A DNA stretch of 64,000 nucleotides from Octopus vulgaris (lineage: Eukaryota), in assembly GCA_951406725.2 (NCBI GenBank), contig OX597815.1, positions 46,004,001 to 46,068,000 of the forward strand, in the 5' to 3' direction. This document shows, piece after piece, positions 1 to 64,000 of the stretch (positions are counted from its first letter, which is position 1; each line of letters begins with the position of its first letter). Position numbers and translations under genes: made by a program. The notes below the pieces were generated by a model. The model did not search any database, had not been told where the DNA came from, and saw only the letters and a list, made by a program, of their open reading frames with translations.

Positions 1-448
1 GAAATTATCCATGGAGTCCGGCCCGAGTATCTTCTAGAAATGAACAACTAGTCGATTATCATCGACGCTAAAAATTTCTCCGAAGAAATTTCCATTTATT
101 TTTCAAGTTAAGCACAAATATAGTTTATAGTTATTATGTGTTTACCAACGATATACCCAAACGTGCGAACGTTGTTTATAAGACGAGGAATCAGAGTAGA
201 ACATGAAAGAAGCTCGTAACAAACAGAGACTGCGAACCTGTTTCAGTATCTGCTTAATGTACTGGATAGCTTAATACTATTCATTGATATGTTCTCACAA
301 TAAAGTTTTGCATCCGTGTAGCAATTCAGTCATACCTCTAGCTGTTGTCTGTGCACTGAAGATAATGTAGATTGAGCAGCATAAATTATTCGGTTTCGAT
401 TCATGGCTATTTACTGTTCTAATACTTTTGGAGAGTGTAAGAAAATTA

Positions 449-484
<36 letters not shown>

Positions 485-1548
485 CAACATACACAGCAAT
501 ATACAATTCACTATGGAACACAACAGTAAGCAACTCCCTTTTCTAGACATCTTAATGAGAATAGTTAACAACCACATAGAAACAGACATCTTTTATAAAC
601 CCACAGATTCGAAACAATACCTATTATTTAACTCCTGCCACCCCAAACACATAAAAATCAACATACCCTTTAACCTAGCAAAAAGAATCTGCACCATAGT
701 TTCCGATACATACACTCGAGAACATAGACTCCTTGAACTTAGATCTACACTAACTAAAAGACATTACCCAATCTCATTAGTAAATGAAGGCATCAAAAGA
801 GCTAAGGAAATAGATATACAAAGGTTAAGGAAAACTAGCCGAAATACTAAACAAGACTTAAAAATACTCCCGTACATCTCCGCACATAACCCCAGAAGCA
901 ACGAAGCCTTCAACATCATCACCCAAAACCTTCCCATCCTCACAGCAGACAAAACAATGAACAAAATTTTAAGCTCATATAAAATTATAAAAAGCAAAAA
1001 GCAACCCAAGTCACTGAAAAAATATTAACCAGCGCTAGACTTTACCCACTAACAATTGAGCCAAAAGGGACAAAATGTGGACGTTCTAACTGTGGAACAT
1101 ACCCCCACCTTCTGGAGGGTTCAGAATTCCAATTCAAACAAAGATAAATATTTAAGATCAAATCAAATTTCACCTGCGCCTCAGCAAATGTAATCTATGT
1201 CATGACATGCATAGGATGTGGTAAACTATATTGGACAAACAGGAATTTCGCTCCGTCAAAGAATCACCATTCACAAAGAGCAAATCCGTCACCCACAATA
1301 CAGACAGTTAAATGTGAGTGAACACATAGAAAGATGTGCCAGGAATCTTAATCTCAATTTCCAAATATTTCATTTTTACCAATGTTCACAGAACACCACA
1401 ATGCAACAAAAGTTGAATAAAGAGGCATTTTTCATTAATAAATTTCTCCCCCAACTAAATATGAACACACAACTCAATACAGAACACCACTAACTCTTCA
1501 ATTGAAACCACTAAACCCTATACACTTCCTACACCACTCACATCTCTA

Positions 1549-1608
1549 AATCCAGAACTACTTACCTCCCTTACAAATAATCCAGAACTACTTACCTCCC
1601 TTACAAAT
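1549..1608 (+). repeat. 30-bp tandem duplication
   Basis: aatccagaactacttacctcccttacaaat x2. Confidence 0.9.
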
Positions 1609-1664
1609 ACTCTTTTTTCTCAGGAACTGTTAGACCTGACACCGTGTATTAACCGGTGTTGTTC

Positions 1665-1701
1665 AAACGATGAATAATTTTGCCGAAACCATGGTTCGTT
1701 T
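1665..1701 (+). ncRNA. Degenerate hammerhead ribozyme remnant in the PLE tail
   Basis: AAACG-(ATGA)-...GCC-GAAA-CCATGG-TT-CGTTT: stem I AAACG/CGTTT and palindromic stem III are present. CTG of the core and part of stem II are missing. Confidence 0.4.
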
Positions 1702-2109
1702 TGTTCTCTTACTTTATTATCATCTTATAATCATCTCATAATAATGACTTTTATGACTCGTAGTCAATCTAAAGGTATATCTTTGTCGTTACCTGTCATA
1801 AATAACCTTTTTTCTATTTGCAATGTGCATTTTCGTTGATTTTTCATATTTTACCCTTACATTTCCACGTGTATTTTATATTTTCTTTTCGTAACATATT
1901 TCTACTATATATATATATATATATATATTTAAATACTATTGTATTTTACTCAGAAGGTATTGGAATCTTATATGTATACCATTCTGCCTAAATAATGCAT
2001 CTACAAATGCAATATTCCTGCATATCTTACAGCTATTTTCATTCCTTCACTTCACTCTCTATTTCGTATCTTATCTAAATTAACTATTGCTCACCAATTT
2101 TCTCACACC

Positions 2110-2157
2110 GTCTCCGACGAAGGGATATAATAAATATCCTGGAAACAGCTGTAAGAC
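2110..2157 (+). ncRNA. Minimal type I hammerhead motif, U4C variant, in a pLTR-like fragment (~1929-2225)
   Basis: GTCT-CCGACGA-AGGGATAT-aataa-ATATCCT-G-GAAA-CAGCTG-TA-AGAC. Confidence 0.7.
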
Positions 2158-2228
2158 CTATTTATAAATGTTCTAAAATCTTCACAGCCTTGGTTTTTTT
2201 TTATCTCATTCCGAAAAAAAAATTATAT

Positions 2229-2289
2229 ACATACATACATACATACATACATACATACATACATACATACATACATACATACATACATG

Positions 2290-2371
<82 letters not shown>
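2229..2371. repeat. Compound microsatellite (TACA)n(TA)n
   Basis: Directly visible; representative of dozens of such tracts in the window. Confidence 0.95.
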
Positions 2372-2374
<3 letters not shown>

Positions 2375-4288
2375 CTCTCTGCAAGCACCAATTTCAGACA
2401 GAAAAGAGCAACACATGTTGACTTTTTGCTTAAAATTTCTAATATCACTTACATTAAAACCTTCGCAATTAATTCATTATTATTTATTACGTTTTAAATT
2501 TTATTTTTCGCGGTTTCATGCCTAATTAAGAAAAGCTTGACAGATATGTTTCCATCTGGCAAACATATGTCTGCTGACGACTTCCATATAAATTTCCGGA
2601 ATCCGATTGATACCTACCTAACTGTTAGATTGAAGAGGGAACATTAATTTCACTGTAAGGACGTCAACACATAATAAGTAGTTTGAGAGCATTATATTCC
2701 ATCATAAATTTAATGTTTACATAATATTATCTGCATATGTATGAGATATATATCAGTGTCTCTGTGTGTTTATAAATGCATTTACCCAGCTCTGTGCTTA
2801 TATTTGCGCCCGACTATTTTTGTTGAATATGTATGTGTAAGAAGAGAAAAGTAAAATGAATAGGTCGATTCAGATAGTGAGAGGTGAATAAGAACGTATT
2901 TCGTTTTTCTTCAAGCGGCCAAATAATAAACCTTTTAATTGATCCAACATGTAATAGTGATGTTCATATGCATATAGTTAGCTTCTTAATAATGTTGGCG
3001 AATAAATGTAATAAGAGAGAAAAATAAAGTCTCTTATCAATTATGAAATCAACAAACATATCTTTTATAGGTTGATACCGAAATTTCATATTTTGTAATT
3101 GTAAACAGATGCTGTTTACTAGATTTAAAGCGCCATTCTAACTTCTTTTGAATGTCTTTCTCTGAAAGGAATATTTCATTTTCTTTATTTTCTTTATTTA
3201 TATAATTAAATCGTAGCATATAATCGCTTAATGTTGTCACATACACCAATGATATAAGAGGCATGTTTGTTGTACTGATGTTATTGTATTTATTCATGAA
3301 CTTTTTGGAGCGTGATATTTCAGTTAAGATCTTGAAAATAATCTTCAGTTAAGTTAGTGTTAACATATTTAATGTGACGAATAACAAGAATCTAATTGGA
3401 AATAGTTATTTGGTGTGAAAATAAGACTAAAAGACTTCGTTTGCTGTTTCGCTTATGCAATTTTAGAGCAAATTAGATTTCAGTTGTTTTTGCTGTCTAG
3501 CTCGGGTCATTCATCTCTCATGTCGTAGACATGTAATCAAAAGTGTTATAACTGCAACCTATATTTCATGTTTTATTCATGGCGACACTATGTATCTTGG
3601 ACTACCTTACGTTATGTAATTCTCCCAATTTATTAAAGACGCTCGGGTATGAAATAAAAGAAAGCAGATGAGTCTCTTTCCTCTTAACTGACATTTCTAG
3701 CAGAAAGCTTTCATTGGCTAAAAATAAGTTAGTTGTTTAATTACAAAGTATATATATTTTTCATGCGGTAGGAAAGGCCATACAGATATTTCATATAGGT
3801 GCATGAAGCTACTGAATAAAATTATCAAATTTATAAAGCATATACATCGGTTACATAGAACGAAAGTAGTTCAAGTATTCTTGTTAAATCAAGTAAAATA
3901 TTTGAAATTGTCACGCTGCATAAAAAAAGGTTGGTTGTTCGTAGGTTGTACAATGACATGATTGTAAATAGCGTTTATGTGTCACCTTGACAAATTCCAC
4001 AAAGCAATTTCTAAACAGTCCACCGACACAAGCATGTGTCTATCTAAACATTAACTCCTAGCTTAAACGCTCAATGAAAATATCTCAGCAGAAGATACAC
4101 ACACACAGGCACACACACACGCACACACACATAGTTCTATCTCTCATGTACTTACATTTAAGAAATACTAACACTACACTACACACACACACATATATAT
4201 ATATTGCAAGCCGAAAAACTGCCTCACTAGCCAGCATTATTAGACGGTGGACGACATAATGGAATAGGAGCTTTATTTGCATATTCAA

Positions 4289-4333
<45 letters not shown>

Positions 4334-4336
4334 CCT

Positions 4337-4570
4337 TTATCTTTTACTTGTTTTAGTCATTAGACTGCGGCCATGTTGGGGTACTGCCTTGAAGAATTTT
4401 AGTCGAACGAATCGGTCCAGTACAGTACTTATTTATTCCTTTTTTTAGCCTGGTTTTTATACTATTAGACTTTTTGCCACACCGATAAGTTACGGGGTGT
4501 CGTAAACACAATATGACTGATTGCCAAGCGGTGGGGGGGGGGGGGGGGACAAAAACAGACACAAAGTCAC
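4337..4570 (-). mobile_element. SINE family A, 3' part
   Basis: Matches the 3' half of the full copy at 60636-61050 (gactgcggccatg...agtcgaacgaatcg). Confidence 0.75.
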
Positions 4571-4748
4571 ACACGTACGCGCGCGCACACACACACACAC
4601 ACACTCACACACACACACAACACACAATTATATTTCCTATTCCCTATCTGAATATCTCCTGAATTCACCACCTCTAATACACTTAGCTCTCCACAAAATC
4701 ATTCCATCTTTGAAATTCTTTCCCTTAAGACCTCAAATGTAAGACCTC

Positions 4749-4841
4749 TTCCCTGAAGACAGGAGCTCGTTTCATCCTACGATGGAATCACTCTACAACT
4801 ACTATTTTGGATCACCGAGTCCCCAGAAAAAGTTGTTGGGG
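4749..4841 (+). ncRNA. Degenerate hammerhead-like motif with long stem II
   Basis: TTCC-CTGAAGA-caGGAGCTCG...CGAGTCCcca-GAAA-aagttgt-t-GGGG; stem III is imperfect. Confidence 0.3.
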
Positions 4842-5109
4842 TTGTAATAATTTTCTTCAATCCCTTTAATTTTCTACATCATTTGTATTCTGTGTAAGTT
4901 GGACCCTTGCGTATCTAAACAAATATACATTTTTTTGTATTTCATGTATTCAATATTCTTTATATATTAATTGATCTATCTAACTTATCCCTACCTCTAC
5001 TTCTATAGTATACCCGCTCAAGTTTAACTCTCTTGAGCACTACTAAGTGTATTCTATACGGAGAATATCTAATTCCCATCTCTGAACTATATATATAGTG
5101 GTTGTCTGA

Positions 5110-5476
5110 GAATTTCTACAAGTTCACCAGACCCAATTTCTGGCTTTTTAATTCCTCCCATTGTAATCTCGTGGATTACTATATGAGAAAAACACCAGCC
5201 GCTTTGCCAGCAACACCAAGGCTGAACTGGTGGTCAAGATCAAGGAGGTGTTGGTTGATCTTCCTATGGACAATGTGAGGAATGCATGCGCCGGGTTCCG
5301 GATCCACTTGAGGCCGTAGCAGGAGCTAAGGTCGACTGCGTTGAAGAAACTGTAACCTTCCAGCCATAATACAGGTGATATTTTTTGATTTTTTAAAAAA
5401 TATTTTATTTTTGGATGGGATATTGTACTTTATTTTCCTTTTATGCAAACTGTCAAACTTAGCCCAAACACCTTGT
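5110..5476 (+). mobile_element. Tc1/mariner (maT/DD37D-like) transposase 3' remnant
   Basis: Degenerate WPPNSPD-NP-DYY motif, then NTKAELVVKIKEVLVDLPMDNVRNACAGFR; ends in a TIR-like ...cccaaacaccttg. Related to the element at 50848-51703. Confidence 0.7.
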
Positions 5477-5519
5477 GTGTGTGCGCGTGCGCGAGTGTGT
5501 GTGCGAGAGAGAATGAGTG

Positions 5520-5578
<59 letters not shown>

Positions 5579-6254
5579 GAGCGTGTGTGTATGTGTGTGT
5601 GCGTGTATCATTGTGTTTATCACTTTGAAAAGTCGTGTTGGTTTGTTTATGTCCCTATGTTCGGCCAAGAGAGAAGTGTGGAAGAAATATCAGATTTAAC
5701 CCTTACACTAAACTGAGGCAACTTAATCTGTTATAACTTTCGACCGCAACCTAATGAGTGAAACAAGGAAGTATACATGTTGTAATTTGAGAGGGTATTT
5801 CAATAAAAAATTGTACACATTTATTATGTTTTACTTTATCATTAATTAATTAATTAATTCATTCATTCATTACTTAATGCAGATTTTGTTTTTGTATTGA
5901 AATATACTACGAGGGGGAGGGGAGCAAAAATAGAAGTACAAAAACACACTCTAGAACATACCGGCATACACCACACACACTCACACACATGTACCTTGAA
6001 CGTGATATACAGGGCGAACACAATAACTTATATACTTTAATACATATAAATACCAAAGGTTACAAAGACTGGAAAAGCTTACAGATGTGTTGTGAATTTT
6101 CAGAAAGATCACAGGCGTGTGATGAAAGGCTTTAATTAACCAATCAATTGATTAATTATGATTAATTATATAACGTATGAATAATAATTGTAAAAAGTGA
6201 CTCCCAGTCAGCGTATGTATGATTTTATCGGTAGAGTGATTCTCCCGGTGTATA

Positions 6255-6445
6255 CGAGGCTAAAAGAAAATACAGGAGGACCAGTTAATTATGATTTTAT
6301 TCAACATATTCCCCTCTCGCATTCACACATTCATTGCAGCAATCCTTCAGTTTCTGTAAGTTCTGTGAAAGAACTCGGAAGGTTGGGCCTCCAACCAGGC
6401 CTTTCGCGATTCATTTAAAGCCAGGAACTTTTCAGCACCTCCTCG
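6255..6445. mobile_element. Mariner-derived MITE
   Basis: TA-CGAGG...CCTCG-TA termini; the right end aaagccaggaacttttcagcacctcctcg is a mariner-type TIR. Confidence 0.6.
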
Positions 6446-6449
6446 TAAT

Positions 6450-6890
6450 GGTCTCAAATTTTGGAACAAAGCCAACAATCGTGAAGGAATGGTAAGTCGA
6501 TTACATCGACCCTTGTGCTCAACTAGTACTCATGTTATCGATACTGAAATGATGAAAAACATAGCCGACCTCGGTAGTATCTGAATCAGAACGAAAAGAG
6601 CCGGAAGAAATGTTAAACATTTTATCCGGCATGGTAACGATTCTATCACCTCACCGTATTGGCTCTCCCAAAGAATAGTTCTTTCCACTATAGGAACAAA
6701 GCCTGGAATTTTTTGTGAGAGTGGGGTAGCATTTCTTCTACTCCAGTGATCAACTGAACTTTTATCAACTACGAAAGGATGAAAGGTACAATTGACCTTG
6801 GCAGCATCTAAACTCAGAACGTAAAGCACCGGAAGAAATGTCACTAGGCATTTCTTCTTCGCTAACGATACTGCCATATTGTCTTCCTGC
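6450..6890 (-). mobile_element. Two tandem degenerate SINE family B copies
   Basis: Similar to 33529-33928 (gtcgattacatcgacc, ggatgaaagg, aactcagaacgtaa). Confidence 0.7.
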
Positions 6891-6944
6891 ATAAAATTAT
6901 CAAGAATCTTATGAGACAAGTACTGTCTGTGTATGTGTGTTTTC

Positions 6945-6976
<32 letters not shown>

Positions 6977-7166
6977 TGTGTGTGTGTGTACATGGGTATT
7001 TGTGGGGTGCTCAGCCACTTGTACGTTAATATCACGAGCAGGCTGTTCCATTGATGGGGCCAAATGGAACCCGCGTCTTCCTAACCGACGGAGTGCCAGC
7101 ACTATGTGTGCATTAGAAGCTCTGTCTGAGTTGTGGAAGCCACGGCGGGCCTCACCTGAGCCTTAA

Positions 7167-7362
7167 TCTTTTATCTTTCACTTTTATTTAGTCATTTGGT
7201 CATACTGGAGCAAGGCCTCGAACGGTTTAGTCGACCCCAGTATTTAAGTTTAAAGTGTGGCACTTATTCTGTCGTTTTTTTTTGCCGAACTGCTAAGTTA
7301 AGCGTGTGTAAACAAACCAGCGCCGGTTGTGAAGCGATGGTGGAAGAAACACAAACACAAAG

Positions 7363-7413
<51 letters not shown>

Positions 7414-7578
7414 CATGTATACGATTGGCTTTCACATAGTTTCCGTCTATCAAATTCACTTACATGACATTTGTCGGGTGGGGTTATAGTAAAAGACACT
7501 TGCTCAAGACACCGTGCAGTACGAATGAACTCGAGAGCACGTGGTTACAAAGCGAGCTTCTAAACCACAAAACCATGC
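7167..7578 (-). mobile_element. SINE family A, near full length, with internal (CA)n
   Basis: Reverse complement of the copy at 60636-61050. Confidence 0.8.
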
Positions 7579-7734
7579 TTTGTGGAATATCGATAATTTG
7601 TGTGTGTGTGTGTGTGTGTATGTGTGGGGGCGAAATGAAGCATCTTCTGACCTTGTAGAGAAAGACTTGTCGCTGGGATGCGATCGTAAATATTTTAAGA
7701 ATATATTTTTCGACAGGATAAATTCACGGTAATA

Positions 7735-7897
7735 TTGGTTTCAAATCCCGGCACAAGGCCAGCAATTATAAGTGGTGGGAGAGTCGATTATATCGACCCC
7801 GAGAGGTTGAAAGCTAAAGTCGACTTCGGCGGAATTTGAACCCAGAACGTAAAGACGGACGAAATAACGCTAACGATTCTGCCAGCTCACCGCCTTA
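7735..7897 (-). mobile_element. SINE family B
   Basis: aaagtcgacttcggcggaatttgaacccagaacgt...ctgccagctcaccgcctt. Confidence 0.8.
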
Positions 7898-8394
7898 AAT
7901 CTATGAGTAATATCAAGACCTAACTATTACGTTTATATCACTATAACACGTTTTTTTTTATTGTCCTTTCAATTTTCTAGAATATGCTTTGCCATCAACC
8001 TCATTGGGTGCAATTAACCAAGTCGAGTATTAGGGATAACCCAATAGAAAGTTACGCTGAAATCCATATCATTGATTAACTCTAGCAATTAGTTTTACTA
8101 TATAATTATCACTGCTTATGTCATGGTGTCAGTTTCTAAAAAGAATGAAATAGTGCAATACACGATTACCGTAACTAGAAATTGTAAGAACTTCGCAAAA
8201 AGTAGGTAAATAAATAAAACATAAAAATAACTAAAAATGTAAATTCTATGCAAATTTTCCTCTCATTTCCTTAATTTCAGTCACAAATTTCTAATCCTGC
8301 TTCATGTTGTGAGAGAATGGTTATCTCCGTTATATTAACGGCCCTCACTAGTAGGAATCACATGTACTATCTGCTTAGTTATATAGATATGGTT

Positions 8395-8790
8395 ATTATT
8401 GCTGTTTATCCTGACTGAGCATGCCTGTGATCAAGGACGTTCCAGCCCTGCCCATCCTGTCATCTTCTACGTTATTCAATGTGACATTCCTTTCTTTACA
8501 ACGTTTGAAGTGATTCAAGCAGGTTTAGTTAGTAGTTTTTAGCAGGTCGAGCAATGCACAATGGCTCCTTTGTTGCTTTATTGTTCTTGTTGCCCCAGGT
8601 CAGCGCTGATCAAGGAAATATAAGATACAAAGCGTTCTAGCTATGACAAATTCATCCTTCTTTGGACATTGTGTATGCAAAACAAACTACACTAATCAAC
8701 GCCTGGTCGCTGAACAGGCTAGAGATAGCAGTAAAATCACATCGTGCAGTCTTAAAAGAGGAAGGCGTTTTGGATACTAATATATTGGAT
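8395..8790 (+). repeat. Old degenerate interspersed repeat (family D)
   Basis: Motif gttg..ccccaggtcagc.ctgatc....tgatcaa.g.cgttccagc recurs near 3480, 24240-24360(-), 26470 and 30200-30390(-). Confidence 0.4.
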
Positions 8791-9026
8791 CCACTTCCTT
8801 TGTTACATTTCAGATTTCTTTCTAACTTTACGTCTGTTACAGTCTGTTTTCTTTTCTTTCAACAGTTCTTTCATTTTACTTCCTACTTATTTTTTTTGTC
8901 TACACACAACGACACATACATACATACACACACACACATAAATACACACATACACACACACACATACATACATACATATATACATACATACATACATACA
9001 CACATACACACACACATACATACATG

Positions 9027-9072
<46 letters not shown>

Positions 9073-10125
9073 TATATTACTTTCTTTGTATCTTGTCTTT
9101 TCTTCTTTCTTTTACTCATACTTTATAATCTTCCATGTTCTTTCTTTTGTTCACTTAGCATTTCATTCTTTCTATTGTTGAATCTACAACTTTCTCCCAT
9201 TGGTTGTTTTTTTCTCTCTCTTACCGTTCGTGTTCGTCATTTATTTGTCTTTCATTTTCCGTTGCTTACTTTACTTCTCTGCTTCTTCCTTTATTTCAGT
9301 TTAGCTGAAGCTCTCGGCGTTCCCCGAGTACAAAAATAGGTAGAAACAGTTTTCATTTTTGTTAAACCAAATGAATTAATCTATAGCAAGAATTTATGTT
9401 TTTCTAATTGTATTTTATTGTAATGCATTTTCCAGGCTTCTGTATAGAAGCTTCTGAGACTGTGTTTATTGCTCATTTTGATTTTGTGACATAAGAAAAT
9501 ACCATCTTTATGCTTTATTTTGCATATACCTTCTGGTGTTCCTGCACTGGTAAGGAACAGCCTACAACAGGAACAATTCTTTCAGGAATGAGTTTCATTC
9601 GCCAAGATTTCTAAGGAAGACATCTTTTGTTCTGTGGTTTGGTGTTTGCGCATACAACATGTAGTTGAACACGAGAGCAACATATACTTCTCGTTTCAAC
9701 TCCAGAACCCCGTAGTGCTGTCCTTGAAACTTGCTGATATTTATGGAAACAGAAAGCGGTGAGCCGGCAGAATCGTTAGCATGTCAGATAAAATGCTTGG
9801 TGGTATTTCACCCGACTTTACGTTCTGAGTTCAAACGCCGCCGAACTCGACTTCACCTATCATCCTCGACGAATAAGACATGCTGTAGCCATGCCAAAGA
9901 TATCCAGTGATTCTTGTATGTTCTGATAGCCACTATTAATTATATATTAATTTAGATAAGTATTTGAAATAATATAGTCATTTGATCTCTCTGTTTCTCA
10001 CATGCCCGTTCAGCCATTCATTCTAATTTTTCTTTAAATTGGAATATTATCTTTCAAAATGCTACTTATCCAATGATGTTGGATTCGTCATGTTTGATGT
10101 ATTATCTCACCTATTTGACATCAGT

Positions 10126-10216
10126 TTAAAATTTTACCTGAAGATGGTGCAGTAATGTTATGATGTAATCTATGAACACCACAATAAAATTCTACCGAAA
10201 CAGTTGTAAATTTTAA
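10126..10216 (+). ncRNA. Minimal type I hammerhead ribozyme motif (core intact) in a pLTR-like segment ~9880-10440
   Basis: TTAAAATTTTAC-CTGAAGA-tGGT...ACC-GAAA-CAG-TT-GTAAATTTTAA: 11-bp stem I with one bulge, ultra-short stem III. Confidence 0.6.
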
Positions 10217-10437
10217 GCCCCATTTATGTTCCTTTTTATACCTACGCCTCACCTAAAACCAGCCCCGAGTTGGATCTACAGCTTAAATTGGATTTGGTAC
10301 TAACATATCTACAAAACCCTACCAACACCTGATACCTTCGTGGTTGTTTTACCTCACTGTGGACCCAATATTATTGCACCTAGCCATTTCTGGCGTCCTA
10401 TATGTTGATGTGCCTAGATTCTATTGAATACTATAAC

Positions 10438-10493
<56 letters not shown>

Positions 10494-12113
10494 GCACGCT
10501 CACACAGACCGTCCACGTCCTTCCGACTAATTTGGAGTACCTGATTTATGGATTTCTTACTCTACTCTTGGATTGCGCTACCTTTTAAGTCATTTGGAGT
10601 ACGCCATTTTTGCACCTTTGATTATGTATGTGTGTGTGTGTGTGTATGTGTGTGTGCGTGTGTGTGTGTGTGTGTTTGTATGCCTGACTGTGTGTGTATA
10701 TACATTGCGCGTCTGTATGAATGTCTTTATTTTGTATATGTATATTTCTATACACGAATCTACGCACATACTATTTCTGTGTGTTTTTGTACCTGTTTGT
10801 TGTGTATATGTGAGCGCGTATTCATATGCAAATTGTCTTTGCGTGTGTGCGAGAATGTGCGTGTGTGCACGTGCATGCGTGTTCGTGTGCAGAGATTGTG
10901 TTTCATAATGTAAGATATTTTTCATGTTTTTCAATGACATATTAACAATCCACTACCCTTATTCCCTACTCCCTATTTTCTCTCTCTCTGTTACAATGTC
11001 ATTCTAATTACGTTTAAATCCTTCCCATTCTCTTATGACATCTCTTATTGCCCGTTCATACCTCTTTCACACACATATTTTCTACCTCTTTATCTTTTTC
11101 GTTTTCCCTGATTACATTTTCACTTCCCTATTCCTCTAAATCCTCTTTCCTTCAAACTTAATGGATCTCTCTCTCTCTCTCACTTTCTCTCTCTTCCTTC
11201 CTCCCTGTCTTCGTCTCTGTCTGTCTGTCTGTCTGTCTGTCTCTGTTTCTCTCTCTTCGTCTCTATGTCTGGCGGTCTCTTTAATTCCATCTCTATTTCT
11301 CTCTGTTTCTCATTTTCGGATTGCATTTTCCTTGGTCTCCTAATTTTCCCAATATCTCACTTCTCCCTTGACATCATCTCTTTGCTTCCTTCTTTCTCCC
11401 GCTTCCTTCCTTCTTTATCCCCTCTATTACTCTTTTCGTTTATTCTTCCTAATACTTTCCTATATGGACCCCCTCCCCCACCCAATCTCTCTACTCTCAT
11501 TATTTCTCTCACATTTGTTAATCTCCGCCATAGTTGTCATAATACTTAGATTGCCGAAATACTTGGAATATTTCGCAGTTTGATTCATATATTTCCTTCA
11601 TTCATTTATTTTGGCAATGGACCGATCAGCTCAAGCTAAAAATCTGATATTATTTTCTATGGAAAGAATTTCGGATCTCGAATAAAACAAATTTGGGATT
11701 AATGAACACTAATGACAATCGAGAAAAAAGAGAAAAAAATTGCAGATACAAAAACAGTTTCACTGTAACCAGTGAAGCGTTCGGTCGTTACAAACATTCA
11801 GTTAAGGGATTTGAAAAAGAAAAAAAAAAAAGGTAAAAATATGAGTTTATTCCTTTCAAAACTATAGTCCTACTCTATAGGGACATAATGGTTGCAAATG
11901 GACACAAAGAGGTGTGACAGACGGATTCATAATGTTTGATTTCGATTCCCCTATATTCGGTTGTTTGCTGCTCAAGTTCTGAAAGAAATGGAGTGTCAAT
12001 AAATCCATGGTTGTGGCATTCGTGTTCGACGAATAAAGTATTATTTGAGGAACTAAATTTATGTGAATTGATCATGAACCACCCACTAATATGTACACGT
12101 CAGAAATCACTAC

Positions 12114-12206
<93 letters not shown>

Positions 12207-12224
12207 GCTATCTAGCTATCTATA

Positions 12225-12287
<63 letters not shown>

Positions 12288-12299
12288 TACACACGCACA

Positions 12300-12352
<53 letters not shown>

Positions 12353-12369
12353 GCGCACATACACACACA

Positions 12370-14060
12370 CAGAGTGGTGGGTATAGCTAACCAAAAAGTT
12401 AGCTTCGCAAACGTTAAACTGCTAAACAGGTGAAAAAATTAGCAGAAGCTAACGCTAACTGATAATCGCTAACTTTTATTGTATGAATTCAGTTTCGGTT
12501 TGCTTTTTGGGCTCTAACCTCCCTAAAAACAGACCAAGGAGCTGAAATTTTCATGTTGTAGCCTAGACATAGAGCTTTCCAAAAAAGGTATATCATGCCA
12601 AGATCAGATGATGATCAATATGTATTACTCTGGCTGGGCCTTCTCCATCGCCTCGACGTGATGCTGGTTGCCCTTCGTAAACATCAGCCTCTCAAAGTTA
12701 TCATCTGACAGGGTACCTCTCTTGGCCCTCAAAATATCTTTGCCTATAGAGAATAGGCGCTCAACTACAGCACTGGATGGGATCGACTTGATGAATAGGT
12801 CATTCAAGACCTGCTCACCAAAAAAGGGTGACTTCAGTTGGGACCTCCTTCGAGACGGCTTCCAGCCAGGTCTTCACAAATTTCTGCACCTTGGATTTCA
12901 GGGATCTGTGGTTCCTGATCTCCCGGAACCGAATGCTGTTGCTGAAGAAATCATCTTCCTCATCCTCATTGCTGGTGGTGTTGCTGCCCTCCTCATTGGT
13001 CTCCGTTAGTGCTGTCTCTAAGACGGTCTCCATGGCGTTAGTTACTTTGCTAACCTGGCTGTTATTATACTGTTCCCGTCAGAACTGGCAAAACTTAGGG
13101 CTGAAAGCAGCGGCCAGATGGCACTCCAGGTCTCCTAGGAGGAGCCTAAACCTTTTCGTGATGCCTACCAGTATGGTATCTACCAGTGGACTGCAACATA
13201 GATGTTTGAACTTGGCCTCCTTCATCTTCATGACGGTATCTGCTACAATTTGCAGAAGGCTCCCGTCGGATTTTATCCAAGAGCTTGGCAACATTAGACA
13301 ACATATTAGAGTAGGAAGCCAATAGAATCAGTGAAGGTCTGCAGCTTCAGCTGTGTCATCATCCTATGGACAGTACCCCCTATTCCTCTCCAGCGGGTTT
13401 CTGAGGACAACAACAGAGTCACTTGTAGAATTCCATCCGGTACTGTTGGAGACCACCAGCCGCCTCTTCAACGCGTCTAGAATGCTGTTAGCCGCCACCA
13501 TGCTACGGCTCTGCAAATTTCACAGCCGCTGTGCCTTGGACATGGCCTTCCTGTAGGCCGACTTGAATGAAGCACTATCAAGCGACTTGTCGGCATCGAC
13601 ACTGGCTACCAAGTTGAAGGTATGGGCTGCGTACTACATGTGCACAGGCAGGTTTAGGCCCAGGCCACTGGACTCGTCAAGGATGGCATCAACAGAATTT
13701 GTCCTCAACTTCGTCGACATTCCCAGCCTCGGGATTCATGCCCAGGTCCACATCCTCGACGCCCTCCATTTCCGGATGAGCAGCAGCCTCAGGAATGTCT
13801 GGCAAGAGTTTAACTTCTGTACCAAAATGCATAAATGCCACAATAAAGTTTTTGCTGTTGTCCGTCGTGTCCACAATGGCTTGAGCAAGAACATCAAAGG
13901 TGTGATATCCTCTGAGCCGAGAGCAGGCCAGGACGGCGTGTTGTCTCGTGCGGGTCTTGGGGGTCCAGCCAGTGTGCCGCCACCCCCATATAGGACCTGT
14001 TGTGGGCCAACCAACAGCCCGCTGTGGTCGCCATCCAAGGGACATCTTTAAGCATTCTGT
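12370..14060 (-). mobile_element. Decayed hAT transposon (transposase pseudogene)
   Basis: Minus-strand motifs: LACSRLRGYHTFDVLA, TTDNSKNF, AAHTFNLVA, STGWNST (TRWNS), AAAFSPKF, and the C-terminal dimerisation motif PSSAVVERLFSIGKDILRAKRGTLSDDNFERL. Many stops and frameshifts. Terminus cagagtggtggg with gctaac subterminal repeats. Confidence 0.9.
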
Positions 14061-14649
14061 AATTATAAAAATGTTAAATTGTAATGAGACATAAGTTGTA
14101 AAGTTACACACACACGCAATCAAGGTGGCTAGCCAGTAATTTAAAACCAACAAGGAAATAATTCACCGTCACTAAGAGTGACAAGGGTTCACCAGCATTG
14201 CTAGAAATAGGAGCCACAAAAGCACGTGGTCTCTTTATATTGACAGGGGGAAAACTCTTCCCACTCTGAGCGAGATGCATTAGATTAGCTTGGTGATTTC
14301 GTATAGGAAATTAATTCTCATCAATAATGTTTACTCAATCACAGATGGTAGAGGCCAACTCACCCTGTCAATATTATGGAGAATGCCATTGGAATCAGTG
14401 ACTGATTTCACAAAGTGGGAATGTGGAAATTATAAAATAATCAAGGTGACTAGCAGCAATTTAAAACCAACAAGGAAATAATTGTGACACTAATAACCTG
14501 ATGTAAAACTCAATATATATATGTATGCTTCTGAACGAAGCGTTAGGTCGAGTACAGAGCAGTGAAAAGAAAAGAGATGACAAAGTTCTTAAGAACTTCG
14601 TTAGTGTAAAATTTCATAAGATAATCGTTTAATTCTTTGTCATCTCTTC

Positions 14650-14892
14650 ACTTATGTATATATATAAAGTTAATCCAAACATGAAAACACAAAGAGAAAA
14701 CACAACAACGCGAGGACGGGGAACAAATATAGTATTATTAGAGGCTCAGGAAGGAAGGGAAGAAGGAGGGTTTAACGTTTTGAGCGGAGCTCTTCGTCAG
14801 AAACACAGGAAAAGGAAAGATCCAGAGAAGGGAAGACAGAGGAAAAAAATCGCCAACGGTACACACGCGGTCACATTTTGAATGACCGGAAG
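14650..14892 (-). mobile_element. Penelope pLTR-like fragment containing a G12A hammerhead (14770-14804)
   Basis: Minus strand GTTT-CTGACGA-aGAGC-tcc-GCTC-AAAA-CG-TT-AAAC. Same family as 59050-59170. (TA)n flanks. Confidence 0.7.
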
Positions 14893-15422
14893 TATATATA
14901 TATATATATATACTGCTAAATAGACTCACTCTCATACACCTGTATATATAGCTTTGTTGTAAATTTCGTCTTCATAGCCCACTAAGGACGTTCATTCTTA
15001 TATTAGGATAACGGAATAGTAAGCGATAAATTTGCTGATGTGTGTCAAGCTTGGTCAAACTCGAATTTATTTATCAATTGTACACTAAGCTGTAATGATT
15101 AAAATAAAATGTGTGTGTAATGATAATTAACACATTTGTGTACACGCAAATGTAGAAAGACCTTCGCTGCATAAACTGTCAGTGGAGAGGCATTCTTCTT
15201 ATTAACAATATGTACAAAAATGCACCCTGTTGGGTTATGAATGACGTTATTAGAGCGTAGAATGTTAGTTTCTGCGTCGCTACGCTTCATCAGCTGCAGA
15301 CACCGAATCATCGTTCGTAGCCCACGCAGCAAATTTATTTGTTGGTCTTAATATAAGAACGACAGCTCTCTACTGTGATATGGGAAGTGAATATGTTCAG
15401 AATATAGAAAAAGTTGTTGGTA

Positions 15423-15505
<83 letters not shown>

Positions 15506-16009
15506 AATATGTTCAATATTCAATATATATATATAATAAAGTATGGCCGCAGAAGGATATAGTGGGAACACCGACAAACTGTCAGAAAAGGATTTTGTAT
15601 ACAAAATCCGTCTCAGTCAATCCGACTGTGCTTGTCAGTTTACTAGCAATAAGAGTAACCATGAAATGAACTACCCCGACTGCCTAAAAGATTCCTAGAA
15701 ATACCTAACATCTAATATTTGGGTGACCTAATCAGTTGTGGAAGGCAGTGAGCTGATAATTGTTAGGACGTCGGACAAAATGTTTTATCGATAAAATGAA
15801 GTAACAGTTAAATTATGAGGTCGATGTGATCAACCTGCTCCCGCCCGTCAAAAATTGCTGGCCTTGAACTCTGCAACGGATTGGCATCCCTTTTAGGGAG
15901 AACGTTGTAATCTCGGTTGCTTATACGCCATGAAAAATGAGTAATCAGCTCTATGAGTCCGAGGGCTTGAGAAAAAAATATTAACTGTGGAGTAGGGTAC
16001 CTGGAAATA

Positions 16010-16500
16010 AGGTAGTGATAAAATTGGTTTCGAAGAAATTCAGGAGGCTATTAGCTCTGCAAGTAAGAACTAGCTTTTCTCACGAGGGAGCGGATAAACT
16101 GAATGATGTTTGAGCACGAAGTGCAATATTGCTTGGTAACGAAACATGGGCAATGAATGCGGAGATGTGCAAAGGCTGGTTATATACTGAGGTGAACATT
16201 CGCCGCTAGATGTGTAATATTAGTGTGAATGAACAACAGCAAAAAAAGAGTTCGGTGGAAAATCTGGGTATAAGAAGTATCATCTGTAGTATGCGGGAGT
16301 GAAGACGAAGTTGGTGTTGAGACGTGATGTCTATGAGAGAATGATAAATGAGTAAACAAGTACCAAGAGAAGACGGGGTAAGACATGTGAATCAGCGGTG
16401 AAGACCGGTCCGAACAATGTGAACATCGCTAAGAAGATGATAAGGAATTTCAACGAGTTGAAAATTTGTTCTGGGAAAAAAATCTGGTACGACTTGTACT
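16010..16500 (+). mobile_element. Decayed RTE-clade LINE 3' region
   Basis: KKFRRLLAL..., AILLGNETWAM (MLHGSETW), R*MCNISV, NLGIRSI, RRSWC*DVM (RLRWYGHVMR), degenerate GRP.KTW. Confidence 0.75.
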
Positions 16501-17202
16501 AATATGGAAAAGCGGATGTTTACATCAGGACTCTGATGATGATGATGATGATGATTATGATGATGATGATGATGATGATGATGATGGTAATGATGATGGT
16601 GACGATGATGATGATGATGATGAGGATGATAAAAGACATTAATGCAATTATGTATATGCATATGCCCATGTATCCGTGTGCATCTACGCACGCACAAACA
16701 TATGTATATGAATACATGAGACATTTGTACATTGATGTACAGATGTATATATACCGATGTACAAATGCGATGAGCAAAATTGCTTGAGAAACAGACGACG
16801 AGTTGGGATAATTGAAATGAGAAGCAGTCTTAAAAGGCGGGAAAAGGAAAGGAAAGATGGAGAGAGCCTGGGAAAGAGCTGGAGAGAGGAAGGAAAAGAG
16901 TGAGAGAGAAGCGGCAAGGTGACAGGAAAGGGAGGGAGAAGGAAGAAGGAGGGAGATAGGGATAAAGAGAAAGTGTGAGGGAAACCAGAACAAACCAGCA
17001 TGAAATAACGGGAGAAAGACACACACACGCGCACACGCACACACACGGGCACACACACACGGGCACACACACGGACACACACACAGACACATGAACACAC
17101 AGAGGCCAAAAGAGAAAGAAGGGTGAGGGGGAAGAAGGAAACACACCACACACTCACAAGGCAAGAGAGAAAGGAGGGCAAGAGCGAAGAAGTAAACACG
17201 CG

Positions 17203-17242
<40 letters not shown>

Positions 17243-17452
17243 GAAAGAAGCGTAAAACTTGTAAGGTGGTGACATGGTCCGGCTAGCACATATGGAAATA
17301 TTTATCCACGAGGTTTAACTTGCCAACTCCGAGTTCCTAAATTTGTAATAAACAATAATAATGACATTAGTGAGTGTTTTTTTAAATATGCTACGTCAGA
17401 TGTGCGCTTCCTTTGCACTAGATTATCTGTCTCTTTTCTCCACACACACGCA

Positions 17453-17529
<77 letters not shown>

Positions 17530-17876
17530 ACATACACACACACGTATGGTATATATGCGCGTAAAATATATATGCCGCCACATGAGCGTAAACACATTAA
17601 TATACACATTTTCACATATATACACACGCACACGTGTATATTTATATGTGCGAGCATATATACATACAGGCACACACACACAGAGTCACGAGGGTGTGCG
17701 CGCTCATGTGCCAGCATGCATATATTACTATGTGTGTGTGTGTGTGTGTGTGAATGTGTATCTGTAAATACATATATACATATATATAGACATATATGTG
17801 TATATATTCATATATACATACCCTCATACACACACACATACGCGTGCGCACATAAATGTGTTTTTCTCGTGTTTGC

Positions 17877-17941
<65 letters not shown>

Positions 17942-18469
17942 ATATATATATGAGAGCTTATATGCAATGCAAATATATATAATTATATTTATTACATAAG
18001 ACCAACGTGAATTCGTGCTTTTCATAAAATAAACAAACAAGCTTTCGGCAAGGTCTTTGAGCAAATGATAAATTACCTCGATCTGCTTAATGGCTGTAAG
18101 TTTTACTTCCTTTTGCTTAAGCGCCATCATTTGTGGCTTTCCTGAAAGATCCCTGTCGACATTGGACAGACAGCGGATTACAGAAGCGTAGAAAAGACCC
18201 TATATACTTGCTCAGCGTAACATTGAGGCATGCTTTACACATAATGAGCATTCATGTGTATTATCGTTGAATACTAATTGACTCGAAGTAGCTGTTTCCT
18301 ATTAGCCATGTTCCCCTGTTGAATTAATTCATATAACTCCTATTTAAGTATTCATATATATGTACATTTTCTAAGAGATCGTCGTATCGTTTCTACTTGT
18401 GTCAGTAACCGGTTGATGTCTTGCATGAAGCTGTCTACTAAGTCAGACGGAAACAACTGAAAATAACGA

Positions 18470-18652
18470 TGGGTTCAAATTTTGGCGCAAGGCCAGCAAT
18501 TTCGGGGGAAAGGGCAAGTCGATTATATCGACCCCAGAAAGATGAAAGGCAAAGTCGACCTGGGCGGAATTTGAACTCAGAGCGTAAAGACGTACGAAAA
18601 GCCGCTAAGCAGTTCACCCAGCGTGCTAACGATTGTACCAGCTTGTCGCCTT
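18470..18652 (-). mobile_element. SINE family B
   Basis: aaggatgaaaggcaaagtcgacc..gcggaatttgaactcagagcgt. Confidence 0.8.
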
Positions 18653-18831
18653 AGAAATGAAAATAATATTGGTAGTTGTTCAAGATGAGGTGTATACATA
18701 CATACATACATACATACATACATACATACATACACACACATATATGTGTGTGTATATATATGTATATATATACGTACTTCAATTAAATAATAATAAATAA
18801 TATATATATGTATATATATATATATATATAT

Positions 18832-19514
18832 AATGAAAATAGTAATGCAATACGAGAGTATTGCTTTCCCGTAAAGGATAGCCCGTGAGGGTAAAATTAT
18901 ACATATAAAAGTAAATAAATGGCACAACGAAACACCGATATTTACTGGAAAATAGCGAACGTAATAAATACGACGCTAATGTATAGCTTCACTGCGTATG
19001 TACTAGTAAAGATGCGTGTGTGCAACAAACATGAAAAAAATTGTCTTAGCTCTAGGAAGAACATCTGAAAAATGAAAAACTTAGAAACGGATAATGCAGT
19101 ACCGGTTTCAGATTCTTCAAAATACGTTTGCCAACGTATATTTGATTTATCTTCATCAGCTGCATATACCTCGACAATATTTCAAATGTTGCCACATCTA
19201 TGCCAGTACACTCGTCTGAACGCCAAAACGTTAACAGAACGAGAACAGTGAAGAAGTTTCAATGAAAATAGTAATGCAATACGAGAGTATTGCTTTCCAG
19301 TAAAGGATAGCCCGTGAGGGTAAAATTATACATATAAAAGTAAATAAATGGCACAACGAAGCACCGATATTTACTGGAAAATAGCGAACGTAATAAATAC
19401 GACGCTAATGTATAGCTTCACTGCGTATGTACTAGTAAAGATGCGTGTGTGCAACAAACATGGAAAAAATTGTCTTACCTCTAGGAAGAACATCTGAAAA
19501 ATGAAAAACCTAGA
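18832..19514 (-). mobile_element. Partial tandem repeat, 429-bp period (1.6 units), carrying a hammerhead; retrozyme/pLTR-like
   Basis: 18832-19085 recurs at 19261-19514 with about 5 substitutions; the unique middle holds the hammerhead. Confidence 0.85.
19094..19165 (-). ncRNA. Minimal type I hammerhead ribozyme, intact core
   Basis: ATGCAG-CTGATGA-AGAT..TCAAATATACGTT-ggca-AACGTATTTTGA..ATCT-GAAA-CCGG-TA-CTGCAT; GUA cleavage triplet. Confidence 0.9.
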
Positions 19515-19659
19515 GCACAACGCACCACTAGTCTGGGAACCGAATCGATCTTAGAATGGATCTTGCGATCGTGAGTAGCACCGCCCTAACCAGCAGGTAA
19601 CGCACCTTTACATATACATACATTGATAAATAAACAGATACATAAATACATATATACAT

Positions 19660-19893
19660 ATGTGTGTGTGTGTGTGTGCGTGCGTATGTCTTTGTATCTG
19701 TGCTTGCCCCCACAACAGCTTGACAACCAGTATTGCTATGTTTACGATTTCGTAACATTAGCGGTGCGGCAAAACAGACCAGGCTTAAAAAATAAAGAAA
19801 GTACTGATATCGGTTCGTTCAACTGAAGTTCCTCAAGGCGGTGCCCCACCATGGCTGCAGTCTGATGACTGGAACAAGTAAAAGATGAAAGAT
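19660..19893 (+). mobile_element. SINE family A, 3' part
   Basis: gcttgacaacc...caaggcggtgcccc..catggctgcagtc..atgactgg.acaagtaaaaga. Confidence 0.75.
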
Positions 19894-20582
19894 ACACATT
19901 ATAAAGTTCTTAAATTTCCTGTCGTTGGTAGCCATGTATAACGCTATTTCATTCTTTTTTTTTGAATCGTCAGCACAGCGTAACTTGAGACGAATAAATT
20001 AAGCTAAATTCAGCATTCTATAAAGTTAGACATTTCTTATTAAGAGAAAATAATTTATAGTTTAAAAGGCTTTTCTCTTTACTCTTTTACTTGTTTCAGT
20101 CATGTGACTGTGGCCATGCTGGAACATCGCCTTTAGTCGAGCAAATCGACCCCAGGACAAGGCTTCTCTATTAAAAAAAGAAAAACAAGTATCGCCATGT
20201 CTTATATGCTTTTGATTTTAGGTCTGTTAGCCTAAAATAGTTTATAGAAAATTGAGAATAGTTTGTAGTTTATCTCTATGAAAAGAAAGCTGTATGGCCA
20301 TGTCTTGTATGCTTTAAGTTTTAGGCCTGTTAGGTCAAGAGAGACTCAGAATGGCTACATTACAGCAACAGCAAGAAAATTTCGCTTGGTTGATGTGAAT
20401 AAATCAATTACTTTTTGCAATCATCAAGGTCACATAGACTCGATACACCGATTTCAGTTACTCTCACTAATTCTGTCATCACGTCCAACCACCAGTCGAC
20501 CTGTTGTATTTCTGTTATATAATCCGAAACAGATGTATGGTGGTAGGTTATAAAGAAAAAGACAGAAATTTCTCTTCACTTA

Positions 20583-20646
<64 letters not shown>

Positions 20647-21288
20647 TGTGTGTATATATATGTGTATAAGTGTATATGTATTTATATATATATCTTTATG
20701 TCTCTATGTATGTACATGTGTGCATGTGTGCTTGTATGTATGTTTTTATGTTTTGAATCTAATTAACAGACGACCCCAATTCACATCAACTTCGTATGGC
20801 TGAACAGGCAAAGACTTCTCTCTTTCTCTCTCTCTTTCTTTCTCTTTCTCTCACTCCCTCTCTCTCTCCACTACTCAACAATCATGCGTGGGCAATACGT
20901 AAATAACTGCGTACGTACAACTTCACTCATACACCTCTCACACGGGTACGCAAGTCGTTTCATCCCATCATATGACCACCGCCACCAACACCTTTTTTTT
21001 TTTGCATATTTTGATGTGATACCGAAATAACAACACTTGTGTTTATTTATTTAACTGACCCCTGTTCTCTCTTCCCTCACCTCTTACTCTCTCTTTCTCT
21101 CTCTCTGTCACACACAAATCTACACATGGGCACACACACACTCACACACAAACACACACACACATACACACTCACAAACACACACTGTATACATATGTGA
21201 GCATGTATGTACGTACATACATCCCTATAAATATATGCAAATATATATATATATATATATATATATAATAAATGTATTATATCATACC

Positions 21289-21338
<50 letters not shown>

Positions 21339-21823
21339 TTGTGTACTTGTGTAATTGTTAACGCCTCCCCACGCACTGTTTAACCCCTAATTTTGGGGGG
21401 TTGGGGTGGAGTATGGGTTTAGGCTTTCGTACCATCCTAAACCCTAACTAGTCCATCCTTCTGTTTCTAATCTGATAGGATCAATTCTACAAATAATACC
21501 CCCTTGGCCCATATGGACGTATCATCAAATGTTTTGACAATAATCTCTATAGTTATTTAGTTATTTATATAAAGTTTCGTGGTGGGAAGAAGAAAGAGTA
21601 GGAGGGGGAAAGAGGGAACAAGGGAGAGAAGGAGTGAGTGAGTGAGAGAGAGAGAGAAAAGGTGGGATAGAGAGAACGGAGTGCAAGGTATGAAGGAACC
21701 GCTTTCATTTATACACTTGAAAAATTTATTTCCCGAGATCTCTAGTAGAAATATTAGCATGATGTCTTAGAGGATGAGATTAAAAAAATAAAGGGAAATA
21801 AAGAAAAATAAAGGAAAGGAAAG

Positions 21824-21826
<3 letters not shown>

Positions 21827-21869
<43 letters not shown>

Positions 21870-22030
21870 CAGTAGTAGTAGTGGCGGTGGTGGTGGTGGT
21901 AGCAGTAGTGGTAGTGGTTGTAGTAGTAGTCGCAGTAGTAATAGTAGTTGTGGTGGTGGTAGCAGTGGTAGCGGTAGTTGTAATAGTGTTGTTGTTGGTG
22001 GTAGTAGCAGTAGTAGTTGTAGTGGTGGTG
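21827..22030. repeat. (GTA)/(GTG) trinucleotide microsatellite
   Basis: Directly visible. Confidence 0.9.
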
Positions 22031-22255
22031 CAGGTGTTGATAGTATTAGTAGAAGAAGACGACGAAGTAAGAAGAAAACGGATGAATGACATCATCAACA
22101 AACATAAGACATCATCGTCGTCATCAGCATCATCATCTTTATCATCGTCATCATCATTATCATCAACAGAAGATATCGTTTGAATATAACGATTACTAAT
22201 TTTTGTGAAGATGGGAAATAAAGTTTCTGAGGATTATGTATTAAAATTTTATGTA

Positions 22256-23370
22256 TCAGATCATCCTATAAGTTCTGACCGAATTTTGAATAAAGAAAAC
22301 AAGTGATCAAATTTTATATTCAATTGAAATTTAATCATCAATGTACTTTCCCTGATTATCTATGACTTCCTTCCATCTATTTACAAGCTTTTTAGTCCTA
22401 TCAATATAAAACTCTTTTGGTTTCAATTTAAGAACTCTGAAATGTCAGTTTCGACCTCCTCCTGGCTTGCGAAAGTTATGTTCCCCAAATGATTCTGTAA
22501 GAATTTTTTCCCAACCAAGCTCTTCGATCTTCTGTGATGTGATCTTTGCAGTGTGGGGTCGCACATTGTCCCGATAGAACATCACTCCTTTTCGATTCCC
22601 TAAAGCGGATATTTTTTTTCTTCAAAGCTTGGTTCCCACCAGATTGAGAAAAGAACCTTTTTTCCATGAAGTTCATTCTCTGTTGGGGTTCAGCTTTTTC
22701 CCTTTTACCATACGACGTTTAACATTTCGATAGAAGATCCATTTTTCGTCACCAGTCACAAGTCTATCCAAAAAGGGTGAAATGAGTTCGCGAGAATGGA
22801 GAGAAAAGCAGATGTCAACTCAGGATTTCCGGTTGGTTTCGGACAATTCATGAGGCACTCATCTTCCAAGTTTAGGAACCTTTCCAAGTTGTTGAAGATG
22901 ACGATGAACAGTCGTATGGTTTGAACTAAGCTTTATTGCCAATTCTTCAACTGATAATGCAGGATTTTCTTCAAATAACGCCTCAAGGAGCTTATCATCA
23001 AACCCAACTGGACGTCCTGTTCGATCTTTCTCTTCAAGGCTGAAATCTCCACTTCTGAATTTTGCAAACCATCTTCTGCAAGTTCTTTCATTCACGCATT
23101 CTTTCCCATTAACTGAGTGTATACTTCGAGTCGTTTCGTACTCACAAAGCATCATGTGCCTTAAATGCTCTTTGGATACTTTTATGTTAGAAAGGGTTTT
23201 AATCAAAGAAAATTTAATTCTATTATTCTGTAAAATAATATCTAATTAGTTTAAATGTACACAAATGCATAAAAATAATTTTAAATTCAATTAGATATTC
23301 TAAGATACTATTAAATTTCATTCAATTTTTAAAACAGTTAAAATCGGACAGAACTTATGGGATGACCTGA
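22256..23370 (-). mobile_element. Mariner transposon, internally deleted, both TIRs and TA TSD
   Basis: TIRs tcagatcatcctataagttctgaccga and tcaggtcatcccataagttctgtccga, each flanked by TA. ORF remnant RRWFAKFRSGDFSLEE..R.GRP..HRHLQQLGK..*VPHEL, LVTGDEKWIFY. Confidence 0.92.
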
Positions 23371-23831
23371 TATTAGAATTTTAAATCCATCAAGCATGTG
23401 GCTAAATCTACAAATTCGAACATGATGGACAAGTCTGGAATAATAAGCTACTTTTGTTTTGAACTATCTTATATATTTGCCACTCTTCTCTCCTGTGAAT
23501 ATCACATAAGAAAAAAAAAAGGGATCAGGGAACCGGGTTGATGGCATGTTGGATGGTTTTTATACAACAAAAGTGTTGGAGAGTGTGGAATAGTGTAAAA
23601 TATTACAAATATTATCTCATGATTTATATACTCACTCACAAACACACAAGCACATGCACAGCTACACACACACACATACGCCCGTGTGTGTGTGTTTAAT
23701 TATATGTATATATGTGTGTATATATATATCTATGTATATATGTATATAAAGTAGGTACTGTAAATTTAGGGTGAATATTTGATAAGTGTACCGCGATATC
23801 CTTTGTGTTCTATTTTTAATTTTATTTGATA

Positions 23832-23912
<81 letters not shown>

Positions 23913-23947
23913 ATATATGTATATATACATATATATACATATATATG

Positions 23948-24004
<57 letters not shown>

Positions 24005-24639
24005 CATATACACATATAACTTTATATATGTAGAGGTATATATGTATGTGTGTATCAATATATGTATATTCAAATATGTGTGTGTGTATATATTCATGCG
24101 TATGTGTGTGTTGATTATAGATATGTGTGATCAGAGCTGACCAACATTTAAGCTGCAACACCAATAATTATAGCAACGCGCTAATCCCAAATCCCAAGAA
24201 ATTTGACTCCATTCACTCTCACTGTCTTAAAAACTTGATCATAATCTACCGTTAGCTGCTTTTGTCATTTTGAATGAAAAAAATAGAGTGACTAAAGCTG
24301 GAAAGTCTTTGATCAATGTTCTGCTCGATGAAGTTTGATATAGAGATAAAAATAACGACAACAGTTATAACTTGTAAATTAGCAATGAATTAATTTGCGG
24401 TGACCTCATCAACATATGTAACAACGGACTTGAATAAGTTGAATTAGAATACATTGAAACAACATGCAAACTAATGCAACTCTCGAGCAAGAGATATGAC
24501 TAACAAAAACTAGAGAGTATTATCAAATGATAGGTTTAGTTAAATAAAGACAAAAAGAACGTTAACAATAGTAAAAACACCAGTTGAGAGGGATGTACTA
24601 TGCTATCATTAAAAATACAGTCAGTCTTGCCAATAATAG

Positions 24640-25500
24640 TCTCAAATTTTGCTATAACGTCAGTAATTTTAAAAGAGATGGTAAATTAATTATATCGACC
24701 TCAATGTTCAAGTGAGACTTACTTTACCAACCTCGAATGGAAGAAAGACAAAGTGGATCTCGATGGAATTTCAACTTAGAACAGCTGGTAAAAATGCTGC
24801 TAAATATTTTCTCTCACTCGGTAATGTTTCTGCAGCTCAGTTGTGTCAATTATAAGATTTAATATCAATCATAACATCAGTGACAATATACAGCAAAGTA
24901 TCAATTACCCAATATTGGTTTCAAATTTTGGCACTAGTCCAGCGGTTTCAGGGGTGGGGCTAATTCGATTACATCGACACTCAGCACTCAACTGGTAATT
25001 TCTTTATAGACTCCAGAAGGATGAAAGGCAAAGTCGACTTCGGCGGAATTTGAACTCAGAACGCAGCGGCAGACGAAATACCTATTTCTTTACTATCCAC
25101 AAAGGGCTAAACACAGAGAGGACAAACAAGGACAGACAAACGGATTAAGTCGATTATATCGACCCCAGCGCTTAACTGGTACTTATTTAATCGACCCCGA
25201 AAGGATGAAAGGCAAAGTCGACCTTGGCGTAATTTGAACTCAGAACGTAGCGGCCAACGAAATACCGCTAAGCATTTAGTTAGACAATATTGCCTCTAAA
25301 TTAGGTATAAGTCCAGCATTTTCAGAGTTGGTAGGTTAGTCGAGAGCATTGCCCACTCCTACCAGTGCTTCACTGGTACTTTATTTTACCGACCCTGGTA
25401 GGATGAAAAGCAAAGTGGACCTTGACGGCATTTGAACTCAGAAAGCAAAAACACTTTCAAAGTTCTGATGCTCTGACGATTCTGCCTGCTCGCCGCCTTA
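24640..25500 (-). mobile_element. Tandem cluster of SINE family B copies, including a dimeric copy (24915-25275)
   Basis: Four repeats of ggatgaaaggcaaagtcgac..ggcggaatttgaactcaga, all in the same orientation. Confidence 0.85.
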
Positions 25501-27112
25501 ATTGCTTTAAGAAACTTAATATGCAAAGCTTTAATAGTGCAGCGTGACAGTGATCAAAAAGTTGTTGCTTCAGAACTTATAAATCTTTTCTTAAAGATGT
25601 TAGTAGTTGATTTGAGGAACAGTTTGGCGGCTATTTCTAGAAGACCTACTATTAGGTCATGCTTTGTCAGATATACATCGTTAATACTTACAACATATTC
25701 ATCTTAATTTGATGTTTAATGGATGATGATATTGTTAGAAGAACATCTTTGAAAGATAAAGACAAAATTCTGCGTCTTGCAGTGATGTTTCAAGGAGAAC
25801 ATAACAATTTATCGATTTCAGCTTTTGAAGAATTTAAAGGGTCTTGTGGTTTGCTCATTTAAATGATTCTTGTAGTTTGCGCAGCACCACAGGCAAATGT
25901 ATTTTACACTAACTTAAAGATGACCCAAGTTTTAGGAAACAAATTAAACTGACATAAACCTAGCGGAAGCCTATCAATTGGTGTGTATCTACTTTTTGAT
26001 GGCATAAGTAATCTGTCGTACTGCTTAAAACCACCATTTATTCTTGGGTGCCTTTAGCGCAAAGCAAATCTGTTGCTATCATTCAACTCAAGTCTCCTAT
26101 ATCTCGATAACTTGATGTATTTCACATCGCAACAACATATGAGTCAAGCTTCCTTCGTTCGTTTTCCACCACTCGTTTCAGAAATCTATGTATAAAGCTC
26201 CTGATCACCATCCTCCCGCTACTGCGTAGAGTGACTGTATAACGGGTCATGAACTACCCCGTTGAGTAAGAGGATGGAAATCCTAGAAAACAGAGTTGTT
26301 TCAGTTTTAATTTCTATTTGTTGCCCTTTTATGTTAATTACAGTTGTCAGTTTACAATAACTACACAATCTTATTCTTTGCTCTAAACCTCAGATTCTGT
26401 ACTCAGTAATTAAGTTCACAGAGTTATCGAAAACAAATAAATAACTGCATAGAATAATTATTTATCATTGTTGTTGTCTGTCTCCAGTCGGTCCTGACCC
26501 AATAAACATCTGGTCAAATGTATTCAAGTCATGAGACCGTCCCATCTTTTTAAGGAGGAAATGAAATGTAGCTTCTATTTCTATAAGCTTGAACGACGAC
26601 ATAGAAAATTCTTAACTTAGTGAGTGGTTGTGTGCGTGTGTGTATGTATGTGTGTGTACTAGTGTTTACGTGTGTGTATGTGATATGTATGTGTATGTGT
26701 GAGCGCGCGCGTGCGTATGCGTGTGTGTGTTTATGCTCTCACCACTCAGCTCTTTAACAAGGAGATTAATGTAGTCGTATCTCTTTTAGCAAACTAAATA
26801 TTTATCGTGAATGTGGCTTCGATTAGATCACATTGATGACTTTTGTTTTATGAGGCACTGCTTCGAACACAAACTGCCTAAGTTATCGTATTGTATCATA
26901 TGATAAACCAAATGTATATCAATGGATCATTCTCAGTTGCTTAAGCAACAGTCTACCATCACTTAAACTTGTAAGAAAAAGCTTTAAATAGAATTTTGAA
27001 CGTGCAACTGTGCGAAAATCACAAATTATGAAATATTTTGTCTAGGTTTTAGTTCAAAAACTTATCCAGAAGAAAGCTACTGAAACTATGGTTGTTCTCC
27101 ACGAACCTAAAC

Positions 27113-27179
<67 letters not shown>

Positions 27180-27241
27180 CTTGTACAAACATACACGCAG
27201 ACATATATATATATATGTGTGTGTGTGTATGTGTAAATATC

Positions 27242-27314
27242 TTAACTGAGGAAGATTTTACGTAAGAGATGAATTCTTTTTCTCTCTTGCGTAATTCTCT
27301 GAAACGTGTATTAA
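27242..27314 (+). ncRNA. Minimal type I hammerhead ribozyme, intact core
   Basis: TTAA-CTGAGGA-AGA.TTACGTAAGAGA..loop..TCTCTTGCGTAA.TCT-GAAA-CGTG-TA-TTAA. Confidence 0.8.
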
Positions 27315-27349
27315 ATGTATTCAAAATATCAATACCTGGTTTAACTATA

Positions 27350-27390
27350 TATACAATACAATACAATACAATATAATATAATATAATATA

Positions 27391-27449
<59 letters not shown>
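27350..27449. repeat. Compound (CAATA)n(TAATA)n(TAA)n microsatellite
   Basis: Directly visible. Confidence 0.9.
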
Positions 27450-29595
27450 TTAAAAATAATATATGGAAACCTCTGAGTGGTGACGGAGTGAAATATTAAC
27501 TTTGAAGAAATGAATAAATTCTGTTATATATATTGAGTATTTCTCCGTGCGTATACCTGTTGTGCGTGTGTGTGTGTATGCGTATATGTGCGTCGGCATA
27601 ACAGTAGTCCAGTGGCTAAATCTAGCAAAAAAATAAAGATTAAAGTAAAGGAACAATACTCAATAGTGAACTGTAGTTTCAGATCGTAAAACATTTACCT
27701 TTAATATTCAAGTTGGAGTTAGTGTATTTAATAGAATAATCATTACAAATCTAACCAAGAATAACAATGCGGTGAGAAAACTACAATATTAATCAATGAG
27801 TGATATTGTGTTAACCAATCTAGCAAGCATCGGTCATGTTTCCGTGTTATTGAACCTCTTCTCTGAAGATAAAATATACCGTATTTACTTATGTGGAGAG
27901 AAAAGAAACACTAAGCAGATATTGTACATGCATTGATAGAACAAATTCATATATTAATTAATTAATTACTGGGATGCCATATGCATGCAAAGCAATAGCG
28001 AAGTTAATGCTTACGTATATAATGTAGGGAGCATTAAATATTTAGTCATCAATAATTAAGCAGTGAGGAAATGAAGCTATTAATCATTGACTAATATTAT
28101 ATTAATTATTACCGGGAGTACATCTCAGTGTATAAGAGTCTAAAAAGCTCATAAAACCCGTATTATGCTTTGCCTCGAATTTAAACATGTTTGTATTAAA
28201 TAGAAGAACTGAGAGGAAAATGCAGTGTGATTCAATGAGTCAACGGTTTTAAGTATCGGAGCAACTTAACGGGATATCTAACAAGTCACCACTTTGCTTT
28301 GGTTTATTTTTTTGCGAATAAAATAGAAAAAAAAATAATACAAACTTCTCGCACACATACGTACACAAACACAGGCAAAACAAACAAAAAATGAACAATA
28401 GCAAAGAAAAAGTGACTGAATTCGAAATACAAATCCTGTAGGTTTTTAACTACATAAACAGTAGCAGTAGCAATAGCAACAATCACACACACAAAATAAA
28501 GAAGGAAAAGAAAATAATTAAAAACAAAGTATCTATATTTACTGATTTATAGCCTGGCATCTAGTCTAAGAGGCTAGTCTTTTTCAGAGTCTTCTGTTAC
28601 GGTGTTAAAGTCAGACGAATGAGTCACTAAATGGTTTATGGTAGAGTGTCAGTTGTAAATTATGTTCTGTTGATTCACGGTTGCTGTGAATGTCCAACTT
28701 TTTAATCGCTTTAGACAAGCAATCACTCACTGATAGCTGGTGGTTGAGGTACTTAGTAACAACCGGGAAATTTAGAGTTTCTGCTTCATTGCAGATGACT
28801 GGCTTCGAATTTATATTACGACATTTTGGCGTGTGTTGTTTCCAAAGAAACTTCTACAGACATTGGCCAACGAGCTTCATAGAATAGTTTCTGACAACGA
28901 TCTCCTTCACTTTGTATGTGTGACCAATTTATGAAAAATATTAAAACATAAAATGATATTTTTTTCCTTCGTTCCTTTCCTCCCTTCCATCAACATTTCT
29001 ATCTTTTACGTTTACCGTTTCTTATGTTTATTTATGTTCTTTATTTTTATTTTCTTTCTTATTTTATTTTATCTTAAAACCAACACTGAGAAAGGACAGT
29101 AGAATTTTATTGATTTCTTTGGTGGTTATCACAAACTTGCAAAGAGAAGGATAATAGCGAAATTTGATTAAGTAAGCTACAAAAAGAACTGGTGATACAT
29201 TCCAACATATTCCTTTCGCTTTGATCAACGGAGGAAACTAATTGCTTGGTGAATCGGAATTTTACTACTATTAGATCGTAAAGCTTCATCAGACTTGCCA
29301 AACATCTGTAGATATCGACTTACTTTGCAGGAACTATTAACTATTTCATTTCGGCTTTTGTCTCTAAGATCATTTCCAAGGCAGTTTCTGAAGTTTATAC
29401 TTTTTCTTCCAAAGCATTGGACAATAAACTAATATGTCAATGTGTAAGTTTGTGGTGTGTATTTGAATAATGTGAGATTGCTCTCTCTCTCTCTCTCACT
29501 TTATATATATATATTTATGCATGCATACACGCACATGTATGTGTGTATATGTGTGAGTGTATGTAGACATATATATGACATATACGTACATGTAA

Positions 29596-29632
<37 letters not shown>

Positions 29633-30511
29633 TATCGATTCGCGAACAAATTTTTTATAAAGAAATGCTACTACACATAGACGGTAGAGTTTCTATATTT
29701 CATTAGATGCCGAAACTTCTTGGTTTGATCGTTATTCTGAGTTTCACGCAGCCGATTATTCATACGATAGAAGAGAGACCATGTGACAATACGTAAGTAA
29801 AATATTCTGAGTTCGATAAACTAGTAACTTATAAAGAACCATATATAATCGAGAAGGCAATTATTATGATTGTTGGTTACCTTATAATTTCTACTAAACA
29901 TTTTTTGATCTCTGTAGTCTGTTGGAAAATGCTAATTTCTAAGATTTAAAGAAATTCTTGTGACATTAGAACGAACTTTTAAACTATATGGAGAATTATT
30001 CCATAATATTTCGTTTCCTATTTTGTGTTTTGAGTTAGTGTTATCATGTAGATAATATCTTTGAAGTCATTTCATCTTTCAAAAGTACTAGTTTGCTAAG
30101 TTAAGATCGCTCATGCAATGTATTACAGCTATAGAGGGCTTACTGAAAAATCTCATAAATAAAGATTGTCACAAGAGATCCAACGAAGAAGCCTCTACAA
30201 GATCACGTTATCTACTAAAAATAGTAAACCGAATGCCTTCAAGTTCCGATGAAGTGTCTTAAAAGAAACGAACAGGAATACATTAGACTATGTGATCTTG
30301 GGTGCACTGTGTTTAGGAAAAATACCGGGTGGTCACGACTGAAATTCTTTTAAAAATAATCCAACTGAAGCAAGGTTGATTGCAGATAAAACAAAAATGA
30401 TACTAAGTTTAGTTTAGAATAATACTGTTGTTGGAAGTTACTGGTATCACATCGAATCTAGAAACTACAAGAAAAAAAATCAAACAATATGGAATAAAGA
30501 ATATCAGCTAC

Positions 30512-30778
30512 CAGTGGTTCTCAATCGGAGTCTACATGGCCCGTGGGGGTCTATATGCGATTTTTTTGTTAAAATCTATGTGCAATAAATTGGTTATACT
30601 TCTACCATACACAAAAGATTTTAATTTTTTAATTACAATCCCTGATAATATCTAATCATAAAAATACAGTAAGATTTTTTTAATATACATCAAATGGCTA
30701 TGGAGGCTCCAGCAGAGTAAAATAGGAATCAAAGCGGTTTATAGGAAAAAAACATAAAAAAATAGTTGAGAACTACTG
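30512..30778. mobile_element. hAT-type MITE
   Basis: TIRs CAGTGGTTCTCAA / TTGAGAACTACTG; TSD degenerate. Confidence 0.7.
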
Positions 30779-31059
30779 AACTAGACTCTCTAATCTATCA
30801 AATGCTTGTTTTAAAGGTAAAAAGGATTTACTAACTTATTAAATGAACAAAGTGTAGTGTGAAAAAAACAAATTAAGTTGGAGAATTTATCAGGCGAAGA
30901 TGTAAAAAAAATCCACTAAAAACGTTACCTCATCAGATAGATATTTAACGAGTCACCCAGTCATCTATGTGTGTATTATTCGACAATAACGAAACTTTGA
31001 TTATAAATGGAGCATTAACGTAATCTATAAAAATAATGTAGTAAATAATATGATGTTTA

Positions 31060-32150
31060 TTTCTAATTTTGATACAAGGTCAACATTTTTTGAGGGGAAA
31101 GGATTAATCGATCACATCGACGCCAGTACTACACTGGCTCTTTACTGCACTGATCCCGGAAGGAAGAAAAACCTATGTTGACCTTGACGGGACTTGAACT
31201 TAATTAGAAGCTGGTAAAAATACCGTAAGCATTTTCTTCTCGACGCTCTATCGACTTTGTCAATCTACCATACAATAATTCAACGTAAGACACAAGGATA
31301 GCAATTTGGGGGTGAGGAGTTTAATCGATACCAGCAACCTCAGTGCTTGTTAGGTATTAATTTTATAGATCTCGGAAGGATGAAAAGCAAAGTTACCCCC
31401 AACGGGACTTGAACCAAACCATGACGGACCAGAAGAAATACTGCAAAGCATTTTCCCAACGCGGTTACATTTCTCACAGATCGCTGCCCTGTAGTTCAAC
31501 GTAGTAATTATTACCACTATAGACACAAAATCCAAAATTTGGTGGTAGGAGGCTTTTCGATTACATCGACCCCAATTCTCACTTAGTAATTATTTCATCG
31601 ATTCCGAAAAGTTGGAAGGCAAAGTCGACCTCGGCGGAATTTGAACCCAGATCATAAAACCAGAAGAAATGTCATGGCGCTCAGCATTTTGCACCGTATG
31701 CTAACGAATCTCCCTTATAGCTTAACGTTGGTAGCAATTTCGGGATAAGGGGTATGGCAATTACAGCGACACCAGAGATCAACTAGTACGTAATTTATCG
31801 ATCTCGAAAGAATGAAAGGCAAAGTCGACTTTTGTGGTATTTGAACTGAGAACGTAATGACAAATGAAATGTTGCTAAGAATTTTGCTTGGTGTGCTAAC
31901 AATGTTGCCAGCTCGCTCCTTTATAGTTCATAGTAATAATTGTTTCTACCATAGGCACAAGGCTTGAAATTTTGTGGGTGAGGGCTAGTCATTTACATTG
32001 ACCCCTGTGTTCAGCTGGTACTTATTTTATTGACCCCAAAAGGATGAAAGGCAAAGTCGACCTCGGTGGCATTTGAACTCAAAATGTGAAGACGGATGCA
32101 ATACAGTATTTTGCTTGGCGTGCTAACGATTCTACCAGCTTGCCGCCTTT
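31060..32150 (-). mobile_element. Head-to-tail array of five diverged SINE family B copies
   Basis: ~210-bp periodic recurrence of tcgat.acatcgac / ggatgaaaggcaaagtcgac / ttgaactc. Confidence 0.85.
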
Positions 32151-33528
32151 ATAGTGTCAAAGTAAAGAGAAAAATGAATAATATCAAACGATAAGCTGAA
32201 ATCTTTTTCAGTTTAAATAGAAAATTGAAGAATGAAAAAACAAAAAAGAAAAAAAAAATGAAAAAACAAGGGAGAATTGAGAATAATAAGCTAAACACAT
32301 GAGTTAACAGTTAAACTATCTGAATAAATAATTACATAAGTATATAAAGGAATGAATTTACCTCATAAACAGAAAAACAGAGAAATGTCATGATAAGTAT
32401 TATTTTCTTAGCTGAAATTTATCTGGTAATTTTTTCAGCAGTTTGCTATTTTAACTGCATATATGTATTATATATTAATATAATGTAAAATAACACACAT
32501 ACACACACACAAACACACACGCACACACAAATGCATGTGTACATGTGTGTGCATTTACGAGCGCGTATAGATATGTTTGTATTTGTATCAGTGTATGTGT
32601 CTGTATGAAGTAGGCATATATCTACCCTTAATTACTTTCCCACTTTCTTTATCTGTGCACTAAATAATTAATACGCATCTCAAGCCATATGCGTCTGTTT
32701 TCCCCACCAAACTGACTTGAATCTTATAGAATAAATGGTGAACAGTTAAAACTTAAAATGACTCTTCTAAACCTTATCACCTGCTCAAGTTGTTGAATAA
32801 ACTAACTAATTAATATACAATGTTGATTAATTTTACTTTACACACATTTCCTATCCAAATTCTGCACTCACCACAAGCTTGTATTTTTAAACAATCTCCT
32901 CTTTTGACTGTTACTTCATTTATTTTTCGTTATTTCTTCCGTTAATTCTTTGCTAGTTTAAATGGGAAATATAGCTGACATGCATTGTAAAAGGAGAATC
33001 AGAAGTAACGAGCTATCGATAGAACTGTGAAAGAACGTCATTATGTGTGTGTATGTATGTATGTATGTATGTATGTATGTATGTATGTATGTATGTATGT
33101 ATGCATGTATGTATGTATGTATGTATGTATGTATGTATATATGTATAGATATATGGATAGATAGATCGATAGATAGATAGACACACACACGCACACATTT
33201 ATGAAAGAGAAAAAAATCTGATATGTATGTGTATATGCGTTAAATTATTTGAAACTTGTAGAGAGATTGGAGTAGAGATGGGTATGCACGTGGAAAGGAG
33301 AATAACAGAGTAGAAGAGTTAACGAGAAGTAGAAGCAATGTGGAGTATATTTTTGTGAAAGAATAGAACGTCTTGCGTGGCATTATGTGATATACATACA
33401 TCTTGCTGCCAAATTTAGTGAAAATACTAGGATAACATGAAGGACAACAGAAGATATGGTAAATATGCGTTTCTAGAAAATATCTTTGCTTCATGTGAAT
33501 CACTATTTAAATAATATATCTGATGTCA

Positions 33529-33928
33529 AAAGGCGGAAAGCTGGCAGAAACGTTAACCCGCCGGGTGAAATGCTTAGCGGTATTTCGTCTGCCGTTACAT
33601 TCTGAGTTCAAATTCCGCCGAGGTCGATTTTGCCTTTCATCCATTCGGGGTCGATAAATTAAGTACCAGTTACGCACTGGGGTCGATGTAATCGACTTAA
33701 TCCGTTTGTCTGTCCTTGTTTGTCCTCTCTGTGTTTAGCCCCTTGTGGGTAGTAAAGAAATAGGTATTTCGTTTGTCTTTACTTTCTGAGTTCAAATTCC
33801 GCTGAGGTCGACTTTGTCTTTCATCCTTTCAGGGTCGATAAATTAAGTACCAGTTGCGTACTAGGGTCGATGTAATCGACTGTCCCTCTCCCCCAAAACT
33901 TCGGGCCTTGAGCCTAGAATAGAAAAGA
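33529..33928 (+). mobile_element. Young dimeric SINE family B (tRNA-like head, Meta-domain-like body)
   Basis: Head aaggcggaaagctggcagaa..gagttcaaattcc (box B); body gcctttcatcc.ttcggggtcgataaattaagtaccag twice. Flanked by a direct repeat atatatctgatgtcaaa (~33513 and ~33929), a likely TSD. Confidence 0.88.
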
Positions 33929-33964
33929 ATATATCTGATGTCAAATCACATTCAAATTCCCAAG

Positions 33965-34400
33965 ATCCTAACAAGGGTGTAGGATGATCAAATGAGATGA
34001 GCACAATTCTTTATGGGAAAGATTATGCAAGTGGGAAAGTGATGAAAACACTGGTAAACTAAATGATTTCGTTTTTAAATTGGAGATGAAATTAGACCTT
34101 GTAAATACTAGTTCCCAATCGGTCTTGAGGTTTACCCAAACATGTTTAGTTTTCGTTAAATCTGGAGGATGGAGCAGAGCCCATGGCCATTGCATTCTTT
34201 CGGAGATTGGTGAGACTAGTGTCCTTAATGTTCTGTTGGAGCTTTTGCCAGTCAACGCTTGCAAGAAAGACGTGAGCCTGAAAGAGGTAACACTGGAAGA
34301 CGCTGTTCTTGAGGAAGATAATTGGTCATACTGGTTAGTGCATGGAATGGGAGGTTGAACGCAACAACTGTGACGGGTATGCAGGGAGTGCCGGAATAGC
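33965..34400 (-). mobile_element. Decayed CR1/L2-like LINE 3' end
   Basis: VQPPIPCTNQYDQ..SRTAS..AHVFLASVDWQKLQQNI resembles the CR1-group ORF2 C-terminus (RT.....SF.PRT..LWN.LP). Confidence 0.5.
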
Positions 34401-34721
34401 AGAGCTATGAGAATAGAAACAGAAACCATTGTTATCATTGCCGCTACTATCGCTATTGGTGTTGCTGTTGTTATTGCCTTGCTGCTGTATAGTTTGATGT
34501 TATCAGGTTAAACAGCACCAACATCAACAACAGAATAAGAAAGTCTGTTTTTAAGCAACGTTCAGTTATGATTATCCCAACTCTTTGTACATTATCCACG
34601 TTGTTGTTTGTTTCCTTCTCTTTTAAGAAGACGTAACTGATAATGACCTAGACATACGAATTCTATTTAGATCTTGTAAAGAGTAGAGTGGAGCAATGCT
34701 AGGATGCTGGGCACGTAAAAC

Positions 34722-35262
34722 AGAAGTACGAAGATTATAACCTTGCCCTGGTATCAAGTATATTTATTCAAATAGGGTAAAGTGGTGGCTTAGCACAATC
34801 GTTAAAGCATCGGACAAAATGACATGACATAGAATTTGCTCCGGGTCTTCGCGCTTCAAGTTTAAATACGGACGAGGTGATATTTATTTTTCATCATACC
34901 AGAGTCGTAATATATTAATAGAATACTAGTTAGGTACTCGAATTATGACCTAGTATGAGAGTTAGAAATTTATATATCAAGATGTAGTTTGGGGGAACTT
35001 GTCTATTGCAACTACTATTTCGAACGATTATATAGAGCGTCACTCAAGTAAGAGACGTGTGTGAATTTAAGTAGATTAATAAGGAGTGGAGTAAAAGATC
35101 CTAAGCTTAATAACCGCTGAGAATTGCTAAGTTCAGAGTGATTAGGAGGTGTTAAAATGTTACGAAAACACTATTGTATATAAATGAGTATATTATTAAC
35201 CTTTCCGCTAGAGATTGACATTCATATTCGGCACCAAGGGCGGAGTAACTTCGTCTGTATGT
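34722..35262 (+). repeat. Left arm of ~540-bp inverted duplication
   Basis: Reverse complement aligns to 37282-37818; 35190-35250 is identical to 37294-37354. Confidence 0.9.
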
Positions 35263-35345
35263 AAGAATTTTGTTTATGTATGTATGTATGTATGTATGTA
35301 TGTATGTATGTATGTATGTACGTATGTCTGTATGTATGTATGTAT

Positions 35346-35822
35346 GTCAGGTCACTTTTAGTGCTACTGGTAAAATGTAACCCAATGCAACCTGCTGCAT
35401 GGTCGGGCCGTAGGCATCTAAATTAGCAACCCTACAAAACCTGTTTAGCAAGGAGAAAGGTTTTCGAGGGTCAACCTACAGGACGAGAAAAGAACCTGGC
35501 GGAGAGGTAGGATGAATTCAGTAGAGTCAACGGCAACCCGGCAGCTGAGGGATCTCCACCTCAGTCTTTCTTTAGACGTATCTCTAGGAGAAGGGACTTC
35601 TAAATATAACACCCACCTCATTGCAAACCCAGAGATCTTGCTCTTGCTTGTTTCTGGACAGCTTGGTTTTCTAAGTGAGTGTCTTAGCAGTATTGTTCAA
35701 GCTGTTGTTGACTTTAAATTTCAACACAGGCATTGCTGACAACCATTGTCGTTAACATCTTGGATAAGATAATTTGACAGTGATGGTCATACTCGTCAAC
35801 GAGTTGGCAGCCACCGCGAACA
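35346..35822 (+). mobile_element. Probable RTE-derived non-autonomous element within (TATG)n
   Basis: GC-richer block between (TATG)n tracts; gagtcaacggc..ctaggagaagg resembles RTE 5' UTRs as I recall them. Confidence 0.35.
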
Positions 35823-36266
35823 TATCTATGCATGCATGTATGTATGTATGTATGTATGTATGTATGTATGTATGTATGTATGTGTGTGTGTATGTATGTA
35901 TGTATGTATGTATGGTGTATGCAAGTATATATTGACATCATAACTTGGGATTGCATTACATAGAGTTTCACCGACGCAAAAAGCACGCCCGATTACCAGA
36001 TGCTAATTACTCAGTATTAAGTGTCCGAACGATCACTTAATCTATTTTTAGATTTACGAATCTTTAATTGGGGCCAGTCTGTATCAGACATTTAAATCCT
36101 ACAACCTGTATGGCATGCAGTTTTCTTTCGTTAATATACCACTTTTTATCTCCCCCTCCTCACTTCTCTCGCTTTGTCACTGCCTTAGTCTTGCTCTTTC
36201 TCTGTCTTTGTCTGTCTGCCTGCCTACCTGCCTGCCTGCCTGCCTGCCTGCCTGTCTATCTGTCTA

Positions 36267-36321
<55 letters not shown>

Positions 36322-36336
36322 GCGTGTGTGTGTATG

Positions 36337-36380
<44 letters not shown>

Positions 36381-36439
36381 TACACATATATGCATGTATA
36401 TATATATATGTATATACATATATATACATATATATATAC

Positions 36440-36514
<75 letters not shown>

Positions 36515-36951
36515 TAGAGAAGTTGGAGGAAGAAAAATACATGTAGATATTTATGTGTGTATGTATATATATCTCTGTGTGTGTGAGCGTGTGTACGTAT
36601 CTGTATATATAAATCTATGCGTGCGAGGAGAAGAGATAGAAGCAAAAGAAAAAAGAGTGGAGAGATGTTTGTTTTGATTATTAATATCACTGCGTCGCGC
36701 AATGTAATGAGGAAGTAATAGAAAGAAAAAGAAAAGAAGAGAAAATCCTTCAAAAATTATAAAATTCACAAAGAAAAAGAAGAAAAGAAAAATCACGCAA
36801 GACTAAAGATTAATAGAGAAAACAAACAAAACTTAGACCAAAACTGAATACCTTCTGTCTGTTTCTGCTTGTACACGAACAACACACACACACGCACGCA
36901 CGCACACAAACACAAACACACACACACACGTTTGAAAACATACATACAGCA

Positions 36952-37004
<53 letters not shown>

Positions 37005-37281
37005 TATATATATACATATGTATGTACATATCTATCTATCTATGTATATATACATATATTTATACGTATATATATAAATGTATATATATATATACATATA
37101 TACATATATACACATATATATGTATGTATGCATATATATATATATATATACATATATATACACAATATATATATATAAGTATACATATACACAATATATA
37201 TATATATATACATACGAACAAACGTTGATACGCATATACCTTCGTGCAACCGCCGCCGTGTAGACTCACGGAGAAGCTCTC

Positions 37282-37818
37282 ATATACAGAGGCAGTTACT
37301 CCGCCCTTGGTGCCGAATATGAATGTCAATCTCTAGCGGAAAGGTTAATAATATGCTCATTTATATGCAATAGTGTTTTCTTAACATTTCCGCACCTTCT
37401 AATCACTCTGAACTTAGCAAAACTTAACAGTTATTAGGCTTAGGAACTTTTACCATACTCCTTATTAATCTCCTTAATTTCACACACGTCTCTTGCTTGA
37501 ATAGCGCTCTATATGATCGTTCGATGTAGTAGACAAATTCTCTCAAGTTATACTTTGATATATGTAATTGCTTATACACACTCTAGGCCAGAGATCATCG
37601 TGAATACGTGAGTAGCATTTTACATATATATTACCATCCTGGTAGGATGAACGGCAAATATCACATTAGCCAGATTTGAACTTGAAGCTCGAAGAACTGG
37701 AATACATGCTGCAAGTAATTTTATCCAACGTTCTAACGATTCTGCCAAGCCACCACTTTACTATGTTTAGATAAACATATGCTTCATATCAGGACAAGTT
37801 TAAGATCTTTGTATTCAT
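37282..37818 (-). repeat. Right arm of ~540-bp inverted duplication
   Basis: See 34722-35262. Confidence 0.9.
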
Positions 37819-38120
37819 GTGCTATGTGCTTGAAGCTCTGTCTTTATGTTTAACTTGAATAAAAAAACTAGTGTTTTATTTCACATTGTTTCCTTTCAAT
37901 ATAAGTTAAGAGCGTGTTTTTTTTACGGCACTGCCACCACTATTGTAGTGGCCTGCAGTTATTCTCAGTAATGAATGAGACGAAAGTAATTATTTCTAAC
38001 ATAAGCACGAGACTAGAAATTTGGCGGGAGGAGATAAGTCGATGGAAACTAATCTAGTATTTGACCAATTTTATGGACATCGTGAGGGTGAAACGGGGTG
38101 CTTGGGCCCAGAACATAAAA

Positions 38121-38396
38121 AATCTCCGTGACAGTAACATACTTTTTGACGTAGACAAAGAGAAAAATAATGAATCAACACCACCAGGATTAACTACATA
38201 CGCGTTTCGAGATTAAAGTGTTTAAAAATTTACTTACTTCTCTCTTCAGTGTAGTATTTCCGATTATAAAATTTGAAAGTGCTAGGGTTAAATATGCACA
38301 CGATCGAACGACACGCGAATGTAGTTAATCCTAGTCGTGTTGATTCATTGTTTTTCTCTTTGCCTACGTAAAAAGTATGTTACTGTCACGGAGATT
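38121..38396. repeat. Inverted repeat with ~90-bp arms enclosing a hammerhead
   Basis: aatctccgtgacagtaacatacttttt..cgcgt versus acgcg..aaaaagtatgttactgtcacggagatt. Confidence 0.88.
38193..38255 (-). ncRNA. Minimal type I hammerhead ribozyme, intact core
   Basis: ACTACA-CTGAAGA-GAGA...TCTC-GAAA-CGCG-TA-TGTAGT. Confidence 0.9.
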
Positions 38397-38896
38397 CTTA
38401 CAGTAGTAGAAAAGGAATTTTAAACTCCTATTTCTAAATTCGGTATGTGGTAAAGCAATTAGCTGAACCCTAATTATAATTATGCTTATAATTATAAAAT
38501 ATTTTTACCTATAAAGATTATTTTAACGTACCGATCTACTTGGTAAAATTATTAATTAATTGATTGATTAATAATTAATTAATTAATTTAATTGATAAAT
38601 TTTACCCTTTTATTATTAATGCATAGATAGATAGATTAGTTGATTGATAGACAGACGTAAGTATGAATTTGTGAACGTATTCATATAAAGGCATAGATGC
38701 ATACATACATGTAAGTATGCAGGAACTTATGAATAAATATATTCATTATATTTCTTTATAGACATGTATAGTGTGTATTTTATATATAGTGTGTATTTTA
38801 TATATTTGTAATTTTTTTTATATATCAGCTATAAATATTGAATAAATTAATGTGTACAAATGAATAATTTCAACAAGATTGAAGTTGCACCATTTA

Positions 38897-39546
38897 TCTT
38901 AATATATAAAACAGAGTTTGTGTGTGTGTGTGTGTGCGTATGTTCCTTATGGATTCGAAAACTAAGTTTCCGATTTTGACGTATAAGGTATCTAAAGATT
39001 TAGTAATCTTTCGGCTACCAAATAAATTATGCTTTTTCCCCCAACAACTCTTTTACTACAAAAATACCCCGTAAACGAGGTCGGGGCGCACAATTTTGAG
39101 GTCTTTAGCTAAGGAAGGCATCTCTGCCGGACACAATACTCGATTTAACAACATATGTAAACACACACACACACACACACACATTAGGTGCAAACACACA
39201 TATTAGGTGTAAACACACACACACACACACACATATTAGGTACAAAAATGACTGTGTGGTTGAAAAGTTTGTTTCCCAACCACATGGTTCCACGTTCAGT
39301 CTCTCTGCATGGTACTTTGGGCAAGTGCTTTCTTCTATAGCCCTAGGCCAACCATAGGATTGTGACTGAATTTGGTAGATGGCAACTGCAGCATTGTTCA
39401 TCAGAAAATGATCGAAAAACATGTTTATAAAGAAGGGTTACTTGCTTCATACTCCTCATGTGCCGATTCTGCCACTTAGAAAGGAACAAATAATACGATG
39501 TGGCCGTAGGTCATAACATCAGGACAACGCCGGGGTGCATTGCTAG
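38897..39546 (+). mobile_element. Non-autonomous Helitron-like element with a SINE A head inserted (~39248-39390)
   Basis: A|TCttaatatataaaa..(TG)n at the 5' end; 3' end c.ggacaacgccggg...gCTAG|T. Confidence 0.65.
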
Positions 39547-39790
39547 TATGATATAAGAACTAAAAGATAATGAGATTCGAGAACTATATTCTACTTTTCT
39601 TTGTATCATTTTAAGAATATAGATAATTGCAAATATATTATAGAAATTATAGAAACAAAAAGCTTATAAACGAAATCCAGTGTCAATACGTCATTAAATT
39701 CCAAAGCCTGTTTATATATTTTCGTGTTCCTTACATTTTGAGAAAACTCTTCATTGTATCGCATAAATGTTTCGGTTAATATCTATTAAG

Positions 39791-40595
<805 letters not shown>

Positions 40596-40596
40596 A

Positions 40597-40812
40597 TCCT
40601 TTCTACAGGAGGCACATGGCCTCAAATTTTGCGGGAGGGAACTAGTCGATCACATTGACCCAATTGTTTCACTTTTACTTAATTTAAGGACCCCGAAAGG
40701 ATGAAAGGCAAAGTCAACCACGGTGGAATTTGAACTCGGAACGAAAGGGCGGACGATATACCGCTAAACATTACATCCGGCATGCTAACGGTTCTGCTAG
40801 CTCGCCGCCTTA
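40597..40812 (-). mobile_element. SINE family B
   Basis: ccccgaaaggatgaaaggcaaagtc..ggaatttgaactc..gctcgccgcctt. Confidence 0.8.
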
Positions 40813-41105
40813 CATAATAATAATAATGATGATGGTGATGATGATAATGATGAACTTATTGTATACAGTGCTCAAGTGCACTATTATGCTCAGGTGTGCT
40901 ACAGGTGCCTTGCTGCTTATATCTTTCCCTGGTATTTCTGGACAGTGGTGTTTTGAAATCTGGAGAAAGTTGTTGCTTATTTTTTTCATACGGTAACGAA
41001 ATATCGACGCTTCCATGGAAAGTAAAAATGGGAAAGAAGTCAAACAAGTAGAAGAATATATATGGCAGATTTCAATAAAAACTTATAAAAATAAGAGAAA
41101 GAGAT

Positions 41106-41158
<53 letters not shown>

Positions 41159-41629
41159 TGAAAACATAGTTGGAAAAAGCAAACAAGTGAAAATAGAGTG
41201 AAATAGAGTTTAAAACATGAAAGGTGCACGAAAATATGAGAAATTATCCTAATTTATTCCATGAATCTGAAAACAGGTACTCCCTTACGCCTTTGTTTAT
41301 GAAGAGAACTGATAGTAAATAACTACTGAAATCAAAAACAGTGTAGAATTTTACTTTAGCGATTAGTCTAATGTGCAACCTATGCGCTTGTCGGTGGCGT
41401 GATTAAATATTTAATGAATATTCATGGTCAAAACGGCGTGCATAGGAAATTCTCAGATTAATTGAAAGTGGATAATCTACAAGTTTTTTTGCCGTGTAAA
41501 TGTAAATAGATGTAACTGTATCTAGTTTTTCTTTTCGAACTGGGAATTTAGCGTACTGTATAAGAAGAGTATAACAAGATATATTCATATCTCTTTCAGG
41601 TTTCCACAGCGAAAGGCTTGCAAACTGCT

Positions 41630-41630
41630 G

Positions 41631-41690
<60 letters not shown>

Positions 41691-41797
41691 ATAATAATAA
41701 TAATAATAACAACAACAACAATAACAATAACAATAATAACAACAACAATAACAATAACAATAATAATAATAATAATAATGATAATAATGATAATGAT

Positions 41798-41872
<75 letters not shown>

Positions 41873-41982
41873 GTGATGGTGGTGGTGGTGGTGGTGGTGG
41901 TGGTGGTGATGGTGGTGGTGGTGGTGGTTGTGGTGATGGTGGTGATGGTGATGGTGATGATGATAATGATGATGATGATGAT
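41630..41982. repeat. Stepwise compound trinucleotide microsatellite (CTA)(ATA)(ACA)(ATG)(GTG)
   Basis: Directly visible. Confidence 0.95.
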
Positions 41983-42210
41983 GGGTCCCTGGGAACAGTA
42001 CCAGAAGGCATCAAGAGGAATATCAAGGGAATTGGAATAGAATGTCCGGTAGAACTTTTACAAAAAGTTTGCCTCCTTGGCATGACCAGAATAATCAAGA
42101 AAGTATTAGATAGCTGAAAAGAAGGAATAGCATGATACAGTAGGCTGCAGGTAGTAAGCTCGCTACGCATGCAAGACTCCAGGAGCTCCAAGAAAACCTG
42201 TGATACAGAG
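41983..42210 (+). mobile_element. R4/Dong-like non-LTR retrotransposon 3' end
   Basis: GSLGTVPEGIKRNIKGIGIECPVELLQKVCLLGMTRIIKKVLDS* (stop 42115-42117), short 3' UTR, then (TAA)n. Confidence 0.8.
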
Positions 42211-42228
42211 ATAATAATAATAATAATC

Positions 42229-42296
<68 letters not shown>

Positions 42297-42500
42297 CTTT
42301 TCTACTATAAGCACAAGGCTTGAAACTTTGAGGGAGGGGGCCAGTCGATTAGATCGACCCCAGTACCCAACGGTACTTAATTTATCGACACCGAAAGGAT
42401 AAAAGGTAAGGTCATCCTCGGCGGAATTAGAACGCAGAACATAGAGGCGGACGAAATGCCGCTAAGCGTTTCACCCGGCGTGCTAGCAATTCTACTGGCC
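42297..42500 (-). mobile_element. SINE family B
   Basis: Same motifs as other copies. Confidence 0.75.
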
Positions 42501-43052
42501 ATTCTTTACAGTGTAAAGAATGCAAATAGTGAGAGACAGAATTTGAAAATTTCATCGTTTGTTAAAAAATATATAAAAAATTTGTTTGTATCAACGAGAT
42601 TTCAGATGCAGAATTCAAGTGTTAGTATGGTTATGAGCACGTATTTTACAAGACAATTATTTTACAAGTCAGTTATAACTTACTACTTCTATAGGGTATC
42701 ATAAACCATCAAGAAACGGCAGGTGTATTTAACTACAGGTATATTAATCAACAACATGCAGGTAATTAAATCGTTAAGAATACACAAACACAGACCTTTT
42801 AAACGAACCTATTCTTATATGTGTTACTACAAACAGATAAAATCACATACACATATACACAATAAAGTTCATTATGTGTACACAGCATACTCAAAAGCAC
42901 TCAATCGCACATACCCAGTGATGTATATACGTGTATGTGAGTGTGTTAATGGGATACGAAGCTCGCTTCGCAACCACGAGGTTCCAGTTTTAATCTTACT
43001 GCACCAAATGCCTTCTGAGTGAATTTGGTAGGTTGAAACTGTGGAAGTCCAT

Positions 43053-43122
<70 letters not shown>

Positions 43123-43405
43123 GTGTATGTGTATGTGTGTGTGTGTTTGTGTTTGTGAGGTTCTTTGTGAGGTTCTTTGATTCACCTTCCCAACAACGAG
43201 AGTTAGTTTGTTTACATCCCGCTTTATTACACAGCAGTTCGACAAACGAGAACGATAGAATAAGTTCGATTCGAAAATATTTTTTTTCCTTTTGAACATA
43301 TTGGACATATTGAACTGCATTAGGTATGATTAGTGTAATTTTGGTAGTAATGACTTATGTCCCTCTTAGTGTGAGGCATTTATGTGTAATAATGCCCTCT
43401 ATACA

Positions 43406-43447
<42 letters not shown>

Positions 43448-44009
43448 AAAATGGGATTAAAAGATCCTGGCAGATATCAAGTAAGTGTTCAATAAAGGAA
43501 TAAGGTTGTTCCTGTGTTCCTGTTGTCTGCTGTTGTTGTCGCTGTCGGCCATATTGTTTTCTATTGTTTTTGTTCGTTTTTTACTATTGTTATTGTCGAC
43601 TCCTTTTGTCCTCGTTGTTCTTTCTCTATCTCTTCTTTTTCTTCTGCTTCTTTACGATGATAGTCACTATCAACATTTTGTATGCATGTGTGTGTGTGCA
43701 TCTGTGTATCTGTGAGTGTGTGTGTGTATGTGTGTGCGTGCGTGTGCGTGTGCACGTTTAAATTGTTGTTGCAGCTAATGCTGCTCTTCTTTCTATGAGT
43801 GATGACGTCAAAATTAACAACCATCATGTTGTTTATATTTCATTCAGTCACGAACAATAATTTTGTAGGTTGCATGAGCCTACAGGTTTGTCCATTGTGT
43901 TAATCAATGTCACTGCACTAATTAACTTGAATCGGTGGAGGAATTGAATCTGGGCTGACAGTATAACGCAAATATTCTATTCTTGAACCACCTACACACA
44001 CACACACAC

Positions 44010-44094
<85 letters not shown>

Positions 44095-44097
<3 letters not shown>

Positions 44098-44695
44098 ACT
44101 ACAGAAGCATTGTTGCCAACAGCGGTGATTCTCTAATAGTTTAAAAATTTAAAAACTAAAGTTATGATCTATGATGTAGTGAAAGAAAAATATCATTCGA
44201 TGACTAATAATGCTTATTTTTCTTTTTCACGTCGTCAAGGAAGAGAGATCTGGATATGCTTAAATGTGACCGAAGTTTCTCATTGGAAATCTATCCGCAC
44301 TGTAACCTATTAAAGTTTTATCGATGAAATCTTGAACAAATATAAAGAATTGAATATGTGTTGGCTTAGAGCAAGAAAATTATTTTAGAACAAATTTTTA
44401 AACATGCATATATCACATCTACATCACAGATAATTAACATTCATACTTAGGATTCTTTCTCAATTCTGTAAGATAGGCGAACGAATAATTAGATCAAGAA
44501 TGCCGGATTAGCGCCTTGTCCTTGTCTTCGATTCGCGGAGTAGTTGAAACAGGGACAACTGAAGAAGGGGAATATTCTTTATGTTGTATGCTTCGTTTCT
44601 CTGTTTTTTTCGTTGTTCGAAAAAAAATTCGTTTCTATGTTTTCGTTTCTCATTGTGTTCAAAGTTTTGTTGATGTCCTGTACTCATATATGCAT
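44095..44695 (+). repeat. Interspersed repeat copy 1 (second copy 51805-52288)
   Basis: ~490 bp highly similar to 51805-52288; both start immediately after (CA)n at tcctac. Confidence 0.85.
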
Positions 44696-44815
44696 GTATA
44701 TATAAATATATATGTAGGTATGTACATATATGTATACATATATTTATATATTATTTATATTATATGATATTATATTATATTATATTATATTATATTATAT
44801 TATATTATATTATAT

Positions 44816-44883
<68 letters not shown>

Positions 44884-45607
44884 TTAATCACAGAAAGTAA
44901 TCGCTGAGAGAAATCACAGAGGCTGAATAGAAATAGGAGATTGGGTGGGAGAAACAAATCGATGTCTAATGAGAATAAAAGTTGAAGAAATGAACGAGAA
45001 GTACTGAGTGTTGAAACATCAACCGAACAGTGATGAAATTATAAATTATTGGGTGAGAGAAGGGGAATTGTGATAAAAGGGAGTTAGAGAGAGAGAGAGA
45101 GAGAAAGGAAGAGAGGGTAAGAGGGGGAATGAAAGAAAGGTAGTAAAGAATAACAAGACAGGGAAAAATATAGAGGATCTCAAAATAAGGGCAACAAAAT
45201 ATTGGGAAAATATTATGTATAAACGAAAATATAAGGCAAGCGAATGGAAAAAATAATCGTACGCAGACAGGGCAACAAGGGGAGATAAATGAAAGATAAA
45301 GTAGTGAAAATAAAAACGGCGAATTATAGAAAATGAAACGTAGACCTAGAGTAGTTGAATGATATTCTTCTTTTCTTCTTTTTTATATTTTAATGTAAAA
45401 GATGTTCTGTTTGCTAGTTATCCTATCCATTGTACTTCATATACTAGATACAGCCTTGCAAAACATATTTTAGTAGTAAAAAGCTCTTGATACTGACTAG
45501 TAACATTGACTGATTAGTTATCGAACCAGTGGCAGTGTCTCTACATAGCACCACGCCTTTTTAGGTATAGCATATATTCTATTCTAAACAATTTCGTTTT
45601 GAATGTT

Positions 45608-46120
45608 ATCTTTTATCTTTTATGTGTTTCAGTCATTAGACTGTGGCTATGCTGGGGCACCGCTTTCAAGAATGTTTAGTCGAATGAATCGACATCAGTA
45701 CTTATATTTTAAGCGTGGTACCTATAATATCGCTCTCTTTTAGTGAATCGCTAAATTGTCTGGACGTAAACACACCGACACTAGTTGTCAAGCAGTAGTG
45801 GGATCCTCTCCCCCATCCCCGATATATATATATATATATCACCGTGACCGATCAGGCTATCAGATGTTGCTACACATCGCTGGTCACAATACCTTCAAAT
45901 AACGCCACCCCGCTGGCTAAGCGAGCAGACCAACAGAAGAAAGAGTGAGAGAAAGTTGTGGCGAAAGAGTACAGCAGGGATCGCCACCATCCCCTGCTGG
46001 AGCTTCGTGGCACGTTAAGTGTTTTCGCACAATAAACACTCACAAAGCTCGGTCTAGGAATCGAAACCGCGATCCTCCAACCGCGAGTCCACTGCCCTAA
46101 CCACTGGGCCATTGCGCCTC

Positions 46121-46175
<55 letters not shown>

Positions 46176-46336
46176 GACAAGCTGCTTTTACTTTTCGTCG
46201 ACCAAATCCACTCACAAAGGCTTAAGTTGGCCCCAGGGTATAGAAGAAGACACTTGTGTAAGGTACCACGCAGTGGGACTGAGCCTGGAACAATGTGGTT
46301 GGAGAATAGGCTTCTTACCTCAGAGCCACGCCTGCA
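45608..46336 (-). mobile_element. SINE family A interrupted by a family C SINE
   Basis: Tail at 45608-45800 and head at 46165-46336. Confidence 0.75.
45839..46121 (-). mobile_element. tRNA-derived SINE family C (possibly octopus OR-type)
   Basis: Head ggaggcgcaatggcccagtggttagggcag.ggactcgcgg..ggtttcgattcc (box A/B). Same head at 62180; same tail at 58572-58690. Confidence 0.85.
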
Positions 46337-46540
46337 CCTATGTTATGTTAATATTTAAAAAATTCTTTCATTAAAAAAATTATATCATATGGAGTAAAAG
46401 CGACATACATACATACATACATACATACATACATACATACATACATACATACATACATACATACATACATACATACATACATACATACATACATACATAC
46501 ATACATACATACATACATACATACATACATACATACATAC

Positions 46541-46839
46541 ATAACAGAAAGGAGAAAGCTGATTCGAACACTACAGCCATCACTGGTACTGCAAAAAATC
46601 TTTAAAATTTTCCAGAAGTTTATCATTTAAGTATATATGAACATGTCCAGATATGCGAGTATATGCATGAGAATACATACATAAAACAAAACATACAAAT
46701 CTGCACATATATATACATACACGCATTCAAAAATACCCTGTTAATGTTGTTGAAATTCCAATGAAGGAGCCTTGGATCTAGGTTAGAAGTCGGCTCTTTC
46801 TCTAGTGGCAAGAAATCTTGAAATAAAACTGAATAATGA
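46541..46839 (+). mobile_element. R4-like retrotransposon 3' end within (TACA)n/(TACC)n
   Basis: RRKLIRTLQ..ITGT.KIFKIFQKFII* is homologous to the end of 47013-47336. Confidence 0.65.
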
Positions 46840-47012
46840 CCTACCTACCTACCTACCTACCTACCTACCTACCTACCTACCTACCTACCTACCTACCTAC
46901 CTACCTACCTACCTACCTACCTACCTACATACCTGCCTACCTACCTACCTACCTACCTACCTACCTACCTACCTACATACATACATACATACATACATAC
47001 ATACATACATAC

Positions 47013-47440
47013 ATTTGGGACAGAGGAGCGAATGTATGTACCATCATAAAGGTTAGCTGCCCCGCAGATATAAATATCTCTTGGAAAATCAAAGAAAAAG
47101 AGGATATCGAAGGACAACTGCTTCGAAACCTCCAGCTTCTATATCTAGACTATGAATTCGTATTCATACCAATAATAATTGGAGCACTAGGTTTTGTTAG
47201 TAAATGCTTAAAGGAGAATCTGGATTAACTGGAATTTTCAGAAAGAAAAATTGACCGGCTGATTCGTACGTTACAAGTGCAATCTATGAGTGGAACAGTA
47301 AAAATATGCAAGACTTTTCTCAAGTTCCAAATGTGAATTTGTCTGTGTTAACTACATCCCAAAGATGGAGCCTGGTATCTTTGTTGGAAACCGGTTCCCT
47401 CCTCAGTGGAAGATTTATGATGATTAAAAAGTAGAAGAGA
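47013..47440 (+). mobile_element. R4-like retrotransposon, restriction-like endonuclease C-terminus
   Basis: IWDRGANVCTIIKVSCPADINISWKIKEKED..LLRNLQLLY..FIPIIIGALGFV..RLIRTLQVQSMSGTVKICKTFLKFQM*; one internal stop; (TACA)n flanks. Confidence 0.82.
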
Positions 47441-47785
47441 CATACATATATATACATACATGCTTAAGAAATAACAGTGTAGTGCTACACGTATTTTACT
47501 TCAACCATTTCCTGTCCATTATCATTCTGTTCTTCTCATTATCGCTTTTATGTTTTCGTGCATTCGATGTTGTCTTTCCATCAATTATTCTGTCTGCCCC
47601 CATCCCAACCCGACGCAATTCTCAACGCTTCTCAAGCAACACACACCGTAGACTTCAATTTTGCTTAAGTGGTCTGCTCATCTTCACTTTGTTTTTCCTA
47701 TTTCTTGAAGTATATCTCTAACTCCAGCCTTCTTATCTTTTTGTCTGTGCACGTGTGTGTGTGTTTGTGAGCTGAGCTTATCTAA

Positions 47786-47891
<106 letters not shown>

Positions 47892-48247
47892 CTCTCTCTC
47901 TATCTTTCTCTCTCCCTCTCTCTCTCTACACACACATTCACACACACACACATACATATTGCTCTTTACCAAGAATAGTATTGACAGTGACTTTGATGTT
48001 TCGGCCAAATGCCCATCACACACACACATACACGCACACACACACACACATATACACACACATATCATTATATTTTGGAATGGTCATTTTTTCAATTAAA
48101 CACCCGCACTATTTATTTGATCTTCATTTTATCTTTATTATAATTAATTTATTTGCCAGAAAGTTCTTGCACATTCTGTGACCTCTTCAACGACTTTCTG
48201 TCCCTTGTATCGCTTTTTCTGTCTATTCCATTTTGTGCTTCTCACTG

Positions 48248-48384
<137 letters not shown>

Positions 48385-48660
48385 CTTAGCTTCGCATTCA
48401 TATTTTAATTCTGACTTATCTGTCCTTTCATTTATTCGATTTCATTCATTTATACAGGCGGTATTTTTTTCCTGTTTTTGGATAGACACATTCCGCTTCT
48501 TCTTACATATTCTGTACATATTTCTTACTTCTCTGATTTCTATATATTTCTTGGAATGAATATTTGTGTATTCATTCCCTCCCTCTTTCATAATACTTTC
48601 AGCTTTCGCTTGTTTCCGATTTTCTCTCTCAGTTTCTATATAATCATTCAAGCGTTCATT

Positions 48661-48742
<82 letters not shown>

Positions 48743-48949
48743 CTTCTCTCAGTTACATATTTCATTTTCATCCATTTATACTACCGGTCTTTCATTCATA
48801 CAAATCTCTATATTTTCATGTCATTTCTTTTTCTTTATTTATATTTATAAATGCACTGTTTCATTATTTTGATTTCTTGCTTTTACATTCCTTTCCATTT
48901 TCCATTCATTTATATTACAATTGTTTCGTTCATTTATAATTTTATTTGT

Positions 48950-49345
48950 CTTGTCTATAGCCTCGGGTTGACCAAAGCCTTGTGAGTAGATTTGGTAGAC
49001 GGAAATTGAAAGAAGTCCGTCGTATACACATGTATATATGTGTGTGTGTGTGTGTGTGTGATGTGTGTGTGTGTCTATGTGCGCGTTCGTGGATGTGTGT
49101 GTGTGCGTATGTGTGTGTGTGCGTATGTGTGTGTATGTCTGTGTGTACTTGCTCCCCACCACAGCTTGACAATAGGTGCTGTTTTGTTTACGTCCCTGTA
49201 AACTAGTGGTTCACCCAAAGATTCCGAAAGAATAAGTACCAGGCTGTAAAAAGAACAAGTACTGGGGGCGATTCATTCGACTTGAAGAACTTCAAGGCGG
49301 TACCCCAGAATGGCCGCAGGCTAATAAGTGAAGCAAGTAAAATAC
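48950..49345 (+). mobile_element. SINE family A (5'-truncated), followed by an inverted head at ~49355-49497
   Basis: ctatagcctcggg..gaccaaagccttgtgagt.gatttggtagacggaaa. Confidence 0.8.
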
Positions 49346-49705
49346 AAATATATATACACACGACGGTCTTCTTTCAATTTCTCTCAACCAAATCCAAAGT
49401 TGTGGTCAGCCGAAGCAATAGTAAAAGACACGCTGTGGGAGGGAACCTGGAACCATGTAGTTGGGAAGCAAACGTTTTACTACACAGCAACGCCTGCATC
49501 TGTCTACTTCATCTATTTTTTTTTTCATTTCTTTCCATTTTTCAGTTACATATTCTGTCTTCCGTTATTTCATACTCTGCTCTGATTTTACAAGTTTTTC
49601 TATTTCCTTCATGTTCTGTTTTATATTTATATATTCATTAAAATCATTGTTTTGCGTTTCTATCTCGGCTTATCTTTCCTTCTTTCATCCAATTTTATTA
49701 ATTTA

Positions 49706-50804
49706 CTAGCACTATCACCCGGTGTTGCTTGGGTTTGTTTCGACCTTTTAGAATTGGAATTTTTGAAAAGTAAAAAATTTGCATTATGCAGCTTGTTATT
49801 CTCTTCAAGTGAACATTTTTCCAGTTGAAATACACCGAAAAACGGTGACACAGCAGTCAAAAATTGTAAAAAATAGGGATTTTCATAGAAAAAAAGCACC
49901 TTTTTGATGTAAATAATTTTTGGTATTAACATGGTCCGATTTGAATTTTATCTTCTACAGAATGAAGAGCAAGCCTTCTTCTATCATACTCTCAATTTTA
50001 GTCAACTTGCGCTGCAGGGTCTCGAAGGAGATAGTGTTAGTTGAAGGCTACCAAACCTGCCACACACAGACAACTTCAGCTTTATATATATATAGATTTG
50101 CTACACACTACTTTCCATCCTTAATAATGAAACTTGGTAGATCCAAAAGTTAAATCACAGACACACACACAGACACACAAGTTGAGTTTTATATATATAG
50201 ATTTCTCAACGGGGATTTCAGGGGAGAGTTTCAGGGAGTCGCTGGCGATGTATCGTGATGATCAAAAATCCGGCCTGCTAAAATTTGGTTAAAGTGATTC
50301 AAACTGCAGACTCAACGCAAAATGGTCACATTTAATTCAAAGCGTTAAAAATGTTATGAAAACAATTGGTATGTGTTCACAAAGTCCAAATGATTAATAC
50401 GAAAAAACCCTCTAGGCTACATCCCGAAAATTCATTTCTTTGCCGAATTTCTACAATGTTTACGGCGATTCGTTTTTGTAGCTTGATGTTTTATTTTTCA
50501 TGCAATTTACGCATGCTTGCACGCGTGGTGAACACAGTTCACGTTAAACAGCTGACTGAGTAAAGTTCACTATTCAAAGCATATTATAAGGCCTAAACAA
50601 ACACATTATCGATTTTTGCACTTGCGAGATGAATTTCGGAACAGAAATAGCGCAGTTCAATTTTCATTCGCCTAAACTTTAAGTGACCTAGTTTTGGTGG
50701 TTCTACGATTTGTTGGCTAGGAGGAGATGTGCCGGGAAGTTAAACACACAGGCACACACACAGATACACACACATACACACAAGTTGAGTGTTATATATA
50801 TAGA
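49706..50804 (-). mobile_element. Composite non-autonomous Helitron(s): one 3' end, three 5' ends
   Basis: Minus-strand 3' hairpin cccaagcaacaccggg + CTAG|T at 49706; A|TCtatatatata 5' termini at 50096, 50201 and 50804. Confidence 0.7.
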
Positions 50805-50847
50805 TATAAAGACAAGCACGAACACCCATGCTATATATAAATATATA

Positions 50848-51701
50848 CAGGGTCCGGTGAATATATTGACGTCTAAATTACGCAAAAATGAAAATTACAC
50901 TTACATGTCATTTTAACAGATATATTTAACAGATATAAGTTACATCAAAATATCTTGATATACTAAAGAGTAAATTCATTCAATAAAATCACCGTTGGCT
51001 TCAACCACGGCCTCTAGACGACCTCGGAATCTCCTGCAACTCTTCTGGATGGTCCCCTTGTTTAAATTCGTGAATACTGCCATAATTCTTACCTTCAGTT
51101 CATCTTTGGTGTTACAAGGAGTTTTGTTGGTCTCTCGCTCAACTGCCCTCTACACATAATAATCAAGTGGGTTGCAATCTAGGGAGTTAGGTGGCCAGGG
51201 GTGATGTGGTCGGAGAAATTGTCTGATAGCCATGACTGGGTTCTCCTGCTTGTGTAGCATGGTGCAGAGTCCTGTTGCTAGACATAGGGTCTTCCAGCAG
51301 CCACCCCGTTGACCCATGGCATCACTATCTCCCCCAGGAACTTGATGTAGGCCTCCGTGTTGAGTCTGAGGCCGTGTGGGAAAACGAATAGAGACATAAC
51401 GTCATCATCAAGTGATCAATCCAAATAACATGGTGTTGATTGGATGTTTGATTTTTATCATTCTCGGTACATATCCACAGACGGACACCCAAACTCTCTG
51501 AAATGTTCGTATTGTAGCTTCCGGTGCGAATGCCATGTCACACAGCATGTCTTTCCAAAACTTCTGGTGTCATGGTACTGTTTTCTCACAGACGGTGCCC
51601 GACTGGCCCTACTATACTGTGTAGTCGACAAAATTAAAATGAAACTATGCGCATGTGCAAAATCAAAAATATAAAATGGCGACAATTTACACATCGCACC
51701 C

Positions 51702-51703
<2 letters not shown>
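50848..51703 (-). mobile_element. Tc1/mariner (maT/DD37D-like) transposon, deleted, TIRs + TA TSD
   Basis: TA-cagggtccggtgaatatattgacg / cgacaatttacacatcgcaccccg-TA. WPPNSLDCNPLDYYV*RAVERETNKTPCNTKDELK..CRRFRGRLEAVVEANGDFIE; QQDSAPCYT. Confidence 0.9.
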
Positions 51704-51746
<43 letters not shown>

Positions 51747-51804
51747 ACACGCACACACGCACACACACACACGCACGCACACACACACATACACACACAC
51801 ACAC

Positions 51805-52288
51805 TCCTACCGCTGAAGCATTGCTGCCAACAGCAGTGATCCTCTAATAGTTTAAAAATTTAAAAACTAAAATTATGATCAATAATGTAGTGAAAGAAAA
51901 ATAATATCATTCGATGACTAATAATGCTTAATTTTCTTTTTCACGTCGTCAAGGAAGAGAGATAACTCTGGATATGTTTAAATGTAACCGGAGTTTCTCA
52001 TTGGAAATCTATCCGCACTGTAACCTATTAAAGTTTTAGCGATGAAATCTTGAACAAATATAAAGAATTGAATATATGTTGGCTTAGAGCAAGAAAATAA
52101 TTTTAGAAATAATTTTTAAACATGCATATATTACATCTACATCATAGAAAATTTACATTCCTATTTAGGATTCTTTCTGAATTCTGTAAGATAGGCAAAC
52201 GAATGATTAGATCAAGAATGCCGGATTAGCATCTTGTCCTTGAAGTAGAGTAGTTGAAACAGGGACAACTGAAGAAGGGGAATATTCT
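51805..52288 (+). repeat. Interspersed repeat copy 2
   Basis: Matches 44095-44580. Confidence 0.85.
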
Positions 52289-53467
52289 AAGAAAAAGTTT
52301 AAAATAATAGCCATTACATATAATTTCTTTATGCAAAAATGTCGTAAGTCCAAAGCATTGCTTTTTCAGAAAACGAAAAATTTTGTTTCACTATCCCATA
52401 GCAAAACCTTCGTACATCACTTTGATAATTTTTGGTATCTTGGCATCTGAAGCAGTTAGAGATACGATAGTTTGACCAAAAGAACCGGCTATTGCAAACA
52501 AAAATGAATATTGAAAAAATAAAAAAAAACACATCTGGCCAAATTTCGACATACGACAGTTTAATATAATAGCAACGATATGTATTTGTGTAGGATGTAA
52601 AAACGCTAGTGTTGCTGTGTTTACGTCCACATAACTTATCGGTTCGGCGAAATAAATCGATAGAATAAGTACCAGACTTTAAAAAAAACACTCACACGCA
52701 CATACACAAAACTCCATAGCACATTTTTATTTCCATGCATACTCATCTATATATACTTATATAGAATTCTTTCACTCTGTCATAGAATTCTTTCACGTCT
52801 CTACATGTGTTTCGTCTCTCCATTCGTTTCGTTTTTGTTCTTATCATCAGGTCATAAACTTTGTATATTCATTCTTTCAAAATATTTACTTTGTTCTAAT
52901 ATCTGTAGTTCTCGTTTCATATTCATTTTTTCCTGTCATTCACTCTGTCCTTCATTCAAATCTCTTTCTACATTTATGTTTTTTTTTATCTTTTCGTTCA
53001 GATCCCTTCTATTATTCACCATTTTCATTGTTTCAAATTTCTTTTCATCTTTCCATGTCTTTTAAGTTCCTCGTCGTTTCATCCATTTATATAGTAAATA
53101 TTTTGTTGTTTATTTTTGTCTTTACTTGACTTTCATTTCTTTTGTTCGTCATTTAAACATTCATCTATTAGCGGTTTCGTCCTTTTTGATTTATCACTAT
53201 ATTTTCTGTTTTTATTTCTTTCATTTATTTTCATGTATATATTTATATACTCACTCTTTCGTACCTTACTTTTCCATTCTGTTTTTAACACAGTTAAATT
53301 TTGATTTATATAATTTCTTATTTGTGTGTGTGTGTTCGTTCCTGGTCCATTATTTTACTATTGAAATAAATAATTAATATTCTGCCATCAAATATGGTTA
53401 TATATATTCCAAAAATATAGAAATAACAGAGAAATGTTTCAAAAGTTTGAAATACAATATAGATTAC

Positions 53468-53502
<35 letters not shown>

Positions 53503-53628
53503 TGTATGTATGTATGTATGTATGTATGTATGTATGTATATTTATATGTATGTATATATATTATTATTAATGCTTTCAGACAGTTTTTCTAAATCAGTGA
53601 CAGTGGTTGCTGGGAAAAACATTAAATA

Positions 53629-53762
53629 GATATTCGCAAACAGGTCTCCCCAATCGAAAATCGGTGATTACCGTACGTTGACGAGCGGCAAATAGCTCGA
53701 AACTATAGTCCGTATGTATCACTTAGGTTTTCGAGAGGGGATGACCTCCCTTTGCGAATATC
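53629..53762 (+). ncRNA. Long rod-like hairpin capped by a degenerate hammerhead (53674-53714)
   Basis: Paired blocks gatattcgcaaa/tttgcgaatatc, aggtc/gacct, tcccc/gggga, tcgaaaa/ttttcga, ggtgat/atcact, tacg/cgta. Core ttgacGAGC-ggcaaata-GCTC-GAAA-CTATAG-TC. Confidence 0.75.
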
Positions 53763-54350
53763 AGAAGGACACAGACAGTGTGTCTAAAGCCAGCTGGAGA
53801 CGATGATCTCCTGGGGCTATAAGCTTCAGTAACACCCACCCCCAGTGGCTAGCCACATTCAGATGGCTAGTACACTTTACGTTATGTATATATATATATA
53901 TATACATATGAGTGCATGTATGTAGATACAGGCATACACACACACACACACGCACGCACGCACATAGTAAGGACACAAATGGATTTAAGTTTCACTTCAG
54001 ATGCGTTCTTTTTTTATGAATAATTTGATTACATTATGAAAAAATCGTGAATTAAAACAGAAAATTTAATTCGGAGAAGAAATACCCCAAGATGTGCGCT
54101 GACCTACCCATTCAGACATTATTGAAGAGAGTGAAATCATACCAAAGGTTAGCCTGCTAAAATGTCAGAGGACAATGTGTCAAAACAATCACTGGACAAT
54201 GCCACAATTAATTTATTTCTTTAAGTGACACTAATCTTAAATTTCGTACATATACTCCCGAACTGCTAAGCTACGGAAATGTAAACAAAACCACAGCGGT
54301 GGGGACGGACAAACACTGGAAAGAGACAGCGAGGGATATAATGGCATATA

Positions 54351-54575
54351 TCAGGTCATCCCATAAGTTCTGTCCGATTTTACCTTTTTTTAAAATTGAA
54401 TGAAATTTAACAGTATTTTAGAATGTCTAATGGAATTAAAAATTATTTTTATGCATTTGTGTACATTTAAATTAATTAAATATTATTTTACAGAATAATA
54501 GAATTAAAATTTCTTTGATTAAAACCCTTTTCTAACATGGAAGTATCCAAAGAGCATTTAAGGCACATAATGCTC
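54351..54575 (+). mobile_element. 5' end of mariner (same family as 22256-23370), truncated at an L1/Tx1 fragment
   Basis: TA-tcaggtcatcccataagttctgtccga...MEVSKEHLRHIML. Confidence 0.9.
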
Positions 54576-56925
54576 GTGAGGAGAGCCAACAAACATTTGA
54601 TGACTCTCATAGCCAGAAACAAGGAGATTGAGAGAGAGGATGCAATTTATGACACCAGCACCCTTAGGGTTCCGGATCATTTAATGCTAATTCGGCTACT
54701 CCTCAAAGACGTTCAGAGTGATTTCCGCACAATGTAGGAAGGCGAAACGTCCATGCCACAAAGAGGCTTTTAGCCGCTTTTCCAGAGGAACCACAACCTT
54801 ATCCGAGTCTCGGGTTACCGAGCTGCCAACAACTTCAAGAGGGTAAGTAACCCCGCTCTTTTTTCTTTTCCCAACTCTTTCGAGCCGTCATGGCGATTGT
54901 TAGAGTGGGTCGCATAAATGTTCGCGTCCTGAGGTCATCCTAAAAGTAACGTCGTTTGCTCAATGACCTCAGGTCGCTAGGTTTGGATGTGATAGCAGCC
55001 GATGAGATCAGGATTTCCGACACACGTGATATTGTACCCATTTTCGACGATTATAAGATCTACGCATCTCTTAATCGGCTTGGAGTGTGAGGCGGGGGTG
55101 GTAGTGCTGTTTAGGAAAGACCTGCATCTCGAAGTTCAGACAATCTTCCCAGAGGGTAAGTTGGTGGTCTTGGACATGAGCGACAGTGAAGGTGGTGCCT
55201 TTAGACTAGTCGCTGTTTACGTCCCCACGGGAGCGGGGTAGCCAGATCTCTTCATGTGTTTGGAGGTTTTCCATGGGAAGTGACGCACTTTTATGCTTGT
55301 GGATGACTGGACCGACATTTTGGACGCATGCCTGAATAGGGTGGGGCTAGCTGACAGGAGTGGGAAGTAATAGCCTAACAAACCTGCTCAGTCACTTCCA
55401 GTTGGCTGACAGGTACCAACTGAATTTCCCGAATGCGCCAATGTCGACATGGGCAAACCGCATCGGGTTTTCCAGATCGTATATAGATAATTTTGTAAGC
55501 TTGTTGATAGAAGTAGTATAAATTGTCCACGTTTCAAAATCATTGGCTACACGAACCATAAATTTGTGATCTGTACGGTTGACATAGATAGGATCTATAG
55601 ACAGGGCCCAGGATACTGGAAGTTGAATGCGTCCTTCCCGGTGCGCCAAGCTTTCAGAAACTGGGTTAGCAAGTTAGTCCAATCGCCAACAACGGATGGT
55701 GGATAACCCTGAAAAGGGCTATTAGAGTAGAGGCAGTAGGTTTTAGTAAGGAAATAGCGTTAGTGGAATGTAGGATAGAGAGAGATCTAGTTAAGAAGCT
55801 AGAAGAGGCGTTTAGGAAAGGCATAGCGACAGACGTGCTAGTGGTGAGATTGGCTTTTGATCAACTCTTCAATGTCAAGCACGAAAATTTAGTTGTCAGA
55901 GCTAGGGTGCGTGCACTGAGACGGGAGGGGACGAAAGCCGTTCGATGGGTCCGGGTGGCAGAGGCGCTACATGGAAAGAAAGCAACAATTCGGTCTTTAG
56001 CAAGCTGTGATGGGAGCATGACAACCGAGTCCAAGCAGATGTGTGCGGAATTTCAACGGCACTTCGCCGAACTGTATGTGGCACGCAGTGGTTCTGGCAT
56101 GGTGGTGGATTTCACTTCCTAGCTCAGTGGAATGCCGTGCCTCTCAGCTAGGGATGCAGAGTTCTGCGAAGTGCTGATAACAGCTGAAGATGACAAGCTA
56201 CGAAATAAAGAAGTCTCCCGTACGGGATGGTCTGCCCTTCGAGCTTTATTTTCATATACAGCAAAATGGGAGAATTCCCAACGCCGTGAGCCTTGGAGTT
56301 GTGGTGTTGTTGAGGAAGGACCCGAACAAGGGGGACAAAATTGATAATTTTAGGCCTAGAACTCTGCTGAATGCAGATTCTAAAATTTTGGCTAAGGTGT
56401 TAGCCAAGAGGTTGGCGCTTGTCGTCGATAAGTTAGTTGGTAACGCACAGATATGCTCGGCACCTTCAGAGGCAGGTCCATGCCAACCGACAGCGTTGTA
56501 GGGCACTGGACAGAAGGACCTGTTAAATTGCTCAGTGTTTGGTTTGGTCCAGACCCCCAGGTGGACAAGAACCGGGAGGGAGAGGAGATGGGCAGGGTGG
56601 CCAATCTCACTTAGAAATGGGCAAAGTGGAAGCTGTCTCTGAATGGCCAGGCGGAGGTGGCGAATGTGTAAATCGCTTTCGTCCTCTACTACCACCTGAC
56701 CGTCTTCCCTTGCCCCAATTCGTGCCTGATATGGTTGGAACGCTTACTCTTCTACTTTCTATGGAAGGGATGTGTTCTGCTCGTTAGAGGATCTGTCTAC
56801 TGTCAACCACCGCTGAGTAGAGGACTGGGCATGATGTGGCTAATGATGCACAGACATGCGCTGAGACTGCGACATCTGCAGCGTTTCCTTAACTGTGAGC
56901 AGTTGTGGTCGCCGTTCGTCACATG
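54576..56925 (+). mobile_element. Decayed L1/Tx1-clade LINE (APE endonuclease + partial RT)
   Basis: From 54890 MAIVRVGRINVRVL..DVIAADEI, GVVVLF, FRLVAVYVP, PGYWKLNAS; RT start KSPVRDGLPFELY..NFRPRTLLNADSKILAKVLAKRL; LLFYFLWKG..RGLG. Confidence 0.9.
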
Positions 56926-57319
56926 GTTGCAAAATGAGCTTCTTAACAACTCGGCCATTTTCTTTACATATATTTCTGTATTCTTTTCTTCTCTCTTTCA
57001 TATTATATTTCGTCTTTACTTGTATTTTGCGTTTCTTTCCCCTTCAGTTTATACATTTCATTCTTTCGTTCTTTCAAAATATATCAGTATTTCTAATATT
57101 TTTCGTTTTCTTATATTTTCTTATATTTAAGCTTTTGCACGTTTGTTCTTAAATATTATCTCCACGTTGATTTGTCTAAATTTTTTCTTTTTTGTCATCT
57201 ATGTAGATAGTCAGTTATTCATTCTTTAACATTTCTCTGTAGCTTTACATTTTTCCTTGTATTTTCTTTTAATTCATGTACATACATACACACACATGCA
57301 CACATGCATGTATGTATAA

Positions 57320-57365
<46 letters not shown>

Positions 57366-57430
57366 GTGCATACATATTTATAAATATGTATATGTACATA
57401 TATATATATATATATACAAAATAAGAAAAT

Positions 57431-57464
<34 letters not shown>

Positions 57465-57962
57465 ACTTACGTTTTTTATATTTCTCTTTCGTCTTCTTTA
57501 TTTCTAATACACTCTTTTTCTAACATCAGTTGTTACTCTCTCCGGTTGAGTGCACCAATGATTAATCTATTCTGTAACACTCTTGCAATTTAGGAGTCTT
57601 TACAATACAGAAGTATAAAAGAAACAGGAATAGATAGAGATGCAGATGAATACAAATAAATAAGACGAGAGAGAGAGAGAGAGAGAGAGAGAAGAGAAAG
57701 AGAGAGAGAGAAAAATGTTGGAAATGAAAGAGAGACATGTGACGATGTAAAAAAGTAAAAAAGAGAAACAGAGGGATGGAAAAGACGGACTAGGACAAGG
57801 AGAGTAAAATAAAGACTGGTATGCGAGAGAAATGCTGCTGCCGTTGATGATGATGATATTAATCATAATAAGAGGTGCAGAAAGTCAGAAGAGACGCATA
57901 AGGAAGATATACATGTGTAGAAATACGTATGTGACATAATGGAGAGAAACCCGAGTGATGAA

Positions 57963-58002
<40 letters not shown>

Positions 58003-58029
58003 ATAATGATAATGTTAATAATAATAATG

Positions 58030-58094
<65 letters not shown>

Positions 58095-58101
<7 letters not shown>

Positions 58102-58565
58102 GTCAAGCTGGTGTGTTTGTGAATTTGTTACTGTAACTCCTCCAAGACTAACTAACAGACCTTAATGAAACTTGACATGAGTAGGGGCTTATGCCCATCC
58201 GGTCACTTGCGCACTTGGAATTTTAAAAAAAGTCGATTTTTAATCAGCATCGATTTTTCAAAAATCGAAAAAATTTCGGCCTTTTTTTGCACTAGCCATC
58301 GTGACAACAATTCGACAAAAAATGTTTCATGGCTATCAACAGACACCTTATTAACGGTAATTTATTTAGCATTTGCTAATTCTGCATTTCAATGCGAATT
58401 GTTTTGATTTGCTAAAATTTATTATTTCAATTCGTTGTTTTAATTCCCCAGCGTTTCAGATTTTGATTAGGTAAGAGTATTTTATTTCTCAAGCAAAGTT
58501 TAGGCATTTTGCACACTCGCCATCGTGACATCAATTTGACGAAATCTGCCCCAAAGCGAATGCAT
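58095..58565 (+). mobile_element. Possible Helitron-like non-autonomous fragment
   Basis: Start resembles other Helitron-N 5' regions (taaatg.caa..gtgtgt..actcctcc..gaaacttg); 3' end not evident. Confidence 0.3.
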
Positions 58566-58684
58566 ATATATATTGGCCTGCTCACTTAGCCAGCGGGGTG
58601 GCGTCATTCGAAGGCTAAAACAATGCGAACGCATTGTGACCAGCGATGTGTAACAACATCTGATGGTCTGGTCGGTCACGTGAT

Positions 58685-58735
<51 letters not shown>

Positions 58736-58737
<2 letters not shown>

Positions 58738-59773
58738 CATATAAGAGGAAAACCACTATGTAGAAACCCTTATGCTAGAAGTAGATCCACTATGGTCTTA
58801 CCACTAAGAAATGCATTGACCTTTGCCGGTTAGAGAACGTATTAATTTTAATTTAAATCTAAAATGAGGGTGAGAAATTTGATATTAATTTAATTAACAT
58901 CAATTTCACACCAGTGGTCCAGCATATAAAAAGACTGAAGGTTCAGTAAAATTACGTAATATGGTAATAGTAAAGCATGTATATGAATAATCCATATTTT
59001 TATTGCTTTTCTTTCGTCTTGCTCGATAAGACAAAGTCTATTGGACTTTACTCTGTTTCTGAAGAAGAGCGTTACTCGACACGTTAAACCATCTTTCTTT
59101 CCTTCTCTGAGTATCTGCTAATACTTTACATGTACCACGTCCTCGCGTTGTTTTTTGTGTTTGTTCTTATGCTGGACCACTCGTGTGAAATTGATGTTAA
59201 TTAAATTAATATCAAATCTCCCACCCTCATTTTAATTTTAAATTTAAATTGATACGTTCTCTAACCGGCAAAGGCCACTGCAGTAAATTATTTTCTGCAA
59301 TATCCTTTTTTCCGGTAATTTAGCACGCCAAAACGAGAACATTTGAATAGTAACCACGACTGTAATGGGTAGAACTGTTTACAAGCCTGACTTTGTGCGG
59401 ACGTCCTAGTATACAGTTCTGCAAATTATATTCACTTGGACGGTCACACCAAAGATCTACGGGCATCTTACGTAATATGGTAATAGTGAAACATGTATGT
59501 GAATAATCCATATTTTTATTGCTTTTGTCTTGCTTTTGTCTTGCTCGATTACATTTTCGTTATTTTGCTGAATTTTTCTTGAGAACATTTCTTTGTGGTA
59601 AGACCATAGTGGATCTACTTCTAGCATAAGGGTTTCCGCATAGTGGTCTTCCTCTTATATGTATATAATACAATTTTACTGAACCTTCGTTTTTTTTATA
59701 TGCTGGACCACTGGTGTGAAATTGATGTTAATTAAATTAATATCAAATTTCTCACCCTCATTTTAAATTTAAA
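58736..59773. repeat. Mosaic of nested inverted and direct segmental repeats around a pLTR/hammerhead fragment
   Basis: A 58736-58812 is inverted at 59587-59662. B 58813-58952 is inverted at 59167-59282 and 59672-59773. C 58951-59028 is repeated directly at 59468-59549. Confidence 0.85.
59055..59089 (+). ncRNA. Minimal hammerhead motif, GAAA mutated to GACA
   Basis: GTTT-CTGAAGA-aGAG-cgtta-CTC-GACA-CG-TT-AAAC. Confidence 0.65.
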
Positions 59774-59803
59774 TATATATATATGTATATGTATATGTAT
59801 ATG

Positions 59804-59852
<49 letters not shown>

Positions 59853-59940
59853 CTATACACACACATACACACACACACACACACACATATATACATATAT
59901 ATATATACATACATACACACACATACATATATATATATAC

Positions 59941-59971
<31 letters not shown>

Positions 59972-59978
59972 CATATGC

Positions 59979-60061
<83 letters not shown>

Positions 60062-60635
60062 CAAATATGTATATATATGTGTATATATATATGCATATAT
60101 ATACATATGCATATATGGCTAAAGGATGTCACCAACAGTAAACAACATGAAAAGGGAAAACAAATGATTTCAATACGCAAACGAGAGAAACAAATGGAAA
60201 ACAGGTAACACAAAGAACGACCCTTCATCAGTTGTCGGTGTGAATATATTTGGGATTCTGTGTGTGTGTGTGTATGTGTGTTTGGGATTGTGTTTGTGTG
60301 TGTGTGTGTAATTAAAGGTGATTTTAAGTGTCAGCAGTTCTCTCGTTTGTTCTTCAGTTTGATTAAGCCTAAACCCCTTGGCAATACTTAGAGGTCTCTC
60401 TTAAAATTAAAATATTATGCTTTACATACATACTGAGTTCATTACTCATTAAATGGCAGTCGTTTTGTATACATATTTAAAGACTTAGTTTAAATATACA
60501 GGGTAGGCCAGAAGTCATGCACAAAATAAGTTCAGTGTGCTTCAGAATTGTCAAAGAGATGCTTCAATTTTTCTAAAATTGAATAAAATAATGATGAATA
60601 CACACATACATGAACATGATGAACAAAACGAATGC

Positions 60636-61050
60636 ATGGCCGTGTGGTAAGAAGCTTGCTTCCTAACCACATGGTTCCGAGTTCAGTCCAACTGTGTGGC
60701 ACCTTTGACAAGTATCTTCTTCCATAGCGTCGGGCCGACCAAAGCCTTGTGAGTGGATTTTGTAGACGGAAACTGAAAGAAGCTTGTCATATATATGTAT
60801 AAGTATTTCTGTGTGTGTCTTTGTAGCTGTGTTTGTCCGCACTACCGCTTGGCAATCAGTCTTGGCATGTTTACGTCTCACTAACTTCGTGGTTCAGCAA
60901 AAGGGACAGATAGAATAAGTACCAGATTTAGCAAAATATTAAGTACTGGGGTCGAATCATTCGACTAAAAATTCTTCAAGACGATGCGTCAGTATGGCCG
61001 CAGTCTAATGACTGAAACAAGCAAAAGATAAAAGATAAAAGATAAAAGAT
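60636..61050 (+). mobile_element. Full-length tRNA-derived SINE family A
   Basis: Head tggccgtgtggtaagaag..ggttccgagttcagtcc; central (TA/TG)n; tail gactgaaacaagcaaaagat(aaaagat)n. Confidence 0.88.
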
Positions 61051-61069
61051 AATAATAATGATGATGATG

Positions 61070-61133
<64 letters not shown>

Positions 61134-61427
61134 TAATAATAATAATATGTGTTCTTGTCTGTGTATCTAAATATATATGTATCATGCATTTACGAGCATA
61201 TGGATACGCAGTAAGTGTTGGTTTGAAGTAGGTGTGAGAACTTGCAGTTGAGTTAAACGAGCTTGGGCGCTGATTAATTGCGAGATAAGAATACTTGTGA
61301 ATAAGTATCGGCTCTATGCAGAGTGAATGCGTTAATAGATTGCTTCGTTGCGTTTTTCAATATAAGTTGGTTCTTATGAAGTTCGAATTCGTATGTATGA
61401 AAGTATCTCGTGTTTTTTCATGCACAA

Positions 61428-61522
<95 letters not shown>

Positions 61523-61666
61523 AACATTTACGCACAAATTTATGTGTATATGTTTGTGTGTATCTAAGTATACATGCTTGTATGGAGAAACATGATATGT
61601 AACATTTTATTACCTTACAATACTTTAGAAGTTACTCAGAGCCTAAAGATTTTTCGAAAGCTTGTC

Positions 61667-61761
<95 letters not shown>

Positions 61762-61779
61762 TAATAATAATAATAATAA

Positions 61780-62164
61780 TCCTTTCTACTATAGGCACAA
61801 AGCCTGAAATTTTGGGGAGGGAGTAAGTCGATAACATTGACCCCAGTGCTCAACTGGTACTTAACGGATGAAAGGTAAAGTCAGCCTTTGCGGAATTTGA
61901 CTTCAGAACGTGATGAGAGACGAAATACCTATTCCTTTACTACCCGCAAGGGGCTTAACACAGAAGGGAAAAACAAGGACAGACAAAGGGATTAAGTCGA
62001 TTACATCGACCCCCAGTGCGTAACTAGTACTTAATTTATCGACCCCGAAAGGATGAAAGGCAAAGTCGACCTCGGCGGAATTTGAACTCAGAACGTAACG
62101 GCACTCGAAATACGGCTACGCATTTCGCCCGACGTGCTAAGGATTCTGCCACCTCGCCGCCTTA
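61780..62164 (-). mobile_element. Dimeric SINE family B
   Basis: Reverse complement of 33529-33928. Confidence 0.88.
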
Positions 62165-62179
62165 TCAACGACAACAGTA

Positions 62180-62372
62180 GAGGCGCAATGGCCCAGTGGT
62201 TAGGGCAGCGGACTCGCGGTCGTAAGAACGCGGTTTCGATTCCCAGACCGGGCAATGCGAGTGTTTATTAAGCAAAAACACCTAAGCTCCACGAGGCTTT
62301 GGTGGAGGCGGGGTGTGAACCCCGCTGTACTTATTCACCACAACTTTCTCTCATTCTTTCTTCCTACTTCTA
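62180..62372 (+). mobile_element. SINE family C, 5' part
   Basis: gaggcgcaatggcccagtggttagggcagcggactcgcggtcg..ggtttcgattcccagacc. Confidence 0.85.
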
Positions 62373-62620
62373 CCAGAAAGCAGAGGAACCATGGTGTAAT
62401 CCACTATGGTGTGGTAAACTTTCGGACTCTAGTCTAGATTGCAAATCCTCTGTACCCCAGGATGGCTCAGCTCTCCATCCATTAAAAGCCACTATTTACG
62501 GAATGAGGATAACAACGTAGCTTTCGCTCCCGTGCATCCGTCAATCTATCGCGTGTGGTGGATGAATCTTCAAGTTGCCACACGCATTCTTAATAGATGG
62601 CTAATGGCGTGACCTTTTTG

Positions 62621-62693
62621 GAAGAAGAAGAAGAAGAAGAAGAAGAAGAAGAAGAAGAAGAAGAAGAAGAAGAAGAAGAAGAAGAAGAAGAAG
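62621..62693. repeat. (GAA)n microsatellite
   Basis: Directly visible. Confidence 0.95.
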
Positions 62694-62806
62694 ACAACAA
62701 CAACAACAATAATGGTTTCAAATTTTGGCACAATGTGACCGACCCCAGTGCTCAAATGGTACTTATTTTTTTCGACCACGAAAGGATGAAAGGCAAAATC
62801 AACCTT

Positions 62807-63604
62807 GGATCTTTTCCTTTCGAACGCCACTTTGTAACATAATTTCTAGGTAACTAAAAAGTTTTAAACTTCGTATACTGGTAGAATGTGTTTATAAAAC
62901 ATCATTTTCTCTTGGCTTTATTGAGAAAATTCTATAGGTTGTAAGATATTTCGTCTTTAATTTCGAGCATTTCGGCAATTTTAACCAATCGCTGACCTCC
63001 ATTTAGGTAAATAACATTCTGTGCATAATGAATATGTCCCTCCTTTAAGAAACAGATTGGGTTTATTTACATTTGTGAAGAAAAAAAGATACCCTTACCC
63101 AACCCCTAACCCTAACCATAGTAACCCTAAATCTAAAATAGATTGAAATGCAATAGATCGATACTAGGGTCATAATTATGGGTGACATTTTCATTTGACA
63201 CCGCTAGAAAAAATCCCATTTTCCGTAGCGGTGTCGTATGAAATTGTCACCCATAATTATAACCCTAGCATCGATCTATTGCATTTCAATTTATTTTAGA
63301 TTTAGGGTTAGAGTTAGGGTTAGGGTTACATTCATAAATGTAAATAAACCTAATCTGTTTCTTAAAGGAGGGACATATTCATTATGCACAGAATGTTATT
63401 TACCTAAATGGAGGTCAGCGATTGGTTAAAATTGCCGAAATGCTCGAAATTTCAGACGAAATATCTTACAACATGTACAATTTTCTCAATAAAGCCAAGA
63501 AAAAAATGATGTTTTATAAACACATTCTACCAGTATACGAAGTTTAAAAGTGTTTAGTTAACTAGAAATTGTGTTGAAAAGTGCCGTTCAAGAGGAAAAG
63601 ATCC
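62807..63604. mobile_element. ~800-bp foldback (palindromic) DNA transposon with 8-bp TSD, inserted in a SINE B copy
   Basis: GGATCTTTTCC...GGAAAAGATCC termini; ~390-bp arms meet near 63212; TSD tcaacctt / ttaacctt; internal (CCCTAA)/(TTAGGG) repeats. Confidence 0.9.
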
Positions 63605-63800
63605 TTAACCTTGGTGGAATTTGAACTCAGAGTATAAAGACAAACGAAATGCGACTAAGGATTTTGTCCGGCGTGCTAACGTCTTTCATCTTTTCGAGGT
63701 CGAAAAATAAGTACCAGTTGAGCACTGGGCTCGATGTAATCGACGTACCCCCTCCCCGAACTTACTAGCCTTGAACCAAAACTTGAAAACAACATTACTA

Positions 63801-64000
63801 TTGGGTTGTCCGGAAAGTTCGTGCCGGTTTTTATAGGAAAGAAAAAGGTCAATAAATACTTGCCATTACATTTTTAATCAACCAAATATGAACCATTTTG
63901 TTGCACAAAGCGTCTCCGTCTTTCCTTTAACTTGAAAATACACTGTTCTCAGAATTGAGGTGGTTTCATGGCAAAGAATTCATCAAGGAATCTTTTTATG
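63801..64000 (-). mobile_element. Mariner 3' end (continues beyond the window)
   Basis: TA-ttgggttgtccggaaagttcg TIR; FLDEFFAMKPPQF*EQCIFKLKERRRRFVQQNGSYLVD*. Confidence 0.85.

What the first reader, a model, noticed from the sequence alone, without database searches (positions are those of the whole stretch)
18832..19514. 429-bp partial tandem unit with a perfect hammerhead: candidate cephalopod retrozyme
Seen: a 254-bp segment recurs at a 429-bp period with about 5 differences, so it is recent. There is no ORF. The unique part has a textbook minus-strand hammerhead (6-bp stem I, long stem II, ACCGGU stem III, GUA site at ~19100). Known: animal non-LTR retrozymes are small non-coding tandem repeats with minimal hammerheads that yield circular RNAs. 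Inference: more than one unit length is what reverse transcription around a 429-nt circle would leave.
Basis: partly seen in the sequence, partly recalled or inferred. Interest (0 to 1): 0.8.

Follow-up and report, generated by a model that had tools for sequence, protein, structure and literature searches.

The report
High-copy hammerhead Penelope parasite, 429 nt
This is one copy of an abundant 429-base non-coding repeat family that carries a hammerhead ribozyme motif and is likely copied around the genome by Penelope-like retrotransposons; this kind of element is known from other animals, and no circular RNA is shown here.

Summary
18832-19085 recurs at 19261-19514 with 5 differences, and a type I hammerhead with an intact core lies on the minus strand at 19165-19094 (0 strict hits in 200 shuffles).

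Public runs show an abundant family: 1,414 and 970 contigs in two DNA runs, and the same 429-nt head-to-tail joint in 4 of 4 runs laid. Two stem II pairs change on both sides. The 3' end runs into (TA)n. The palindromic ACCGGU stem III also occurs in 10 of 79 related Penelope-like (PLE) loci.

Best reading: a non-autonomous, Neptune-type PLE derivative (retrozyme-like), inserted as the ordinary PLE partial tandem of pseudo-LTR plus unit.

The circle inference is not diagnostic. PLEs give the same anatomy from linear multimeric RNA. This locus has one ribozyme, whose stem III likely needs a partner, so it cannot cut out a monomer by itself. No RNA run on record holds it. The element's 5' end lies 14 nt from the predicted cut, a weak hint that cleavage set the template end. 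The cephalopod origin is likely but not shown. New member of a known kind.

The parts
18832..19260 (-). Complete 429-nt unit (175-nt ribozyme-bearing part plus 254-nt 3' part) of a non-autonomous PLE-type element
   Evidence: Joint 19260 to 18832, 'goes back 429', in 4 of 4 runs laid; contigs run through from the unit start into the ribozyme; GC 0.36
19261..19514 (-). Upstream 5'-truncated copy (pseudo-LTR); begins 14 nt 3' of where the ribozyme cut would lie; carries no ribozyme
   Evidence: it holds the family allele at 4 of the 5 differing sites
19094..19165 (-). Type I hammerhead motif: 6-bp stem I, intact core, extended stem II, palindromic ACCGGU stem III, predicted cut after A19100
   Evidence: two-sided changes at pairs 19121/19141 and 19125/19136
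18753..18831 (.). (TA)n-rich microsatellite at the element's 3' end; likely insertion target; hides any target-site duplication
19515..19603 (-). 5' flank resembling the head of a tRNA-derived SINE (recalled, not tested against a library); the element abuts it directly
   Evidence: Sequence; no second copy in the window; no tRNA call
19216..19478 (-). Speculative intron across the pseudo-LTR/unit junction (AG|GTAAG donor at 19478, YAG at 19216); unsupported
   Evidence: Read from the sequence; the donor letter is the family allele, but no spliced joint is listed

Best explanation
The locus is one insertion of an abundant 429-nt non-coding repeat family with a hammerhead motif, likely a non-autonomous derivative of a Neptune-type Penelope-like element that was likely copied from a linear, more-than-unit RNA. 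Inferred steps: a tandem source locus is transcribed; two ribozymes pair through their ACCGGU palindromes and cut, which sets the RNA 5' end; an autonomous PLE protein nicks (TA)n DNA and primes at the fixed unit end (18832); it copies one full unit and 254 nt of the next and stops 14 nt short of the cut site. Five point mutations then accumulated. Shown: anatomy, family, fixed joint, TA flank, ribozyme motif with two-sided changes. Inferred: cleavage, partner, template form.
For: Family: 1414, 970, 65 and 9 contigs laid in runs X1, X4, X5 and X17 (4 of the 20 holder runs); summed depth 10^4 to 4.5x10^5 in the DNA runs. Fixed unit: the joint has depth 2476 (X1) and 1154 (X4), while the lowest-depth long contigs listed have 36-50 and 18-27, so likely dozens of copies share it. 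One template: both copies agree at 10 of 10 polymorphic sites checked; chance about 0.006 if linkage is ignored. PLE type: a core with the GAAACCGGU end occurs in 10 of 79 RT/GIY-YIG loci. In 6 checked it lies 80-201 nt behind the protein match, and 2 of these run into (TA)n about 120-140 nt later. These proteins have the CX4CxxC linker that PMC8557442 ties to Neptune microsatellite bias. A truncated PLE of this kind sits between TA runs at window 482-1907. Structure: unit fold z = -5.2 to -8.8, against -3.4 to +1.4 in 12 control windows. Depth falls about 3-fold between bins 19057-19071 and 19072-19086 in both DNA runs.
Against: No autonomous partner with matching ends was found: the unit does not align significantly to the window's PLE 3' UTR (38 of 500 shuffles score as well) or to 103 fetched loci. 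The depth step is confounded, because depth rises again over 19147-19251 and no pile of ends is listed. A 5' end within about 20 nt of the cut has a 5-10% chance by luck. Outside stem II, variants do not clearly favour the fold: 11 keep, 10 break and 15 are unpaired of 36; 11 of 16 transitions keep, P = 0.16. PMC11167929 found no RNA-seq reads ending at the ribozyme site of an anole PLE. 48 variant rows and 255 loose-end rows were not shown.
Confidence: 0.5

Rival explanations
1. Same family identity, but a true retrozyme cycle: dimeric source loci are cut twice, the 429-nt monomer is ligated to a circle, and a PLE reverse transcriptase copies 1.6 times round it.
For: Size, GC, self-pairing and ribozyme type resemble mussel retrozymes of 350-390 nt that make abundant circles (PMC7229834 sections 14 and 17). 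The circular fold keeps z = -5.5 to -7.0 with the ribozyme arms free. A fixed joint and a single template are predicted equally by this model. PMC4209133 proposes circles as the source of PLE tandems.
Against: One ribozyme at this locus; no multimer seen; no listed contig spans a whole unit. The joint also stands in DNA runs, so its presence in the two 'RNA?' runs says nothing about circles. A rolling template gives no particular reason to stop near the cut. In the 2026 preprint 8 of 9 tested dimers did not cleave.
Confidence: 0.3
2. Two 5'-truncated 3' UTR pieces of an autonomous Neptune PLE, joined at insertion; no independent small element.
For: The 101 nt upstream of the core fall within the 80-201 nt ORF-to-ribozyme distance of related autonomous loci. 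5' truncation is the PLE norm. The 3' part is 1.8-2.7 times deeper than the 5' part in the DNA runs.
Against: The joint recurs at the same base in two organisms at high depth, which random truncation would not give. The only loose end shown at the unit start resembles the start of the 254-nt part, and none of the 22 shown looks like an ORF (read by eye; 255 not shown).
Confidence: 0.12
3. Local DNA-level duplication or satellite slippage of a single inserted unit.
For: The two copies share subfamily alleles, and the region is microsatellite-rich.
Against: The joint is exactly head-to-tail at the family's unit boundary and is shared by many copies.
Confidence: 0.06

Closest known systems
Animal non-LTR retrozymes (Cervera and de la Pena 2020, PMC7229834; Li et al., bioRxiv 10.64898/2026.07.22.740005)
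   Same: Small, non-coding, GC under 45%, canonical type I hammerhead, head-to-tail units, strongly self-paired, high copy, alongside PLEs.
   Different: The unit is slightly above the 170-400 nt of the 2020 paper, though within the 51-972 nt of the preprint. There are only 1.6 units and one ribozyme here. Circles, expression and cleavage are not shown.
Pseudo-LTR of Neptune-clade PLEs (PMC8557442; PMC4209133)
   Same: Partial tandem, 3' end in (TA)n, ribozyme a few hundred nt from the 3' end, same ACCGGU palindrome as 10 of 79 related loci.
   Different: No ORF. The pseudo-LTR lacks the ribozyme. No sequence match to a known or local autonomous element was found.
Non-autonomous PLEs such as Chlamydomonas MRC1 (PMC8557442 passage)
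   Same: Short element that forms pseudo-LTRs and head-to-tail insertions without a coding region.
   Different: Most Chlamys elements lack canonical hammerheads. Their 3'-end match to a partner is known, whereas here it is not.

Membership tests
Non-LTR retrozyme | Type I hammerhead with intact core | tested here: met
   two-sided changes in stem II
Non-LTR retrozyme | Small, non-coding, low-GC unit | tested here: met
   429 nt, GC 0.36; frames of 79 aa or less; no PLE protein hit
Non-LTR retrozyme | At least two consecutive units each with a complete ribozyme (this locus) | tested here: not met
   1.6 units and one ribozyme
Non-LTR retrozyme | Dimers or multimers elsewhere in the genome | tested here: inconclusive
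   Head-to-tail joint is common, but no listed contig spans a unit; no genome held
Non-LTR retrozyme | Highly self-paired unit RNA | tested here: met
   z = -5.2 to -8.8, linear and circular; prediction only
Non-LTR retrozyme | Self-cleavage and abundant circular monomer RNA | not testable with these tools
   Only contigs of runs guessed to be RNA were available
Non-autonomous PLE | Partial tandem forming a pseudo-LTR | tested here: met
Non-autonomous PLE | Multicopy family with a fixed unit end | tested here: met
   dispersal itself is inferred, as no genome was held
Non-autonomous PLE | Sequence similarity to the 3' end of an autonomous partner | tested here: inconclusive
   No match to the window's PLE or to 79 non-host PLE loci; host PLE library not available
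Neptune-type PLE | Microsatellite target | tested here: met
   3' end in (TA)n; octopus Naiads also use (TA)n but lack canonical ribozymes
Autonomous PLE | RT plus GIY-YIG ORF | tested here: not met

The most novel reading that the evidence does not exclude
An abundant cephalopod retrozyme family in which dimer-dependent hammerhead cleavage both sets the 5' end of the pseudo-LTR and yields a 429-nt circular RNA. With hundreds to thousands of insertion ends, it would be a natural test of whether the PLE hammerhead acts in vivo and whether partial tandems come from circles or from linear multimers.
Probability: 0.25. Interest if true: 0.55.

Novelty: new member of a known kind. Interest (0 to 1): 0.3.

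Why it matters
The role of the hammerhead in Penelope-like elements is open: it was dispensable in vitro for an anole PLE, and no RNA ends were seen at its cut site. A small, high-copy, ORF-free family with a fixed unit lets one read the answer from the distribution of 5' ends and from one RNase R experiment. My literature searches listed no paper on a cephalopod retrozyme; the supplement of PMC7229834 could not be read. As a kind of element it is expected in a mollusc-like genome rich in PLEs; a second hammerhead sits in the same 64 kb.

Tried and rejected
No whole genome was held, so no copy census was possible.

Expression: no RNA holder is listed. The two 'RNA?' runs X5 and X17 are guesses and may hold DNA, so their joint and coverage were not used as evidence on expression.

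Collection scans: an exact 24-nt pattern from the unit gave 0 hits in metagenome, prokaryote-genome and viral contigs. A 16-nt ribozyme pattern gave 24 viral loci, none extending much beyond the pattern (at most 28 nt), so these were taken as chance.

Window PLE as partner: alignment not significant, and its 3' UTR is not structured (z = +0.2).

Intron across the junction, as in Penelope and Chlamys-3: no spliced joint listed. Left unsupported; rare forms drop out of contigs.

Whole-unit structure conservation from variants: not significant.

Taxon: PLE hits name Argonauta, Octopus bimaculoides and bivalves; mariner hits name Limulus and Octopus. This is not decisive.

Other scans: ARAGORN found no tRNA in the flank. 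Tandem Repeats Finder does not report the 429 period. Earlier-findings look-ups returned nothing.

Full report
Observation. A 254-nt segment at 18832-19085 recurs at 19261-19514 (period 429) with five substitutions, and has no other copy in the window. The 175 nt between the copies hold a type I hammerhead on the minus strand, 19165-19094: 6-bp stem I, core CUGAUGA, a 4-bp stem II with a long extension, GAAA, ACCGGU, and a predicted cut after A19100. A strict descriptor finds 2 such motifs in the window and none in 200 block-shuffled windows. Rfam gives only a sub-threshold HH9 match. Frames within the element are 79 aa or less, and eight PLE proteins hit only window 492-1460. Read in the ribozyme's sense, the locus is: SINE-like flank, truncated copy (254 nt), full unit (429 nt), (TA)n. 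Two details are less than textbook. The pair closing the core is A-U rather than G-C. Stem III is a six-base palindrome that closes one pair alone but six in a dimer; PMC4209133 (parts 1-2 of 4 read) describes such motifs as dimer-dependent. The locus has one ribozyme.

Family. No genome was held. Twenty of 24 listed runs, from nine studies and four organism labels, hold the stretch; none is on record as RNA. I laid 4 of them on the single unit: 1414, 970, 65 and 9 contigs, with summed depth of 10^4 to 4.5x10^5 in the two DNA runs. The tool warns that this is no copy number; hundreds to thousands of copies is my inference. The joint from 19260 back to 18832 stands in 4 of 4 runs, at depth 2476 and 1154 in the DNA runs, against 36-50 and 18-27 for the lowest-depth long contigs listed. 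Contigs run through from the unit start into the ribozyme. So the 429-nt unit is a family property, not a local accident. Family alleles match the upstream copy at four of the five differing sites, so these are private changes in the downstream copy. Both copies agree at ten polymorphic sites (chance about 0.006 without linkage), which points to one template. With the rate implied in PMC13282606 (passages), the age is about 2.7 My (0.9-6.4).

Constraint on the RNA. None of the 40 variant rows shown falls in the core, stem I or stem III; 48 rows were not shown. In stem II, pairs 19121/19141 and 19125/19136 change on both sides. Equal depth and end distances place all four changes in one X5 contig, and the same changes occur in X1 and X4. 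The second pair could arise by CpG decay. The unit folds far better than shuffles (z = -5.2 to -8.8 against -3.4 to +1.4 in 12 control windows). Over the whole unit, however, variants do not significantly favour the fold: 11 keep, 10 break, 15 unpaired of 36.

Link to Penelope-like elements. The window holds a 5'-truncated PLE at 482-1907 between TA runs; its hits are RT plus GIY-YIG proteins of about 750 aa. Using ten relatives I fetched 79 loci. Ten carry a core with the same GAAACCGGU end. In the six checked it lies 80-201 nt behind the protein match, and two of these run into (TA)n. The proteins have the cysteine linker that PMC8557442 (passages) ties to Neptune microsatellite targeting; the Neptune label rests on this motif, not on a tree. 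No partner with matching sequence was found. PLEs cover 6.83% of the Octopus vulgaris genome (supplement row), but the window's taxon is not established.

Mechanism. Most likely a tandem source is transcribed, paired ribozymes cut and set the RNA 5' end, and a Neptune-type protein nicks (TA)n, primes at the unit end and copies 683 nt. The element's 5' end is 14 nt short of the end a cut would leave (a few bases at the junction could belong to the flank). Depth drops about three-fold just 3' of the cut in both DNA runs. Both hints are weak: the first has a 5-10% chance by luck, and depth recovers 5' of the ribozyme. A circular template explains the anatomy as well and is proposed in PMC4209133 and PMC7229834 (passages and sections 14 and 17). 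It is not required. Partial tandems are the PLE default, and PMC11167929 (parts 1-2 of 4) shows internal initiation on linear RNA with the ribozyme dispensable in vitro; that paper also found no RNA ends at the cut, which tells against my cleavage step too. I put about 0.8 on a non-autonomous PLE-type family, split 0.5 linear and 0.3 circular.

Comparison. It works like a non-LTR retrozyme or a non-autonomous PLE; bioRxiv 10.64898/2026.07.22.740005 (parts 1-3 of 5) argues these are one thing. This locus fails that paper's two-ribozyme test, so I do not file it as an active retrozyme; the family may pass. Searches for hammerhead with cephalopod or octopus (listings only) showed no paper describing this family. 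The supplement of PMC7229834 could not be read, and bioRxiv supplements are closed, so a prior listing is not excluded.

Verdict. Real, well formed and ordinary in kind: a new member of a known class. Interest 0.3; about 0.55 if circles or ribozyme-defined 5' ends were shown.

Noticed in passing
window 38118-38399 (minus strand; hammerhead 38255-38193): A second intact type I hammerhead with a different palindromic stem III (ACGCGU). Its 3' part (38118-38209) has an inverted copy directly upstream (38309-38399) that reaches about 10 nt past the cut site. The whole folds as a long hairpin that would block the ribozyme. It resembles a PLE inverted 5' truncation of another small family.
   Followed up: partly
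window 482-1907 (+): 5'-truncated, frameshifted PLE (RT C-terminus, cysteine linker, GIY-YIG) between TA runs, with a decayed hammerhead at about 1660-1705.
   Followed up: partly
loose ends, X1 at 19120 and X4 at 19064: Diverged relatives seem to have a different stem I and, in one, a non-palindromic stem III, which suggests further subfamilies.
   Followed up: no
loose end, X4 at 19219: The consensus seems to join the region near 19200-19219 to the last 30 or so nt of the unit, possibly a much shorter internally deleted derivative (read by eye).
   Followed up: no
window 19515-19603: A tRNA-SINE-like head (recalled) lies in the same orientation directly 5' of the element, with no SINE remainder at the other end. 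It may be a template jump or a deletion, and could in principle supply a Pol III promoter.
   Followed up: partly
window 22859-23245 (-): Mariner transposase fragment (Mos1 HTH), 69-79% identical to the best hits, the named ones from Limulus.
   Followed up: partly
L026, L027, L028, L034, L049, L068, L100: PLE contigs with terminal repeats, consistent with collapsed tandem arrays of full-length elements.
   Followed up: no

What the first reader, a model, noticed from the sequence alone, without database searches (positions are those of the whole stretch)
53598..53880. Highly structured ~280-nt element: viroid-like rod tipped by a hammerhead plus extra hairpins
Seen: ~40 bp of interrupted pairing (53629-53762) extends hammerhead stem I, with a GUC site and ACTATAGT stem III. 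Downstream hairpins are GACAC/GTGTC, GGAGA/TCTCC and CTAGCC/GGCTAG, with possible closure gctggg/cccagt. The CUGANGA core is damaged in this copy. It is a GC-richer island between microsatellites. Inference: relic of a compact, self-complementary ribozyme RNA family distinct from the other hammerheads here.
Basis: partly seen in the sequence, partly recalled or inferred. Interest (0 to 1): 0.7.

Follow-up and report, generated by a model that had tools for sequence, protein, structure and literature searches.

The report
Damaged hammerhead retrozyme copy, probably octopus
A 320-base, strongly folding non-coding stretch with a damaged hammerhead (self-cutting RNA) motif is one copy of a many-copy repeat family that is likely a retrozyme, a small parasitic retroelement already known from other animals; here it has an unusual core base, and whether it cuts is untested.

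Summary
The fold is real: z -7.9, 0 of 200 shuffles; a 43-bp rod tipped by a type I hammerhead (weak Rfam HH9 hit). The element is wider than reported (53564-53883) and sits inside a TATG/TA microsatellite. In four public runs 96-1567 contigs lay on it, so it is a many-copy family. Family letters restore a 4-bp stem II, so this copy's own damage is in stem II. The core U at position 3 looks family-wide and comes with A8 in 48-64% of depth: a U3-A8 swap of the C3-G8 pair, known in nature. In one run, loose ends at the two termini overlap by 14 letters, implying a ~355-nt head-to-tail or circular unit. In another, 12 contigs also run into (AT)n at this 3' end. Best reading (0.6): a likely dead solo monomer of a non-LTR retrozyme family moved by Penelope-like elements; not a viroid. 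Cleavage, circular RNA, tandem arrays and host (probably octopus) are not shown. Less usual features: the U3 core in a canonical, tertiary-loop hammerhead, and a shared 3' module with a recurring end, which could point to the unknown mobilising partner.

The parts
53564..53883 (+). Whole inserted copy: about 320 of an inferred ~355-nt non-coding unit
   Evidence: Loose ends of relatives begin before 53564 and behind 53883 (table 7); longest stop-free frame 42 codons
53469..53563 (.). Left flank: (TATG)n/(TA)n microsatellite, inferred insertion target
   Evidence: TRF 53469-53559; a 17-nt near-repeat with the right flank
53564..53628 (+).
   Evidence: Covered by relatives in all four runs (table 2); folds; inverted repeat I12
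53629..53762 (+). Rod of 43 bp (five helices plus stem I) that carries the hammerhead at its tip
   Evidence: z -9.09; helix list; partner changes at 53635/53756 and 53650/53738 seen through a loose end and table 3
53663..53723 (+). Type I hammerhead: distal helix, UAC/U internal loop, stem I 53672-77/53711-16, core UUGACGA 53678-84, stem II 53685-88/53695-98 (2 of 4 pairs broken here), loop CAAAUA, GAAA 53699-702, palindromic stem III, predicted cut after C53710
   Evidence: Rfam HH9 alignment; descriptor match, 0 of 100 shuffles; register test; family letters
53767..53876 (+). 3' module of three hairpins (53767-85; 53788-818; 53844-76); its first half is the most deeply covered part of the family
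   Evidence: Folds; double change 53769/53783; depth at 53778-53821 is 16-32 times that of the core
53884..53905 (.). Right flank: (TA)n microsatellite, then CA repeats
   Evidence: Sequence; 12 contigs of X1 also run into (AT)n at this end

Best explanation
This is a single, likely dead genomic copy of a many-copy, non-coding repeat family with a type I hammerhead, most likely a non-LTR retrozyme of about 355 nt (unit length inferred) that would be cut from tandem transcripts and would be copied into TA-rich microsatellites by the reverse transcriptase and endonuclease of a Penelope-like element. Shown: the fold, the hammerhead anatomy, many related sequences, family letters that restore stem II, U at core position 3 with A or G at position 8, a run-on from the 3' end into the piece preceding the 5' end in one run, and a 3' end at (AT)n in other copies. 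Inferred: read-through transcription of tandem copies, cleavage after GUC (probably helped by two hammerheads pairing through the palindromic stem III), ligation to a circle, and Penelope-driven insertion. In this copy two private changes break stem II and create a shifted 4-bp helix, predicted at 0.99, that buries G8 and A9; with U3 facing G8 and no second unit beside it, it is predicted not to cleave.
For: Many copies: 1222, 1567, 163 and 96 contigs laid in X1, X2, X10, X14; 20 of 24 listed runs, 9 studies, hold part of it. Stem II: 53686 C>A in 99-100% and 53695 G>C in 79-100% of depth in all four runs give four Watson-Crick pairs; in this copy the hammerhead register has probability 0 and the shifted one 0.99. 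The stem III palindrome changes by a double step, 53705 A>G with 53706 T>C at matching depths in all four runs; hairpin pair 53769/53783 changes A-U to G-C in 58-95% of depth. By hand count, 16 of 20 variant letters at paired positions are compatible with pairing (13 with the window partner, 1 with a listed partner change, 2 with a partner seen in a loose end). Architecture equals the canonical metazoan type I hammerhead described in PMC4209133 (6-bp helix I, 4-bp helix II, short palindromic helix III). Junction: X14 loose ends behind 53883 (2 contigs, median 37 letters) and before 53564 (4 contigs) overlap by 14 letters, leaving 35 letters between, unit about 355 nt; mussel units are 350-390 (PMC7229834). 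X2 has 15 contigs whose consensus starts with the same first 16 letters. Penelope signature: 12 X1 contigs run into (AT)n at this 3' end; a 30-40 bp tail and (TA)n targeting are described for such elements (PMC8557442 passages); a Penelope relic with its own hammerhead lies between TA repeats at 486-2223 of this window.
Against: No tandem array was seen: the window holds one copy, and table 5 lists no contig that goes back from end to start (its only joint is an internal skip in X10). The junction rests on loose ends of 6 contigs of one run whose RNA label is a guess. No listed piece spans the whole unit, so phase is inferred from depths. U3 departs from the consensus; 36-52% of depth keeps G8 (a U-G wobble), and a full double-mutant scan of a type III hammerhead found only the G-C swap active at this pair (PMC9901934 passage). 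G10.1-C11.1 is G-U in 29-89% of depth. Four of 20 variant letters break pairs, and about half of transitions would keep a pair by chance, so this is no formal covariation test. In Xenopus 8 of 9 predicted retrozyme dimers did not cleave (preprint 10.64898/2026.07.22.740005). The 3' end of the window's own Penelope relic shows no similarity to the element. GC of 47% is above the '<45%' of PMC7229834 though below the '50%' of PMC7761336.
Confidence: 0.6

Rival explanations
1. Solo pseudo-LTR, the 3'-terminal piece of a longer autonomous Penelope-like element left by 5' truncation; no small circle of its own.
For: Recurring 3' end at (AT)n, depth 16-32 times higher in the 3' module than at the core, different upstream sequences joining at 53765-66 (15, 10 and 13 contigs), and a 35-letter missing piece the size of a Penelope tail. 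Retrozymes themselves are proposed to derive from pLTRs, so the two readings grade into each other.
Against: The 3' end runs on into the piece before this unit's own 5' part in X14, which a multi-kilobase element would not do. Penelope hammerheads are mostly minimal, with an extra base after A9 and no tertiary loops, like the one at 2110-2154, whereas this one is canonical. No coding remnant adjoins it.
Confidence: 0.2
2. A retrozyme-derived family whose hammerhead has become vestigial: U3 cripples cleavage, and copies spread only through the 3' module, as a SINE-like passenger of Penelope enzymes.
For: U3 appears family-wide and G8 persists in 36-52% of depth; low activity of all but the G-C swap in one construct; the 3' module is far deeper than the hammerhead.
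Against: Stem II, the GAAA/GUC core and a covarying stem III palindrome are kept; A8 restores a Watson-Crick pair; by depth and end-distance arithmetic one X10 contig carries A8, C at 53695 and the G-C palindrome together; U3-A8 is reported active in vitro.
Confidence: 0.14
3. A conventional polymerase III SINE that carries a hammerhead, like schistosome Sm-alpha, moved as a linear RNA by a LINE.
For: 3'-biased depth and a recurring 3' end fit target-primed insertion; the O. vulgaris annotation lists 893 recently active 'unclassified SINE' families (PMC13282606).
Against: No tRNA gene in the window, no Rfam tRNA, 5S or 7SL match in the element, no poly(A) tail, and the end-to-start run-on.
Confidence: 0.04
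4. An endogenised viroid-like replicon that copies itself RNA to RNA.
For: Rod-like fold on both strands.
Against: Hammerhead on one polarity only; more than a thousand related contigs in each DNA-type run; no match in viral contigs.
Confidence: 0.02

Closest known systems
Metazoan non-LTR retrozymes (Cervera and de la Pena 2020, PMC7229834: passages, sections 14 and 17 read, supplement unreadable; review PMC7761336: passages; Li, Clavereau and Pollet 2026 preprint 10.64898/2026.07.22.740005: parts 1-3 of 5 read)
   Same: Canonical type I hammerhead, short palindromic helix III, non-coding self-paired unit of similar size (mussel 350-390 nt), many copies, dispersed solo monomers, co-occurrence with Penelope-like elements.
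   Different: U at core position 3 with A8 or G8; a long uninterrupted rod under the hammerhead; a shared 3' module with a recurring end in TA microsatellite (PMC7761336 says retrozyme repeats show no conserved motif pointing to a partner). Tandem arrays, cleavage and circles are not shown here. No cephalopod example was found in my searches.
Hammerheads in pseudo-LTRs of Penelope-like elements (PMC4209133: parts 1-2 of 4 and two supplements searched; PMC8557442: passages)
   Same: Type I topology, palindromic helix III, U3-A8 core reported in S. mansoni Cercyon-related motifs, microsatellite targets, 30-40 bp tail.
   Different: Those are mostly minimal motifs with a long helix II, an extra base after A9 and no tertiary loops, attached to an RT/GIY-YIG ORF; this one has a 4-bp helix II, a 6-nt loop and an internal loop in helix I, and no ORF.
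Rfam Hammerhead_HH9 (RF02275) and the schistosome Sm-alpha hammerhead
   Same: UUACC internal-loop motif and CAAA-A loop 2 align with the HH9 consensus; that Sm-alpha has the loop CAAAUA is recalled, from no call.
   Different: Score 28 against a gathering score of 52; HH9 motifs are isolated conserved intronic copies in amniotes (PMC6155905 passage), not a many-copy repeat.

Membership tests
Type I hammerhead ribozyme | Three helices around the core with helix I open-ended | tested here: met
   stem II complete only with family letters, broken in this copy
Type I hammerhead ribozyme | Core CUGANGA ... GAAA ... UH with a 3-8 Watson-Crick pair | tested here: inconclusive
   This copy has U3 with G8 (not met). 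Family: A8 in 48-64% of depth; no row for 53678 among 40 of 47 variant rows shown, and none can be hidden for X14 by the per-kind tally
Type I hammerhead ribozyme | Self-cleavage after the UH site | not testable with these tools
   Needs in vitro transcription; only contigs were available
Non-LTR retrozyme | Unit of about 150-400 nt in head-to-tail repeats, one hammerhead per unit | tested here: inconclusive
   14-letter overlap of terminal loose ends in X14 implies ~355 nt; no array in the window; no back-joint in table 5
Non-LTR retrozyme | Non-coding, no LTR pair, self-paired | tested here: met
   Longest stop-free frame 42 codons; no long direct repeats; z -7.9
Non-LTR retrozyme | Many genomic copies, in a genome that also holds Penelope-like elements | tested here: met
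   relic at 486-2223 whose relatives carry PF26215, PF01541 and PF00078
Non-LTR retrozyme | Accumulation as circular RNA | not testable with these tools
   Only contigs were laid; they cannot show ends, strand or level
Penelope-like element pseudo-LTR | Continuity with an RT plus GIY-YIG ORF | tested here: not met
   For this copy no such ORF or remnant adjoins; other copies could not be followed
Penelope-like element pseudo-LTR | Minimal hammerhead with an extra base after A9 and a long helix II | tested here: not met
   4-bp helix II directly after A9
Viroid or viroid-like replicon | Ribozymes in both polarities, no DNA phase | tested here: not met
   No minus-strand hammerhead in the element; abundant in DNA-type runs
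tRNA-, 5S- or 7SL-derived SINE | Polymerase III RNA-derived head | tested here: not met
   ARAGORN 0 genes; no such Rfam match; A/B boxes not scanned separately

The most novel reading that the evidence does not exclude
A cephalopod retrozyme superfamily in which diverged hammerhead rods, running on a U3-A8 core, are plugged onto one conserved three-hairpin 3' module that serves as the recognition and priming signal for a microsatellite-targeting Penelope enzyme. Unit-length monomers lacking a 35-nt tail are inserted at a defined end, and one subfamily with a G-C stem III palindrome is selectively present as circular RNA (0.5% of depth in a DNA-type run, 88-91% in two RNA-type runs under the same organism label). 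This would expose the missing link between animal retrozymes and their mobilising partner.
Probability: 0.25. Interest if true: 0.62.

Novelty: new variant of a known kind. Interest (0 to 1): 0.4.

Why it matters
Animal retrozymes are known, but their mobilising partner is only proposed (PMC7229834, PMC7761336, the 2026 preprint). A family with a shared 3' module, a recurring 3' end in TA microsatellite and a tail-sized missing piece gives a direct handle: one assembly search for autonomous elements that share the module would test the Penelope hypothesis. The mix of U3-A8 and U3-G8 cores in one family is also a natural series for how the 3-8 pair of a tertiary-stabilised hammerhead can be swapped. 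This copy itself is most likely inert.

Tried and rejected
No whole genome is held, so no copies could be collected and no alignment, covariance model or R-scape-type test was possible. Pattern scans gave 0 hits in metagenome contigs with a 27-letter pattern and 0 in viral contigs. A gapped pattern gave 4 metagenome and 4 prokaryote loci with no convincing similarity beyond the pattern (best extra match 33 letters, E 5e-4, in L003); I treated them as chance. No second copy and no junction motif in the window. Pairing of the 16-letter run-on piece with the element (-15.2 kcal/mol) is no better than shuffles, p 0.29: rejected as evidence. Likeness of the X2 run-on to 53602-53625, p 0.285: rejected. 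The shifted stem II register as the true family structure: rejected, because family letters give 4 of 4 pairs in the hammerhead register, and depth sums in X10 and X14 put A at 53683 with C at 53698 in the same contigs. CpG decay as the sole cause of G8>A: not favoured, since no variant row is shown at 7 of the other 12 CpG sites, though not excluded. No RNA holder listed on record. Depth profiles of RNA-type and DNA-type runs correlate (Spearman 0.81-0.86), but contigs cannot show expression, so this is used neither way. The sigma-70 promoter scan is not meant for animals and was at chance level. Host: hits to the window's transposon relics are named from Octopus, with better mariner hits from Limulus, so the host is not settled; a cluster look-up could not be made. 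The primary paper on 3-8 exchanges (PMC1986816) is not held, and the supplement of PMC7229834 could not be read; it may list cephalopod or U3 examples. Not-in-print statements rest on searches, supplement searches, and look-ups of earlier scan notes.

Full report
Observation. The stretch folds far better than chance: -111.2 kcal/mol, z -7.90, 0 of 200 shuffles, and better than all 71 GC-matched windows elsewhere in the 64 kb (best -103.5). Most of the signal is the rod 53629-53762 (z -9.09); the 3' hairpins add z -2.40, and the hammerhead alone is unremarkable (z -1.07). The rod has 43 pairs including stem I. Rfam finds Hammerhead_HH9 at 53660-53732, 28 bits, under the gathering score of 52, and a motif of core, CAAATA loop and GAAAC matches once in the window and in 0 of 100 shuffles.

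The family. No genome is held, and public collections gave nothing. I therefore laid four public runs, all contigs, on 53558-53886 at 80% likeness, chosen from 24 listed runs of which 20, in 9 studies, hold part of it. 1222, 1567, 163 and 96 contigs were laid in X1, X2 (DNA-type) and X10, X14 (RNA-type; the label is a guess). All 30 bins are covered in all runs. Summed depth is no copy number, but so many differing contigs show a many-copy family. No listed contig spans the unit; 40 of 47 variant rows and 24 of 277 loose ends were shown.

What is damaged and what is not. 53686 reads A in 99-100% and 53695 reads C in 79-100% of depth in all four runs, which gives four Watson-Crick pairs in stem II around CAAAUA. 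This copy has both changed; only 2 of 4 pairs remain, and a helix shifted by two bases, which takes in G8 and A9, has probability 0.99. Core position 3 (T53678) has no variant row. The per-kind tallies leave at most 1, 1, 2 and 0 unlisted T>C places in X1, X2, X10 and X14 (hand count), so in X14 it cannot be hidden, and a loose end in X2 also shows TT there. Position 8 (53683) is A in 64, 59, 48 and 53% of depth. So the family core is most likely U3 with A8 or G8. By depth sums and distances to contig ends, X10 record 10 carries A8, C at 53695 and C at 53706 in one contig; this phase is inferred. U3-A8 is a natural covariation, reported active in vitro (PMC3088659 passage) and found in about 1300 S. 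mansoni Penelope-type motifs (PMC4209133). Against: a complete double-mutant scan of a type III hammerhead found only the G-C swap active at this pair (PMC9901934 passage), and G10.1 faces U in 29-89% of depth.

Structure under selection. The stem III palindrome changes by a paired double step (53705 A>G, 53706 T>C, matching depths in four runs), as expected if two hammerheads pair through it (dimer model: PMC4209133; PMC6765202 passage). Hairpin pair 53769/53783 switches from A-U to G-C. Rod changes 53756 G>A and 53738 G>A find their partner T in an X1 loose end. By hand, 16 of 20 variant letters at paired positions are compatible with pairing and 4 break it (with stem II in hammerhead register). 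About half of transitions would pass by chance, so only the double changes carry weight; this is not a formal covariation test.

Ends. Relatives leave the window's sequence before 53564 and behind 53883, so the copy is 320 nt, wider than reported. In X14 the loose end behind 53883 (2 contigs, median 37 letters) and the one before 53564 (4 contigs) overlap by 14 exact letters (about 4e-9 per offset by chance), leaving 35 letters between: a head-to-tail or circular unit of about 355 nt. Fifteen X2 contigs start their run-on, by consensus, with the same 16 letters and then differ. Contigs cannot tell tandem DNA from circular RNA, and table 5 lists no back-joint, so this is support from one run, not proof. 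Twelve X1 contigs run at this 3' end into (AT)n and then differing flanks (agreement 0.55), and the window copy lies between near-identical TATG/TA repeats. Depth at 53778-53821 is 16-32 times that of the core, and other upstream sequences join at 53765-66, so the 3' module is shared by diverged subfamilies, or kept by 5' truncation, or both.

Mechanism. Most likely (0.6): tandem copies are read through, hammerheads cut after GUC, monomers are ligated to circles, and a Penelope-type reverse transcriptase and endonuclease insert copies at TA repeats. This follows the published model for non-LTR retrozymes (PMC7229834 sections 14 and 17; PMC7761336 passages; 2026 preprint parts 1-3, which also describes dispersed solo monomers). 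TA targeting and a 30-40 bp tail are Penelope traits (PMC8557442 passages), and a Penelope relic with its own, different hammerhead sits between TA repeats in this window, though its 3' end does not resemble the element. Every step from transcription to insertion is inferred. Rivals: solo pseudo-LTR (0.2), vestigial ribozyme riding on the 3' module (0.14), hammerhead SINE (0.04), viroid-like replicon (0.02).

Host. Probably an octopus: 36% GC, dense microsatellites, transposon relics with Octopus-named relatives, and SINE-like stretches I recall from octopus genomes (no call). Limulus hits score higher for the mariner, so this is not shown.

Novelty. The kind is known. I found no cephalopod retrozyme and no U3 core in a canonical retrozyme hammerhead in ten literature searches. 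The O. vulgaris repeat annotation does not mention ribozymes in the two of three text parts read or in its supplement, and the giant squid paper only counts 235 Rfam hammerhead hits (PMC6962438 passage). The unreadable supplement of PMC7229834 may bear on this. Earlier scan notes hold no look-alike; two notes from other genomes describe similar elements and were not tested. Verdict: a new variant of a known kind, interest 0.4; its value lies in the U3 core series and in the shared 3' module as a route to the mobilising partner.

Noticed in passing
window 486-2223 (+): 5'-truncated, frameshifted Penelope-like relic (RT end, two-CxxC linker, GIY-YIG remnants) between (TA)n and (TACA)n/(TA)n; relatives carry PF26215, PF01541, PF00078.
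   Followed up: partly
window 2110-2154 (+): Atypical type I hammerhead in that relic's 3' end: core CCGACGA (U4C), extra base after A9, long stem II, palindromic stem III, UA site; no Rfam hammerhead match.
   Followed up: partly
window 62807-63604: Near-perfect ~800-bp foldback (arms 90-95% complementary) containing TTAGGG-like repeats; probably a MITE or foldback element.
   Followed up: no
window 38118-38399: ~280-bp element with 89-97% complementary terminal inverted arms, MITE-like; contains a chance-looking hammerhead descriptor hit at 38249(-).
   Followed up: no
window about 54540-56950 (+): Decayed LINE relic; relatives of one fragment carry endonuclease PF03372 and RT PF00078.
   Followed up: partly
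window 22859-23245 (-): Mariner transposase fragment (PF17906, E 4.5e-13), with named relatives in Limulus and Octopus.
   Followed up: partly
window 53705-53706 and 53714-53715: The subfamily with the G-C stem III palindrome is 0.5% of depth in X2 (DNA-type) but 91% and 88% in X10 and X14 (RNA-type guess, same organism label, other studies), and 29% in X1 (other label). Possible selective expression; different individuals and contig filters could also explain it.
   Followed up: partly
window 53772-53857, run X10: One contig skips 84 bases of the 3' module with 4 letters between (table 5): a deletion variant.
   Followed up: no
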